The notes below the pieces were generated by a model. The model had not been told where the DNA came from. It saw only the letters and a list, made by a program, of their open reading frames with translations, and searched no databases. 64,000 bases of DNA, from positions 74-64,073 of the forward strand of contig CBFHXH010000008.1 of the NCBI GenBank assembly GCA_965659735.1, given 5' to 3'. Positions 1 to 64,000 of this stretch are shown here, piece by piece (within the stretch, counting starts at the first letter, position 1; each line of letters starts with the position of its first letter). Source of the DNA: an uncultured Pikeienuella sp. GTDB taxonomy: Bacteria; Pseudomonadota; Alphaproteobacteria; Rhodobacterales; Rhodobacteraceae. The translations under genes were made by a program, and so were the position numbers.

Positions 1-367
1 GATGACGCTCAACAAACCGGTAGATCCGGGGCGCGAGCCACTTGGCGGTAAAGGCCGGGCCCGCAGTTACGGAAAAGGGCCGACTGGCGTTCAGACGGTG
101 AACTTGCCGCACTGCAGCACGCAATGCTTCGAACCCTTCGGTCACACCAGGGGCCAACGCGCGACCCGCTTCTGTCAATTCTACCGCACGGTTCATTCGG
201 CGAAACAACTGTTGGTCCAAATCCGTTTCCAAGCTTTTGATCTGATAGGACAACGCCGCGGGGGTCACGTACAATTCCTCCGCCGCCTTGGCGAAGCTCA
301 GGTGCCGGGCCGCGGCTTCAAAAGCGCGTAAAGCGGTCAGCGGGGGCAAGCGGTTAGTTAAGCTCAT
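1..367 (-). CDS. GcvA-like LysR-family transcriptional regulator (5' part; runs off the window start)
   Basis: Not in the ORF track. Minus-strand translation from ATG 367 gives MSLTNRLPPLTALRAFEAAARHLSFAKAAEELYVTPAALSYQIKSLE...LFRRMNRAVELTEAG, a classic GcvA/AmpR-type LysR HTH. Confidence 0.93.
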   Translation of the reverse strand, partial: MSLTNRLPPLTALRAFEAAARHLSFAKAAEELYVTPAALSYQIKSLETDLDQQLFRRMNRAVELTEAGRALAPGVTEGFEALRAAVRQVHRLNASRPFSVTAGPAFTAKWLAPRIYRFVERH

Positions 368-470
368 TTTATCTGAACCTTTAGAATTACTCGTTTGTGG
401 GATCAAACACCAAAATATATTTTTAATCCAGCAAGACGAACACAGTGTTCGCCCAACCGGAGACTAATCT

Positions 471-629
471 ATGAAAACCGATCACGATTATGACCTCGCC
501 CCCTACCTTTCTCGCGGTCGCCAGCTGCGGTCCCAGGCTTTCCTGTCGGCGTTTATTGCGGTGCGCGACTGGATCAAAAGCTCCGCGAGGCCAGCCCCAA
601 AATCCGTCCGTCGGGCGCAGAACGTCTGA
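471..629 (+). CDS. 52-aa small protein, RSP_7527-family-like
   Basis: ATG 471 with GGAG about 8 nt upstream. Translates as MKTDHDYDLAPYLSRGRQLRSQAFLSAFIAVRDWIKSSARPAPKSVRRAQNV*, followed by an intrinsic terminator. Below the ORF-track length cutoff. Confidence 0.7.
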   Translation: MKTDHDYDLAPYLSRGRQLRSQAFLSAFIAVRDWIKSSARPAPKSVRRAQNV

Positions 630-654
630 CCCCTCCCCTCTCCCTGTTAGATCT

Positions 655-682
655 GGGCGGCGCTTTGCGTCGCCCTATTTTT
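655..682 (+). terminator. Rho-independent terminator after the small ORF
   Basis: GGGCGGCGC-ttt-GCGTCGCCC stem (one G-U pair) followed by TATTTTT. Confidence 0.8.
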
Positions 683-769
683 GCAACGCAGCATAAATCA
701 GCCGCCTCAAAAGATGCTGCGCAGCATTCTAAGTCTTTCGCGGCGCATCAAATTCCTGTTGCAGCGCAA
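681..769. promoter_or_regulatory. Cluster of TGC-N3-GCA boxes upstream of phaR (probable PhaR autoregulatory sites)
   Basis: TTGCaacGCAG (681-691), perfect palindrome ATGCTGCGCAGCAT (714-727), TTGCagcGCAA (759-769). PhaR proteins are known to bind TGC-rich boxes. Confidence 0.6.
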
Positions 770-815
770 AGCAAGCGCGTCCTAAGGTTTACGGAAAATC
801 AAGAGGGAGGTTCGC

Positions 816-1415
816 GTGCCAGCTGGGAAAACTAAGGACGATACAGTTCCCGTCATCATTAAGAAGTACGCAAACCGCCGATTGTACAACACGGCGAAGA
901 GCACGTACGTCACGCTCGACCACCTGGCGGAAATGGTGCGCGAAGGCGTCGATTTCGTCGTCAAGGACGCCAAGTCCAGCGAAGACATCACCCGGTCGGT
1001 TCTGACCCAGATCATCTTTGAAGCTGAGGCGAAGGGTGCATCGATGCTGCCCACGAACTTCCTGCGCCGGATCATTTCGCTTTACGGCGACAGCCTGCAA
1101 AGCGTTGTCCCAGGGTATCTCGAAGCGTCGATGGAGACGTTTTCGAGCAACCAGGAAAAGATGCGTGAGCAGATGAAAGCGATGTTCGGGGCCAATCCGG
1201 CCATCGAAAACTTCGAGGCGATGACCCGCACGAATATGGAATTCTTCCAGAACGCGATGAAAATGTTCACGCCCTTCGGCGCAGCTGGCGGAAAACCAGC
1301 AGAACCCAAGGCGGAACCGGCGTCACCAGACGCGCGGACCGAAGAATTGTCGACCCTGAAGGATCAGTTGGCGGAAATGCAATCACAGCTGAACAAGCTC
1401 GCCCGCAAATCCTGA
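816..1415 (+). CDS. phaR: Polyhydroxyalkanoate synthesis repressor PhaR
   Basis: IIKKYANRRLYNTAKSTYVTL...DITRSVLTQII signature; GTG start with GGGAGG RBS. Confidence 0.95.
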   Translation: MPAGKTKDDTVPVIIKKYANRRLYNTAKSTYVTLDHLAEMVREGVDFVVKDAKSSEDITRSVLTQIIFEAEAKGASMLPTNFLRRIISLYGDSLQSVVPGYLEASMETFSSNQEKMREQMKAMFGANPAIENFEAMTRTNMEFFQNAMKMFTPFGAAGGKPAEPKAEPASPDARTEELSTLKDQLAEMQSQLNKLARKS

Positions 1416-2701
1416 CCGGCGCAGGTGCGATCACGCCTGCACGCGGCCAATTTCTTCGCCTTCAGACCAGACGAGGGGGGCTTGCCGAATAGGAAGCCCC
1501 GGAACCCTTCGACGCCCAGTTTCCTGAGCGTGCGCGCCTCTTGCGCGATTTCGACATATTCAGCGACCACCATCATGTCGAACTGCCGACCGATGCCCGC
1601 CAGCGCCGACACCAGCATCTGATTGTCGGGCGAGCCGTCGATCCCGCGAATGAAGCCACCATCGATCTTCAGAATGTCAAAGCGCAGATCGCGCAGGTGT
1701 TGGAACGGCGTCCACCCAGCACCAAAATCATCAAGCGCAAGACTGACGCCCCGAACGCGTAGCTGCATCAGCAATTCGGTGGCCGCCCCCAGATCCGATG
1801 AGGCGGCGTCTTCGTTCACTTCGACGATCAACCGTTCAGGCACGTCGGGGTGATTGTCGGCATTTTCCAGAAACGCAGCGCGCCAGCCGGGGCGGGTCAG
1901 GCCCTCAACCGAGATATTGACCGAAACCCGCAGCGACGGATCACGCGCCATGGTCTCGGCGGCCATTTCCAGAACGGCTATGTCCGCCTCAGCTGCGACG
2001 CCCAGACGTTGCAGGGCGGGCATAAACCGACCAGCGGCGATCACCTCGCCATTTTGGCGCTGAAGGCGGATCAGCGCTTCACTAAACAGAACCCTGCCGG
2101 GGGTCTGCGCATTGCCAACAGGCTGCATCGCGACCGATACGGCGCCCGACCGAATGGCCAGCAGCGCCTCACGCGCAAGGCCCATGTCGTCATTGGGTTC
2201 TGCCGACGCATCAACCAGCGCAAAGCCCTGGTCGCCATCACCGCGCGCCTGATCCAACGCGCCCAGCGCGGGGGAGATAAGATCATCGCTTTCCATCGCA
2301 ACCTCGGACCAGACAGCGCCGACATGAACCCGGATTTCACCATCAGACAGCAGCGCGATGGTGTCGTACAAACCGCCCACCAGCTCTAACGCCTGATCCG
2401 CATCGCATGCAGTGTGAACGAAGGCCATCTTGGCGCCGGACAGGTGCGCCACGGTCGCCTGATTGGGCGCCGCCTCATTCAGAACGGTTTTCAAACGGGC
2501 AAGAAATACATCCCCCGCGTCGAACCCCTGAATCCGGTTGATGGCGCGCAGGCCCGGCCCCGAAATCACCATGACGATGCGACCCAGGCCCGACGTCGCC
2601 GCCTTCATCGCATCGCGGTCGCGCCGCCCTTTCGGCGGTGTGAATTGCAGTATTTTTGAACCAGTTATCGGTGCCTCCAGTGCCGCGTTCATCAGAATCA
2701 A
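1364..2701 (-). CDS. EAL-domain c-di-GMP phosphodiesterase-like protein with degenerate GGDEF domain; 3' end possibly frameshifted
   Basis: SEALIRL, SVN, IVEVNE, DDFGAG, LKIDG and AEYVE motifs. The GGDEF position reads SGAKM. The C-terminal tail overlaps phaR by 52 nt. Start uncertain. Confidence 0.85.
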   Translation of the reverse strand: MILMNAALEAPITGSKILQFTPPKGRRDRDAMKAATSGLGRIVMVISGPGLRAINRIQGFDAGDVFLARLKTVLNEAAPNQATVAHLSGAKMAFVHTACDADQALELVGGLYDTIALLSDGEIRVHVGAVWSEVAMESDDLISPALGALDQARGDGDQGFALVDASAEPNDDMGLAREALLAIRSGAVSVAMQPVGNAQTPGRVLFSEALIRLQRQNGEVIAAGRFMPALQRLGVAAEADIAVLEMAAETMARDPSLRVSVNISVEGLTRPGWRAAFLENADNHPDVPERLIVEVNEDAASSDLGAATELLMQLRVRGVSLALDDFGAGWTPFQHLRDLRFDILKIDGGFIRGIDGSPDNQMLVSALAGIGRQFDMMVVAEYVEIAQEARTLRKLGVEGFRGFLFGKPPSSGLKAKKLAACRRDRTCAGQDLRASLFSCDCISAN

Positions 2702-2720
2702 TTTTGAATTGATGCAAAAT

Positions 2721-2735
2721 GTTCTAATAAAGTTC
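2721..2735. promoter_or_regulatory. Alphaproteobacterial LexA (SOS) box
   Basis: GTTCtaataaaGTTC = exact GTTC-N7-GTTC, 28 nt upstream of the tag ATG. Confidence 0.7.
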
Positions 2736-2762
2736 TAATTCGGATTCACAGGGAAAATGTAG

Positions 2763-3371
2763 ATGGATGACACGGGAAGATGCCCCTGGTGCGGAAATGA
2801 CGCGCTTTATGTGGCTTATCACGACGAAGAATGGAGTGTTCCTGAATGGAACAGCCAGGCGCTTTATGAAAAACTGATGCTCGACGGATTTCAGGCAGGG
2901 CTCAGCTGGTACACGATTCTGAAAAAACGCCCGGCTTTTCGAGCCGCGTTCGACGGCTTCGATCCCCATAGAATCGCCCGCTATGGCAAAGAGGACGTCA
3001 CCCGCCTGCTGGCCGACGCAGGCATCGTGCGCCATCGCGGCAAGATCGAGGCTGCGATTGTCGCTGCGCAACAATGGATTGAAATCGAGGCCGAAGGTGG
3101 TTTCGACAAATTCCTGTGGGATTTCGTCGACGGCAAACCCCTTCAAAACGAATTTGTCTGGATGGCCGATGTGCCTGCCGAAACGCCCTTGTCCAAGGAC
3201 ATCTCAAAGGCGCTGAAGGCGCGGGGTATGAAGTTCGTCGGCCCCACCATCGTCTACGCCTTCATGCAGGCGGTCGGCATGGTCAACGATCACCTGATCG
3301 GCTGCCCGCGCCACGCAACTGTCGCTAAACTGGGCGAAACGGATCTGGCGGCGCAACAGGCGTTGGCCTGA
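2763..3371 (+). CDS. tag: DNA-3-methyladenine glycosylase I
   Basis: RCPWC, YHDEEW, GFQAGLSW, FKFVGP-like MKFVGPTIVYAFMQAVGMVNDHLIGC motifs. Confidence 0.95.
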   Translation: MDDTGRCPWCGNDALYVAYHDEEWSVPEWNSQALYEKLMLDGFQAGLSWYTILKKRPAFRAAFDGFDPHRIARYGKEDVTRLLADAGIVRHRGKIEAAIVAAQQWIEIEAEGGFDKFLWDFVDGKPLQNEFVWMADVPAETPLSKDISKALKARGMKFVGPTIVYAFMQAVGMVNDHLIGCPRHATVAKLGETDLAAQQALA

Positions 3372-3376
3372 CCGCC

Positions 3377-3613
3377 TTATCCAAGTGCATCATCCAACCA
3401 ATCAACACGACGGCGCGCTTCGGACAGCGCCGCTGCTGCGTCATCGAAAACCAAAGCCCCAAGGTGGCCGATACTGAACCACCCTCGCACATCTTCGGGA
3501 TCACGGCGAAATTCATCAAATCCATATGTGCCGTCGAGCCGCTGAAAAACGTCGACGCAAATCAGATCACCGTCGAGATTGAAGGAATGTATGACCGTGT
3601 TCTGATACGCCAT
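3377..3613 (-). CDS. Small hypothetical protein (78 aa)
   Basis: Protein-like composition (CVDVFQRLDGTYGFDEFRRDPEDVRGWF). ATG abuts the crotonase stop and the ORF fills the gap between genes. Confidence 0.7.
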   Translation of the reverse strand: MAYQNTVIHSFNLDGDLICVDVFQRLDGTYGFDEFRRDPEDVRGWFSIGHLGALVFDDAAAALSEARRRVDWLDDALG

Positions 3614-4465
3614 CTATTTGAACGGCCGCTCATCCCACCATGGATAAAAGTCAGGCATGTCACTGGACGGCTTCATGCTGAATTCCGGGGGCCGCTTTTC
3701 CAGAAAGCTTTCAACCCCTTCCTTCACATCCGCTGAGACGCCAAGCTGAGCGATCCCGCGGCTGTCGATCTTATGCGCCTCCATCGGGTGATCAGCGCCC
3801 AGCATCCGCCACATCATCTGCCGGGTCAGCGCCACGGAAACGGGCGCCGTATTTTCCACAATCTCGGCTGCGATCGCGCGGGCGCGCGGCAGAAGGTCTT
3901 CTTCCGCCCCAACTTCATGCACCAGACCGCCCTTCAACGCCTCGTCCGCTGGAAAAACCTTGCCAGAAAACGTCCAGGCCAGCGCTTGTTGAATGCCGAC
4001 GATCCGGGGCAGGAACCAGCTGGAGCACGCCTCAGGCACAATGCCCCGACGCGAGAATACAAACCCGAATTTGGCGGCGGTGGATGCAATACGGATATCC
4101 ATTGGCAACGTCATCGTCACGCCAACCCCAACGGCAGGACCATTGATGGCGCCGATCACAGGCTTTTTTGATTCAAAAATCCGCAGGCTCACCTGCCCGC
4201 CGCCATCTCGCCAAACCGGGCCTTCCTGCCCTTCGCGATCGGTATTGAACGTCTCGCCGCCATCCCCCAGGTCGGCGCCTGCACAAAACCCCCGGCCGCT
4301 GCCAGTGACGATGACGCAGCGAATGTCGTCATCCGCATCCGCCTGATCGAAGGCGGCGATCATTTCGTCTCGCATGACATTGGTGAACGCATTCAGGCGA
4401 TCAGGCCGGTTCAACGTGATCGTCAAAACCCGGTCTTCAACAGCAACCAAAATATCGGATGTCAT
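3614..4465 (-). CDS. Enoyl-CoA hydratase/isomerase (crotonase) family protein
   Basis: LNRPDRLNAF, FCAGADL, GPAVGVG and PEACSSWFLPRIVG motifs. Start moved to ATG 4465 (MTSDILVAVE), which has an AGGAAGGGG RBS. Confidence 0.92.
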   Translation of the reverse strand: MTSDILVAVEDRVLTITLNRPDRLNAFTNVMRDEMIAAFDQADADDDIRCVIVTGSGRGFCAGADLGDGGETFNTDREGQEGPVWRDGGGQVSLRIFESKKPVIGAINGPAVGVGVTMTLPMDIRIASTAAKFGFVFSRRGIVPEACSSWFLPRIVGIQQALAWTFSGKVFPADEALKGGLVHEVGAEEDLLPRARAIAAEIVENTAPVSVALTRQMMWRMLGADHPMEAHKIDSRGIAQLGVSADVKEGVESFLEKRPPEFSMKPSSDMPDFYPWWDERPFK

Positions 4466-4556
4466 CGCCGAACCCCTTCCTATCTTTGTCCTGTAAGTAT
4501 CCAAACCCGAGCGTAGCGAGGCAAACAAATCTGGCGCGCAGCGCCGCAAGACCACC

Positions 4557-7500
4557 TCACCACGTATCCACATACGGGTACTTCTTTCCCTCACGCGGCG
4601 GGGTGGGCGGCAAGCACTTCATCGAGTTTACAATCCAGCGCCGCGTCTCAGCCGGGTCGATCACATCATCCAGTCCACCACCAACGGCGGCGTTCACCGC
4701 CCGGGCCTGTTCGTACTGTTCGTCGACCTTGTCCTGATAGACCCGCAACCGTTCAGCCGGATCTTCGATGGCGGCGAGGTCATTGCGATAACCCAGCTTC
4801 ACATTGCCTTCGATGTTCATTGCAGCAAATTCCGCCGTTGGCCAGGCGACCGACATCATGCCATGCAGACCTGATCCGCCGCACATCGCCTGCACGCCCA
4901 GACCGTAACCCTTGCGAACAACGACCGAAAACAGCGGTGTGGTCAGGTTTGCGCCAGTATTGAACATGCGCGCCGCGTGGCGGACCAGCGCCTCGCGCTC
5001 CGCATCCGGGCCGACCATGATGCCGGGGCAATCCATCAGGCTGAGAACGGGGATGTCGAAGGCGTCGCATAATTGCAGGAACCGCGCGCCTTTATCCGCT
5101 CCGTCGCTGTCCAGCGCGCCGGCCAGATGATGCGGGTTATTGGCGACGATGCCGACAGGTTTGCCCTCTATCCGAGCGAAACAGGTGATCACGCCGATCC
5201 CGAACGCCTTGCGGATTTCAAGCACGCTGTCCTTGTCCACCAGCGTTTCGATCAGGTCGCGCATCTCATAAAGCCGCGTGCGCTTTTCCGGGATGACATG
5301 GCGCAGTTTTCGCTGATCCACAGCCTCCCATTCCTCAATCGGACCCTGGAAATAGGACAGGTACTTTTTGGCGACCCCGACCGCCTCCTCTTCGTCCTTC
5401 ACCAGGATATCGACCACGCCGTTCGGCACCTGGAACGACATCGGGCCAACTTCCTCAGGCGTGTAGACGCCCAAGCCACCACCTTCGATCATCGCCGGGC
5501 CACCCATCCCGATGGTGGATGCTTCGGTGGCGATGATCACGTCGCAACATGCCAAAAGCGCCGTGTTTCCCGCAAAGCACCGCCCATTGTTGACCCCGAT
5601 CATCGGAACAAGGCCGGATAGCCTTGAGAACATGGTGAATGTCGGCACGTCCCACGCAATCCACGATCCCTTGACGTCGTCACCGGGACGGCCGCCACCA
5701 CCTTCGGAAAACACGATCATCGGCAGGCGCAACTGCTTGGCGAGATCGAACATCCGGTCCTTTTTGTAATGTCCGTTCCAGCCCTGAGTTCCGGCGAGAA
5801 CCGTGTAGTCATAGGCGACGACCATCGCGCGCGACACCTCGTCGCCGAACTTGTCGCCATTGATCGCGGCGGTGCCCGCGACGATGCCATCGCCGGGCGT
5901 GTTCTTGCGCAGCGTTTCCAGATCATGTCGCGTGTGCTGGTTCGCGACGACCAGCGGCCAGTATTCGTTGAACGACCCCTCATCGACCAGTTGATCGATG
6001 CTTTCGCGTATCATGCGGAACCCGCGCGCCTTGCGTTTTGCGACTGCCTTTTCGCGATTTTCATCCAATGAGTACGCCCGGCGATCCAGTAATTCCTGAA
6101 GGTCGGGGCGGATGTGATCCAGGTCGACCTCTTCCTCCACCCCTTCGGTCGCGTCGCCGACATCCGCTTCTTCCAGCAGGACGATAGGCCACCCTTCCAG
6201 AACGATGTCGCCAGCCGACATCGTGACCTCACGCACAATCCCGCCAACCTCGGCGGTGATCACATGTTCCATCTTCATCGCTTCGACGATGGCGACCTGG
6301 GCACCCTTGGCGACGGCGTCGCCTTCCATCACATCAATCGAAACGATGGTGCCCTGAATGGGGGCGCGCAGGCCGATAGCGCCGTCAGCCACAGGTTCCA
6401 GCGAGGGGTCGGCGGGGCTGGATTGGGCCGCTTTCACCTCTGCATCATGGGCGAAAAGAGCAAGGGGATCTGACGTATCAACACGCGCGCCGGCAAAACC
6501 GTCGTCCTTCGCCATCGCCTCCGGCAAAACGGCCAGCCTTTCCACCGCTTCATCCACCCACCGCGTGTGAGTTTCACCGGCGACCAAAGCGGGATCTTTC
6601 AGGATGTTCTGCAGGAAGGGTATGTTGGTGGTAACGCCATCCATCCGAAATTCCGCCAGCGCGCGGGCTGTTTTGGCGACTGCATGGGCGAAATCAGAGG
6701 ATGGGGAATGGCAGATAACCTTGGCGAGCAAGCTGTCATAGGCGGTGCTGGTCCGGTACCCGACATAGCCGAACCCATCGACCCGCACGCCGGGGCCGCC
6801 CGGGGCCTCATACCCACTGATCAGGCCGCCACCGGGTTTGACCGACCCGTCGGGCAGGATCGTTTCCATGTTAACCCGCGCCTGAATGGCGTAGCCCTTT
6901 GGTGACGCCGTCGCGACACCCAGATCCTTCAACGCTGCGCCGTCGGCCAGCATCAATTGCGCCTGAACAAGATCGACGCCGCGGACCGCCTCAGTCACCG
7001 TATGTTCGACCTGCAGGCGCGCGTTCGCCTCGATAAAGACGAAATCATCGGGGTTTTCGGCGTTCACCAGAAACTCAAATGTCCCAAGGCTTTGATAGCT
7101 CGCCGCCCTGGCCATCCTGCAGGCGGCGTCAATGATCCGCGCTTCCTGTTCTGCGCCCAAATGCGGCGCAGGAGCGATTTCCAACAGCTTTTGAAAGCGC
7201 CGCTGGACGGAACATTCGCGGGTGCCAAACTCCACCACTTCGCCCACGCCATCGCCCAGCACCTGCACCTCGATATGACGGGCGCGGGGCATGAACCGTT
7301 CGATATAAAGATCACCACGGCCAAAAGCGGCCTCAGCTTCGGACCGGCAACGGGCGAACGCCTCTGGCAGCTCCGAGGCGGTTTGAACGGCCCAGCTGCC
7401 GCGTCCACCACCGCCCGCGATGGCTTTCAGCATCACAGGGAACCTGTTTTTCCGGGCGAAGGCGTCAGCCTCCTCCACCGTAATTGCGCGATCGACCCCT

Positions 7501-7895
7501 TCCATTACCGGCACGTCCGCCGCACGTGCGGCGGCGCGGGCCTGGGCCTTGTCCCCAAACAGCGACAGATGCGCAGGCGCCGGGCCAACGAATGTCAGAC
7601 CCGCGGCGGCGCAAGCGACGGCGAAATCGGCGCGCTCCGCCAGAAAACCGTATCCGGGGTGAACGGCGTCGCATCCCGCCTCAACCGCAGCGGCGATAAC
7701 CGCCGCAATGTCGAGGTATCCTGCGGCCCCAGCGCCAGGCAGCGCCACCGCATAATCGGCCCGCCGGGTATGGAGGCTCGTCTCATCATCCTTGGTGTAG
7801 ATCGCAACGGCTCTTACGCCGAGGTCCTGAGCGGCCCGCGCGATACGAATAGCAACTTCGCCTCGGTTCGCGATCAGAAGGGATGTTATGGCCAT
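4557..7895 (-). CDS. Single-chain multidomain acyl-CoA carboxylase (BC-BCCP-CT)
   Basis: LLIANRGEVAIR, HPGYGFLAE, RLQVEHTVTE (biotin carboxylase); EAMKM (biotin attachment); DYTVLAGT, EGGGGRPGD, MDCPG (carboxyltransferase). Start ATG 7895 with GAGGA RBS. Confidence 0.93.
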   Translation of the reverse strand: MAITSLLIANRGEVAIRIARAAQDLGVRAVAIYTKDDETSLHTRRADYAVALPGAGAAGYLDIAAVIAAAVEAGCDAVHPGYGFLAERADFAVACAAAGLTFVGPAPAHLSLFGDKAQARAAARAADVPVMEGVDRAITVEEADAFARKNRFPVMLKAIAGGGGRGSWAVQTASELPEAFARCRSEAEAAFGRGDLYIERFMPRARHIEVQVLGDGVGEVVEFGTRECSVQRRFQKLLEIAPAPHLGAEQEARIIDAACRMARAASYQSLGTFEFLVNAENPDDFVFIEANARLQVEHTVTEAVRGVDLVQAQLMLADGAALKDLGVATASPKGYAIQARVNMETILPDGSVKPGGGLISGYEAPGGPGVRVDGFGYVGYRTSTAYDSLLAKVICHSPSSDFAHAVAKTARALAEFRMDGVTTNIPFLQNILKDPALVAGETHTRWVDEAVERLAVLPEAMAKDDGFAGARVDTSDPLALFAHDAEVKAAQSSPADPSLEPVADGAIGLRAPIQGTIVSIDVMEGDAVAKGAQVAIVEAMKMEHVITAEVGGIVREVTMSAGDIVLEGWPIVLLEEADVGDATEGVEEEVDLDHIRPDLQELLDRRAYSLDENREKAVAKRKARGFRMIRESIDQLVDEGSFNEYWPLVVANQHTRHDLETLRKNTPGDGIVAGTAAINGDKFGDEVSRAMVVAYDYTVLAGTQGWNGHYKKDRMFDLAKQLRLPMIVFSEGGGGRPGDDVKGSWIAWDVPTFTMFSRLSGLVPMIGVNNGRCFAGNTALLACCDVIIATEASTIGMGGPAMIEGGGLGVYTPEEVGPMSFQVPNGVVDILVKDEEEAVGVAKKYLSYFQGPIEEWEAVDQRKLRHVIPEKRTRLYEMRDLIETLVDKDSVLEIRKAFGIGVITCFARIEGKPVGIVANNPHHLAGALDSDGADKGARFLQLCDAFDIPVLSLMDCPGIMVGPDAEREALVRHAARMFNTGANLTTPLFSVVVRKGYGLGVQAMCGGSGLHGMMSVAWPTAEFAAMNIEGNVKLGYRNDLAAIEDPAERLRVYQDKVDEQYEQARAVNAAVGGGLDDVIDPAETRRWIVNSMKCLPPTPPREGKKYPYVDTW

Positions 7896-8019
7896 GATGT
7901 TCCTCATTCGCTCCAGACAAAAACTGTCATGAGAGGACTGGAGACTGTCAAGAAAACCAGATAGGTACGTGGCGTCGCCTGCGCCGGGCTCTATCATGAC
8001 AGCCGGAAAGGGACATGAC

Positions 8020-8617
8020 ATGGCCAATCGCGACCGAGAACACCGACCAGAGATCGAGCATCCGAACCGGCGCTGAACTGAAACGCTGGTACTGGCTGAA
8101 GGAAGAACTGATCGAGGAGGCGCGGCGCTGCCGCCTGCGCCACTCTGACGGCAAGTTCACGATATTCGACCGCATTGCGCATTTTCTGGATACGGGCGAG
8201 CCAAAACTTCCCGGTGACGACAAACCCAAACCGAAGTCGAAATTCGACTGGCACAGCGCGCCTCTGACGCCTGAAACCGTGATCACCGACAGTTATAAAC
8301 ACAGCCAGAACGTGCGCCGGTTCTTCAAATCGCAGGTCGGGGATGGGTTCAAGTTCACCATCGGCTTCATGGACTAGATCCGCCTGAACCATGGGGCCAC
8401 GCTGGCCGATGCAGTAGCGGAATATCCCCGAATGACGGCGGCGGGCGAAAAGGCCTCGATCCGCGACCACAATCAGTTAAATCAGTAAAGAGTGGATTTT
8501 CTGAAGGATAATCCGGATGCAGGTATGGCGGAGGTGCGCCGCGTCTGGGCGCTGAAACGTGCGCTGCCGTCAGCGGATGGCCGGCATCGATATGAAAGGT
8601 CCGATTTGGACCTCTGA
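8020..8617 (+). pseudogene. DUF6434/SAP-like domain protein, disrupted
   Basis: One frame continues through TAG 8375-8377 (FMD*IRLNHGATLADAVAEY) and TAA 8486-8488 (HNQLNQ*RVDFLKDNPD) to TGA 8615-8617. Probable extra frameshift near 8059 after ATG 8020. Confidence 0.8.
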
Positions 8618-8893
8618 CTATTTCCCTTCGCCGAACTTGTCATCGATCAGACTGGCGATCGCCGCCATCAGCGGTTCGGCGGCAGCGCCCGATGTGGCGA
8701 CGTCGATGGTGGACCCTTTCGCCGCCGCCAGCATCAAAAGACCCATGATGCTGTCGCCCGACACGGTCATGCCGTCCTTGCTGACATCGGCGCGGGCGTC
8801 AAACGCTTCGACGGTTTCCACGAATTTGGCTGAAGCGCGGGCGTGCAGGCCTTTTTCGTTCTGGATTTCAAGTGTGCGGTCTGCAGTGGTCAA
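8618..8893 (-). CDS. npr: HPr/NPr phosphocarrier protein
   Basis: GLHARASAKFV (His15) and DSIMGLLMLAA (Ser46) motifs; TTG start overlapping the manX stop. Confidence 0.93.
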   Translation of the reverse strand: MTTADRTLEIQNEKGLHARASAKFVETVEAFDARADVSKDGMTVSGDSIMGLLMLAAAKGSTIDVATSGAAAEPLMAAIASLIDDKFGEGK

Positions 8894-9294
8894 CAGGCGT
8901 CAGCCTTCAACATGTTGCTGGCACAGTCGATGTATTTGACGCCCGCTTCAACTGCGCAGCGTGACGCCTCGGCCAGGGACCGGTCGCGGCACTTGGCCAG
9001 TTTCACCAACATGGGAAGGTTAGCGCCATAGATCACTTCGACACTGTCGGACCGGCTGGCCCCTATGGCGAGGTTGCATGGCGTGCCGCCAAACATGTCG
9101 GTGATCACGGCGACGCCTGAACCAGCGTCGACAGCCTCGACCGCAGCATCAATTTCGTGCTGTTTCTCGGTGAGATCATCATCTGGTTCCGTCGAGATGG
9201 CCATCACGCCTGGGTGCTTTCCCACGACATGCTCCATCGCCGCCTGCAATTCAGCGGCCAATCCACCATGTGCTACGATCACGAGACCGATCAT
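8890..9294 (-). CDS. manX: PTS EIIA-Man family component
   Basis: MIGLVIVAHG, TDMFGGTPCN, GANLPML motifs. Confidence 0.92.
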   Translation of the reverse strand: MIGLVIVAHGGLAAELQAAMEHVVGKHPGVMAISTEPDDDLTEKQHEIDAAVEAVDAGSGVAVITDMFGGTPCNLAIGASRSDSVEVIYGANLPMLVKLAKCRDRSLAEASRCAVEAGVKYIDCASNMLKADAC

Positions 9295-9414
9295 GCACTC
9301 ACCTTTGTCTTGAGCCGCTTGCGACTCGCATCCCTAAGCGAGTTAGAATTAGGCTTATGGCTTTACGAAGCAAGTGTTGCGTTACAGCGAAACGTTGAAT
9401 TCGACGCAAAGCGC

Positions 9415-9855
9415 CTATTCTTCGGCGTCTGGATCAATCGGACCGTCGTATTGCAACGCCAGGATCAGCGCCGCGGCGGTCAGCGAAGGCGCCTTTTTTA
9501 ACAAACGCGCCTTGGCGCCTGCATGTTCGTGAAAGGCGACAAAGGGCAGGCGTTCGGTTTCTTCGCTCGCCAAGTCGACCACCAGGTCCAGTTTAACGGC
9601 GCCTTCGCGCAGCGGACAGGGAAGAATGCCAACATTGCGCGCTTCGATCAGGCCCCGGGCGCCAATTGGCGCTTCGGCCCATAGGGCGCCCTTTTTAGCG
9701 GACAGCATGACCATGTCGTCGGCCACCAGCTCTGCGCCCAGCGCAATCAGCTCAATCGCAAGGGATGATTTGCCGGACCCAGCCGGACCAAGGATCAGAA
9801 GGCCGCAATCGTTCAGGGCGACGGCGCTGGCGTGAATGGTGTCTGCTTCGCTCAT
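9415..9855 (-). CDS. hprK: Short alphaproteobacterial HPr kinase/phosphorylase
   Basis: IHASAV, GPAGSGKS Walker A, LVADD, GLIEARNVG motifs; canonical position after chvG. Confidence 0.9.
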   Translation of the reverse strand: MSEADTIHASAVALNDCGLLILGPAGSGKSSLAIELIALGAELVADDMVMLSAKKGALWAEAPIGARGLIEARNVGILPCPLREGAVKLDLVVDLASEETERLPFVAFHEHAGAKARLLKKAPSLTAAALILALQYDGPIDPDAEE

Positions 9856-11633
9856 AAGGGCAACTCAAAAATAAATCGGGCCCCGAGGGGCGGCGTGTCA
9901 GTCTTGTCGGGCGGGCGGATGTTTTCGGCCCAGATGGTTCCACCATGCGCCTCGATGATCTGCTTGGAGATCGAAAGGCCCAGGCCAGAGTGATTGCCGA
10001 ATTCTTCGTGATCCGGGCGTTCAGAATAGAAGCGTTCGAAGATCGAGCCAAGGTTTTCATCCGGGATTCCCAGTCCCTGATCTTCGACCTGCACGCGGAT
10101 CGACGATCCGGTGCGGTAGGCGCTGATGGTGACGGCGGCACCTTCGCTGGAAAAGGACAACGCATTGCCCACAAGGTTCTGCAAAACTTGGCCAATTCGC
10201 CCTTCAAGCCCGCGGAGGACCAGTTCTTCGTTCGATGGGCTGACCAGAATGCGGGCGCCGCGTTCTTCAGCCTGGCTAAGGTTCAAATCCGCCATCGTGT
10301 CGATCAGCGCGCGGATATCAAAGCGCGTCATCTCTTCGCGCACCAGCTCAGCATCCAGCCGCGACGCGTTCGAAATGTCCGTGACCAGTCGGTCCAGTCG
10401 CTTGACGTCCTTTTCAATCACCAGCAGCAGCCGGGCCTGCATTTCAGGCGTCTTGGCGATGCGCAAGGTTTCCACAGCTGATCTTAGCGAGGTAAGCGGG
10501 TTCTTGATCTCATGCGCCACATCGGCCGCGAAACTTTCGATGGCGTCAATCCGCTCATACAGCTGCTCCGTCATCCGGCGCAGAGCGGATGAAAGATATC
10601 CGATCTCATCCGGACGGGCGGTGAGGTCGGGAAAGCGAATGCGTTCGGGGTTCATGGGCCGCGCTTCCTGCGCGCCGCCAGCCTCAGCCGCCTCGGCAAG
10701 GCGCCGGATCGGTTTTGCGATAGTGTTGGCCAGCAACACTGAAAGCGCAAGCGAGATCGCCAGAGCGACGAGGAACACCTGTAGGATCGAATAGCGTTCG
10801 GCCCGCACGATCCGGTCGATATCACCGCCTTCGGTCGACAGCATCAGAACGCCTAGCACGGCCTTGAAGCGCTGGATCGGCACTGTGACCGATACGATCA
10901 GCTCACCTTCCGAGTTGACGCGTTCCCACCGCGCGACGCCGCCGCGCATGGCTGCGTAAACTTCCTTTTCCTCGGCCACGCCGTCGATGGGTGTTTCGCG
11001 GTAGATGGCGGGCGATTCGGTGAAGAATTTCAAGACCTCTTCGTAGTTCCGCTCCATCAGCGACAGGATGCTTTCCTCGGGCGATTCGCCCGGCGGCGGC
11101 AGCGGCCGCGTTGCGACCCGCCCCGCGCCGCGCAGCAAATTGCGTGTATCCCCCGTCAAACGGCCAGCGCGATCATAGATCTGCGCGCGCACGCCGGATG
11201 GCTGGACGAGACGGCGCAACACTTCGTTGGCGCGGACGGGATCAAACCGTGTGCCAGACGGGCCAATTGCGGCGGCTTCGGCCACGGCTGCGGCGATAAT
11301 CTCGCCCTGGGTTTGCAGATGCTGCGTGCTTTGGTCGATCAGGCCGGACCGGAACTGGTTCAGGTACAGAACGCCCGCAACCAGCAGCCCCAATCCGATC
11401 AAATTGAAGGCGACAATGCGGCGAGCCAGCGATGACGTCGGCGATATGCCACCCCGGCGCATGCTGTTGCGAATGCGCCGGTGCCGGGCCCGGGCTGTTT
11501 CACGTGACCGACGGCGATCTTCGGTGATCAGGCCCAGCCAATCGCGGATCGGGTACAGGAATCCCTCTACGCCAGACAGCCTTTGCTTGTCTCGGCGCAG
11601 GGTGGTCTTCTCACGATCAGTAATCTGATCCAT
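9852..11633 (-). CDS. chvG: Sensor histidine kinase ChvG/ExoS
   Basis: SSLARRIVAFN, YLNQFRSGLI, ADVAHEIKNPLTS, FERFYSERP, GNHSGLGLSISKQI motifs. Confidence 0.95.
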   Translation of the reverse strand: MDQITDREKTTLRRDKQRLSGVEGFLYPIRDWLGLITEDRRRSRETARARHRRIRNSMRRGGISPTSSLARRIVAFNLIGLGLLVAGVLYLNQFRSGLIDQSTQHLQTQGEIIAAAVAEAAAIGPSGTRFDPVRANEVLRRLVQPSGVRAQIYDRAGRLTGDTRNLLRGAGRVATRPLPPPGESPEESILSLMERNYEEVLKFFTESPAIYRETPIDGVAEEKEVYAAMRGGVARWERVNSEGELIVSVTVPIQRFKAVLGVLMLSTEGGDIDRIVRAERYSILQVFLVALAISLALSVLLANTIAKPIRRLAEAAEAGGAQEARPMNPERIRFPDLTARPDEIGYLSSALRRMTEQLYERIDAIESFAADVAHEIKNPLTSLRSAVETLRIAKTPEMQARLLLVIEKDVKRLDRLVTDISNASRLDAELVREEMTRFDIRALIDTMADLNLSQAEERGARILVSPSNEELVLRGLEGRIGQVLQNLVGNALSFSSEGAAVTISAYRTGSSIRVQVEDQGLGIPDENLGSIFERFYSERPDHEEFGNHSGLGLSISKQIIEAHGGTIWAENIRPPDKTDTPPLGARFIFELPL

Positions 11634-11697
11634 GATCAGCCCCGGTTGTGAAAGACGCGCTGCGACCCAACACCCCGAGGGTCAGTCGCGCGGTTCG

Positions 11698-12396
11698 TCA
11701 GACTTCCTTGTAGCGATATCCAACGCCATAAAGTGTCTCAATTGAGGCAAACTCTTTGTCGACGACCCGGAATTTTTTGCGCACACGCTTAATGTGGCTG
11801 TCGATTGTGCGGTCATCCACGTAAACCTGATCGTCATAGGCCGCGTCCATCAGCTGATCGCGGCTCTTCACAAAACCGGGCCGCTGGGCCAAGGCGTGCA
11901 GGATCAGAAATTCTGTCACCGTCAACGTGACGCCCTGACCTTCCCAGGTGCAGGCGTGGCGCAACGGGTCCATGACCAGCTTGCCGCGGGTCAGAACCTT
12001 GTCCGCCTCGGTCCGCTCTGTCCCTTCCTCGCGCGCTTCGCGGCGGCGCAATACCGCGCGGATGCGTTCGATCAGCAGACGCTGCGAAAAAGGCTTGCGG
12101 ACGTAATCGTCGGCGCCCATGCGCAGGCCCAGAACCTCATCAATCTCTTCGTCTTTTGAAGTGAGGAAGATTACAGGTAGATCCGTTTTCTGACGTAGAC
12201 GGCGCAAAAGCTCCATCCCGTCCATCCGGGGCATCTTGATGTCCAGCACCGCCATATCCGGCGGTGACTGCTGCAACGCCGTCAGCGCGGATGCGCCATC
12301 GGTATAGGTGCGGACCTCATAGCCTTCGTTTTCCAGTGCCATCTGAACGGATGTCAGGATATTCCGGTCGTCATCGACCAGTGCAATTGTCGCCAT
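11698..12396 (-). CDS. chvI: OmpR-family response regulator ChvI
   Basis: [43 protein letters not shown] motifs. Confidence 0.96.
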
Positions 12397-12688
12397 TACG
12401 AACCCCTCGATCCCCCGGCTTCTTTTATATCCTGCGGTACTCTAGACACCATTGTCCATGTTCGCAATCGTTCCACTGTCGTGGCTGCGCCATATTGCCC
12501 ATCAATGGGGGCTTCGCTAATTCGGCCGTCATGTTAATAGAACCCACACCTTCGGGTAGGTTTTCGAATCAGGGTAATCGCCTTTATCCGATGGCCATCC
12601 GTTAACCGGCAGGCGCGGTAAAAAAGTGCCAAGCCGAAGACCAAATCAGATTACGCGCAGGTCGCGCGCAAAGTGAGGAGCGCCCCTG

Positions 12689-14293
12689 ATGGAAACTGGC
12701 GTAGTCAATCCTTCCGCCCGTTTGGAAACCCTCGGTGTCAGCGGACTGAAAGCTGTTCACTATAACCTCGGCAACGCCGGGCTGGTGCAAGTGGCGATTG
12801 AGCGGGGCGAAGGCGAGCTGGGTCAGGGCGGCGCGTTCCTCACCACCACGGGCAAACACACTGGTCGGTCCCCCAAGGACAAGTTCGTCGTGGATGAGCC
12901 GTTGGTGAAAGACACGATCTGGTGGGAAAACAACCCGCCCATGGCGCCTGAAGCGTTCAACACGCTGAAGGCTGACATGATCGCCCACATGACGGGCCGC
13001 GAATATTTCGTGCAGGATCTCTTTGGCGGCGCAGACCCCGCCTATCGCCTGAATGTGCGCGTCGTATCCGAAATGGCGTGGCACAACCTGTTCATCCGGC
13101 ACCTTCTGCGCCGGCCAGAGGTGGCTGAGCTGGAAAGCTTCCTGCCGGAATTCACCATCATCAACTGCCCCAGCTTCAACGCGGATCCGGCGAAGCATGG
13201 CTGCCGGTCCGAAACCGTGATCGCGATCAGCTTTGAACAGAAGATGATCCTGATCGGCGGCACGTCCTATGCCGGCGAGAACAAGAAATCGGTTTTCTCG
13301 GTTCTCAATTACCTTCTGCCGGATCAGGGCGTCATGCCGATGCATTGTTCCGCCAATCACGCGCCTGACGACGAAGACGACGTCGCCGTGTTCTTTGGCC
13401 TGTCGGGCACCGGCAAGACGACCCTTTCCGCCGATCCGGGCCGCGTGCTGATCGGTGATGATGAACATGGCTGGTCGAAAGACGGTACGTTCAACTTCGA
13501 AGGCGGCTGCTACGCCAAAACAATCAATCTGCGGGCGGAAGCTGAGCCTGAGATTTTCGCGACAACATCCAAGTTCGCGACAGTCATCGAAAACATGGTC
13601 TACGATCCGCACACCAAAGAACTTGATTTCGACGACGACAGCCTGACGCAGAACATGCGTTGCGCGTACCCTCTGGAATACATTTCCAACGCCTCCGCCA
13701 GCGCCACCGGCGGCATCCCAAAAAACGTGATCATGCTGACCTGCGACGCCTTTGGCGTGCTGCCGCCAATCGCACGGCTGACCCCGGCGCAAGCGATGTA
13801 TCACTTCCTGTCGGGCTTCACCTCCAAAGTCGCGGGCACCGAAAAAGGCGTGACCGAGCCAACCCCGACATTCTCCACCTGCTTTGGCGCGCCCTTCATG
13901 CCGCGCCGGCCCGAAGTGTACGGCGCCCTGCTCCGAGACAAGATCGCAGCGCACGGATCGACCTGCTGGCTGGTCAACACCGGCTGGACCGGCGGCGCGC
14001 ACGGCACCGGGTCACGCATGCCGATCCGCGCCACCCGCGCCCTGCTGACCGCGGCGTTGAACGGATCGCTGAACGAAGCTGAATTCCGCACTGACGAAAA
14101 CTTTAGCTTTGAAGTACCGGTTTCGGTTGCTGGCGTTGCGGACGTCATCCTCGACCCGCGCCGCACCTGGGACGACACCGCAGCTTATGACGCGCAGGCG
14201 CAGAAACTGGTGTCGATGTTCATCGAAAACTTCGTCCAGTACGAAAGCCATGTCGGCGGCGAAGTGATGGCCGCAGCGCCCGGCGCCGCCTAA
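12689..14293 (+). CDS. pckA: Phosphoenolpyruvate carboxykinase (ATP)
   Basis: [42 protein letters not shown] motifs; divergent from chvI as usual. Confidence 0.97.
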
Positions 14294-14302
14294 CACGTAT
14301 TT

Positions 14303-14330
14303 CGGTCAATCTGGATCACCAGATTGACCG
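14303..14330. terminator. Perfect 12-bp hairpin after pckA
   Basis: CGGTCAATCTGG-atca-CCAGATTGACCG; no strong U-tract. Confidence 0.6.
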
Positions 14331-14409
14331 GCCCGCTTAACATAACCGTTGTTTCGGCGATGGCGCTTGGTCTGCTACGATATTGTCGTCCAGAAACGTG
14401 AGGGCGACG

Positions 14410-15357
14410 ATGTTTCGCAATCTGATCCTGCCCGACTGTATCCCAGCCTTTATCTCGGCCTGCCTACTGGCGGCACCTGTCGCAGCCGATCTGCGGGTCA
14501 TCGCACTTGGGGACATGCCTTATGGCCCACCGGCGCAAACCTATCCGGCGTTCGAAGCCCTGATTGGCGAGATCAACGAAGCCGAACCAGATCTGGTGAT
14601 CCATGTCGGCGACATTCGCGGCGGCAAGACAACTTGCGAAAACGCGATCATCGACCAACAGCGGGTCCATATGGATCAGATCAACGCGCCGGTGCTGTAC
14701 ACCCCCGGCGACAACGAATGGACGGATTGTCACTTCAAAAAGCTGGGCGACTTCAGACCGATGGAACGGCTCGACCATATCCGCGCGACCTTCTTTGACG
14801 ACCCGACCCAATCGCTGGGCGCCACACCGATCAAGGTGTTTCATCAGGGTCAGGACGGCTTTCCCGAAAACACACGCCTGCGCATGAAAGACATTTTGAT
14901 CTTCACGCTGCATGTCGTCGGCTCAGATGATGGCGAGGGGCGCGAAGGCGGCGTCAGCAAGGCCGACCACAAGGCGCGCCGCAACGCCAATCTGGCCTGG
15001 TTGAGCGAAAGCTTCGCCCAAGCCGGCGGCGCAAAGGCTGTCATTGTGGCCATGCACGCCGACATGTTTAGCGGCAAAGGCTTCAAGACGAAAAAGCAGA
15101 AATGGAAGGGCGGATCCGCCTTTGAAGAGATTGGCGAAGCGCTGGCTGACGCTGTTGTCGCCTTCGGCAAACCGGTTCTGCTGCTCTATGGCGACGGGCA
15201 TGAATTCACGGTTACCCAACCGCTTTCCAAAACCGCGCCTAACCTGATGGCGATTGAGGTCTATGGCGCAAAAGACATGCACGCGGTGGAGATCACGGTG
15301 ACAGGCGACGATCCAAAGATGTTCCTGAACAAGGTCACGAACCCCGCGCTGAGGTGA
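14410..15357 (+). CDS. Secreted calcineurin-like metallophosphoesterase
   Basis: Signal-peptide-like N-terminus; LGDMPY, IHVGD, PGDNEWTDCH, MHAD and GDGH motifs. Confidence 0.82.
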   Translation: MFRNLILPDCIPAFISACLLAAPVAADLRVIALGDMPYGPPAQTYPAFEALIGEINEAEPDLVIHVGDIRGGKTTCENAIIDQQRVHMDQINAPVLYTPGDNEWTDCHFKKLGDFRPMERLDHIRATFFDDPTQSLGATPIKVFHQGQDGFPENTRLRMKDILIFTLHVVGSDDGEGREGGVSKADHKARRNANLAWLSESFAQAGGAKAVIVAMHADMFSGKGFKTKKQKWKGGSAFEEIGEALADAVVAFGKPVLLLYGDGHEFTVTQPLSKTAPNLMAIEVYGAKDMHAVEITVTGDDPKMFLNKVTNPALR

Positions 15358-15361
15358 AGAT

Positions 15362-15764
15362 ATGCCCAAATGGCTGGACCTGCCGCCGCTCTGGCTGATC
15401 GCAATAATGGTGCTGATGTATCTGGACGCAGTCTATGTCGCACTGATGCCAGAATGGCCGATGCCCTGGCTGGGCGGCGATCAGCTTTCGCGCACAGAAG
15501 ACAACGATCGTGCCGCATCAGGCGCCATCTGCGCTGATCACCAGCAGTGCTTTCGCTTATTCGCGGAGCCCAATTTACCTGACTGACGTGATCGTACTTG
15601 TCGGTTGGGGCCTGATCTGGGGCGCAATCCTGCCGTTTGTACTGGTGCCGATCTTTATCTGGATCCTGACCTCACGCTTCATCAAACCCGAAGAAGCCCA
15701 CCTGCACGCTGCATTCGGCGAAGAATTTGAAACCTACGCGGTGCAGGTTGGCCGCTGGTTTTGA
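15362..15764 (+). pseudogene. Isoprenylcysteine/phospholipid methyltransferase family, frameshifted by internal deletion
   Basis: MPKWLDLPPLWL...WLGG switches frame near 15476 to AISFRAQKTTIVPHQAPSALIT...YSRSPIYL...PEEAHL...RW. The expected second TM helix is missing. Confidence 0.8.
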
Positions 15765-15883
15765 CGCCGCAACCCAAATTGGGCGTCGCCCGGCATTTCA
15801 CAAAGCTGGCGCCACGGCGTCTTTGCCTTGAAAGACTTGGCTAGGCACGAAAGATATCGCCGAACATTACAGGAGCGCGCCGC

Positions 15884-16831
15884 ATGTCCGAAATCATTCT
15901 GCACAACTACCCGCAATCTCCCGTCGCAGAAAAGGTGCGGGTTGCGCTGGGGATCAAGCAGGCGACATGGCGGTCGGTTGAAATTCCGCGCATCCCGCCA
16001 AAACCCAGTCTGGTGAAGCTGACCGGCGGGTATCGGCGCACGCCCGTCATGCAGATCGGCGCTGACATCTATTGCGACAGCCAACACATCATGCGCGTCC
16101 TCGACGGGCGGCCCGGCCCCACCCTGCAGCCACGGGTCGAAGGGCTGATCTGGTTCCTCAGCCGCTATGTCGATGGCGAGTTCTTCAGTCTGGCGGTCAA
16201 ACTGGTGCTCGGCTCAACTGGCGACGCGCTGTCCGCCGATTTTGCTGAGGATCGCGGGCGTCTATATCTGGGCCCGGATTGGGCCGACAAGCTGAAAGAG
16301 GCGAACAGCGACCTGCCGCATATGGCGGCGCAGATGCGTGCGCCGCTGAGCTGGTTGGACGATCTGCTTTCGGATGGGCGCAGCTATCTGATCGGCGAGG
16401 AACCTGGCGTTCTGGACGCGCAGATCTATCACGTGATCTGGTTTCTGCGCAGACGCTGGGATCAGGGACCGGCCTTCCTGTCGGAATTCAAGAACCTCCT
16501 CCAATGGGAAGACACGGTGCGCGATCTGGGCCATGGGGCCCAGTCCGACATGTCCGCTGCAGACGCCATCGCAGTCGCCGCCGCAGCCAGCCCAGCACAC
16601 GCCAAAGGCGTCGCGCCCAGCGACCCACAGGGTCTGACCGTGGGCCAATCAGTTGTGATCAAGCCTGATGTGAACGGCGGCGAGCAGCCCGTTGAAGGGA
16701 CGATCTGGGCCGCAAATGCGGAGGAAGTAACGATCCACCGCCTTGATGCCGATTGCGGCGACCTGTGCGTTCACTTCCCTCGCGCAGGCTATCGCATCGA
16801 CCCCGTCGAAGGCGGCGTCCCACCAGATTGA
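15884..16831 (+). CDS. Glutathione S-transferase family protein
   Basis: ILHNYPQSPVAEKVR, GGYRRTPVMQIGADIYCDS motifs. Confidence 0.9.
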   Translation: MSEIILHNYPQSPVAEKVRVALGIKQATWRSVEIPRIPPKPSLVKLTGGYRRTPVMQIGADIYCDSQHIMRVLDGRPGPTLQPRVEGLIWFLSRYVDGEFFSLAVKLVLGSTGDALSADFAEDRGRLYLGPDWADKLKEANSDLPHMAAQMRAPLSWLDDLLSDGRSYLIGEEPGVLDAQIYHVIWFLRRRWDQGPAFLSEFKNLLQWEDTVRDLGHGAQSDMSAADAIAVAAAASPAHAKGVAPSDPQGLTVGQSVVIKPDVNGGEQPVEGTIWAANAEEVTIHRLDADCGDLCVHFPRAGYRIDPVEGGVPPD

Positions 16832-16944
16832 ACCGATCTGATGGGACGCCAAGACAGGCGATCGTGCGGCGTTATTGCCTCGCGCGTCGGGACGGCGTCA
16901 GTGCGATCATACAAACCCTGAGGCGATCCAAGCGGTTCCCGCAG

Positions 16945-17328
16945 TTACAGAACGGCCAGGTACAGCGCCAGAATGCAGAAAAAGCTTGCAACCCAGGTCA
17001 GTGTGCGCAGCCACGGGATCCCCATGATAAACACAACCGCGTAAGCAACACGCGCCGCAAGGAAGATGCGGATCGCCAGTTCGGTCGTCGCGCCGCCGCT
17101 TTCCGTCATGCTGACCATCACCGCCGCAGGCGCGACCAGCGCCATGGTCAGAATGCTGTTGTTGACCGCTTTTTCCGCCCGCGCCGCCATGCCGGTCGAA
17201 ACCAGACCTTCGCGGTTGCCAGCAAGCGCGACCAGCCCATGCTGGGCCATGCTGATCAGAAGCTGGACCAGGATCAGGACCAGCGTGAAAACGCCATACA
17301 TGGCGAGATAGCTCAATTCGACCGACAT
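16945..17328 (-). CDS. MAPEG family membrane protein
   Basis: LAGNRE, RAEKAVNNSI, FLAARVAYAVVFIMGIPWLRT motifs; start ATG 17328. Confidence 0.88.
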   Translation of the reverse strand: MSVELSYLAMYGVFTLVLILVQLLISMAQHGLVALAGNREGLVSTGMAARAEKAVNNSILTMALVAPAAVMVSMTESGGATTELAIRIFLAARVAYAVVFIMGIPWLRTLTWVASFFCILALYLAVL

Positions 17329-17532
17329 CAGAATTCTCTCCTTTTTGCGCCTCAACCACCGGGCGCTTGGCGGTGATCGTAATCAGGTCTCAGCGTTTCG
17401 ATCAAGGCGTCTGGCGGTGAACTCAAAGTGATGGATCCGGCGCATTTGGCCAAACTTCTGGACCAAATCACCCGTCCCGTGTACCGTGATTTCGATGAGG
17501 GCCCGTCAGAGGCCCCGCGATGAGGCAGTGCT

Positions 17533-18747
17533 ATGCAAGAACCCGAGCGGTTTTCGAACCTCCCGGAGTATGCGTTCCCACGTTTGCGGGCGCTACTTGA
17601 ACCTATTGCGCCTGGCGGTCCTGCAGGGTCCGAACCGGTTGCGATGTCGCTGGGGGAACCGCGCCATCCTCTCCCGCCATTTTTGGCGGAAGAACTGGCG
17701 CGCCATCACGCGGGCTATTCCAAATATCCGCCGAATGAAGGCGACCCAGACCTGCGCGCCGCAATCGCCGACTGGGCCAACCAGCGTTATGGCCTTGGCG
17801 CGCTTATGGACCCGGCGCACAACACCTTTCCGCTGAATGGCACGCGCGAAGGCCTGTTTTATTCCTGCGTTGCGCTGTCGCCGGAACAAAAGAACGGCAA
17901 GCCGCCTGTCGTACTGCTGCCGAACCCGTTCTACCAGTGCTACGCGGTCGCCGCGCTGACGTCGGGGGCGGAACCGGTTTATGTGAATGCATCGGCTGAA
18001 ACCGGGCACTTGCCCGATTTTGTAGCGCTGCCCGAAGACATTCTTGACCGTACAACGGTTGCCTATATCTGCTCGCCCGCGAACCCGCAGGGCGCGACGG
18101 CGGATATGGCGTATTGGACGGCCTTGCTCGCGCTAGCGGAAAAACACGATTTCCGCATCTTCGCCGACGAATGCTATTCCGAGATTTACCGTGCAACGCC
18201 CCCCGTCGGGGTGATGGAGGCGGCCAAGGCGACCTCAGCCGATCTGGACCGCGTACTGGCGTTTCATTCGCTGTCGAAACGATCAAACCTGCCCGGCCTG
18301 CGGTCAGGCTTTGTGATGAGCGGGGCGCACACGATCAAGCTTTTGCGCCAGATCCGTTCTTACGCCGGCGCACCGCTGCCACTGCCCGCGCAAAAGGCGG
18401 CCGCCGCTGTGTGGCGGGACGAAGAACATGTGGTAGAAAACCGCGCGCTTTATGCGGTGAAGTACGAAATGGCGGACGAAATCCTGGGCAACTTGCCAGG
18501 CTACATGTCGCCTGAGGCCGGGTTCTTCCTGTGGATTGAGGTGGATAACGGCGAAGACGTCACCACCCGGCTGTGGCGCGAAACGGGGGTCAAGGTTCTG
18601 CCTGGCGCTTACCTTTCGCGCCCTGCCGCGCCAGAACTTGGCGGCGACGATCCGGGGCTTGGGTATATCCGCGCCGCGCTGGTCGACACGCCAGACAATG
18701 TGCGCCGCGGCCTGACCGCGATCCGCGACGTGATTGGGGGTCTTTGA
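17533..18747 (+). CDS. Class I/II PLP aminotransferase (DapC-like)
   Basis: [53 protein letters not shown] motifs. Confidence 0.9.
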
Positions 18748-21212
18748 TGTCAAGCTGGACTGAAAAGGAACGAACACCCCTGCTGCCTGCATCAGCGCAG
18801 GAATTTCTGACCCGTCGTGGGGCGGAACTGGTCGGCCTGGGCTTTGCCTTGGTCGGGCTGGTGTTTGTCGCGATCTTCGGCACGTACAACCCGGCTGACC
18901 CCAGCTGGTTTAACGCCACGCCTGATCGCGCAACCAATATGCTGGGCACCGCAGGCGCGCTGATCGCCGATCCGTTCATGCGCACGCTGGGCCTCGCATC
19001 CTGGGGCGTGGCGCTGTGGCTTCTGGTTTGGGCGCTGCGGCTGATCACCCATACAGGCGACCATCGCATCTGGTCCCGTTTGATTATCGCGCCAATCGCA
19101 GTTATCATCGTCGCCGTTTTCGCGTCAGCTCATACGCCGATGGCCAGCTGGACGCTGGCGACCGGTTTGGGCGGCATGATTGGCGACGCCATTTTATCCA
19201 TTTTGCTGGGGGCGGTCCCGATGACCGCCGCCGATACTTTCAAATTGGCCACATTGGGCCTTGCTTTTGTAACGCTGCTTGCAGCGGGAATGGGTCTTGG
19301 CGTCAGTTATTCAGAAGCGCGGGTTGCGTTCCGCTTCCTTGTTCGATCTCTCATCACTGCAATTGTGGCATGTATTCAACTTGTCGCTTCGGGCGTCGGT
19401 TGGACCATTGCTCGGGTGCGCGCGGCGATGGCGAAACCGCGGTCTGAAAAGGTTCAACCACCAGAGCCGCTTGGCTTCCGCCGGGCGGAACCTTCGTTCG
19501 ATGGGGCGTCCGATGATGATGAGGACGGCTTTTTCCCGTCCGCCCCCGAAGTGGACCCGGAAGAGCCTTCGATGCTCCCTTCCATCCTGCGTCGTCAGGC
19601 TGACCGCGCGCCGGTAGAGCGCGCCAAGAAGCCCATCCGCAAATCCAAGGCCGCCGTGGCCGAGGAGCAGCCCATGCTGGCCCTGGATGAAGAGGAAGGC
19701 AACACCTATCAGCACCCGCCCCTGTCGCTGCTGCAGTCGTCAAAGAACATCGTTCGTCACACCGAAAGCGATGTCGCGCTGGAAGAAAACGCGCGCATGC
19801 TGGAAAGCGTGCTGGATGATTACGGCGTGCGCGGTGAAATTGGCGCTGTCCGCCCCGGCCCCGTCGTCACGATGTACGAACTGGAACCAGCGCCGGGCCT
19901 AAAAGCCAGCCGCGTTGTTGGTCTGGCCGATGATATCGCCCGGTCGATGTCGGCCCTGGCCGCCCGCGTGTCGACCATTCCGGGCCGCAACGTGATTGGT
20001 ATCGAACTGCCAAACTCGAACCGCGAAATGGTTCTGCTGCGCGAACAGCTTTCGTCGGGCGTTTATGGCGACAGCAACTACAAGCTCGCCCTGGCGCTGG
20101 GCAAGGATATTGGGGGCGAGCCGGTTGTGGCGAACCTCGCCAAAATGCCCCACGTTCTGGTCGCGGGTACGACCGGTTCGGGTAAGTCGGTGGCGATCAA
20201 CACCATGATCCTCAGCCTCCTGTATCGGCTTAGCCCGAAGGAATGCCGCCTGATCATGATCGACCCCAAAATGCTGGAACTAAGCGTCTATGACGGTATC
20301 CCGCATCTTCTGTCCCCCGTCGTGACCGACCCTAAAAAGGCCGTCGTCGCGCTGAAATGGGCAGTGGCGGAGATGGAAGACCGCTATCGCAAGATGTCCA
20401 AGATGGGCGTCCGCAATATCGATGGCTATAACCAGCGGGTCCGGGATGCGCTGGCGAAGGGGGAAGCATTCTCGCGCACCGTGCAAACCGGCTTTGATGA
20501 AAGCACCGGCCAGCCGATCATCGAAACGGAAGAGTTTGAGCCTGAGGAAATGCCATTCATCGTTGTGATCGTCGATGAGATGGCCGACCTGATGATGGTC
20601 GCAGGCAAAGAGATTGAGGCCTGCATCCAGCGCCTCGCCCAGATGGCCCGCGCATCCGGCATCCACATCATCATGGCGACGCAACGCCCGTCGGTCGATG
20701 TGATCACCGGCACGATCAAGGCGAACTTCCCGACCCGGATTTCGTTCCAGGTCACCTCGAAAGTCGACAGCCGCACCATTCTTGGTGAGCAAGGCGCCGA
20801 ACAACTGCTCGGCATGGGCGACATGCTCTATATGGCGGGCGGCGGGCGCGTGACCCGCGTGCACGGGCCGTTCGTGTCGGATGAAGAGGTTGAAGAGGTC
20901 GTTCGCCATCTGAAGACGCAGGGTGAGCCGGAATATGTGAGCGCTGTGACCGAAGGCGATGACGACAGTGAGAATGCTGCAGCCATCGACGAAATCCTTG
21001 GCCTTGGCGGCGACGGCGGCGAAAACGCGCTGTACGATCAGGCGGTGATGATCGTGGCGCACGACCGGAAATGTTCCACCTCCTACATCCAGCGCAAGCT
21101 GGCGATCGGCTATAACAAGGCCGCGCGTCTGGTTGAGCAGATGGAAGATCAGGGCGTCGTCTCCCCCGCCAACCATGTTGGCAAACGCGAAGTTCTGATC
21201 CAGGAACGCTGA
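18747..21212 (+). CDS. ftsK: DNA translocase FtsK
   Basis: N-terminal 4TM region, [37 protein letters not shown] and gamma domain ([15 protein letters not shown]). ATG 18747 is coupled to the upstream TGA. Confidence 0.96.
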
Positions 21213-21288
21213 TGACAACGGCGGCTGAGCGGGCGGGATTACCAGAGATTGGGTTCCGTCGCCAGTCGCCGCCTATCTTCTTTACGGG

Positions 21289-22476
21289 GTGCATGACGGG
21301 GTCGCCGAGCCGCGGCTGGCCTTCGCCAACAACCTCACCTGCCTCATCTACATCTGCGCATTCATGTACTTTGCGGTGCTTTTCATGGCGCTGGATCCCG
21401 CGGGGCTGTGGCCCCCGGCCGTGAGTTGCCTTTGTGCGGCTGTCACCCAGTTGGCGCTGCGGGAAATCAACCGCCGCTCGCCCGCCATAGGTCAGCTATG
21501 GCTTGCCTTCTGGTTGATTGGCGCCCTCGCCGTGAACGCGTGGATGACCGGGGCAGGGTCAGGCATCTTTCTCTTCCTGTTCAGCGTGCCGTCGCTGGTG
21601 ATGCTGGCGGCGGAACTCCGCTACCTCGGGATCATTGTCGCAACCACGATCGCCGCAGCGAAAGTCGCGCTTTTCATCATGATGTTCGCTGCTGAGCCTG
21701 CGTCCTTCATCACCCTCACGCCTTTCGCCGAAGGGGTCCTTCTGGTGAACGCCGTGTTCGGTCTCACAGCGATGTTGATGTTCTTCATCTACTATGCGCT
21801 GCGCCGGATGCTGGCCGCAGAGGCGGCGATTCAGGTGGAATACGGGCGGTCCAAGCGACTGCTGGAAAACCTCCTCCCCAGCAAGATTGCAGAACGGCTG
21901 AAGGATGCGCCAAACCGGGTGATCGCGGATTCGATGGGTCAGGTGTCGATTGTCTTCGGCGACATCGTTGATTTCACTCCCCGCGCCGCGTCTATGCCGC
22001 CGGCTGAACTGGTGGGTCTTCTGAACCGCGTCTTCACGGCCTTCGATGAAGAGACGGATGCGCGTGAGCTGGAGAAGATCAAAACCATCGGCGACGCCTA
22101 CATGGTCGCCGCCAGGATGCCAAAGGCGCGGCCCGACCATACCGCGGCTGCGGCCGACATGGCGTTGGCCATGCTGGACGTGGCCAATCGGCTGAGCGAG
22201 GAAACCGGCGAAGCGATCAGCGTCCGCGTCGGCCTGCACACCGGCCCTGCCGTCGCCGGGGTCATTGGCGTAAGCAAGTTCTTCTATGACGTCTGGGGTG
22301 ATACGGTGAACACCGCCTCCCGCATGGAAAGCCACGGCGAGCCGGGGCGCATTCAGGTGACCGCCGTGACGAAAGAGGCGCTGGGTGAGGCCTATCTGTT
22401 CGAGCCGCGCGGGCCTATCAACATCAAAGGCAAGGGTTCAATCGAAACTTGGTGGCTGACAGGGCGAGCCGGATAA
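21289..22476 (+). CDS. Membrane class III adenylate cyclase (copy 1); 5' end uncertain or frameshifted
   Basis: About 6 TM segments followed by FGDIVDFT, KIKTIGDAYM, YDVWGDTVNTASRMES. A coupled ATG at 21212 is in a different frame. Confidence 0.88.
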   Translation: MHDGVAEPRLAFANNLTCLIYICAFMYFAVLFMALDPAGLWPPAVSCLCAAVTQLALREINRRSPAIGQLWLAFWLIGALAVNAWMTGAGSGIFLFLFSVPSLVMLAAELRYLGIIVATTIAAAKVALFIMMFAAEPASFITLTPFAEGVLLVNAVFGLTAMLMFFIYYALRRMLAAEAAIQVEYGRSKRLLENLLPSKIAERLKDAPNRVIADSMGQVSIVFGDIVDFTPRAASMPPAELVGLLNRVFTAFDEETDARELEKIKTIGDAYMVAARMPKARPDHTAAAADMALAMLDVANRLSEETGEAISVRVGLHTGPAVAGVIGVSKFFYDVWGDTVNTASRMESHGEPGRIQVTAVTKEALGEAYLFEPRGPINIKGKGSIETWWLTGRAG

Positions 22477-22528
22477 GACGTGCGTTATCCTTGGTTGATG
22501 GCGCCAAAACGAGGGCGGGGACGTATCA

Positions 22529-23785
22529 GTGAACGGATTGACGAAGAGCGGTGGCCTGTCGTCGTGGTTTCATGCCTGACACAATCTGGGTCTCGATGAT
22601 CTTCCCTCTGACGACCGTCGCAGCGCGCGGCTTCTGAACATCGCCTCGACGATCAGCGCCTTCTTCGCCACCGGGTTCGGCGTCAGCTATGCCGCCTATG
22701 ATTTCGCCAGCCTCTGGCCTGCGGTGATGGCCTGCGCCGTTCTGACGTTCGGCGCGCTGATGACGCCGGTTCTGATGGTGCGGAACTTCATCCTGACCGT
22801 GCTGTTGCTGTCAGGATCGATGCTGTTCGCCTTCAACTTCATACCCTACACGCTGGGCGCAGAAGCCTGGGTGCACACCACGCTGAACAGCGCCTATATC
22901 GCGGGCATATTCCTCGCCGTCGGACTGACGCGCCTTTGGCTGGCGGCGACGTTGTCCGTTGTCGCCTTTTCGCTCGCGTTGATGGCGGAGCTGACATTCA
23001 CGGAACCGGCATGGGCGGATCAGATGGACCCGACAATGCTGATCGTCGTGAAGGTCAACATGATGTTCGCCAACGCCTCGGTCATCGCCGGCCTCGCCTA
23101 TCTCGCCATCCGGCGCGTGACGATGACGGAAAAGGCGCTCGCCGTTGAACATGCGCGGTCCGAGGCGCTGCTTGACAACCTGCTGCCGGAAAAGATCGCC
23201 CTCCGCCTGAAAGACGCGCCGGATCAGATCATCGCTGACAGCATTGGCCAGGCGACGATCCTTTTTGCCGATATTGTCGACTTTACGCCGCGCGTCGCGA
23301 CCACGCCGCCCGAAGATCTGATCCGCTTTCTGAACCGCGTTTTCACAGCGTTTGACGAGGAAACCGACCAGCGAGGCTTGGAAAAGATCAAGACCATCGG
23401 CGACGCTTACATGGTTACCGCCGGCATGCCCGAGCCACGCGCCTATCATGCCGACGCGATCGCGAAACTGACCCTCAGGACGCTGGAGATCAAGGAAGAG
23501 ATTTCGCAAACCGCAGGGCAGCCCGTGACTGTTCGCATTGGCATCCAAACGGGCCCGGCGGTTGAAGGCGTCATTGGGGTGCGCAAGTTCTTCTACGACG
23601 TCTGGGGCGACACGGTGAACACCGCATCCCGTATGGAAAGCCACGGCGAGCCGAGGTGTATTCAGGTGACAGAAGAAACAAAGGCCGCTTTGGGCGACGA
23701 CTACACGTTCGAACCGCGCGGCATGATCGAAATCAAGGGCAAGGGTTCGATCGCAACTTGGTAGCTGACAGGCCGGGCCATCTGA
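22529..23785 (+). pseudogene. Membrane class III adenylate cyclase (copy 2) with two nonsense codons
   Basis: GTG 22529 frame is interrupted by TGA 22577-22579 (FHA*HNLG) and TAG 23762-23764 (ATW*LTGRA, versus ETWWLTGRA in copy 1). Catalytic motifs are otherwise present. Confidence 0.85.
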
Positions 23786-23925
23786 CAACCTCTGATCATC
23801 ACGAAGGATCAGGCAGCCGCCAGCGATGACGTCCGACACACAGCTCTCTGAAACAAGGGGGTTTTTCGTGCCAAGTCCGAACTCGTGGGGTATGGGTAGT
23901 TGGTGACAGGTGGTGAAAGGTCTAG

Positions 23926-24858
23926 GGCATTGACAATGAACTCATCCTGACAGGTTCTTTGCATGGCGACAGTCTGCAAGGCGGCTTGGGGGCGGACCGG
24001 ATCAACGGGCATTCCGGCGATGATCTGATTCTGGGGCATGATCAGAACAACACGCTGACCGGCGACGGCGGCGCGGATACGCTTCATGGCGGCGCGCACA
24101 ACGATCATCTCAGCGGCGGCGACGACAGCGACCATCTTTTTGGCGGCGATGGCGACGACATCCTGCAAGGCGGCGGCGATGGCGACCTTATCGAAGGCGG
24201 CGATGGCGATGACCAGCTGCTTGGCGATCAGGGCTGCGACACGCTGAAAGGCGGCGTCGGGGCCGATGAATTGTTTGGCGGCGGCGGCAATGACGTCCTG
24301 CGCTTTAGCCCGGGCGATGGCGTCGGTTCAAGCGGCGGTGGGCGCGATGAGGTCATTGGCGGCGGCGGGAACGACTTGCTCGAAGGCGGCGGTGGCGCAG
24401 ATACCGGATTAGGCGGCGCAGGCGGAGACAAGGTGCTCGGCGGTGGCCAGAACGACATATTGGACGGCGGCGCTGGCGCCGACCTTGTCAATGGTCAGGC
24501 GGGCAATGATCAGGTGTCGAGCGGCGAAGGCGATGATATCGTCAAGGGCGGGGCAGGCGACGACCTGCTGGCCGGCAATGGCGGTGCCGACGTGATTTCG
24601 GGCGACTTCGGCAATGACATCATGTCGGGCGGCGCGGGCGACGATATCTTTACCTTCCGGCTCGGCCATGGAGCGAATGTCATTACGGACTTCAAGAACG
24701 ATAAAGACCGTATTTGCATTGAAACAGGCGCAGCAGGGTTCGACGATCTCAGCATCTTCGATACTGGACCAGATATCCTGGTGACGTTTGGCGACGTGGA
24801 AATTCTGATCCTTGATGAACGGCGCGGCCGCATCGATGAGGATGACTTTATCTTCTAA
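23926..24858 (+). pseudogene. RTX/hemolysin-type Ca-binding repeat protein lacking a recognisable N-terminus
   Basis: About two dozen GGxGxD nonapeptides plus a C-terminal GHGANVITDF type-I secretion-like tail. The open frame begins after TAG 23923-23925 with no ATG/RBS. Confidence 0.6.
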
Positions 24859-24910
24859 TGTCCGTTTATCTTCTCGGGCCCTGTCCGGCGCCTCAGCGCG
24901 CTTTCTCCGG

Positions 24911-26125
24911 CTACAGTTCCCGCCACCACCACGCCAGCGCAATGATCGGGATCAGACCCTGCAAGCCAATGATGATCAGCGCATCCGACGCGCTGACCAG
25001 TTCCGCCGTCAGGCCGATATTGGCGAACCCAATCACGCCTGATCCGATTGCGATGGTCATCAGCCCCAGAAACCGCCCGCGCATCGCATCCGGTGCGACC
25101 GAATAGATCAGCGTTGATTGCATTATCGCGAAACCCGCTGTGCAGAACCCGCCAACCGACAGGCCCAGCGCCAACATCCAGGCACCGCTGATCCAGCCGA
25201 TCAGGATGATGAAGACAAACAACATACCGACCCCACCGATATAGAGCGGGCGATACAATCGTTTCGGCGTGATGCGCGCCAGGATAAGTGCGCCAAACAG
25301 GGCGAAAAGCCCCTCCAGCGCCGTGATTGCACCGACCAGCGAGGGGTCGAGCCCCAGTTCATCCTTGCCGATCACCGGGATCATCGCGAGGTAGGGAAAC
25401 CCCCAAATGTTGAAGACCACAGTCACCAGCAGAATAATACCGACATCGCGGTTTTGGGCGGCGTAGCGCGCTGCCTCCCACGACCCGATCAGGGGCGCGG
25501 TCAGACGGGCCCAGCCAACATCAGCGACACGGGTGATCGCGGTGGGCTGGATCGTCAGCGAGACGAGGATCGAAAGCGCATAAAGCGCCGCGCCCAGTGC
25601 GAATATGCCGTCGAGGCCCAGATACTGATACATCGCTCCGCCGATCAGCGGGCCCAGCGCGCGCGTGCCGTTTGATGTTGCGTTGTCGGCGGCCATGGAC
25701 TGCGCCAACAAATCAGGGCGCACCCGGTCGCCGATCATCTTGCGGCGGAATGGAAAATCGCTGGCCCAGAATGACCCGGAAATGAACGCCGCCACCGCCA
25801 CGTGCCAGTATTCGGCGCGGTCCGCCAGGAATAACGCCAACAGCGCCGCCGATGTCGCCATGACAATGAACAGCCCCCCGATCATCAGTTTGCGCGGGCT
25901 GAAAAGATCGGACAGCGCGCCAAGGAAAACACCGAACAGCGCCAGTGGCAGAAAGCGAAGAACGACCAGCAAAGCAACCAAAGCGGGCGAGCTGGTCACG
26001 TCATAGGCGTAGATTCCAAAGGCCAAAAGCTCCAGCCAGCGAACCACGCCAGTGAACAGGCCAACAATCCAGATCTTAACGAATTCCGAATCCGTGAATA
26101 ATCCTGAGGTTGTGCTACGGTCCAC
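24911..26125 (-). CDS. MFS transporter
   Basis: About 12 hydrophobic segments; GALSDLFSPRK motif-A-like segment; VRWLELLA N-terminus. Confidence 0.88.
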   Translation of the reverse strand: MDRSTTSGLFTDSEFVKIWIVGLFTGVVRWLELLAFGIYAYDVTSSPALVALLVVLRFLPLALFGVFLGALSDLFSPRKLMIGGLFIVMATSAALLALFLADRAEYWHVAVAAFISGSFWASDFPFRRKMIGDRVRPDLLAQSMAADNATSNGTRALGPLIGGAMYQYLGLDGIFALGAALYALSILVSLTIQPTAITRVADVGWARLTAPLIGSWEAARYAAQNRDVGIILLVTVVFNIWGFPYLAMIPVIGKDELGLDPSLVGAITALEGLFALFGALILARITPKRLYRPLYIGGVGMLFVFIILIGWISGAWMLALGLSVGGFCTAGFAIMQSTLIYSVAPDAMRGRFLGLMTIAIGSGVIGFANIGLTAELVSASDALIIIGLQGLIPIIALAWWWREL

Positions 26126-26240
26126 CCGTCATCCTTGTCGCCAGCAGGGCGCAGAGCCGTTTATCGGCGCGAAAGCTGCGATGCGACAGGTTGGACGCCG
26201 CGTCAAGTCTTCGCGTCCTGGCCTGGGTGATGTGTGCTGA

Positions 26241-26258
26241 GCATCACATCCCTGTAAT
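26241..26258 (+). promoter_or_regulatory. Possible Pho box upstream of phoX
   Basis: gcaTCAC-atcc-CTGTAAT: two heptamers with 11-bp period, only one close to CTGTCAT. Confidence 0.35.
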
Positions 26259-26329
26259 GTGGCAGTGTTATCCGGTCGAAAGAGGCCACCTCACTATTCG
26301 GCCCATGACTGCAATCACCCAGGGAAACG

Positions 26330-28201
26330 ATGATGAAAGATCACGTGACCGAGGAAATTTCCTTCGACGATTTCGATGAAATGGTGAACCCGCGCCCCGA
26401 TGGCTGCGAGTTTGACGATGTTGTGGAACAGGCACTTAACCGCCGCGGCTTCCTCAGCGGCGTTCTGGCCTTTGGCGGCGTCGCAATGGTGGGTGGCGCA
26501 CTGGCACCGAAAGCGCAGGCTGCAGCCCATTCCAGCCGGTTCGCCTTCGATGCGATCGCCACGAACGCGGTCGACGACATTACGCTGCCGCCAGGCTTTT
26601 CATCCAAAATCGTGGTGCGCTGGGGTGATCCGATGACCTCGGGCGGACCAGAATTTGATCACAAAACCCGCGGCACCGCCACTACCCAGGCCGTTACGTT
26701 TGGCGACAACATCGATGGGATGGAGATTTTCGAGGACGGCGACAAAACCATTCTTGTCGTTAACAACGAATACACCAACCGCCGCATTCTGTGGCCCGAT
26801 GGCGCGCCTGCATCGGACGACGACGTCAACAAAGGCAAGATGGCCCACGGCGTCACCGTTGTTGAGGTCGACGGCATGTCGATCGTCAAGGACAGCAAAT
26901 ACAACCGCCGGATCACGCCGGATACGCCAATGGCGATCACCGGCCCCGCAGCTGGTCACGACCTAATGAAAACGGCGGCGGACGCGGCCGGGACATCCTC
27001 GCTGGGCACATGGAACAACTGTGGTTCTGGCTCCACCCCCTGGGGCACGTATCTGGCCTGTGAAGAGAACTTTAACGGCTACTATTCCGCTGCGGACGAA
27101 GCGCACGAAGTGTCGCCGGAATTGGCCCGCTATGGCGTGTCATCGAAGGACTGGGGATACGGCTGGGCGAAGACGGACGAACGGTTCGACGTCTCAAAGC
27201 ACCCGAATGAGCCGAACCGGAACGGTTATGTCGTTGAAATTGATCCAGCCGATCCAACCTCGACCCCCAAGAAGCGCACCGCGCTGGGCCGTTTCAAGCA
27301 TGAGAACGCCGAAGTCGTCATCAACAATGACGGCCGCGTCGTGATCTACATGGGCGACGATGAACGGGGTGAATTCCTGTATCGCTATATCTCGAACGGC
27401 GTCTACGCGCCGGGGGCCGATACGGACGATCTGATGGAAAACGGCACGCTTTACGCGGCCAAGTTCGAAAATGACGGTACCGGCAAATGGATGGAGCTGT
27501 CGCCCGCAACCACCGGCATGGCGACCCAGGCTGAGGTGTGCATCCACACCCGCATCGGCGCCTCCACCGTCGGCGCAACGACGATGGACCGTCCGGAATG
27601 GGTCACGGCGAACCCCAACAAGGCCGAAGTTTACTGCGCCCTGACCAACAACAAGAACCGCGGCGTCAAAACCAACCGGGGCGGCGACGAACAGGTTGTT
27701 GGCGGCCCCAACCCGCGTGAGGCCAACAAGTACGGTCAGATTGTCCGCTGGTGCCCAGCAGATGGCGACCACACCGCTGATGCGTTCGATTGGGATCTGT
27801 TCGTCATGGCTGGCAACCCGACCGTGCACACCGATGCGAAAGCGGGTTCAGCCAACGTGAACGAAGGCAACATGTTCAACTCGCCCGATGGTCTGGCGTT
27901 CGACGATACGGGTCTTCTGTGGATCCAGACAGACGGCAAGTATTCGAACGAAGGCGACTTTGCCGGTCAGGGGAACAACCAGATGCTGGCGGCTGATCCC
28001 GCCACTGGCGAAATCCGGCGCTTCCTGGTTGGGCCAAAGGAATGTGAGGTGACCGGGCTGTGTTGGTCGGCGGACCGCAAGATTATGTATGTCGGCATCC
28101 AGCACCCGGGCGAGCGAGGCGACAGCCAGTGGCCCGACGGCAAACTGCCCCGATCTGCGGTCATCGCCGTGACCCGCGACGATGGCGGTCTGGTCGGCTA
28201 A
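26330..28201 (+). CDS. phoX: Alkaline phosphatase PhoX (Tat-exported)
   Basis: NRRGFL twin-arginine signal; VNNEY, AHGV, NNCGSG, TPWGTYLACEEN, GRFKHE, MDRPEW, SPDGL, QHPG motifs. Confidence 0.95.
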   Translation: MMKDHVTEEISFDDFDEMVNPRPDGCEFDDVVEQALNRRGFLSGVLAFGGVAMVGGALAPKAQAAAHSSRFAFDAIATNAVDDITLPPGFSSKIVVRWGDPMTSGGPEFDHKTRGTATTQAVTFGDNIDGMEIFEDGDKTILVVNNEYTNRRILWPDGAPASDDDVNKGKMAHGVTVVEVDGMSIVKDSKYNRRITPDTPMAITGPAAGHDLMKTAADAAGTSSLGTWNNCGSGSTPWGTYLACEENFNGYYSAADEAHEVSPELARYGVSSKDWGYGWAKTDERFDVSKHPNEPNRNGYVVEIDPADPTSTPKKRTALGRFKHENAEVVINNDGRVVIYMGDDERGEFLYRYISNGVYAPGADTDDLMENGTLYAAKFENDGTGKWMELSPATTGMATQAEVCIHTRIGASTVGATTMDRPEWVTANPNKAEVYCALTNNKNRGVKTNRGGDEQVVGGPNPREANKYGQIVRWCPADGDHTADAFDWDLFVMAGNPTVHTDAKAGSANVNEGNMFNSPDGLAFDDTGLLWIQTDGKYSNEGDFAGQGNNQMLAADPATGEIRRFLVGPKECEVTGLCWSADRKIMYVGIQHPGERGDSQWPDGKLPRSAVIAVTRDDGGLVG

Positions 28202-28226
28202 CTGCCCGCCATTTTGCAAAGACACG

Positions 28227-28260
28227 AACGCCGCCCTCCACCAGGGCGGCGTTTTTCTTT
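28227..28260 (+). terminator. Rho-independent terminator after phoX
   Basis: AACGCCGCCCT-ccacc-AGGGCGGCGTT followed by TTTCTTT. Confidence 0.85.
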
Positions 28261-28273
28261 GGTTGGTCCGATC

Positions 28274-29509
28274 TCAGGCGCCGACGATGTTGTGTTCCGG
28301 CCCATAGGGGAAGCCGGTGATGTTCTCCGGCCCGTCATCGCCCAGAACGACAATGTCATGTTCCCGGTATCCGCCCACGCCCGGTGCGCCTTCGGGCAGG
28401 GTCAGCATCGGCTCCATCGACACGACCATGCCTCTGGTCAGTTCAGTGTCGATATCTTCGCGCAGCTCCAGCCCCGCTTCGCGGCCATAGTAATGCGACA
28501 GCACGCCAAACGAATGGCCGTAGCCGAAGGACCGGTATTGCAGCAGATCGCGGGTGGCGAAGAACTCGTTGATCTCAGCGCAGACGCCATCGCAGGTCGC
28601 GCCTTCGCGGATCAGGCTCAGCCCCAATTTGTGGGCACCGACATTCGCCTCCCAGATCGCCAGCGAGGCGGTGTCGGGTTCACCTACAAAAAGCGTCCGC
28701 TCCAACGCTGTGTAGTAACCGGATATCATCGGAAATGTGTTGAGGCTGAGGATATCGCCCACCTCCAACCGGCGAGTTGTCACCGGGTTGTGGGCACCGT
28801 CTGTATTCAGCCCGGACTGGAACCAGACCCAGCTGTCACGCAGTTCGCTGTCGGGATGGCTGGCGGCGATCTCAGCCTCCATCGCGTCCCGGCCCGCCAT
28901 GGCGACGTCGATTTCGCGAACGCCTACCCTGATCGCATCGCGTACTGCCACGCCGCCAACATCGGCGATGCGCGCGCCTTCGCGGATCAAGGCGATCTCT
29001 TCGTCTGACTTCACCATCCGCTGGGTCATCGTCGCCGGGGCGATATCGACGCCTTCCGCACCTAGAAATTCAAACAGCTTGCGGCTTTGCGCCAGGGTCA
29101 GATGATCACCCTCGATCCCCACCCGGCGGACCTTGCCAACGATATCGCGCACGGCGCGCCAGTAATTGTCCCGCCGCCAGTCGGTGTAGACGACGTTTTC
29201 GTCCGCACTGCGCCGCCAGGGCTGACCGCCATCGATATTTGCTGAAACCGTAACTGACCGATCTTGCGTGACGACGCAGGCGTAGGGCCGACCAAAGGCG
29301 CAGTAGAGGAACCCGGAATAATACGCGACGCCTTGCATAGAGGTAAGGATCGCCGCCTCTACCCCCGTCTCAGCCATGATCGCGCGCAGGCCCGCCAACC
29401 GCCGGTCATATTCAGCGCGGCTAAAGGGAAGCGGCGCTTTCGCACCGTTCTGGAACGAAAAGAAGTCAGGCCGGGATACCGGCTGAGTTTTCAGATTTTG
29501 TTGTGTCAT
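28274..29509 (-). CDS. Creatinase (creatine amidinohydrolase, M24 fold)
   Basis: YYSGFLYCAFGRPY, SANIDGGQPWRR, YTDW, WFQSGLNTDGAHNPVT, YYTALERTLF and SHYYGREAGLELRED, all characteristic of creatinases; ATG 29509 with GGAGG. Confidence 0.92.
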   Translation of the reverse strand: MTQQNLKTQPVSRPDFFSFQNGAKAPLPFSRAEYDRRLAGLRAIMAETGVEAAILTSMQGVAYYSGFLYCAFGRPYACVVTQDRSVTVSANIDGGQPWRRSADENVVYTDWRRDNYWRAVRDIVGKVRRVGIEGDHLTLAQSRKLFEFLGAEGVDIAPATMTQRMVKSDEEIALIREGARIADVGGVAVRDAIRVGVREIDVAMAGRDAMEAEIAASHPDSELRDSWVWFQSGLNTDGAHNPVTTRRLEVGDILSLNTFPMISGYYTALERTLFVGEPDTASLAIWEANVGAHKLGLSLIREGATCDGVCAEINEFFATRDLLQYRSFGYGHSFGVLSHYYGREAGLELREDIDTELTRGMVVSMEPMLTLPEGAPGVGGYREHDIVVLGDDGPENITGFPYGPEHNIVGA

Positions 29510-29512
29510 CGT

Positions 29513-29640
29513 GACCTCCAAAAGTGTGGGAGGTCGGAGCGGACTCCAATCTCCCGATTGAAAGTCCCGGCGTTCAGGATGGTGAATGAGCGGAAGTCAT
29601 ACTTCCCGGCGACGCCATCACCGCTAAGCTCAACGCCCGT
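29513..29640 (-). promoter_or_regulatory. Structured 5' leader (candidate cis-regulatory RNA) of creatinase
   Basis: Two CGCCGGGA-[hairpin]-UCCGCUC units and a GACCUCC/GGAGGUC hairpin that occludes the SD. Confidence 0.55.
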
Positions 29641-29708
29641 TTGGCACAGAACATGGGCGCGCGCAAAGCAGTTTTTGCAGGCTTGCTTTTCGTCGCCGGC
29701 TGCCGGGC

Positions 29709-30086
29709 CTAGTCCTGACCTATCGTTGGCGCCCAGACGCCTTCCAGATGCGCCGCCTCGTGATCACCCGGCCAGGGCGGCATTGAAATGCAGATGAACT
29801 TCAGCGGCGCATCACCCAAATTGCGGTACTGAAAGGCGGTTCCGACGGGAATGTCGATGGATACGCCGGGCGCCAGCCGCGTGATCCGTTCTTCCTGGTT
29901 GTCGCGCCGCCAAATCTCACCTTCGCCTTCCAGCACATGCCAGAACTCGCTGAACGTTGCGTGGATGGTGGCCCGGTTAATCTGGCCCGGCGGCACGGTG
30001 CTGTGGATCATGTTGCCGGTTGCCCCGTCCATGATGAACCGAATATCCGCGCCCGCTGGCGACTTGGCGTCCGGGTATTGCGGCAC
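29709..30086 (-). CDS. Cupin-domain protein
   Basis: EFWHVLEGEGEIW and DIPVGTAFQYRN cupin motifs. Confidence 0.85.
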   Translation of the reverse strand: MPQYPDAKSPAGADIRFIMDGATGNMIHSTVPPGQINRATIHATFSEFWHVLEGEGEIWRRDNQEERITRLAPGVSIDIPVGTAFQYRNLGDAPLKFICISMPPWPGDHEAAHLEGVWAPTIGQD

Positions 30087-30126
30087 TGATGTCCCTTTAA
30101 TGTCGGTCCTTGCAGGTCGCGTGGGC

Positions 30127-31644
30127 CTAAGGGTCCAGCGTATTCAGTTCCCGTCGCATGATCTTGCCAGTGCTGGTCTTTGGCACATCGTCCACGAACC
30201 GAACAGCGCGGGGGCATTTATAAGCGGCCAGGGTTTCGCGGCAGTGGGCGATCATCTCCGCCTCGGTCGCCTCGACGCCGGTTTTCAACACAACATAGGC
30301 CTTAGCAATTTCACCCTTCATTTCGTCAGGCAGCTTGCCAACCGCCGCCAGCGCAACGGCGGGATGTGCGGCGAGAACACGTTCGATCTCGGCGGGATAG
30401 ACATTGTATCCACCGGTCAGGATCATGTCCTTCTTGCGATCGACGATGCAGACACAGCCGTCTTCGTCCATCGTGCCCAGATCACCTGTATGAAGCCATC
30501 CATCGGGTTCCAACGTCTCACGCGTTTTCGCCTCGTCGCCGTAATAGCCCATCATCACGATTGGACCGCGCACCATCAATTCGCCCACCTCACCGCGTGG
30601 CATCGTCTGGTTGGTGTCGTCGACGTGCGCAATCTTCAGCTCACAATACGGCAGCGCACAGCCAATGGAGCCATGCTTGTTCGACCCATACAGTGGATGG
30701 GTTGAGCCCAGACCGGCGATCTCGGTCATCCCCCACAATTCGATCAGTGGGACTTGGAACGCAGCCTCCACCGCCTCCATGGTCGCCACCGGCATGGTCT
30801 GGCCACCGACATAGCAGCGGCGCAGGCTGGAAAGATCAGTCGTTTCAACCTCTGGCGCATTCAGCATGAACATGTACATGGCTGGCACGCCATCAAAGAT
30901 CGTCGCCTTGTGCGCCGCAATGTCGGCAAAGGCGGCGGCGGGATCGAATGTGCGGTGCAAAACCAGTTTGGTCCCATACAGCATCATGCCCATCATGATC
31001 ACATTGGCGTAGACATGCGGGCAAGGCAGCGCGCTGACCACGCAATCGTCCGCCCCGCGCATCTGCATCTGGCTGGTCATTGCGCCATTAACAATCACCG
31101 CCTTGTGCGACTGCATCGCGCCCTTGGGCCTGCCGGTGGTGCCTGATGTGTAGCCAATGGTCGACAGGGCGGTGGGCGCAACATCCACCATCGGCGGGGG
31201 CGGGATTTTGGCCGCAAGCATGGCGTTGAATGAAACGGCGCCTTCTGGCGCATCGCCGAGTGAGATGATGGATTTCACGTCAGAGATATCCTTGACGCCC
31301 ATGATCGCCGCAACCTTGTCAGATGAAGCGATGATCGCCGTCGCGCCGCAATCCTTGACGACATATTCAATCTCGTCAGGCGTCAGCATCGTGTTGACTG
31401 GATTAATGACGGCGCCCAGCCGGGCAATGGCGTAGTAGCTAACGATCCATTCCCAGGAATTCGCGGCGTAGAGCGTAACAATGTCGCCGGGTTTGACCGC
31501 CAGATCGTGCAGCCCGCCAGCGGCGTCTTCGATCAGGCTGTTCAGATCGCTGAAAGTGAAGGAACGGCCTTCGAACACCAGCGCTTCTTTGTCCGAAAAC
31601 TTCGTTGCGGCGGCGGCTGCAATCTGGCCGATGTGATCGAACAT
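30127..31644 (-). CDS. AMP-dependent acyl/aryl-CoA synthetase
   Basis: YTSGTTGRPKG, WGMTE, LHTGD, DRKKDM, PKTSTGK motifs; start ATG 31644 with GGAGGAA. Confidence 0.93.
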   Translation of the reverse strand: MFDHIGQIAAAAATKFSDKEALVFEGRSFTFSDLNSLIEDAAGGLHDLAVKPGDIVTLYAANSWEWIVSYYAIARLGAVINPVNTMLTPDEIEYVVKDCGATAIIASSDKVAAIMGVKDISDVKSIISLGDAPEGAVSFNAMLAAKIPPPPMVDVAPTALSTIGYTSGTTGRPKGAMQSHKAVIVNGAMTSQMQMRGADDCVVSALPCPHVYANVIMMGMMLYGTKLVLHRTFDPAAAFADIAAHKATIFDGVPAMYMFMLNAPEVETTDLSSLRRCYVGGQTMPVATMEAVEAAFQVPLIELWGMTEIAGLGSTHPLYGSNKHGSIGCALPYCELKIAHVDDTNQTMPRGEVGELMVRGPIVMMGYYGDEAKTRETLEPDGWLHTGDLGTMDEDGCVCIVDRKKDMILTGGYNVYPAEIERVLAAHPAVALAAVGKLPDEMKGEIAKAYVVLKTGVEATEAEMIAHCRETLAAYKCPRAVRFVDDVPKTSTGKIMRRELNTLDP

Positions 31645-32035
31645 GATCGTCTTCCTCCCCTTTCGGTTGGTGGCATCTAAAACCTTCGGTGGCAGCGTGT
31701 TGATTTGGCGGGGCAGAGTCAATTACACCATCGCGCGACGTGGGGGAGGACGTTTCACGACAGATCATTTCGTATCAAGGATCAAACAGATAAAAGAGGT
31801 TAACAAATAATTAAAACATATTATTTTCATAGTGTTATGTTTGATTTCATGCGTGAAGCCATGCAGGTTTCACATCTTGCCAGCCAGTACAATCGCCAGC
31901 ATCTCTCGCTCGCCGAATTGGGTGGCCAGGATCCGAATGATGCGGGCGTTCAGCGAACCGGTTGCTTCAAAAACTGCGCAGATCAAAGCCAATTTCGCGC
32001 CAGGTGGCGTCGGGCGATTATCTGGGCGACGCGCC

Positions 32036-32974
32036 CTATTCGTCCATCCAAATCCGGGCCTGCACGCGCAGATCTGTTAGAAACCGGTCATTTCGCTCCG
32101 TTGCGCCAGGTTCCGCTGCGCGGGCGATGTTCCATCCGACATAGGTCGCGGCGCGTAGGGCAATAAATAGGTTCAGCTCAGCCAAATCCAGCGGCCTGAC
32201 GGCCTGATATCCTTCGATCAGCGCATCGTGCAGGGCAGGGTAATCCGCTGCCGTTCGAAGTTTTAGCAGCGCTGTCGCGATGTCGAACAGGCGAAATCCG
32301 TACCCGCCATCGTCATAGTCGATCAGACGCAGCGTATCGCCGTCGACCAACACATTGGCTGGCACCAAATCAGCATGGATCAAACCGTAATCCAAGGTGG
32401 GGCGGATATCGGCCAGACGATCCAGGGCTTGTCGTCGAAAGGCGCAGAACAGGGCCGTGTCTTCAGCCCCGCAGGCAGGACATTCCCAGAACCTGTTCCA
32501 TAGCGGTGCCTCGCCCAGCAGGCCATCGCGATCCCATTTGGCGCGGACAAAGCCATTCGGCGGCGTCCACGTGTCGGAAATGATGTGCAGCCGCGCCATA
32601 TCATGGCCAAGCTGGCGGAACAGACATCGCCGCGCGGTACGGTCTGAAGCCGCAAGAACATCAAATAGAACATCACCATCCAGCCAGGTCAGCATGTCGA
32701 CCTGTCGGTCGCCAATATGGCGCAGAAGATCGCCCTGCGATGTCGGGATCGGCGCAGGCGTGGACAGCCCTTCGGCGGCGACTGCGGCCATCCAGTCAAG
32801 TTCTGACCGCAGTTCAGCGTCGGTGCGGTATCCGAGACGGTGCAGCCGCAAGGCCGCGCGCCGCGTGCCCATGACAACCTCGTAAACGGCGTTTTCCCGC
32901 GCAGCGACCAGACGATGCGCGGCATCCTCCATATCCCAAAGCGCCAGCGCCTGTTTGACGATCTGATCGGTCAT
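32036..32974 (-). CDS. Aminoglycoside/hydroxylysine-type phosphotransferase (homoserine kinase type II family)
   Basis: RENAVY, LRLHR, IHADLVPANV (Brenner motif), IDYDD motifs. Confidence 0.88.
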   Translation of the reverse strand: MTDQIVKQALALWDMEDAAHRLVAARENAVYEVVMGTRRAALRLHRLGYRTDAELRSELDWMAAVAAEGLSTPAPIPTSQGDLLRHIGDRQVDMLTWLDGDVLFDVLAASDRTARRCLFRQLGHDMARLHIISDTWTPPNGFVRAKWDRDGLLGEAPLWNRFWECPACGAEDTALFCAFRRQALDRLADIRPTLDYGLIHADLVPANVLVDGDTLRLIDYDDGGYGFRLFDIATALLKLRTAADYPALHDALIEGYQAVRPLDLAELNLFIALRAATYVGWNIARAAEPGATERNDRFLTDLRVQARIWMDE

Positions 32975-34260
32975 CCCGCAGCGGTGAGGTCGGACAGCAC
33001 TGCGTCAAGCGTATCGAACAGGAGATCGGCGTTTTCGGTTGAGAACGGCATCGGTGGGCGGATCTTCAGCGTGTTTTTGTGACGGCCCAACTTGGACAGG
33101 ATGACGTTGCGCTGGCGCATTTCGTTGATTACCCGGTCAGTCAGGTCGCTGGCGGGTGTCTTTGCGACGGGGTCGCTGACCAGTTCAGCGCCAAAGATCA
33201 GGCCAGACCCGCGAACATCGCCAATCACCTCATGGCGATCCTTCAGCGCAGTCAGACGCTGGCGCGCGTAGTCGCCGGTGACGCAGGCGTTTTCGATTAG
33301 GTCAGCCTCGTCCAGTTCGTCCAAGACTGCCATTGCAGCGGCGCAGGACACCGGGTTGCCGCCAAATGTATTGAAGTACCGATACCCCTGACGAAAAACA
33401 CCCATGATATCAGCGCTGGTCACCACGCCCCCGACCGGGTGACCATTGGCCATCGGCTTGCCAAGGGTCATGATGTCGGGAACGACGCCCATCTTTTCAT
33501 GCGCCCAGAAATGCATGCCAGTGCGGCCAAAGCCGGATTGCACCTCGTCACAGATCAAAAGACCGCCCGCAGCGCGCACGATTTCCGCCGTGGGTTTCAA
33601 CCAGCCGTCCGGATGATCCGGAAAGCCTTCGTTCAGGAAGTACGGGCAGACCAACAAAGCTGCGAAACCTGTGCCATCTGCATTCAGCACCTCGATCTGG
33701 CGGGCGACGGATGCAGCAAAAAGCTGACCGTCGGGATCGGGGTTGCGATAACTGTCAGGCGCTTCGACAAAGCGGAAAAACTGTTCCAACCCAAAACCGA
33801 CGGTTGGCGCGTTCGACTGGCTCAGCTGGCTGACCAGCGAGGTGTTGCCGTGGTATGTCGCGTCCGTTGCTATAACGCCTCGTCTGCCAGTGACGCCTTC
33901 GGCCATACGCAGGGCGATATCGTTCGCCTCGGACCCTGTGCAGGTCAGGACCGCCGTGTTCAGCGAAGGCGCAGTCGTCGCCGTCAGCCGGTCGACATAG
34001 TTGAGAATACCGTCATGCAGGTACCGGGTGTGAGTATTCAGGGCGCCAGCCTGACTGCGGATCGCTTCGACGACGCGGGGATTGCAATGGCCGACATGCG
34101 GCACGTTATTGTAGCAATCTAGGTATCTGCGTCCGTCCGGGTCGAACAACCAGACCCCGTCACCGCGCACGAAATGCACCGGTTCGTCATAGAAGGTCGA
34201 AACATTCGGGCCGAGCAGCCGCGCCCGGTCCTCCAACATCTCTGCGATTGCGCGCGCCAT
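32971..34260 (-). CDS. Class III PLP enzyme, AGXT2L/phospho-lyase-like
   Basis: YLDCYNNVPHVGH, LNTHTRYLH, TGSEAND, DEVQSGFGRTG, TLGKPMANG (PLP Lys), LKIRPP motifs; overlaps the kinase start by 4 nt. Confidence 0.9.
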   Translation of the reverse strand: MARAIAEMLEDRARLLGPNVSTFYDEPVHFVRGDGVWLFDPDGRRYLDCYNNVPHVGHCNPRVVEAIRSQAGALNTHTRYLHDGILNYVDRLTATTAPSLNTAVLTCTGSEANDIALRMAEGVTGRRGVIATDATYHGNTSLVSQLSQSNAPTVGFGLEQFFRFVEAPDSYRNPDPDGQLFAASVARQIEVLNADGTGFAALLVCPYFLNEGFPDHPDGWLKPTAEIVRAAGGLLICDEVQSGFGRTGMHFWAHEKMGVVPDIMTLGKPMANGHPVGGVVTSADIMGVFRQGYRYFNTFGGNPVSCAAAMAVLDELDEADLIENACVTGDYARQRLTALKDRHEVIGDVRGSGLIFGAELVSDPVAKTPASDLTDRVINEMRQRNVILSKLGRHKNTLKIRPPMPFSTENADLLFDTLDAVLSDLTAAG

Positions 34261-34286
34261 CTAAGCCCCCAAAGTGCAAAAATTCG

Positions 34287-34475
34287 TCACGCCATTTTCG
34301 CAAGATCAAGCGCCGCCGCCAGCGTGTCCCGATCACCGATATGATTGGCCAGGATCAGAACAAGGCGTGCGTTCAGCGAATGGCTGTCCACTTCGTCCAG
34401 TCCTTCGTGCAGCGCGATCAGATCTGCGTAAAAGCCGTCTGGATCGGGAATGTTGGGTGTCGTGATCAGCGCCAT
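34287..34475 (-). CDS. DUF2783 family protein
   Basis: PNIPDPDGFYADLIALHEGL...NARLVLILANHIGD signature. Confidence 0.88.
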   Translation of the reverse strand: MALITTPNIPDPDGFYADLIALHEGLDEVDSHSLNARLVLILANHIGDRDTLAAALDLAKMA

Positions 34476-34477
34476 GA

Positions 34478-36070
34478 TCAGCCCCCCATCGCTGTCGTCA
34501 TGGCGGTGGCAACGTCATCTGTCGTCGCCTCGATCCACCGGGCTGCGACGTGCTGATCGGGGCGCAGCAGATAGATCGCCTGCCCCGCCTCGCCCAGATA
34601 GCGGGTGGCAAGTTCCGGCGCGTTGGTCGTGGTCAGCTCAAGCCCTTCCGCGCCTTCCACAGCGGGCGCTGCGCAGTTGATCGCCAGCACCTGGAACCAG
34701 CCGCCCAGCCGGTCGATCAACCAGCCGCCATCCACCGGCGCATCCTGGACGGGCGACCCGGGGCGAAGCTTGGCTGGCAACGCATCCACGTCCGGGCCAT
34801 TCAGACCGGATCCATCGTAGGTGCAGGGCATCGAGAGCCGCCCCGAATTGACATGGGCGCGGGCGAAGGGCGCCTTTTCAGCCAGGTCCAGAACCGCATC
34901 GCGGAACATTTTGCTGACCTCGGACTTTGGGGTCAGGAAGTCGGTGGCGCGGGATGAATTAAGGATATTCTCATCCGCCCCATGCTTTCTTTCACTGTGA
35001 TACGTGTCCAGCAACCTGTCGCCCGCCTCACCCTTGATTACGGCGGCCAGCTTCCAGCTGAGATTATCGACGTCCTGCATCCCGCCATTACAACCGCGCG
35101 CCCCAAACGGCGACACCTGATGCGCGCTATCCCCGGCAAAGAAAACGCGGCCATGGCGGTATTCATCCATCGAGCAGCACTGGAAGGTGTAGATCGATGT
35201 CCACTCCAGTTCGTACACCACATCCGGTCCAAGCATCGCATCGACGCGGGCGCGGACGTTTTCGTCCTTCAGTTCTTTTTCGCGGTCGATGTCCCAGCCC
35301 AACTGAAAATCGATGCGCCAGACATTGTCCGGCTGCTTGTGCAGCAGCACCGACTGGCCGGGGTTGAAGGGCGGGTCGAACCAGAACCGCCGCTCGGTGG
35401 GAAATTTGTCTGACTCCATGATGACGTCGGCGATCAGGAAGTTGTCCTGAAAGATGCGGCCTTCGAAACCCAGACCCATCATTTCGCGGATCGGCGAACG
35501 GGCACCGTCGCAGGCGATCAGATAGTCCGCCTCCAGCGTATACGGACCGTCGGGGGTGTCGACACTCAGCGTGACGTGGTCGTCATGCGTTTCAATGCTG
35601 TCGACCTTGTTCTTGCCGCGGATTTCGATCGGGGCGCCTTCATCCTGCGCCTCGCGAATGCGCTCCACCACGAACTTTTCGAAATAAGGCTGCTGGAGGT
35701 TGATGAAGGCGGGCCGCTTGTGGCCGTCTTCGGGGAGGAGGTTGAAGTCATAGATCTGACGTTCTTCCCGATAGACCTTGCCAAGGTTCCAGACGACGCC
35801 CTTGTCCACCATCGGGTCCGCGCAGCCAAGCCGGTCGGCGATTTCCAGCGTCCGCTTGGCGAAGCAGATGGCGCGGGATCCGACGCCCACGCCGTCATGG
35901 TCATCCAGCACCACCGCCTCGACACCCTTCAGGCCGAGGTCGAGCGCCATCGCCATACCAATCGGCCCACCACCAACGATCACGACCTGATGGCGCTGCA
36001 CCCGGTCCTGCGCTGCGACCCGTTCATAAGGGTAGAGGCGAAAGGCGGTTTCGTATCGGACATCTACCAT
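34478..36070 (-). CDS. FAD-dependent aromatic monooxygenase (MhpA/PheA family)
   Basis: IVGGGPIG, ACDGARS, FAGDSAH, PFGARG, LLRPDQHVAARW motifs. Confidence 0.9.
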   Translation of the reverse strand: MVDVRYETAFRLYPYERVAAQDRVQRHQVVIVGGGPIGMAMALDLGLKGVEAVVLDDHDGVGVGSRAICFAKRTLEIADRLGCADPMVDKGVVWNLGKVYREERQIYDFNLLPEDGHKRPAFINLQQPYFEKFVVERIREAQDEGAPIEIRGKNKVDSIETHDDHVTLSVDTPDGPYTLEADYLIACDGARSPIREMMGLGFEGRIFQDNFLIADVIMESDKFPTERRFWFDPPFNPGQSVLLHKQPDNVWRIDFQLGWDIDREKELKDENVRARVDAMLGPDVVYELEWTSIYTFQCCSMDEYRHGRVFFAGDSAHQVSPFGARGCNGGMQDVDNLSWKLAAVIKGEAGDRLLDTYHSERKHGADENILNSSRATDFLTPKSEVSKMFRDAVLDLAEKAPFARAHVNSGRLSMPCTYDGSGLNGPDVDALPAKLRPGSPVQDAPVDGGWLIDRLGGWFQVLAINCAAPAVEGAEGLELTTTNAPELATRYLGEAGQAIYLLRPDQHVAARWIEATTDDVATAMTTAMGG

Positions 36071-36082
36071 TGTAGTTTCCCT

Positions 36083-36490
36083 TCATGCTCCGCCATCACG
36101 CCAACCCGGCGCGCCAGCCATCGCAACACTCAATCTCCAATCACCGTCAATCCGGCTGAGAATGTAGAGCGCATCCAGTTCATCGATCGGCGACCCATCG
36201 CGCCTTAGCCGGCGGACGCTTCGCAGATAGGCCGTCGCAGTGTTCTCGTCAGCGAGCTGAACATCGACAGCCTCGATTTCAGTGTGATCGAAGCCTTCTG
36301 TCTCCAACCGCTCAAATCGAGTTTCCAGAGACTCCGGCCTAGCGCTGTTGTCTGCGATGACTGTAGGCCAATCGGGCCCGATTGAGACCGTTGGTTCAGT
36401 AAAAAGCGCGGCCATCCCGGAAAAATCCCGTGCATTCCACATCTGCATATAGCGATGGAACAGCGCTTTGATGTCCGCCTCTTCCGCCAT
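36083..36490 (-). CDS. NTF2/SnoaL-like small protein
   Basis: IKALFHRYMQMWNARDF...GDWRL fold pattern; ATG coupled to the upstream TAA (TAATG). Confidence 0.7.
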   Translation of the reverse strand: MAEEADIKALFHRYMQMWNARDFSGMAALFTEPTVSIGPDWPTVIADNSARPESLETRFERLETEGFDHTEIEAVDVQLADENTATAYLRSVRRLRRDGSPIDELDALYILSRIDGDWRLSVAMAGAPGWRDGGA

Positions 36491-37440
36491 TAGCTTTGCA
36501 ACTGCTCCCACATCTCAATATCGCGCTGATCGGTCCAGATCCGCGGATGGGCGATGCCGCGCGCCTCGTCATAGGCGCGGGCGACATTGAAAGGCAGGCA
36601 ATGCTCGTAGATGGCGTAGTCCTTGAACTTCGCGTCGCAGCTATCGCGGCAGGCGTCCCAGGCGTCTTTCATCGTGCCGCCCTTGGCTGCGACCCGCGCC
36701 ACCGGCGCATAGGTGCTGTCGACGAAATCGCGTGTGCTTTCCAACGCTGCATCGACCATGTCGACGCCGACCAGCGCATCGCCGCGGCCCGGCGCGATAG
36801 CTTTGGGATCGAAGGACTTGATCGCGTCCAACGTTTGGCCCCATTCTCCGAAATACCCGTCGCCGCAATAGCAGGCGGATTTGTATTCAACGATGTCGCC
36901 TGAGAACATCACCTCTTCATCCGGCACCCAGACCAGCGCGTCTCCCGCCGTGTGGGCGCGGCCGACATGCTTGATTTCGACCTTCCGCTTACCGAGGTAG
37001 ACGGTCATGTTCTCCGAGAATGTCGTGGTCGGATAAGTCAGGCCAGGAATTTCTTTGTGGCCCTGAAAGAGGCGGGGAAAGCGCTGAAACTCACTGTCCC
37101 AGTCTTCCTGACCGCGTTCTTCGACCATCCCGCGAGCAGCTTCAGACATGATGATCTGATCCGCGCCATAGGCAGACGCGCCCAGCACGCGGACAGCGTG
37201 ATAGTGGGTCAGCATCAGGTGGCTGATCGGCTTATCGGTGACTTCACGGACCTTTTCTATCACCATGCGTGCGAGGCGGGGGGTCGCCTGCGCCTCAACA
37301 ATCATCACTGAATCGTCGCCAATAATCACGCCAGTGTTCGGATCACCTTCAGCAGTGAACGCCCAGAGGTCTTTGCCGATCTCGGTGAAGGAGATTTTCT
37401 TCTCCTCCATATCCCCTTGGGATGCGAATGCTTTCGCCAT
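36490..37440 (-). CDS. Metallo-beta-lactamase-fold hydrolase (hmgA-cluster type)
   Basis: THYHAVR, AHTAGD, FSGDIVE, PGRG motifs; MAKAFASQGD N-terminus. Confidence 0.9.
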   Translation of the reverse strand: MAKAFASQGDMEEKKISFTEIGKDLWAFTAEGDPNTGVIIGDDSVMIVEAQATPRLARMVIEKVREVTDKPISHLMLTHYHAVRVLGASAYGADQIIMSEAARGMVEERGQEDWDSEFQRFPRLFQGHKEIPGLTYPTTTFSENMTVYLGKRKVEIKHVGRAHTAGDALVWVPDEEVMFSGDIVEYKSACYCGDGYFGEWGQTLDAIKSFDPKAIAPGRGDALVGVDMVDAALESTRDFVDSTYAPVARVAAKGGTMKDAWDACRDSCDAKFKDYAIYEHCLPFNVARAYDEARGIAHPRIWTDQRDIEMWEQLQS

Positions 37441-37467
37441 GTGTTTCTTCCCTTCGTCCCTTGGACC

Positions 37468-38730
37468 TTATCGTTTGTACGGATCGTCCAGTGCAGGCGT
37501 CACCTTGCCGACGCATGACCCAAATCCGATCGTGTAACCGTCACCCATGGCTGCGCCACGCAGCGTCAGCGTGTCGTTGTCTTCGATGAAACTGCGGGTT
37601 TCGCCGCCATCCAGCGTGAACGGCTCTTTCCCACCCCAGCTCATTTCCAGCATGGAGCCATAGCTGGTCTTTTCGGGGCCAGAGATGGTGCCGGATCCCA
37701 GCAGATCACCCGTGTTCATCGCGCAACCCGATGTCGTGTGGTGCGCACATTGCTGCGCGGCGGAATAGTACATCTCGCTATAGTTGGTGCGGCTGACGAT
37801 CGTTTCCGATCCGCCTTCAGGCGTCAGGCCAACCTCAAGCTCGATGCTGTAGAGCATTGGACCCGGCTCTGCGAGGTAGGGGAGCAGCGGCTTTTCCCGA
37901 TCAGGGGTGTCACAGCGAAACGGCTCCAACGCCGCTTTGCTGACAACCCATGGCGAAATCGTGGTCGCCATCGCCTTGGCCTGAAACGGGCCAAGCGGCT
38001 GGTATTCCCAAGGCTGGATATCGCGCGCCGACCAGTCGTTCAGCAGCACATAGCCAAAGATCATTTCGTCAGCTTCCTGCACCGTCACCGGCTGCCCGAG
38101 GGTGGAGGGCGTACCGATGACGGCGCCCATCTCAAGCTCGATATCCATCCTAGCGGACGGCTTGAACACGGGCGCATCCATGTCCGGCCCCTTCACCTGC
38201 CCCCAGGGGCGGCGCACATCCGTGCCGGACACAACAACCGAAGACGCGCGGCCATTATATCCAATGGGAATGTGCAGCCAGTTCGGGGGCAGCGCGTTTT
38301 CCGGACCGCGGAACATGGTGCCCACATTGGTCGCGTGCTGACGGCCCGCGTAGAAATCCGTGTACTCGCTTACAGCAAAGGGCATGTGCATCGCCGCACT
38401 TGGCATGGAAACCTGCGCGCCATCAGGGATCGCCGTGTCTGCGCCCTCCGTGAACAAGGCCTGAAGCTGGCTGCGAATTGCGGCCCAGGCGTCTGCGCCC
38501 TGCTCCATAAAGTCGTTCAGCGCTGGCTGCACAAAGATCGGACGGCCTGCGCCAGCGTCGATCAGACCTGCGCCTTCCAGCACGCTCAGATCAACGACCT
38601 GATCACCCAGCGCGGTACAGCAGCGCGGGGCGTCTTCCCCAACCGAGAAAACACCGAAAGGCAGGTTGTTCAGCGGAAAGGGCGACGCCGGATCGTTGGC
38701 CGCAGCAATTCGTGAGGGGATCAAGGGCAT
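37468..38730 (-). CDS. fahA: Fumarylacetoacetase
   Basis: FPLNNLPFG, YTDFYAGRQHA, PIGYNGRASS, DIELE, NDWSARDIQ, GDLLGSGT motifs; start ATG 38730. Confidence 0.95.
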   Translation of the reverse strand: MPLIPSRIAAANDPASPFPLNNLPFGVFSVGEDAPRCCTALGDQVVDLSVLEGAGLIDAGAGRPIFVQPALNDFMEQGADAWAAIRSQLQALFTEGADTAIPDGAQVSMPSAAMHMPFAVSEYTDFYAGRQHATNVGTMFRGPENALPPNWLHIPIGYNGRASSVVVSGTDVRRPWGQVKGPDMDAPVFKPSARMDIELEMGAVIGTPSTLGQPVTVQEADEMIFGYVLLNDWSARDIQPWEYQPLGPFQAKAMATTISPWVVSKAALEPFRCDTPDREKPLLPYLAEPGPMLYSIELEVGLTPEGGSETIVSRTNYSEMYYSAAQQCAHHTTSGCAMNTGDLLGSGTISGPEKTSYGSMLEMSWGGKEPFTLDGGETRSFIEDNDTLTLRGAAMGDGYTIGFGSCVGKVTPALDDPYKR

Positions 38731-38770
38731 GGTGGTCGCCTTCTGTTCAGTGTCTCTGTGCAAGGATAGC

Positions 38771-38803
38771 GCTGGCGCCACCGGAAATCATGGCGGCGCC
38801 AGC
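38771..38803. other. 12-bp stem-loop between hmgA and fahA
   Basis: GCTGGCGCCACC-N9-GGCGGCGCCAGC; fully paired with one G-U on the minus-strand mRNA. Confidence 0.6.
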
Positions 38804-38819
38804 ACAAATGTCATTGGCC

Positions 38820-40181
38820 TTATTTCAAGCCCGGCGTTCCATCGAACTTTTTCTCAAGCCCGTCCCAGCAGTCGATGTAACCGTCCTGGATCGGCGCTTC
38901 TTTTGCCGCGAACTCGGTCAGTTGCTGTGGGAAGCGGGTTTCGAACATGAAGCTCATCGTGTTCTTCAGCTTGATCGGATCCCAGCTGTCGGTCGTGGCC
39001 TTTTCGAACGCATTGTTGTCGGGACCATGCGGCAGCATGCAGTTGTGAAGACTGATCCCACCGGGCGCAAAGCCCTGCGGTTTCGCGTCGTACTGGCCGT
39101 AAATGTTGCCCATCAGCTCGGACATGATGTTCTTGTGGTACCAGGGCGGGCGGAACGTATCTTCTTGCGGCAACCAGCGTTCGGGGAAGATGACGAAATC
39201 AATGTTTGCCGTGCCTTCTTCGGCCGTTGGCGCCGTCAGCACGGTAAAGATTGATGGATCTGGGTGGTCGAACGTAATCGACCCAACCGCGGCGTAGGTT
39301 CTGAGATCGTATTTGTAAGGCGCGTAGTTGCCGTGCCAGGCAACGACATCCAGTGGCGAATGGCCAATCTCGCAGGTATGAAATTCGCCGCACCATTTCA
39401 CCGTGACGCGGCAAAGCGTTTCCTTTTCCTCAAACGCGGCGACCGGCGTTTTGAAGTCGCGCGGGTTGGCCAGGCAGTTGGCGCCGATGGGCCCACGGCC
39501 CGGTAGCGTGAACTTCGCACCGTAATTCTCACAGATGAATCCTCGCGCCTCTCCATCCGGCAGGGTGACCTTGAAGGCCATGCCGCGGGGCAGGATGCAG
39601 ATTTCTAAAGGCTCAAGGTCGATCTTGCCAAATTCGGTAAAGATGGCGAGCCGGCCATGCTGCGGCACGACCAAAAGTTCGCTATCAGCAGAATAGAAAT
39701 AGTCGTCCACCATATCTTCGTTGGCGAGATAAACGTGGGAGGCCATGCCAACCTGCGTATAGACGTCGCCCGCAGTGGTGATGGTCCGCATGCCTGTGAC
39801 AAAGGTCAGCTTTTCTTCGGGAAACGGCGTCGGATCCCACCGGTACTGGCCGAGCGAGATAACATCCTTCACCACGTTCGGCGCTGATTTCCAGTACGGC
39901 ATGTCGACCTTGGTGAAGCGGGATGTGTGCTTTACCGATGGCCGGATACGATACATCCACGACCGCTCCAGCGTCGCGTTCGGAGCCGTAAACGGAGAGC
40001 CCGACAGTTGTTCGGCGTAGAGGCCATAATTCACCCGCTGCGGGGAATTGCGGCCCTGAGGGATGGCGCCGGGCAGCGCCTCAGTCTCAAAATCATTGCC
40101 AAAGCCGGGCATATAACCAGGGGTGACGCCATAGCGGCTGTCATGCGCGACAAAGCCGTCAGAATCGGTTTGCTTGTTCAT
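38820..40181 (-). CDS. hmgA: Homogentisate 1,2-dioxygenase
   Basis: [58 protein letters not shown] motifs; start ATG 40181. Confidence 0.97.
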
Positions 40182-40208
40182 CACAACATCCTTGCAAAGC
40201 TTGGATGT

Positions 40209-40238
40209 TTTATATCGTTGCAAATGCAACGAGGTCAA
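40209..40238 (-). promoter_or_regulatory. hmgA sigma70-type promoter with palindromic operator in the spacer
   Basis: TTGACC-N18-TATAAA on the minus strand. The spacer holds the perfect inverted repeat TCGTTGCA-aa-TGCAACGA (40215-40232). Confidence 0.7.
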
Positions 40239-40318
40239 TGCACTCTCATAATATCGGCCGTCTGCCTGATCAGGTATTCAAAGAAGCGCTCTGATGCTGC
40301 GCAATTATTGCTCAACGG

Positions 40319-41446
40319 TCAGGCATTGGATTTCCCAGCCAGGTAAGCTGACACCCGCGCCAGGCCTGCTTTCAGTATCTCCGGCCCGTTGGCGTAACCG
40401 ATCCGCACATACCCTTCGACGCCCAGGGCCGAGCCGGGTGTAAACATGACCCCGGTTTGGCCCAATAGGTCGATACACAGGTCGCGCGACGGGATTGGCA
40501 GATCATATTTCAGCAAGGCTGTCGTACCTGATCGCGGCTTCACCCAGGTGATCAGAGGTTCCGCTTCAACCCAATCGGACAGGATTGAAAGATTGCCGCG
40601 TGTGATCTTCTGACTGCGGGCAAGCAGCTTGTCGCGGTTTTCCAATGCAAGCGCAGCGAAATGGTCATCAATCACCCCGACCGAAATCGTGTCGTAGTCG
40701 CGGTGAATGATGATCTGCTCAATTACATCAACCGGCGCTGCAGCCCACCCAAGACGCAGACCGGCGAGAGAATAGGCTTTGGACATGCCAGCCGTGCTGA
40801 CGCCTTTCTCGTAGATGTCAGCGATGCTGTCGGTCATGCCGTCACCGTGCTGATCCGTACCGCGATAGACTTCGTCGCATAGGATGTAGGCGTCGACGCT
40901 GCGGGCGATGTCAGCAATCTCTTCCAACATTGAGCGATCGATGAGGGCGCCAGTTGGATTGTTGGGGTTGGTCAGCGCGATCAAACGGGTTTTGTCACGG
41001 ACCATCCCGCGCAAGGCGTCCAGATCTGGAAGGAACTGGTGTTCCTCCCGTAGGTGAAGCTGCTGAACCTCGGCACCAATGCTTTCAGGTATCGAGTAAT
41101 GCTGCTGGTAGGTTGGCGTCACGGCTACGACATGATCGCCCGCGGACACAAGCGCCTTGTGAACCAGCATATTCGCGCCAATCGTGCCATGTGTGACAAT
41201 CACATTTTCCCACGACTGATCGCGGTATAGCGAGGCAATGGCGTCGCGCAGGCGATCAGACCCCTCGATGGCGCCGTAGGTCATCTTCATCGGCAACATC
41301 TCAGACAGGTCAGCGCTGTTCTTGCCGGACAGCTGCAAGAGCTGATCAATGGTCAGGCTTTCAACGCATGTCTCAGCGAGGTTCAGCTCGCACTTCGTTT
41401 CCCACTCATTCATCCACATCTCGACGCCGAACGGTGTGATTTTCAC
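40319..41446 (-). CDS. Class I/II PLP aminotransferase
   Basis: LNLAETCV, NPNNPTG, DEVYRG, MSKAYSLAGLRLGW motifs. Confidence 0.9.
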   Translation of the reverse strand: MKITPFGVEMWMNEWETKCELNLAETCVESLTIDQLLQLSGKNSADLSEMLPMKMTYGAIEGSDRLRDAIASLYRDQSWENVIVTHGTIGANMLVHKALVSAGDHVVAVTPTYQQHYSIPESIGAEVQQLHLREEHQFLPDLDALRGMVRDKTRLIALTNPNNPTGALIDRSMLEEIADIARSVDAYILCDEVYRGTDQHGDGMTDSIADIYEKGVSTAGMSKAYSLAGLRLGWAAAPVDVIEQIIIHRDYDTISVGVIDDHFAALALENRDKLLARSQKITRGNLSILSDWVEAEPLITWVKPRSGTTALLKYDLPIPSRDLCIDLLGQTGVMFTPGSALGVEGYVRIGYANGPEILKAGLARVSAYLAGKSNA

Positions 41447-41679
41447 GCAAAGACTCCCCCAAAAGGCCGCCGGATGAAGCCCGGCATGGATATTTGACTA
41501 GGCGCTTAAGGTCTGGTCCACAAGCGATAGTCGCAACCACACAGGTGCGCCGTAACAAGGTGCACCAATGTCATGCGCATATTTGCGCCAAACACATGAA
41601 TCATAGCTAAATTGGTATTTGTGTCGCAGGCTTTTTCGCCGCATCGTTTCTTCAGTCATGTGGAGCGGAATGAGTAGCC

Positions 41680-43476
41680 ATGAAACCAACTGACATGGGC
41701 GATCCGGCCTATTTTCATAAGGTCGTAGATTGCCAGTGGGCTTGCCCGGCACATACGCCAGTGCCCGAATACATTCGCCTGATTGCAGAGCGGCGATATA
41801 CTGAAGCCTTCCTGATCAACTGGGAATCCAACGTCTTCCCCGGCGTTCTGGGCCGCACATGCGACCGACCGTGTGAACCTGCGTGCCGACGCGGAAGGGT
41901 CGATGAAAAACCAGTTGCGATTTGTCGGTTGAAACGCGTTGCGGCGGACTATGCCGATGACGTCAGTCATATCATTCCCAAGGCGCCAGAGGTCGGCAAC
42001 GGCAAGCGCGTTCTGCTGATCGGCGCTGGTCCCGCTTCGTTGACCGTCGCGCGTGATCTGGTTCCGCTTGGCTATGACGTCACGCTGATTGAGCGCACGC
42101 CAACCGGTGGTGGGCTGATGCGGTTCAACATCCCGTCCTTCAGGCTGCCCGACAACGTGCTGGATGAAGAGGTCGACCGCATTCTCGATATGGGGGTGAA
42201 AACCCGTTTTGGTGAAGAAATCACATCGCTCAAAGCCGTATTGGATGACGGATGGGACGCTGTTTTTGTCGGAACAGGCGCGCCGCGCGGCAAAGACCTT
42301 AAAGTGACGGGCCGTGATGCGGCGGCTGACAACCTTTATCTTGGCATCGACTTCCTCAAATCGGTCGCGTTCAAGCATGTCGACACCATCGGCAAAAGCG
42401 TCGTAGTCATCGGCGGCGGCAACACGGCGATGGATTGCTGCCGCACCGCCCTGCGGCTGGGCGCAGAAAACGTCACGGTGACCGTGCGTTCGCCCCGCGC
42501 GGATATGAAGGCGTCTGATTGGGAAATCGAAGATGCTGAGCGGGAGGGCATACCCATCCTCGACAACCATTCACCCAAGGAATTCCTGACTGAGAATGGA
42601 AGGTTGACGGGTGTTGTCTTTGAAAAAATGCGCGCCGAATACACCGATGGCGGGCGCAAGCTGATCCCGACCGGCGAGGAAGTGACCATCGAATGCGATG
42701 ACGTTCTGATGGCGGTTGGTCAGGAGAACGCATTCCCCTGGATTGAACGTGACATCGGGATCGATTTCAACGAGTGGGACCAGCCCGTCGTCGACAAGAC
42801 CACCTTCATGTCGACGCGTCCTGGCGTCTTCTTTGGCGGCGACGCCGCCTGGGGGCCCGAAAACATCATCTGGGCCGTGGCGCATGGCCATCAGGCCGCA
42901 ATCTCGATCGACCTGCATTGCAGCGGCGAGGAACTGATCAATCGCCCGCCGCCCATGACAACGCTGATCAGCCAGAAAATGGGGATCCACGAATGGTCGT
43001 TCGATAACGACGTGTCCCTGCTGGACCGGCAAGCGGTGCCGCATGTCGACAACGAAAGGGCGTTGAAGGATCTGACGCTGGAAGTTGAGCTTGGCTATGA
43101 CGAACGCCTCGCGTTAGAAGAGGCTCAACGCTGCCTGAACTGTGACGTCCAGACGGTGTTCGAAGACAAGCTTTGCATCGAATGCGACGCCTGCATGGAT
43201 ATCTGTCCGGTAGACTGCATCAACTTCGTCGAAAATGAAGAAGAAGAAGCGCTGCGGCCTGCTCTGCGCGTACCCGCGGAAAACACCCATCAGGCGCTTT
43301 ACGTTTCGGGCGAACTGAACACCGGCCGCGTCATGGTGAAGGACGAAGACATGTGCCTTCACTGCTCGCTCTGTGCAGAACGGTGCCCGACAGGCGCCTG
43401 GGACATGCAGAAATTCACCTATGTCGAAGCCAAGACCCATTCCGGGTTGGTTGAGGAGGCGTCGGATGCAGCCTGA
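41680..43476 (+). CDS. GltD-like FAD/NAD(P)H oxidoreductase with C-terminal 2x[4Fe-4S] domain (KorC-like)
   Basis: CQWACP, CDRPCEPAC, IGAGPAS, IGGGNTAMD, RCLNC, CIECDACMDICP and CLHCSLCAERCP motifs. Confidence 0.9.
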   Translation: MKPTDMGDPAYFHKVVDCQWACPAHTPVPEYIRLIAERRYTEAFLINWESNVFPGVLGRTCDRPCEPACRRGRVDEKPVAICRLKRVAADYADDVSHIIPKAPEVGNGKRVLLIGAGPASLTVARDLVPLGYDVTLIERTPTGGGLMRFNIPSFRLPDNVLDEEVDRILDMGVKTRFGEEITSLKAVLDDGWDAVFVGTGAPRGKDLKVTGRDAAADNLYLGIDFLKSVAFKHVDTIGKSVVVIGGGNTAMDCCRTALRLGAENVTVTVRSPRADMKASDWEIEDAEREGIPILDNHSPKEFLTENGRLTGVVFEKMRAEYTDGGRKLIPTGEEVTIECDDVLMAVGQENAFPWIERDIGIDFNEWDQPVVDKTTFMSTRPGVFFGGDAAWGPENIIWAVAHGHQAAISIDLHCSGEELINRPPPMTTLISQKMGIHEWSFDNDVSLLDRQAVPHVDNERALKDLTLEVELGYDERLALEEAQRCLNCDVQTVFEDKLCIECDACMDICPVDCINFVENEEEEALRPALRVPAENTHQALYVSGELNTGRVMVKDEDMCLHCSLCAERCPTGAWDMQKFTYVEAKTHSGLVEEASDAA

Positions 43477-45304
43477 ACGCGTCTATAATGATTTTGTTCT
43501 GAAATTCGCCAATGTGAACGGGTCGGGGTCCGCTTCGGCCAACCTTTTATGCGCCAAGGCGCTGTTTCGCATGGGCGTGCCCGTTGCGGCGAAGAACATA
43601 TTTCCTTCGAACATTCAGGGCTTGCCGACCTGGTACGAAATCCGCGCGTCAGATGCAGGACACCTCGCCCGGCGGGAGGGTATCGACATAATGGTAGCGA
43701 TGAACCCACAGTCATACGCGCAGGACGTTGCTGAAATCGTGCCCGGCGGCGCAATGATCTACGACAGCAGCCGCGAGCGTGAGTTCGGGCGCGCAGACAT
43801 TCAGGTCATCGGCATTCCCATCGCGCGGATGTGCGCGGACGAATGGTCCAATCCACGCCAGCGCCAGTTGTTCAAGAACATGGTCTATCTGGGCGCCCTA
43901 ATCCACTTGATCGACCTTGATGGCGATGTCATCGAGGCGGCCCTCGCTGACCAGTTCAAAGGCAAGGAAAAGCTGGTCGCGCCAAACGTCAAAGCGCTGC
44001 ATATGGGCCGCGATTACATGGTCGAAATCAGCGCACCCAAACTGCGCTGCGCCGCCCGCCCGTCTGACAAGACCGACGGCAAGATCATGATTCAGGGGAA
44101 TGAAGCCGCTGGCATCGGATGCGTTTTCGCCGGCGCAACCGTTGCGTCCTGGTATCCGATCACGCCCTCAACCTCGCTGGTGGAGGGGTTTGAGAAACAC
44201 GCCGACAAGCTGCGCATTGACGACAAGGGCCGGATGAACGCTGCAATTGTGCAGGCCGAGGATGAGTTGAGCGCCGTCGGCATGGCGATTGGCGCCGCCT
44301 GGAACGGCGCACGATCGTTCACCGCAACATCTGGCCCGGGCATTTCCTTGATGGGAGAATTCATCGGCCTCGCTTATTTCGCGGAAATACCGTTGGTCCT
44401 GTTCGACATCCAGCGTGGCGGGCCATCGACCGGTATGCCGACTAGGACGCAACAATCGGATCTGCTGGCCTGCGCTTACGCCAGCCATGGCGACACCGGC
44501 CATATCATGCTGCTGCCTGGCGATCCGAAGGAATGCTTTGAAATGGCCGCCGACGCCTTCGATGCAGCGGAACGCTATCAGACGCCCGTGTTTGTGATGT
44601 CAGATCTAGACATCGGCATGAACGACTGGGTGGTGGATGAGCTAAACTGGGATGATAACCGCAAGTTTGATCGCGGCAAGGTCATGGACGCAGAGATGCT
44701 GGATACGATGGACTTCGCCCGCTACCGCGATGTCGATGGTGATGGCATCCCATATCGCACCTATCCTGGCACGCATCCTGAAAAGGGCAGCTATTTTACC
44801 CGCGGCACGTCCCACACTGACACTGGGGCATACACCGAAGATGGCCTTGTCCACGCTGAAACGCTGAGCCGGATCAAGCGCAAGATCAACGCCGCCGCCG
44901 CCGCGCTTCCCAAGCCAGTTCTGCATCCGGCAGGACCTGAAACTCGGTTGGGGATTATTAACTTTGGTTCTACCACACTGGCGGTTGAGGAAGGGCAAAG
45001 CCTGCTCGCGGCGGACAATCTCGCCTTTGATCACTTGCGTGTCAGGGCCTTTCCCTTCGCCAATGAGGTAAAGGAGTTTTGCGCGCTGAATGACCATATC
45101 TTTGTCATCGAGCAGAACCGTGACGCGCAGATGCGCCAGCTTTTGATTATTGAAGGTGAGATTTCACCTGAGAAGCTGATCGCTGTCACCAATTGGGACG
45201 GGATGCCGCTGACGGCGCAGTTCGTCCGCGATGAAATCCTGAAACGACTGGCGCGCATGCCCGGCTACGAAGCCGCGCTCGCCGATCGTATTCCTGCTGA
45301 ATAA
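43466..45304 (+). CDS. korA: 2-oxoacid:ferredoxin oxidoreductase alpha subunit
   Basis: ANVNGSGS, YPITPS, QAEDE, TATSGPG, QRGGPSTGMPT motifs; start ATG 43466 with GAGGAGG. Confidence 0.9.
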   Translation: MQPERVYNDFVLKFANVNGSGSASANLLCAKALFRMGVPVAAKNIFPSNIQGLPTWYEIRASDAGHLARREGIDIMVAMNPQSYAQDVAEIVPGGAMIYDSSREREFGRADIQVIGIPIARMCADEWSNPRQRQLFKNMVYLGALIHLIDLDGDVIEAALADQFKGKEKLVAPNVKALHMGRDYMVEISAPKLRCAARPSDKTDGKIMIQGNEAAGIGCVFAGATVASWYPITPSTSLVEGFEKHADKLRIDDKGRMNAAIVQAEDELSAVGMAIGAAWNGARSFTATSGPGISLMGEFIGLAYFAEIPLVLFDIQRGGPSTGMPTRTQQSDLLACAYASHGDTGHIMLLPGDPKECFEMAADAFDAAERYQTPVFVMSDLDIGMNDWVVDELNWDDNRKFDRGKVMDAEMLDTMDFARYRDVDGDGIPYRTYPGTHPEKGSYFTRGTSHTDTGAYTEDGLVHAETLSRIKRKINAAAAALPKPVLHPAGPETRLGIINFGSTTLAVEEGQSLLAADNLAFDHLRVRAFPFANEVKEFCALNDHIFVIEQNRDAQMRQLLIIEGEISPEKLIAVTNWDGMPLTAQFVRDEILKRLARMPGYEAALADRIPAE

Positions 45305-45315
45305 GGGGCTGATCC

Positions 45316-46371
45316 ATGACCCATATCGCCAAACCGAAATTTCGCCATCCGAACGCCAAGACAAATTCCGCCGGGCTGACCCGACGCGATTATGAAGGGG
45401 TGATTTCAACCCTCTGCGCCGGATGCGGCCATGACAGCGTCACGGCGGCAATCGTCGAAGCCTGCTTTGAACTGGAATTACCCGCCCACCGCGTCGCCAA
45501 GATGTCGGGGATTGGCTGTTCGTCAAAAACCACGAACTACTTCCTGAACCGCAGCCATGGCTTCAACTCTGTCCACGGGCGCATGCCTGCGGTCACCACC
45601 GGGGCGAACCTGGCCAATAGCGAGCTGCTTTACATGGGCATCTCGGGCGATGGCGATACTGCTTCCATCGGGATGGGGCAGTTCGTGCACGCAGTGCGAC
45701 GGCGGCTGAACATGGTCTATATCTGCGAGAACAATGGCACCTACGGCCTGACCAAGGGCCAGTTTTCCGCAACAAATGACAAGATCAGCCAGAACCGCCG
45801 CGGCATCGACACGCCGTTTGACGCCATCGACCTCTGCAACCTGGCGATTGAGCTTGGCGCCGGTTTCGTCGCCCGCGCCTTTTCCGGCGACAAAGCGCAG
45901 GTTGTGCCGCTGATCAAGGCCGCGATCAACTATCACGGCTTTGCCTTCATCGACATCATCTCGCCCTGCGTGACGTTCAACAACCACGCCAAGTCGACCA
46001 AATCTTACGAATATGTCCGCGACCACAACGCGGTTGTCGGGCGGCTGGATCTTGTGCCCAACCGCAAGGAAATCAAGGTCGACTATGAACCCGGTACGGT
46101 CGCCGAGGTAACGATGCACAATGGGTCAGAGGTGCTGCTGCGCAAGCTCGACCAGGACTATGACCCGACCGACGCCAAGAACGCCCTTCCAGTGCTGGAA
46201 AAATACAAGCAGCGAAATGAGGTCGCGACCGGCATCCTATATTACGACGACGCCGAGGTTGATCTACACGATCTCATCAATACCTCGCACCGACCGCTGA
46301 ACGCCCTGCCGCAGGAAGAACTGTGCCCCGGGTCAGACGCGCTGGCGAAGATCAACGCGTCGAAACGCTGA
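45316..46371 (+). CDS. korB: 2-oxoacid:ferredoxin oxidoreductase beta subunit
   Basis: LCAGCGH, SGIGCSSK, HGRM, SGDGD (TPP), NGTYGLTKGQ, ISPCVTFN motifs. Confidence 0.92.
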   Translation: MTHIAKPKFRHPNAKTNSAGLTRRDYEGVISTLCAGCGHDSVTAAIVEACFELELPAHRVAKMSGIGCSSKTTNYFLNRSHGFNSVHGRMPAVTTGANLANSELLYMGISGDGDTASIGMGQFVHAVRRRLNMVYICENNGTYGLTKGQFSATNDKISQNRRGIDTPFDAIDLCNLAIELGAGFVARAFSGDKAQVVPLIKAAINYHGFAFIDIISPCVTFNNHAKSTKSYEYVRDHNAVVGRLDLVPNRKEIKVDYEPGTVAEVTMHNGSEVLLRKLDQDYDPTDAKNALPVLEKYKQRNEVATGILYYDDAEVDLHDLINTSHRPLNALPQEELCPGSDALAKINASKR

Positions 46372-46399
46372 TTGAAATCGCCGGCGGCGGGAATGCGCC

Positions 46400-48037
46400 C
46401 TAATTGCCGGCGCTTTCCATTTTGCGAGTGGAGATGACATCCTCCAACCATCCAAGCCGCATCTCTGGCACAGACGATAGCAGCAGGTCAGTATAGTCGT
46501 CGAAAGGCGGGCTCAGGACCTGCGATTTTGCGCCATACCGAACAACCTCGCCCTGGAACATCACCGCGATGCTGTCTGCGATGGCCTTCACCGTCGCCAA
46601 ATCATGCGTAATGAACAGATAGGCGACATCTTCCCGTTTCTGCAGATCCAGCAGCAGCTTAAGGATGCCGTCGGCGACAAGCGGATCGAGCGCTGATGTG
46701 ACTTCATCGCAGATGATCAGCTTCGGCTTTGCCGCCAACGCGCGGGCGATGCAGACGCGCTGCTTCTGACCACCTGACAGTTCTGCCGGGTAGCGGTCGA
46801 TAAAGCCGTTCCCAAGCTCAATCTCGTCCAGCAGTTCCTGCACCCGGCGCGTTTTTTCCGACCCGCGCAGGCCAAAATAAAACTCGAGCGGGCGACCAAT
46901 GATCGTCCTGATCGTCTGACGCGGATTCATCGCAACGTCGGCCATCTGGTAAATCATCTGCAATTCGCGCAAGTCTTCCTTGGTGCGTTCTGGCAGCGAT
47001 GGCGGCAAAGTCCGCCCATCGAATACCGTCTTGCCCGCGCTTGGCGGCAAGAGGCCGGTGATCACGCGCGCAAGCGTTGACTTGCCGGAACCGCTTTCCC
47101 CCACCACAGCCAGCGTCTGGCCGGGGTGAATTTCGACGTTCACGTTCTTCAGCACATCCAGCGGAGCGTTCTTGTAACGGGCGGTGACCCCTTCCACCGT
47201 CAGAATAGGATCAGGCGACGGCGCCTTTTCTTCGTGATCGATGGACCGAACTGAAACCAGCGCCTGCGTGTAGTCCATCGCAGGCCGGTTAATGATCTGA
47301 TCGGTTTCGCCATACTCAACCATTTTGCCATGGCGCAGCACCATGATGTGGTCGCTAACTTGCGCCACAACCGCAAGGTCATGTGTGATGTAAAGCGCGG
47401 CGACGCCCGTATCACGGATCGCGTCTTTGATGGCCGCCAGCACGTCGATCTGCGTAGTCACATCCAGCGCCGTGGTCGGTTCGTCAAAAACCACCAAATC
47501 AGGTTCAGGGCACAGCGCCAGCGCCGTCATCGCGCGCTGTAGCTGGCCGCCCGACACCTGATGCGGAAAACGTGATCCGAAATTGTCCGGGTCTGGCAGG
47601 CCCAGCTTGCGGAACAATTCTACCGCCCGCGCCTCAGCCTCTTTGCGCGAATGCCAGCCATGGGCCAGCGTCGCTTCGACAATTTGCTCCATCAGGCGTT
47701 TGGCGGGGTTGAAGGCGGCGGCGGCGGATTGGGCGACATAGGTGACCTCAGCGCCGCGTAATTTGCGCAAACCGCCGGTCCCATCCGCCCGGATATCCCG
47801 ACCGTTGATTTTGATCTTGCCGCCCGTGATCCGCACGCCGCCACGGCCATAGGCCATCGCAGACAGGCCAATGGTCGATTTCCCGGCGCCAGATTCGCCG
47901 ATCAGGCCAAGCACCTTGCCCTTTTCAACGGCGAAAGAGACGTCCTCAACAATCGTGATTTCCTGTGGCGGCTCGCCCGGCGGATAAGCCGTCGCTTCAA
48001 TCTTGAGGCCAGTGACGTCCAGTAGAATATCAGCCAC
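46400..48037 (-). CDS. ABC transporter ATP-binding protein, fused double NBD (Dpp/Opp type)
   Basis: Two GESG(A/S)GKS Walker A motifs and two SGGQ signature motifs. Confidence 0.95.
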   Translation of the reverse strand: MADILLDVTGLKIEATAYPPGEPPQEITIVEDVSFAVEKGKVLGLIGESGAGKSTIGLSAMAYGRGGVRITGGKIKINGRDIRADGTGGLRKLRGAEVTYVAQSAAAAFNPAKRLMEQIVEATLAHGWHSRKEAEARAVELFRKLGLPDPDNFGSRFPHQVSGGQLQRAMTALALCPEPDLVVFDEPTTALDVTTQIDVLAAIKDAIRDTGVAALYITHDLAVVAQVSDHIMVLRHGKMVEYGETDQIINRPAMDYTQALVSVRSIDHEEKAPSPDPILTVEGVTARYKNAPLDVLKNVNVEIHPGQTLAVVGESGSGKSTLARVITGLLPPSAGKTVFDGRTLPPSLPERTKEDLRELQMIYQMADVAMNPRQTIRTIIGRPLEFYFGLRGSEKTRRVQELLDEIELGNGFIDRYPAELSGGQKQRVCIARALAAKPKLIICDEVTSALDPLVADGILKLLLDLQKREDVAYLFITHDLATVKAIADSIAVMFQGEVVRYGAKSQVLSPPFDDYTDLLLSSVPEMRLGWLEDVISTRKMESAGN

Positions 48038-48848
48038 CCCGGCCCCCTTTCAGCGACGTCGTCCGGTTCAGAACCCAGTCAGCGACCAGATTGACCGAGA
48101 TCGCCAGCGTCGCAATCGCGATGGCCGGGACCAGTGCCGCCGGGATGCCATAGACGATGCCATCCTTGTTCTCCTTCACGATCCCACCCCAGTCCGCGGC
48201 GGGCGGCTGGATGCCGAGGCCAAGGAAGGAAAGGGTAGATACAAAAAGGACCATGAAGATGAACCGCAGACCCATTTCCGCGACCAGTGGCGACAGGGCG
48301 TTTGGCAGGATTTCGCGGAAGATGATCCAGCCGACCTTTTCACCGCGAAGTCGCGCTGCCTCCACATAGTCCATTACGTTGATGTCCACAGCCACGGCGC
48401 GGGCCAGGCGGAAGACGCGAGTGCTGTCCAAAAGACCCATCAGGACGATCAGAACAGGGACCGTCACCGGCATCACTGACAGAACAACCAGCGCAAAGAT
48501 CAGCGTAGGTAGTGAGATGATGAGGTCGATGAACCGGCTCAGCGCCTGATCGACCCAGCCGCCGGTTACCGCCGCCGCAAACCCGAGGATTGAGCCGGTG
48601 GTAAAGGACAGCAATGTAGCTGAGGCGGCGATAAAGATCGTCGTCTGCCCGCCAAAGATCATACGGCTGAGAAGATCGCGGCCAATATTGTCCGTGCCCA
48701 AAAGGTGCTCCGCCGACGAAGGCTCCCACACATCGCCAACGACTTCGGCGACACCATAAGGGGCGATCAGTTGCGCAAATATCGCCCCCAGAAAGTAGAG
48801 CGAGGTGAAGAACAGTCCGATAAGGGCGCTGATGGGAATATTTCGCAT
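48030..48848 (-). CDS. ABC transporter permease (DppC-like)
   Basis: LLGTDNIGRD, EAARLRGE, EILPNA, LSFLGLGIQPP motifs. Confidence 0.95.
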   Translation of the reverse strand: MRNIPISALIGLFFTSLYFLGAIFAQLIAPYGVAEVVGDVWEPSSAEHLLGTDNIGRDLLSRMIFGGQTTIFIAASATLLSFTTGSILGFAAAVTGGWVDQALSRFIDLIISLPTLIFALVVLSVMPVTVPVLIVLMGLLDSTRVFRLARAVAVDINVMDYVEAARLRGEKVGWIIFREILPNALSPLVAEMGLRFIFMVLFVSTLSFLGLGIQPPAADWGGIVKENKDGIVYGIPAALVPAIAIATLAISVNLVADWVLNRTTSLKGGRGG

Positions 48849-48857
48849 CGCTCCCTA

Positions 48858-49814
48858 CTATTTAGGATGCCGCAAGCGCGGGTTGGCGAGGATTGAAACG
48901 AGGTCAGCGATCAGGTTCAGTCCGATATAGACCGCGGCGAAGATCAGCCCGCAAGCCTGCACAACCGGAACATCCCGTTTGGCGACGTGGTCAACCAGAT
49001 ACTGCCCCATGCCCGGGTAGACAAAAACCACCTCGACCACGACGACACCCACAACCAGATAGGCGAGGTTCAGCATCACAACGTTCACGATTGGTGCGAT
49101 GGCGTTAGGAAAGGCGTGGCGCCAGATGATCTGCAGGCCGCTCAGGCCCTTCAGCTCAGCCGTTTCGATATAGGCAGACTGCATCACATTCAGGATCGCG
49201 GCGCGGGTCATGCGCATCATGTGTGCCAGCACCACGAGCGTCAGCACCATGACGGGCAGCGCGATAACCTCCAGCTTGTCGCCCAGGCTCATCCCATCGC
49301 GGATCGCAGCGACCGAGGGGAACCAGCGCAACTGAACCCCAAGATAGAACATCAGCACGTAGCCGATCAGAAATTCAGGGATCGAAATCGAGGCGAGCGT
49401 CGCGCCTGAAATCAGCTTGTCAGGCCAGCGATCCTTGAATCGCACAGCCAGCAGGCCAAGCAGGATCGCCAACGGAACCGATACGATCGCCGCCCAGAAG
49501 GCGAGGAACAGCGTATTCGACAGGCGTTGGCCAAGGCTTTCGGCGATATCACGGCCATTGGTCAGCGCGGTGCCCAGGTCGCCCTGCATCGCAGCAAACA
49601 GCCAGTCGAAATAACGGGTGATGGCCGGATCGTTCAGACCTAGGTCGCGGCGAAGGTTCGCCAGCGCCTCTGGCGTTGCGGATTGGCCAAGAATGGATTG
49701 CGCAACATCGCCCGGCAGAAGGTTCGTGCCGATGAAGATCAGAGCTGATGCCGCGAAGAGGAGGAGGAGGCTCAGCGCGATACGCTGAGCCACCAGTTTC
49801 AAAATAGGGTGCAT
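48858..49814 (-). CDS. ABC transporter permease (DppB-like)
   Basis: LPGDVA, YIETAELKG, HAFPNA, RDVPVVQA motifs; start ATG 49814. Confidence 0.95.
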   Translation of the reverse strand: MHPILKLVAQRIALSLLLLFAASALIFIGTNLLPGDVAQSILGQSATPEALANLRRDLGLNDPAITRYFDWLFAAMQGDLGTALTNGRDIAESLGQRLSNTLFLAFWAAIVSVPLAILLGLLAVRFKDRWPDKLISGATLASISIPEFLIGYVLMFYLGVQLRWFPSVAAIRDGMSLGDKLEVIALPVMVLTLVVLAHMMRMTRAAILNVMQSAYIETAELKGLSGLQIIWRHAFPNAIAPIVNVVMLNLAYLVVGVVVVEVVFVYPGMGQYLVDHVAKRDVPVVQACGLIFAAVYIGLNLIADLVSILANPRLRHPK

Positions 49815-49825
49815 TAAGGCGGGCC

Positions 49826-51406
49826 TTACGCCACCCAGCACTTGGTGAAGGCGAGGCCATTCATCAACTCGGCGTTGGCGTCATCCTCGTACCCGCCGAC
49901 CCGGTCGCCCGTTGCATCGATAAAGTCGTTGAACATCGGGCAAATCAGGCCGCCTTCGTCGCGCAGCATGTACGCCATGTCGGTATACATCTGCTTACGC
50001 TTGACGAGGTCGAGTTCAGATTTGGCCGAGAACAGCAACTCGTCAAACTGGGGGTTGTTGAACCGGGTGTCGTTCCAGTCAGCGCTCGACAGATACGCGG
50101 TCGAATACATCTGGTCCTGCGTCGGGCGACCGCCCCAGTAGGAACAGCAGAACGGCTGTTTGTTCCAAACCTCAGACCAGTAGCCGTCGTTCGGCTCACG
50201 CTTGACCTCGATTTTGATGCCCGATTTCGCAGCGCTCTGCTGCAACAGAGCGGACGCATCGACTGCGCCCGGGAAGGCGGCGTCTGCGGTGCGAAGAACG
50301 ATCGGACCATCGTAGCCAGATTTTGTGTAGTGGAACGCGGCCTTGTCCGGGTCGTGCATCCGCTGTGGGATCGCTTCATCGAACAGCGGGTAAGACGCAT
50401 TGATCGGCAGATCGTTCCCAATGGAGCCATAGCCACGCAGAATTTTTTCCACCATCTCTTCGCGGTCGACGGCGTATTTCAGCGCCAGACGAAGGTCGTT
50501 GTTGTCGAACGGCGCAGTGTTGGTGTGCATGATCATCACATAGTGACCGCGACCCGCGACTGAGCGAACTTCAACGCCAGGCACGCGTTTTACCAAATCG
50601 ACGATTTTTGGCTCAAGCCGGTTGATCATATCCACCTGACCGCCCTGAAGGGCTGCGGTGCGGGCCGTGGCATCATTGATCACCAGAATTTCGAACTCAT
50701 CCGCGTGGCCGCGGGTGTCGTCCCAGTCATTTGCGAACTTCTTACCACCGTGACGCACGCCAGGCTCGTCGATCTCGACTGTGTAGGCGCCGGTGCCGAT
50801 ACCAGCGCCCGGATTGTCCATGCCGCCGCCCGGCTGCACGATCAGATGATAGTCAGCCATCAGATACGGCAGGTCAGCGTTGCCTTGGGTAAGACCAACA
50901 ACCAGCGTGTCGCCATCCACCGAAAGGCTTTCGATGCCGCGCATGATGCCAAGCGCGCCAGATTTGGTTTCTTCGCCTGAATGACGCTCCAACGTTTTCA
51001 TGGCGTCTTCTGCGGTTACGGTCTTGCCGTTGTGGAATTCAACGCCCGACCGCATCTTGAAGCGCCAGGTTTTCGCGTCAGCAGATGCTTCGACACTTTC
51101 TGCCAGACGGTTTTCAATCTCACCCGACGCGGATACGCGCACCAGGGTGTCGCCCCAGGTCCGGCCCAGCATGAAAGGCACGCTCGATGCGAAGGTCGCG
51201 GGATCAAGGCTGTTGGTGCTTTCACCGCCCTGAAGGCCTGCGCGCAGAATGCCACCCTTGTTAGGGCCTGCGGCCTTGGCCGCGTCCGCCAGCAGCGTCG
51301 ATGCGGCGGCGGCCGTCAGGCCCAGCGCTGAAGCGCGGCCCATGAAGTTGCGCCGGTTCAGTGCGCCTTTGGCGACCTTGCGGCCAAGATATTTGATTTC
51401 GTCCAT
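49826..51406 (-). CDS. ABC transporter substrate-binding protein, family 5 (Tat signal)
   Basis: NRRNFMGR twin-arginine signal; LAESVE, FHNGK, GTGAY, LRLALKYAVDRE motifs. Confidence 0.93.
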   Translation of the reverse strand: MDEIKYLGRKVAKGALNRRNFMGRASALGLTAAAASTLLADAAKAAGPNKGGILRAGLQGGESTNSLDPATFASSVPFMLGRTWGDTLVRVSASGEIENRLAESVEASADAKTWRFKMRSGVEFHNGKTVTAEDAMKTLERHSGEETKSGALGIMRGIESLSVDGDTLVVGLTQGNADLPYLMADYHLIVQPGGGMDNPGAGIGTGAYTVEIDEPGVRHGGKKFANDWDDTRGHADEFEILVINDATARTAALQGGQVDMINRLEPKIVDLVKRVPGVEVRSVAGRGHYVMIMHTNTAPFDNNDLRLALKYAVDREEMVEKILRGYGSIGNDLPINASYPLFDEAIPQRMHDPDKAAFHYTKSGYDGPIVLRTADAAFPGAVDASALLQQSAAKSGIKIEVKREPNDGYWSEVWNKQPFCCSYWGGRPTQDQMYSTAYLSSADWNDTRFNNPQFDELLFSAKSELDLVKRKQMYTDMAYMLRDEGGLICPMFNDFIDATGDRVGGYEDDANAELMNGLAFTKCWVA

Positions 51407-51485
51407 TAGTTTAGTCTCCCCTGAGGTTAAGCGCTCACCCGGGCGCCTTGGTCATCACGTTAAGCTGACGATGACGCCCGCGGCA

Positions 51486-51530
51486 AGCGTGTTGGAGCGT
51501 GTTGGAGCGTGTTGGAGCGTGTTGGAGCGT
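51486..51530. repeat. 10-bp tandem repeat (GTTGGAGCGT x4.5)
   Basis: AGCGT followed by four exact GTTGGAGCGT copies in the divergent intergenic region. Confidence 0.95.
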
Positions 51531-51619
51531 AACGTTCGTTGATACTGTCAGCAGACAACAGCATGATGACAGCAGAGCGTCCCCCGCTTACGATCGCCAC
51601 AAGGCATTTGGAGGACGTG

Positions 51620-52453
51620 ATGGCCCAGATAGAAGCGAACGGAATAGCGATTGAGGTGGAACGCCATGGTGATCAGGCCGCGATGCCCCTGTTGCTGATC
51701 CGCGGCCTTGGCTCGCAGATCATCCACTGGCCTGGTGACCTGATCGCAGGGTTCGTCAGCGCGGGATATCACGTAATTACCTATGACAATCGCGATGCAG
51801 GGCTTAGCCAGTCCTTTGCGGACAGACCCGCGTATTCAGTCGCAGATATGGCCGCTGACGGGATTGGCGTTCTAGACTCGCTCGGTGTCAACAAGGCGCA
51901 TGTGCTGGGTATTTCGATGGGTGGCATAATCCTGCAATCCATGCTGTGCGATCACCGCGACAGGCTGCTGAGCGCGACGATCATCATGTCGTCCAGCCGC
52001 GCCGAAGGCCTGCCCGGACGCTCGCCAGAGATGGAGGCGCTGTTGTTCGCCGATCCTGGTGATCCCAAAACCGATCTGGAAGGCGTGATTGCGCACACCC
52101 TGCAATGCGATCGCGTCTGGGGCAGCCCCGCCTATCCGTTCGACGAGGCTGAACGGCGCGCGCTGATCATCCAAGCGATTGAGCGGTCATACCAGCCCGA
52201 CGGCGTGATGCGCCAGGGCATGGCGGTGATGCAGGGGGAAGGCTTGGCGGACCGGTTGGGCGGTGTAACCACGCCAACGCTGGTCATTCACGGCGACAGC
52301 GATGCGTTGCTGACCGTCGAACATGGCCGGGATGTCGCCGAACGCATCCCTGGCGCAAGATATGAAGAAATCGCCGGCATGGGCCATGATCTGGATGGCG
52401 GCGTCGCCCCGATGATCGTCGATCACGTGACCGGGTTCATCGCCGCCGGTTAG
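51620..52453 (+). CDS. Alpha/beta hydrolase
   Basis: IRGLGSQ, DNRDAGLS, GISMGG nucleophile elbow, HGDSD, GMGHD motifs; ATG 51620 with GGAGGA. Confidence 0.92.
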   Translation: MAQIEANGIAIEVERHGDQAAMPLLLIRGLGSQIIHWPGDLIAGFVSAGYHVITYDNRDAGLSQSFADRPAYSVADMAADGIGVLDSLGVNKAHVLGISMGGIILQSMLCDHRDRLLSATIIMSSSRAEGLPGRSPEMEALLFADPGDPKTDLEGVIAHTLQCDRVWGSPAYPFDEAERRALIIQAIERSYQPDGVMRQGMAVMQGEGLADRLGGVTTPTLVIHGDSDALLTVEHGRDVAERIPGARYEEIAGMGHDLDGGVAPMIVDHVTGFIAAG

Positions 52454-54396
52454 GCGACAGGCTCAATCTCCAACAACACGGAATGGGCCGTCGTCTGCGC
52501 GCCGGATTCGACGTTAATGGCCGTCACCACGCCATCAATCGTAGAGACATGGGCATGTTCCATCTTCATCGCCTCAAGCGCCAGCAAGGTTTGGCCCTTG
52601 GCTACGGTATCACCGACCGCCACCGAAACTGAAACGACCGTGCCGTTCATGGTGGCGCGCACCTTGCCGTCGCCGCCTTCTTCCGCAGTGACCTCGGGGG
52701 TCAGAGTCAGGTCGGTGAAATCCCATACCCGGCCGTCGGTCTGCAACCACACCTGTTCACCGGACTTTTGCAGAACGGCTTTGGCGGCGGCTCCGGCTTC
52801 TTCGTAGCTCACCTCATCGCCTATACACGCGGTCACCGCGATCTGGCGCGTATCCTCGCCCAACCTGATATCACAGCGACCATGGGGGCCAGCCTCCACC
52901 CGGGGGGTGAAGACGTCTTCATTGCGCACCAGGCGCATCGGCGCAGGGAACCCATGCGACAGGCCCGTCGCCTCGCCCGCCCGCAATATTGCGCCAGCCA
53001 GACCCGCAGCGCGCGCTGCGGCGTCCGACCGGTCAGGTGTCAGATCTTCGCGGTTATCTGCGATGAACGCAGTCGTAGCGTCACCCGCAGCAAACACCGG
53101 ATGCGCGAGGCAATCGGCCAGAAACCCCTGATTGGTACGCACCCCAAATGCGTGCGTGTCAGCAAGGCCGGCGATCAACTGGCACCGTGCAGCATCGCGG
53201 GTCGGGCCGTGGGCGATCAGCTTGGCGACCATGGAGTCGTAAAAGGCCGGGATCGCCGCGCCGTCGCGCAGCGCATGATCGACGCGGATCGCGGCTGACG
53301 GCGCCCAGCGTGACAGCGCACCGCTTTGGGGCATGAAATCCGCATCTGGGTCTTCCGCGCAAAGGCGTACTTCAATCGCATGGCCGTTAAAGGTGATGTC
53401 GTCCTGCGCAATCGGCAGAGGCGCGCCCATCGCGACACCAAGCTGCAACGCTACCAGATCCTGACCTGTGATCGCTTCGGTCACGGGATGTTCGACCTGC
53501 AGCCTTGTGTTCATTTCCATGAAGAAGAAATCACCGTTCGCATCCAGCAGGTATTCGAACGTACCGGCGCCTTCATATCCGATGGCCAGCGCCGCCTTGA
53601 CCGACACCTCGCCCATGCGCGCGCGCAAGTCGGCGTCAACGGCTGGCGAAGGCGCTTCCTCAATCACCTTCTGATGGCGGCGCTGGACGGAACAATCCCG
53701 TTCGCCGAAATGGACGCCCGCACCGTGGCGGTCGGTCATGATCTGGATCTCGACATGGCGCGGATTAATGATCGCGCGTTCCAACAGCACAGCGCCTTCG
53801 CCGAAAGCCGCCTGCGCCTCAGACACTGCTGAGGTGAGCGCAGCGTCAAACTCCGCCGCGTCCGTCACCAGCCGCATGCCGCGGCCTCCACCACCAGCAG
53901 TGGCCTTGATCATCAGCGGAAATCCGATCTTTGCCGCCTCAGCCGCCAAAACAGCAGGGTCCTGGCTTGCGCCGTCATAGCCAGGCACGCAGGGCACGCC
54001 AGCGTTGGTCATCAGACCCTTGGCGGCTGCCTTGTCACCCATCGCCTCAATCGCCTCGGCTGGTGGGCCCACAAAGACAACACCCGCCTCGGCGCAAGCG
54101 CGGGGCAGCGCAGGGTTTTCCGCCAGAAAGCCGTATCCCGGATGGATCGCATCCGCGCCTGTCACCTTGGTCGCGTCGATGATGCGGGCAATGTTCAGAT
54201 AGCTGTCGGCAGGCGCGGCGCCGCCAATGCAAACCGACTGGTCCGCAGCGCGCACATGTTCCGCATCAGCGTCCGCTTCGGAATAGACGGCGACGGTTGA
54301 AAGACCCATCTGGCGCGCGGTGCGCATCACGCGAACCGCGATTTCACCACGGTTTGCGACTAGGATCCTGGTGAAAAGGGTGGCTTTTTCCATCAT
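52450..54396 (-). CDS. Acyl-CoA carboxylase biotin subunit (geranyl/methylcrotonyl-CoA carboxylase alpha, AtuF/LiuD-like)
   Basis: ILVANRGEIA, HPGYGFLAEN, RLQVEHPVTE, EAMKM motifs. Confidence 0.93.
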   Translation of the reverse strand: MMEKATLFTRILVANRGEIAVRVMRTARQMGLSTVAVYSEADADAEHVRAADQSVCIGGAAPADSYLNIARIIDATKVTGADAIHPGYGFLAENPALPRACAEAGVVFVGPPAEAIEAMGDKAAAKGLMTNAGVPCVPGYDGASQDPAVLAAEAAKIGFPLMIKATAGGGGRGMRLVTDAAEFDAALTSAVSEAQAAFGEGAVLLERAIINPRHVEIQIMTDRHGAGVHFGERDCSVQRRHQKVIEEAPSPAVDADLRARMGEVSVKAALAIGYEGAGTFEYLLDANGDFFFMEMNTRLQVEHPVTEAITGQDLVALQLGVAMGAPLPIAQDDITFNGHAIEVRLCAEDPDADFMPQSGALSRWAPSAAIRVDHALRDGAAIPAFYDSMVAKLIAHGPTRDAARCQLIAGLADTHAFGVRTNQGFLADCLAHPVFAAGDATTAFIADNREDLTPDRSDAAARAAGLAGAILRAGEATGLSHGFPAPMRLVRNEDVFTPRVEAGPHGRCDIRLGEDTRQIAVTACIGDEVSYEEAGAAAKAVLQKSGEQVWLQTDGRVWDFTDLTLTPEVTAEEGGDGKVRATMNGTVVSVSVAVGDTVAKGQTLLALEAMKMEHAHVSTIDGVVTAINVESGAQTTAHSVLLEIEPVA

Positions 54397-54404
54397 CCGT
54401 CTCC

Positions 54405-56021
54405 TTACGGCCGCGCGACAGCGAACTGCATCTTGTTCGGGCGGCGCGCGTCACCATTGCGGGCGATGGCCATCAGCTCAGAGATCAATTCCCGCGTATT
54501 GCGCGGGTCGATCACCCCATCATCCAACAAACGGGCGGAGTTATAGACCGCGTCCATCTGACTGCCGAACATGTGGACGATAACCGCCTTCATCTGTTCC
54601 AGTTGCTGTTCATCCGGCTCTTCCCCCTTGCGGGCGGCGCGGGCGCGCTGAACCTCCTCCATTGTTCCAGCGGCCTGTTCACCGCCCATGACCGCCGTTT
54701 TGGCGTTCGGCCATGAAAAGCAGAACCGCGGGTCGAACCCGCGCCCGCACATGCCGTAATTCCCGGCACCAAAGGACGCACCGCAATAGATAGTGAACTG
54801 AGGCACTGTGGCGTTGGTCACCGCCTGGATCATTTTGGACCCATGCTTGATGATGCCTTGTTCTTCATAACTTTTGCCGACCATGAAGCCGGTCGTGTTG
54901 TTCAGGTACAGGATCGGCGTCCCCGCCTGGCAACAGGCCTGAATGAAATGCGTCGCCTTGGTCGCGCCCGCCGGATCGATCGGGCCGTTATTGGTGATGA
55001 TCCCCAGCGGCCAGCCAAGCAAGCGGATCGTGCCACAGACTGTCTGGCCGCCATAGCGTTCGCCGAATTCCAGAAATTCCGACCCGTCTGCGATGCGGAT
55101 GATCACCTCTTTCATATCAATCGGCTGGCGATAATCGACCGGCATGACGCCCAGCAGTTCTTCCGCATCATAATGCGGTTCTTCAAAGTCGCGCGGGGCG
55201 TCGTCGCCTTCGGGCCAGTCGATGCCTGCGATGATCTCGCGCGCGATGGCGATGGCATGGCGATCATCCTCGGCAAGGAAATCGCCCAGGCCAGATACGC
55301 CGGTATGCATTTCTGCGCCGCCCAATTCTTCCTCGGTCGCGATTTCGCCTGTGGCGGCTTTCAACAGCGGCGGCCCAGCTAGGAAAGCCCGGGTCCGGCC
55401 GCGCACCATGACGATATAGTCAGACAGGCCAGTCTGATAGGCGCCGCCTGCGGTGGATGATCCGTTGGTGACGGTCACCACGGGCAGGCCCGCTGCGGAC
55501 AGGCGGGCGAGGTTGCGAAAGATTGTGCCGCCATGCACGAAATCTTCGACCTTGTAGGCCGTTAGGTTCGCGCCTGCGCTTTCAACAAGCTGGATGTAGG
55601 GCAGCTTGTTTTCCAGCGCAATGTCCTGAAGCCGCAGTATTTTGGTTAGGCCCCCGGGCTGCAACGCGCCAGCCGCGATGCCGCTGTCAGAGCCGACAAT
55701 CATACACCGTACGCCGGATACATAGCCGATCCCTGCAATGATCCCAGCGCCAGGGACGGATTTTTCCAGGTTTTTCTGGTCCATGCCGTATCCCGCCAGC
55801 TTCGCCAGTTCGACGAAAGGGCGGCCCGGATCAAGCAGAACACCCACACGGTCGCGCGGCAGAAGCTGGTTGCGCTTTTCAAACCGTTCGCGCGACTTTT
55901 CCGAAGCGATCCTCGCCTTCGCCTCTATCGCACGCACGTCGTCGACCAGACCGCGCATGTGTTCCGCGTTTTCCTGAAATTTGGGCGACGAGGGCGTCAG
56001 CGATGACGGCAGATGCGGCAT
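54405..56021 (-). CDS. Acyl-CoA carboxylase carboxyltransferase subunit (AtuC-like)
   Basis: LVESAGANL, STAGGAY, FLAGPPL, EELGGAEMH, GASFGAGNYGMCGR motifs; 538 aa from ATG 56021. Confidence 0.92.
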   Translation of the reverse strand: MPHLPSSLTPSSPKFQENAEHMRGLVDDVRAIEAKARIASEKSRERFEKRNQLLPRDRVGVLLDPGRPFVELAKLAGYGMDQKNLEKSVPGAGIIAGIGYVSGVRCMIVGSDSGIAAGALQPGGLTKILRLQDIALENKLPYIQLVESAGANLTAYKVEDFVHGGTIFRNLARLSAAGLPVVTVTNGSSTAGGAYQTGLSDYIVMVRGRTRAFLAGPPLLKAATGEIATEEELGGAEMHTGVSGLGDFLAEDDRHAIAIAREIIAGIDWPEGDDAPRDFEEPHYDAEELLGVMPVDYRQPIDMKEVIIRIADGSEFLEFGERYGGQTVCGTIRLLGWPLGIITNNGPIDPAGATKATHFIQACCQAGTPILYLNNTTGFMVGKSYEEQGIIKHGSKMIQAVTNATVPQFTIYCGASFGAGNYGMCGRGFDPRFCFSWPNAKTAVMGGEQAAGTMEEVQRARAARKGEEPDEQQLEQMKAVIVHMFGSQMDAVYNSARLLDDGVIDPRNTRELISELMAIARNGDARRPNKMQFAVARP

Positions 56022-56105
56022 GGTCTGTCCTTTCGGAGTTAAGTCGCACCCTTCACGCATAAGGCGGTTCGGGCGCGATCACCCTACGCCGAAACCGCGT
56101 CTTGG

Positions 56106-56155
56106 GAAGCCTCTCTATACGTAAACGTTCGGACATTGACGTATTGGGAGGCTTC
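56106..56155. promoter_or_regulatory. Long imperfect inverted repeat containing LiuR-like boxes upstream of the carboxylase operon
   Basis: ctatACGTaaACGTtcgg (56115-56132) has the ACGT-WW-ACGT core. It sits inside a GAAGCCTC...GAGGCTTC inverted repeat. Confidence 0.5.
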
Positions 56156-56241
56156 ACGCTGGAACTCGCACCAGACCCTGAACCCGCGCGCATTCGCCTC
56201 GCGCTTGCCGCCAAGATACCCCGCTAGGGCGGTAAAAGGGT

Positions 56242-57714
56242 GTGCTAAGACCTAAAAATGATCCAACCGCCTCATTCATTATTTGCCCGGCACCATCGGC
56301 GAAGGTGCCCCACTTGACTGCAGCGGTCGGGCAACCGCCGCGCAACTGGCGCGATGTGGCGGTGTCAGCGACCCTTCTCAGCCTGATGGCGGGGGAGCTG
56401 TTGTGGCTGATCTCCCGGTCACCAGTGATGGAGGCTTTTGTCGGCGGCGCGTTGGTTCTGTCGATCCTTCTCAGCATCCCGCGCTTTGGCGTGCGCGAGG
56501 TGTATTTGCTGACCATCGTCACCGCGCTGACTACAACTGTGATCTTGACAGTCGAAGCGCCGCTGACCGTGATTTCCGAAGGCGCGCGTCAGGCCGCTCT
56601 TTTGATGTCTTTTGTCTTGCTGGTCGGACTGATCCAGCAGGCCGCCTCCACAAGTGAAGACGTCAAAGCCTGCGGTTTTTACCTGACCAATCAGCCGCCA
56701 GGCCGCCGGTATGTGTCGATCTTTCTGGGCACCCATTTCATGAGCCATGTGTTCAACCTTGGCATCATTTCCCTAATCGCCCCCCTGATCATGAAGGGAA
56801 CAGAGGATCCATCCGACCCCCGAAATCCGATCCGCCAGCGCCGCCAGATTTCTGCGATGCTGACCGGGTTTGGCTGGGGTGTAGTCTGGTCGCCCACCGC
56901 CATCGCGCCGCTGGCTCTTTTGACCCTTCTGCCGGGCGCGGACCGGATTTCATGGATGATCGCCGGCGCCAGTATTGCAATGGTCGTGCTGCTCGCAGGG
57001 TGGGGCGAGGACAAGATGCGCTGGAAGCCCGGCGCCACCGCCATTCCGTTTGATCCACCGGCCTTTCCCAAGGCCGCATTTGGCGGGTTCGCAACCCTAT
57101 GTCTGATGCTGCTGATCCTGACGCTCAGCAGCATGGCGGTGTTCGAACAGACGGTGGTCTTCGGGCTGATGCTGGCCTCACCGATCATTCTGGTTGGCTG
57201 GTTGATGCTTCAAAACCGGGGGGATACTGGCGCAACCCGCAACCGCGTCACCGAAATTTATCACACCTTTCTGCCCTATTCCGCGCCTATTGGGGTCTCG
57301 CTGGCCTGTTCCGGATTCATCGGTCGGGTCGCAGCGCACCTGACGCCCAGCCAGCAAATCGCAGACTACCTGAACATCATGGCGACGCCCGGCTGGCTGT
57401 TCATGCTGTGCCTCAGCCTGCTGGTCATGGTGATGAGCTGGCTCGCCCTGTCGCCCATCATGCTGGCGGTTTTCCTTGGGGCGGTTCTTGCGGAACTTCC
57501 AGCCCTGCCAGTGGATCGGACATGGGCGGCGTTAGCGATTTCCAGCGGCTGGGCACTGTCGATGATGACCTCGCCATTTGCGACGACGGTGCTACTGAAC
57601 ACTCAGATCACAGGTATTCAAGGCCTGCGGTATGTAGGCTGGAACTGGCGTTTCAGCATCATGGCGATCTTCATCCTCGCCGCGTCATACTGGGTGATCG
57701 ATACGCTGCTTTGA
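56242..57714 (+). CDS. Uncharacterised polytopic membrane protein (possible secondary transporter)
   Basis: Twelve or more hydrophobic segments; WSPTAIAP helical-hairpin-like motif. Start uncertain (GTG near 56305 is possible). Confidence 0.75.
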   Translation: MLRPKNDPTASFIICPAPSAKVPHLTAAVGQPPRNWRDVAVSATLLSLMAGELLWLISRSPVMEAFVGGALVLSILLSIPRFGVREVYLLTIVTALTTTVILTVEAPLTVISEGARQAALLMSFVLLVGLIQQAASTSEDVKACGFYLTNQPPGRRYVSIFLGTHFMSHVFNLGIISLIAPLIMKGTEDPSDPRNPIRQRRQISAMLTGFGWGVVWSPTAIAPLALLTLLPGADRISWMIAGASIAMVVLLAGWGEDKMRWKPGATAIPFDPPAFPKAAFGGFATLCLMLLILTLSSMAVFEQTVVFGLMLASPIILVGWLMLQNRGDTGATRNRVTEIYHTFLPYSAPIGVSLACSGFIGRVAAHLTPSQQIADYLNIMATPGWLFMLCLSLLVMVMSWLALSPIMLAVFLGAVLAELPALPVDRTWAALAISSGWALSMMTSPFATTVLLNTQITGIQGLRYVGWNWRFSIMAIFILAASYWVIDTLL

Positions 57715-58439
57715 AACGTCGCCTGATCTAGCGCCGTTGACCTTTCGCCATTCTGCGAAGTCCGTCAGGGTCTGTTCATGCTTCGCGGGGTAGAGCCCGA
57801 TGATCGACCGGCCCTTTTGCACTTCCTCCGTCACGAAGTCCTCAAAAGCAGTCATTTCGACCGCTTCGTCGGCGATCTCGTCCGCCAGGTTGGCGGGGAT
57901 GATCACCACGCCTTCCGCGTCGCCAAGCACCACGTCCCCCGGCCAGACCGGCGCGTCGCCACAGCCGATGGGCACATTGACGTCGATCGCCTGATGCAGC
58001 GCCAGGTTGGTCGGCGATGAAGGGCGGTTGTGATAGATTGGCATGTCCATCTCAGCCATTTCATAGCTGTCGCGAAGTCCGCCATCGGTGACCAGACCCG
58101 CGCACCCCCGCACCATAAGACGGGTCGCCAGAATGCCGCCCGCAGACGCTGCGCGGGCGTCCTTGCGGCTGTCGATGACCATGACAGATCCCGGCGGACA
58201 ACGCTCCACCGCGTCGCGTTGGGGGTGCTTCGGGTCGCGAAATACGCTCAGCTCATTCAGGTCTTCACGGGCAGGAATATAGCTGGGCGTAAATGCTTCC
58301 CCACCATCGTTCCCGCATCGCTGACAGGTGAGACGCCCTGAATGAACTGATTGCGAAAGCCGCGTTTGTATAGAGCGGTGCAGACCGTCGCGACCGAAAC
58401 GGTCTTCAGCTTTGCGCGCGTGGTATCTGACAGGGGCAT
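57685..58439 (-). pseudogene. RraA-like / HMG-aldolase family protein, frameshifted
   Basis: MPLSDTTRAKLKTVSVAT...MVG changes frame at the G4 run 58299-58302 to EAFTPSYIPAREDLN...ASAGGIL...DGGLRD...GCGD...GDAEGVV. A second likely slip near 57730 bypasses a TAG. Confidence 0.82.
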
Positions 58440-58447
58440 AGGGGATC

Positions 58448-58693
58448 CTAGTAGAAGACAGGCCGTTCCAATGGGCCGGAGGCGAGCGCAAGCTACTCCA
58501 TCGCGTCGCGACTGGGGTGGTAGAGGTCGATCAACACCATGTCGGGCTGTGCGTCGGCGATACGCCGGGCCAGGCCGGTTTCCTCGCCAATTACCTCAAT
58601 ATCGAAATCGCCGCTGTCCTGAAGACCATCAACAATCATCAGCGCGCGGTCGCGATCACCTTCAACCAGAATGAAATTCAGTTTCTTCGTCAT
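58448..58693 (-). pseudogene. NasT-like ANTAR response regulator remnant (receiver part only)
   Basis: MTKKLNFILVEGDRDRALMIVDGL...GLARRIA...PDMVLIDL..PSRDAME*LALASGPLERPV, then truncation. TAG at 58493-58495; ANTAR domain absent. Confidence 0.75.
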
Positions 58694-58878
58694 CGTCGAC
58701 CTGAGCAGTTCAGTAATTTATATTTCAGCGCAACATTTGCATCCGCAAGCGCAATCTGGGTCGCAGTCATCCGTCCCGATCCAACGCGGTTTTCGGTCAA
58801 ACTGATCCGGATTGATCGGAAAACGCTCTAACAGTTGCCAGCGACGGGTATGGTGGTTGATAACCTAAGGAGAGCGTG

Positions 58879-59298
58879 ATGCAGCCCACCGACCCAACAG
58901 ACCTGATCCGCGCGACTTGGGCGCAAGCCGCCGCCGCGCAAGCCGACATGGCGCGGCTATTCTATGGACGGCTTTTTACCATCGCGCCCGAAACCAGGAA
59001 ACTGTTCAAGACCGACATGGAACAGCAAGGCCGCAAGCTGGTCGAGACGTTGGGCTTTGTGATCGACAACCTGACCAACCCGGATGCGCTAAAGCCCGCG
59101 GCCGAGGATCTGGCTGTGCGTCATCTGAACTACGAAGTCGAAAAGAATCACTACGCTGCTGTTTCGCAATCGCTGCTCTGGACGCTGGAGGAGCTTTTGG
59201 GCGGCGCCTACACGCCTGAGGCGGCCAAGGCGTGGACCGATGTTCTGGCGGTGCTGGAAAAGATCATGACCGACGCTGCTTATCCCGCCGAGGGTTGA
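58879..59298 (+). CDS. Single-domain bacterial globin (flavohemoglobin/Vgb-type globin domain)
   Basis: FY (TyrB10), APETRKLF (PheCD1), QQGRKL (GlnE7), LAVRH (HisF8), HYAAV and AW motifs; AAGGAG RBS. Confidence 0.9.
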   Translation: MQPTDPTDLIRATWAQAAAAQADMARLFYGRLFTIAPETRKLFKTDMEQQGRKLVETLGFVIDNLTNPDALKPAAEDLAVRHLNYEVEKNHYAAVSQSLLWTLEELLGGAYTPEAAKAWTDVLAVLEKIMTDAAYPAEG

Positions 59299-59308
59299 AC
59301 TGACCCAA

Positions 59309-59326
59309 ACTATACCAAAGGATAGT
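59309..59326. promoter_or_regulatory. 18-bp inverted repeat upstream of the FIST gene (candidate LuxR/NarL-type site)
   Basis: ACTAT-accaaagg-ATAGT. Confidence 0.4.
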
Positions 59327-59401
59327 CAACCTACTCCTAATGATGAAAGCCAGCTCAAGCGTTGATGCCTAAAATTTGTATTAGATTCGATAGGCAACGA
59401 C

Positions 59402-60583
59402 ATGAAGATTTCTACTGGGGCCGCTAGCGCTGCAGACACGCATTCCGCAATCACTAACGCCATTTCGGCGATGGGCGATATCGCGCCCGATTTCGTCGTG
59501 GCGCACTTGGCAGCCGGGCACGACGCTGACACCGCGCGCGCCGCAATCCGTGCAGCGTGGGGCGATGACGTCGTGATCCATGGCGGCACGTCCTGTTTGG
59601 GCGTGATGACCGGCGCCGGGGCCTGTATCACTGATGGCCAGGGGCTGGGCCTGGCCGCGTTGCAGGATGAAGACGGCGATTTCGGCGTCGGCCTGGCAGA
59701 TCTGGGCGACGACCCCCGCGCCGCCGCAGCCGCAGCCGCGCGCAAGGCGCTGCAGGACGCTGGCCGCGTTGGCGAGGCGCCCGACCTGATCTGGCTGACC
59801 GCCGCCCCCGGCGCGGAAGAGGCCGTGATCGCCGGCATCGAAGATGTCGTCGGTAAGGAATGTCAGATTGTCGGCGGCAGCGCGGCAGACAACAGCATCG
59901 CGGGCGACTGGTTCGTCTTTGACGGGGCCAGCCGGTCAGGGCAGGGCATCGTCATCTCCATGCTCTTCCCATCAGGCGCCAGCGCAACGGCTTACCAAAG
60001 CGGTTATGCGCCAACCAATCACTTTGGCGTCGCGACCCGCACCGAAGGTCGCCGGGTTTACGAGATTAACGACCGCCCCGCCCGCGAAGTCTACGCCGAA
60101 TGGACCAACGGCGCGGTTTGCGCCGATACCCCGGCTGAGCCTGCGGCGATCCTGGCGGACAGTACCTTTGCGCCACTGGGCCGCAAGGGCGGCGACGTGG
60201 CTGATGTGCCGTTTTACCTGTTGGCGCATCCATCCACGGCGCATCCGGACGATTCGCTAGAACTGTTTGCGGACATCGATCAGGGCGAAGAACTGCGCCT
60301 GATGTCGGGCGGCGTCGAAAGCCTGACATCCCGCGCCGGCCGCGTCGCAGCGCAGGCGTTGGAACAGACCGAGGGGCAGGTCGCAGGCGCGCTGATGGTC
60401 TACTGCGGCGGCTGCATGTTGGCGGTGCAGGATCATATGGAACGGGTCGCCGAAGGCATCGATCGCGCGCTGGGCGGGGCGCCGTTTCTGGGCGTCTTTA
60501 CATTTGGCGAACAGGGCCCCGTGCTGAACTGCGATAATCGCCATGGCAATCTGATGATTTCATGTGTCACATTCGCCCTATAA
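59402..60583 (+). CDS. FIST_N/FIST_C domain protein (NosP-like)
   Basis: HGGTSCLG, IVGGSAAD, RVYEINDRPA, YCGGC, GVFTFGEQG and HGNLMIS motifs. Confidence 0.9.
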   Translation: MKISTGAASAADTHSAITNAISAMGDIAPDFVVAHLAAGHDADTARAAIRAAWGDDVVIHGGTSCLGVMTGAGACITDGQGLGLAALQDEDGDFGVGLADLGDDPRAAAAAAARKALQDAGRVGEAPDLIWLTAAPGAEEAVIAGIEDVVGKECQIVGGSAADNSIAGDWFVFDGASRSGQGIVISMLFPSGASATAYQSGYAPTNHFGVATRTEGRRVYEINDRPAREVYAEWTNGAVCADTPAEPAAILADSTFAPLGRKGGDVADVPFYLLAHPSTAHPDDSLELFADIDQGEELRLMSGGVESLTSRAGRVAAQALEQTEGQVAGALMVYCGGCMLAVQDHMERVAEGIDRALGGAPFLGVFTFGEQGPVLNCDNRHGNLMISCVTFAL

Positions 60584-60602
60584 GACTGCGACGGAAGAAG
60601 AC

Positions 60603-63395
60603 ATGGCGGATGACGAGGCGCTTCGCGAAGCGCTGATAGAATTGGACGCGCTGCGCCAGCGAGAGACTGTAGCGCTGCGCGAATCCAATGCGCTGGTCAG
60701 CTGCCTGTCCGCCGTCGCGACCTCCGCCACGCCGGAAGCGGCGTTGTCCTCGTTGTTGGACGCCATCCGGAACACGGTCAGCGCCTCCGTCGTCGCCATC
60801 ATTCGCCAAGGCGATGGCGCGGGCGAAGTCGTTATATCATCCGCGCCTGAACTCGTCGGCCTGCCAGCGCCTGTAGCGCTGATGAAGGGGGTCAAACCCC
60901 GCCGGATCGTATCACTGGCCGACGTCGCATGGTGGCCCACCAGCGATGACTGGCCAGCAATGGGATCCGCACTGGCCGCGCCTGTGAAACTGGACGACGC
61001 CAAGGGCGCGCTGGTTTGCCTGTCGGATCAACCGGACATGTTCAGCGCCGCCGATGCGCGCATCCTCCCCCGTCTGGCCGAGGTCGCCGTTCAGGCGTTG
61101 GCGACGCTGGAACTGTCGCACCGCAACGCCTTTTTGGCGGGTGTCATCGACAATTCCGCAGTCAGTGTTTCGGTCGCCGACCTGCGCGTGGACGGCACGC
61201 CGCTGATCTATGTGAACGACGCCTTTACAACTCTCAGCGGCTATACCCGCGATGATGTTCTGGGCCGCAACTGCCGCTTTCTGTCGGCGGAATCAAAGAA
61301 CAGCGAAGTACGCACCACGCTTCGAACCGCGGTGGCTGAGGTCAGGGCGGGCGAGTTTGAGCTACGCAACCGGCGCAAGGATGGTGCGCAATTCTGGAAC
61401 CGCCTGTCCCTATACCCCATCGACGGCGAAGATGGCGAACCGCGATACCTGGTCGCCACGCAAGTCGACATTACCGCAGAAAAGACCGCTGAAGCGGCGC
61501 GCGAAATGGCCAGCAAGCGCCTCAGATCCGCGCTTTCCACCACATCCGAAGGGTTTCTGTTGCTGAACCCAAACGGGCGCATCGTATTCGCCAACACCCG
61601 CTACCGCGACTTCTTTGAAACTGCATCCGGCGCCTGGGATGACGGCGCCGATTTTGTTGAGGCGTGGGCGGCGCGCCTGCGCGACCTTGGCGAGGACGCA
61701 GACAACGCGCTGCAAGGCGCGCTCGCCTATCGCGACAGCCTGTTCGCCGGCGCGAAAGACCAGGAAGTCGTTCTGCCAGACGGACGGGTCATGCTGATCA
61801 ACAACCGCTTGACTGCCGAAGGCGGCGCAGTGTCCATCGCAACCAACATAACCAGCCTGAAGGCGACGGAACGCGTTTTGGCCCAGCGCGCCGCTGCCAT
61901 CGACGCCAGCCAGGACGGCATCGCCGTCGCCGATGGCGAAGGCCGGCTGCTATACGCCAACGCCAGCTATCTGGCGATGTACGGCTATGATCATCAGTAC
62001 GAATTGCTGGGCAAATCATGGCGTGCAGCCTTTGCCAAAGACCAGTGGAACCGCATCCAGCGCGAGGCGATCCCGGCCCTTGAGAAGAAGGGCGCTTGGC
62101 GCGCCGAAATGCCGGGCATATCAAAAACGGGGGATGTCGTCCTGCAGGAGTTTTCGGTTACCTACGCCGAGGGTATAGGCATCGTTTGCATTGCCCGTGA
62201 TATGCGTCAGCGCCACAAAGCGCGAACCGAACGCGCACGTCTGGTCGAACAACTGCAAGCCGCTCAGCGGCAGGAAGCGATTGGCCAGCTTGCCGCTGGG
62301 GTTGCGCATGATTTCAACAACGTGCTGTCCGCCATCAACGGCTCTGCCGCGCTGATCGAGACCGATCTTGAACGTGGCAAGCCAGTCAGCGCCCATGTTG
62401 AACGCATTGCGCAGGCAGGAGATCAGGCGAAAGGGCTGATCAAACGGCTGTTGGACTTTGGCGCTCGGCGGTCATCTAAATCACAGACCGATTTGGGTGA
62501 TAGCGTGGCTGAGGCTGTCGACCTCCTCCGTTCTGGCGTGCCACAAGGAATAGATCTAACGTTCACCCTGCCAGAAGTGCCCATTATGGCGTCCGCCGAT
62601 CCGACCGACCTGATTCAGATCATCCTAAACCTTGGCATCAACGCCCGCGATGCAATGGTCGATTGCGCGGGGAAAATCACAATATCGCTCGGCATGATGG
62701 ATACGCCGCCAAAAACCGCGCAAGTCGGCGTCATCGATCCCGCCAAGGCCTATGCATTGATCACTGTGTCCGACACGGGCGCGGGCATGACGACGGATCA
62801 GGTTGAAAATATCTTTCAGGCGTATTTTTCGACCAAGGGTGACAAAGGCACGGGCCTTGGCCTTTCGATCGTATCGACCATTATGCGCGGGCTTGGGGGG
62901 GCGATATCCGTCACCTCCGCCTTGGGCGATGGGACGACTTTTCATGTCTATTACCCAATTGAAGCAACCGATCTGGCACGGCCTGCCAAACGCAATAATC
63001 CAACTGCAAACGCAGACCTTCAAGGGTGTTTAATCCTGATCTGCGACGATAACATTGGCGTCGCCGAAACCCATGCCGCCATTTTGGAAAGCGCAGGTGC
63101 GGAAACCGCCGTTGTCGAAGACCCACGCGATGCGCTGGACGCACTTAGAGAAGATCCTGACGCCTGGGATGCGCTGCTGACAGATTTCGACATGCCGCAC
63201 ATGAATGGGGCCGAACTGGCAAGTGCGGTGCGTGATGCGCGGGCCGATTTGCCGATCGTACTTTGTACAACCCATAACCTTCGTCGCCGTTCTAGCACCA
63301 TATTCGACGCCGAATTAGGGAAGCCAGTCGAGTCATCAGCCTTGATTTTAGCGCTTGAGACAGCGATCAACATAACAGTCGATGTTCCTCAGTGA
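60603..63395 (+). CDS. Hybrid sensor histidine kinase: GAF-like - LOV - PAS - PAS - HisKA - HATPase - REC
   Basis: LOV motif GRNCRFLS; H-box GVAHDFNN; NLGINARDAM, DTGAGM and GTGLGL boxes; receiver CDDN...TDFDMP...KP. ATG 60603 (the ORF track opens at GTG 60564). Confidence 0.92.
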   Translation: MADDEALREALIELDALRQRETVALRESNALVSCLSAVATSATPEAALSSLLDAIRNTVSASVVAIIRQGDGAGEVVISSAPELVGLPAPVALMKGVKPRRIVSLADVAWWPTSDDWPAMGSALAAPVKLDDAKGALVCLSDQPDMFSAADARILPRLAEVAVQALATLELSHRNAFLAGVIDNSAVSVSVADLRVDGTPLIYVNDAFTTLSGYTRDDVLGRNCRFLSAESKNSEVRTTLRTAVAEVRAGEFELRNRRKDGAQFWNRLSLYPIDGEDGEPRYLVATQVDITAEKTAEAAREMASKRLRSALSTTSEGFLLLNPNGRIVFANTRYRDFFETASGAWDDGADFVEAWAARLRDLGEDADNALQGALAYRDSLFAGAKDQEVVLPDGRVMLINNRLTAEGGAVSIATNITSLKATERVLAQRAAAIDASQDGIAVADGEGRLLYANASYLAMYGYDHQYELLGKSWRAAFAKDQWNRIQREAIPALEKKGAWRAEMPGISKTGDVVLQEFSVTYAEGIGIVCIARDMRQRHKARTERARLVEQLQAAQRQEAIGQLAAGVAHDFNNVLSAINGSAALIETDLERGKPVSAHVERIAQAGDQAKGLIKRLLDFGARRSSKSQTDLGDSVAEAVDLLRSGVPQGIDLTFTLPEVPIMASADPTDLIQIILNLGINARDAMVDCAGKITISLGMMDTPPKTAQVGVIDPAKAYALITVSDTGAGMTTDQVENIFQAYFSTKGDKGTGLGLSIVSTIMRGLGGAISVTSALGDGTTFHVYYPIEATDLARPAKRNNPTANADLQGCLILICDDNIGVAETHAAILESAGAETAVVEDPRDALDALREDPDAWDALLTDFDMPHMNGAELASAVRDARADLPIVLCTTHNLRRRSSTIFDAELGKPVESSALILALETAINITVDVPQ

Positions 63396-63410
63396 CTGAA
63401 AGAACCTTTT

Positions 63411-64000
63411 ATGCGGATTCTCATAGCTGATGACCACGAATTGGTGCGGGATACGATCTCCGCATTTCTGGAACGCGAAGGTGGGTTTGAGGTCACCTCA
63501 ACCGACGATTATTTCAAGGCCACAAAGATCATCACCGAAAAAGGACCCTTCGATTTAGTGCTACTGGATTATTCCATGCCAGGCATGGTCGGTTTAAGTA
63601 CGCTTGAAGTTGCGCGGGAGCGAAATAGTGGCAAACCCGTCGCACTGATATCAGGCGCGGCAGACAAAGGTGTTGCGCAGGAAGCTTTGGCCGCTGGGGC
63701 TGCCGGGTTCTTGCCGAAATCGATGGCTGCTAAATCACTGATAAGTGCGGTTAAATTTATGATTATGGGGGAGCAATACGCTCCAATTGATTTTATGACG
63801 GCTGAGGAGCCTAAAGATGAAAATCCCCTTAAATCTTTACTATCAGAGCGAGAAATTCAGGTTTTGGAAGGGCTTTGCAAAGGTAAGTCTAACAAGGAAA
63901 TTGCTCGCGACTTAACCCTACAGGAAGTCACAATCAAACTGCATGTCAAAACTCTATGCCGCAAGTTGTCTGCAAAAAACCGTACCCAAGCTGCTATTAT
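63411..64000 (+). CDS. NarL/LuxR-family response regulator (runs off the window end)
   Basis: Not in the ORF track. MRILIADDHELVRD...LLDYSMPG...LSEREIQVLEGLCKGKSNKEIARDLTLQEVTIKLHVKTLCRKL. Confidence 0.93.
   Translation, partial: MRILIADDHELVRDTISAFLEREGGFEVTSTDDYFKATKIITEKGPFDLVLLDYSMPGMVGLSTLEVARERNSGKPVALISGAADKGVAQEALAAGAAGFLPKSMAAKSLISAVKFMIMGEQYAPIDFMTAEEPKDENPLKSLLSEREIQVLEGLCKGKSNKEIARDLTLQEVTIKLHVKTLCRKLSAKNRTQAAI

Follow-up and report, generated by a model that had tools for sequence, protein, structure and literature searches.

A conserved structured mRNA leader of creatinase genes in Rhodobacterales, a candidate translational riboswitch for guanidino acids

Introduction

How is creatine use turned on in the bacteria that live on it? 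Ruegeria isolates of the family Rhodobacteraceae grow with creatine as sole carbon and nitrogen source via creatinase (bioRxiv 10.1101/2020.12.31.424895). CahR of Pseudomonas putida and AmtR of Corynebacterium glutamicum are reported to regulate creatinase expression according to creatine or nitrogen status (PMC12623156, PMC8864220, bioRxiv 10.1101/2021.11.02.466972). In a 64,000-nucleotide stretch of DNA from a marine bacterium, an uncultured Pikeienuella sp. of the Rhodobacteraceae (hereafter the window), a creatinase gene on the minus strand is preceded by a segment that was predicted to form a riboswitch-like leader. We asked whether this leader is a conserved RNA, what it controls and how it could act. 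Unlike CahR and AmtR, which are DNA-binding proteins acting on promoters, the conserved element found here is a structured mRNA leader.

Results

The creatinase locus

Judged by its sequence, the gene downstream of the leader is a genuine creatinase. It occupies 28274..29509 on the minus strand, and its product matches the creatine amidinohydrolases of PDB entries 7YTO (E 2e-158) and 1CHM (E 3e-155) and carries the Pfam domains Creatinase_N and Peptidase_M24. A mechanical list of open reading frames puts the start of the gene at TTG 29521. AUG 29509 fits better as the start codon, both with the Shine-Dalgarno (SD) sequence and with the alignment to the solved creatinases. The spacing between GGAGG and this AUG is 5 nt, one more than the 4 nt originally given.

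Following the minus strand, the gene of a small cupin protein (29709-30086, minus) ends at 29709 and the creatinase AUG comes about 200 nt further on. An acyl-CoA ligase gene (30127-31722, minus) also lies nearby, and the gene of a PhoX alkaline phosphatase (26330-28201, plus) is convergent with creatinase. None of these three neighbours recurs beside the motif in other genomes. The leader is present in one copy in its own genome.

Distribution of the leader

With the leader as query, BLAST gave matches in 10 of 201 genomes of the same family, located 5' of creatinase or of a second type of gene. Scanning one genome per species with the exact pattern GATGGCGTCG..CTGNACGCCGGG gave more than 120 stretches, mostly from Rhodobacterales. 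Among 130 instances of the pattern, 92 are directly upstream of creatinase homologues, 10 are upstream of the second gene and 28 are elsewhere. Four of these 28 are genuine leaders, three of them at loci cut by contig ends (L049, L098 and L135) and one before a membrane protein (L033); the other 24 are chance matches inside GC-rich coding DNA of other phyla.

Among 401 sampled Rhodobacterales genomes, 295 were matched by R1, a covariance model built from 106 instances; the matches cover 121 of 138 genera and come almost entirely from one family. When R1 was applied to a 401-genome sample of the class, only 4 genomes outside the family were matched, and the three outside-family matches that we read (L199, L204 and L205, with L206 left out) all precede creatinase. 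Beyond its main family, the motif is found with creatinase in three other alphaproteobacterial families. In the same Rhodobacterales genomes creatinase itself (E <=1e-100) is present in 288 of 401, and among the first 20 motif-free genomes listed, 17 are also without creatinase. The leader is conserved with compensatory changes in more than 120 genera, which is far beyond chance.

Structure of the leader

The predicted conserved architecture is a helix P0 around a hairpin P1 and a variable hairpin P2, then a linker, then a hairpin P4. In the window this aptamer is about 75 nt long (29632-29560), and all of its parts are on the minus strand. P1 (29607..29623) is CGGUGA-UGGCG-UCGCCG with the loop UGGCG at 29617-29613, and P4 (29565..29579) is UCC-UGAACGCCG-GGA with the loop ACGCC at 29573-29569. 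In relatives P1 is a local hairpin, GGYGAUGGCGUCRCC, whose outer pairs covary (consensus NNNRY-GAUGGCGUC-RYNNN). Its UGGCG loop shows no variation in any leader found by the covariance model. The P4 consensus is (R)UCC-UGNACGCC(G/C)-GGA(Y), with UGNACGCCS as the loop.

The original prediction had named conservation and covariation in homologous leaders as a check, and there P1 and P4 do covary. We used the 59 sequences that were found by the covariance model and not by the pattern; the structure in that model did not include P4. P1 pair 8-18 is CG in 53, UA in 6 and unpaired in none, and pair 7-19 is GC in 50, AU in 4, GU in 3 and UA in 1. P4 pair 103-119 is GC in 37, AU in 16 and GU in 4; pair 104-118 is UA in 56, CG in 2 and UG in 1; and pair 105-117 is CG in 56, UA in 2 and UG in 1. 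In this set 98.7% of the P4 cells are paired. For P1 and P4 together, 90.9% of cells are paired vs 80.6% in shuffles and 10 of 11 pairs show changes in both strands, values that none of 500 shuffles attains. In slid controls pairing drops to 31-48%. RNAalifold predicts both hairpins unaided, and the G-U pairs in the helices occur on the mRNA strand only.

P0 is formed in the window by UGAGC (29628..29632) and GCUCA (29587..29591). Its letters vary from leader to leader (GAGC/GCUC, GGGC/GCCC, AGGGU/ACCCU, CAGGGC/GCCCUG). Because varying spacer lengths prevent a clean MAFFT alignment of P0 and P2, P0 was tested by enrichment. A helix of at least 4 bp is found in 71 of 106 leaders vs 31-46 after shuffling, and in 94 of 148 vs 58 +/- 5 when the 5' flanks are swapped between leaders. 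P2 in the window is GGAAGU-AUG-ACUUCC (29592..29606); most relatives have hairpins of unrelated sequence in its place, and some have none. The linker, UUCACCA (29580..29586) in the window, varies among relatives in length and sequence.

The two conserved loops are complementary, GGCG(U) of P1 with (A)CGCC of P4, and the P1 loop is the only conserved complement of ACGCC. A GGCG:CGCC kissing contact between P1 and P4 is likely, judging from the complementarity of these two near-invariant loops.

Upstream of the aptamer, a putative promoter (29639..29668, minus) consists of CTTTGCG (29668-29662) and GCCAAAC (29645-29639), and would place the transcription start just 5' of P0. A sigma-70 scan found nothing at 29639..29668. 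In relatives, boxes reading TTGCCA..GGCAAG or CTTCCCC..GCTATAT stand equally far upstream of P0. In many leaders (L036, L040, L057, L061, L099, L100 and others) a promoter region resembling a palindrome, cTTGCCAGA-N~14-GGCAAG, is found some 35-45 nt 5' of P1. The window boxes CTTTGCG..GCCAAAC are a weak version of it, and leaders of the second gene type have CTTCCCC..GCTATAT in its place. The cTTGCCAGA..GGCAAG region could be an unusual -35/-10 pair, or a transcription-factor operator adding a second layer of control.

Just past the cupin stop, 29691-29699 is a perfect 9-nt complement (CCGGCGACG on the mRNA strand) to the P1 3' strand (29606-29614). Transcripts that continue from the upstream genes into the leader could let it compete with P1. 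Relatives, which have other upstream genes, did not show it.

Pairing with the Shine-Dalgarno sequence

The SD sequence of the creatinase gene is GGAGGUC (29513..29519, minus). With GACCUCC (29535-29529) it forms a perfect 7-bp inverted repeat, as had been noted. The aptamer is followed by a switching tail, GGGACUUUCAA (29558..29568, minus), which shares GGA with P4. In the free minimum-energy fold (-54.0 kcal/mol) the tail (29566-29558) pairs with the SD region (29521-29513), an arrangement that resembles the simpler leaders of relatives. The fold with a hairpin at 29567-29541 and the GACCUCC/GGAGGUC helix has -52.4 kcal/mol, 1.6 above the optimum. The SD is hidden in both. The SD hairpin of the original prediction is thus a near-optimal SD-hiding fold, but it is not supported as the only off-state.

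Between the tail and the SD region, a relay segment (29528..29557, minus) has two alternative folds. In one, it provides the 3' half of the hairpin GGACUU-U-CAAUC GGGA GAUUG GAGUCC (29567-29541), followed by the anti-SD GACCUCC (29535-29529). In the other, which lies inside the loop closed by the tail-SD pairing of the free fold, GGGAG:CUCCC (29555-29551 with 29532-29528) closes around UUGGAG-UCCG-CUCCGA. The same a/s'/a'/s arrangement, in different letters, is found in other long leaders too. In the window, the probability that the SD is unpaired rises from 0.02 in the free fold to 0.43 when the P4 and loop nucleotides are withheld.

The short leaders, which are the commonest, are simpler. 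The P4 3' strand continues as GGGACCUUUC, and GGAGGGUC follows a few bases on, then the start codon; the tail-SD helix uses the same G-A-C as P4. The best tail:SD duplex contains all of G81, A82 and C83 in 54 of 59 short, 46 of 88 long and 100 of 147 leaders overall, and the GUC behind the SD is a second pairing partner for these three nucleotides of P4. In L060, inspected by eye, the tail is GGGGCC and the letters after the SD are GGCC, a compensatory case (GGGGCC..GGAGGGCC). Since both use the same G-A-C, P4 and the SD-sequestering helix are mutually exclusive. The expression platform shares nucleotides with the aptamer, as a riboswitch would require.

We also imposed P4 on 148 leaders in a crude thermodynamic calculation. 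The median unpaired probability of the SD was 0.20 vs 0.22, that is, no general opening, in a model where only the GGA of P4 is blocked and the rest of the tail remains free to pair with the SD. Some leaders allow P4 to form together with a shortened anti-SD helix, and the two might stack, as would suit an OFF switch. Because this calculation shows no general effect, the ON sign proposed below is drawn from the architecture and from the logic of substrate induction. No intrinsic terminators were found in the leaders, and control appears to be translational. The originally predicted structured creatinase leader, with an expression platform acting on the SD, is supported.

Downstream genes and candidate ligands

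The motif lies before creatinase at 136 loci, before an arginine:glycine amidinotransferase homologue at 10 (the second gene type above; E 1e-85 to PDB 1JDW), before EamA transporters at 5 and before a short-chain dehydrogenase at 1. No second conserved gene was found downstream, so the motif-controlled units are monocistronic; the flanking genes differ from locus to locus. At L024 (1360-4117) a creatinase gene and an adjacent amidinotransferase gene converge, and a separate copy of the motif precedes each of them. Another such convergent pair is present at G249:C5:117901-121282. The pairing suggests that both enzymes serve one pathway, for example guanidinoacetate use or a glycine-cycling conversion of arginine to ornithine and urea.

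The common theme of the controlled genes is the amidino group of guanidino acids. A guanidino compound, the ligand class first proposed, is a sensible choice in view of these genes. Control of creatinase, the amidinotransferase homologue and EamA points to a guanidino acid, creatine and/or guanidinoacetate, as the probable ligand. Creatine is the simplest candidate because about 90% of motif copies control creatinase. Guanidinoacetate would account better than creatine for the association with the amidinotransferase. Amidinotransferases are not known to use creatine, which makes a single ligand for all three gene classes uncertain.

The P4 loop also occurs in a variant form, ACGCCCGGA, with G changed to C just before the P4 3' strand. 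Fifteen leaders carry it, 10 before creatinase, 4 before EamA and 1 before the dehydrogenase. Only 1 of the 137 standard-loop leaders precedes an EamA gene, and 4 of the 5 EamA leaders have the variant. The change may alter specificity or may just mark a lineage. Loci with ACGCCCGGA are L169-L172, L175, L178-L179, L181-L187, L189, L191 and L205. The copy at L178 (G286:C5), before the short-chain dehydrogenase, is a weaker match to the motif (36 bits) with the C variant.

Comparison with known systems

Rfam 15 was searched with two representatives, the window leader and L108, and gave no family match at E up to 10, in agreement with the original view that the leader does not fit the guanidine I-III, glycine, fluoride or SAM-II consensus. 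The scan returned only chance-level matches to unrelated families (mir-7940, TYMV_upPK and drz-agam-2-2), and the whole 64-kb window had no match at the gathering score. None of the Rfam covariance models for guanidine-I, -II, -III and -IV, fluoride (crcB), glycine and SAM-II matched. No riboswitch for creatine or guanidinoacetate, or of creatinase or amidinotransferase genes, was found in Rfam 15 or in the full-text literature searched, which took in few subscription journals. The leader class is not in Rfam and probably represents a new riboswitch.

In architecture, the nearest known RNA is guanidine-II (mini-ykkC, RF01068). Guanidine-II RNAs have two small hairpins with conserved C/G-containing ACGR tetraloops and a variable linker, and a loop-loop pocket has been proposed for them. 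They bind guanidinium and control guanidine carboxylase and SMR exporter genes at the level of translation, the SD being adjacent to the 3' hairpin. The leader described here shares the two small conserved-loop hairpins, the variable linker, the proposed loop-loop pocket, the apparently translational control with an SD adjacent to the 3' hairpin, and presumably a ligand of the guanidinium class. It differs in its loops, which on comparison are UGGCG and UGNACGCC(G/C) instead of two ACGR tetraloops. Its hairpins are dissimilar to each other, P0 and the optional P2 enclose the first of them, and the controlled genes are creatinase, amidinotransferase and EamA instead of guanidine carboxylase or SMR exporters.

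A different resemblance is to guanidine-IV (mepA), fluoride crcB, SAM-II and preQ1-II, in which a loop pairs with a distal 3' segment overlapped by the expression platform. The P1 sequence GGCGAUGGCGUCGCC resembles the 5' hairpin of fluoride riboswitches. Unlike these four classes, the leader has no covariance model match at E up to 10, controls other genes, and appears to act translationally, with no terminators.

Discussion

The leader is a conserved structured 5' element with covarying helices, located in cis to functionally related genes, as is generally expected of a riboswitch. We give somewhat better than an even chance to the view that it belongs to a class of cis-regulatory RNA not described before and is most likely a riboswitch that binds a metabolite, acting as a translational ON switch for creatine/guanidinoacetate. 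In the model we propose, the near-invariant loops of P1 and P4 would be held by a variable scaffold of P0, the optional P2 and the linker, and the two hairpins would dock via the GGCG:CGCC interaction to form the ligand pocket. The P4 3' strand (GGAC/GGGAC) runs into a pyrimidine tail, CUUUC, and together they are also complementary to the ribosome-binding site and the following GUC. Without ligand, the tail would pair with the SD, directly or through relay hairpins of the window type, and translation would be blocked. With ligand, P4 would be kept shut and the tail withdrawn, so that the SD opens.

The same RNA could work with the opposite sign or with another ligand, shutting creatinase, amidinotransferase and EamA on a product or nitrogen-sufficiency signal such as urea, glycine, sarcosine, glutamine or free guanidine, with P4 as the ligand-free anti-sequestering fold. 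We regard this as unlikely. The calculation over 148 leaders gave no clear ON signal, and several leaders have P4 directly next to a hairpin in which the SD remains covered, where stacking could stabilise sequestration. The relay architecture gives the same sign in either model, and a nitrogen signal has a precedent in the reported control of Corynebacterium creatinase by AmtR (PMC8864220). Yet the 5' strand and loop of P4 are among the most conserved parts of the leader, as expected of a ligand-bound aptamer and not of a mere alternative helix. In most leaders the GUC behind the SD is a pairing partner of the P4 GAC, which makes the two helices mutually exclusive, and substrate induction is usual for catabolic genes and a transporter. 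All three points speak against this alternative. A further alternative, to which we give a quite low probability, is that the invariant loops of P1 and P4 are the recognition site of an RNA-binding regulator instead of parts of a small-molecule pocket. Two invariant-loop hairpins with a variable spacer would also suit a dimeric RNA-binding protein. However, the genes beside the leader vary by locus and include no conserved regulator, the two loops are complementary to each other, and movement of the motif with creatinase into three other families is easier for a self-contained RNA sensor.

The layout proposed originally, tandem ligand-binding units of CGCCGGGA-hairpin-UCCGCUC in which the GACCUCC/GGAGGUC hairpin alone serves as expression platform, now seems very improbable. 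Its repeats are real in the window: CGCCGGGA is at 29611-29604 and 29572-29565 and UCCGCUC at 29594-29588 and 29543-29537 (minus), both inner hairpins pair, and the SD hairpin belongs to the near-optimal fold at -52.4 kcal/mol. Among homologous leaders, however, CGCCGGG follows P1 in only 6 of 148, UCCGCUC is not conserved, and most have no second hairpin of that kind. The enclosing helices GGUGAUG/CAUUCACC and GGCGUU/AACGCC are likewise particular to the window and were not found in relatives. What had been read as the first unit is really the P1 3' strand, P2 and the P0 3' strand, and the second is the P4 loop plus the downstream relay hairpin. Least probable of all, to the point of being negligible, is that the conserved letters are a DNA-level operator, a leader peptide or a dispersed repeat and not a structured RNA. 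GGCGTC and GNACGCC do form an inverted repeat in DNA, but the spacing between the halves varies from about 30 to 110 nt and G-U pairs in the helices are confined to one strand. GAUGGCG contains an AUG that, in the window, is in frame with the UGA of CCUGA. As a leader peptide this is rejected, since the reading frame is not maintained (61/45/42 over the three frames), open frames range from 4 to >99 codons, and only 103 of 148 leaders have A as the N of UGN. A dispersed genomic repeat is ruled out by the single copy in the genome.

Returning to the translational ON switch, the reading that joins all its parts is more tentative, and we put it somewhat short of an even chance. It holds that the leader is the first natural riboswitch class for creatine and/or guanidinoacetate, with a two-hairpin loop-loop aptamer, a distant analogue of guanidine-II, that recognises a substituted guanidinium and occurs in roughly three quarters of the Rhodobacteraceae genomes sampled. 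Validation should be feasible within a few weeks, as the motif is abundant, about 75 nt long and has an obvious short list of ligands. If true, it would add a new ligand class to the guanidine-related riboswitches, and the ACGCCCGGA variant, enriched before EamA transporters, could be a second specificity class. Creatine-type metabolites are of interest in clinical diagnosis, and the RNA would give a compact natural sensor for them. For the organisms themselves, it would explain how roseobacters, key marine heterotrophs, turn on creatine use, and this RNA would govern how phosphagen precursors from animals and algae enter the nitrogen metabolism of marine bacteria.
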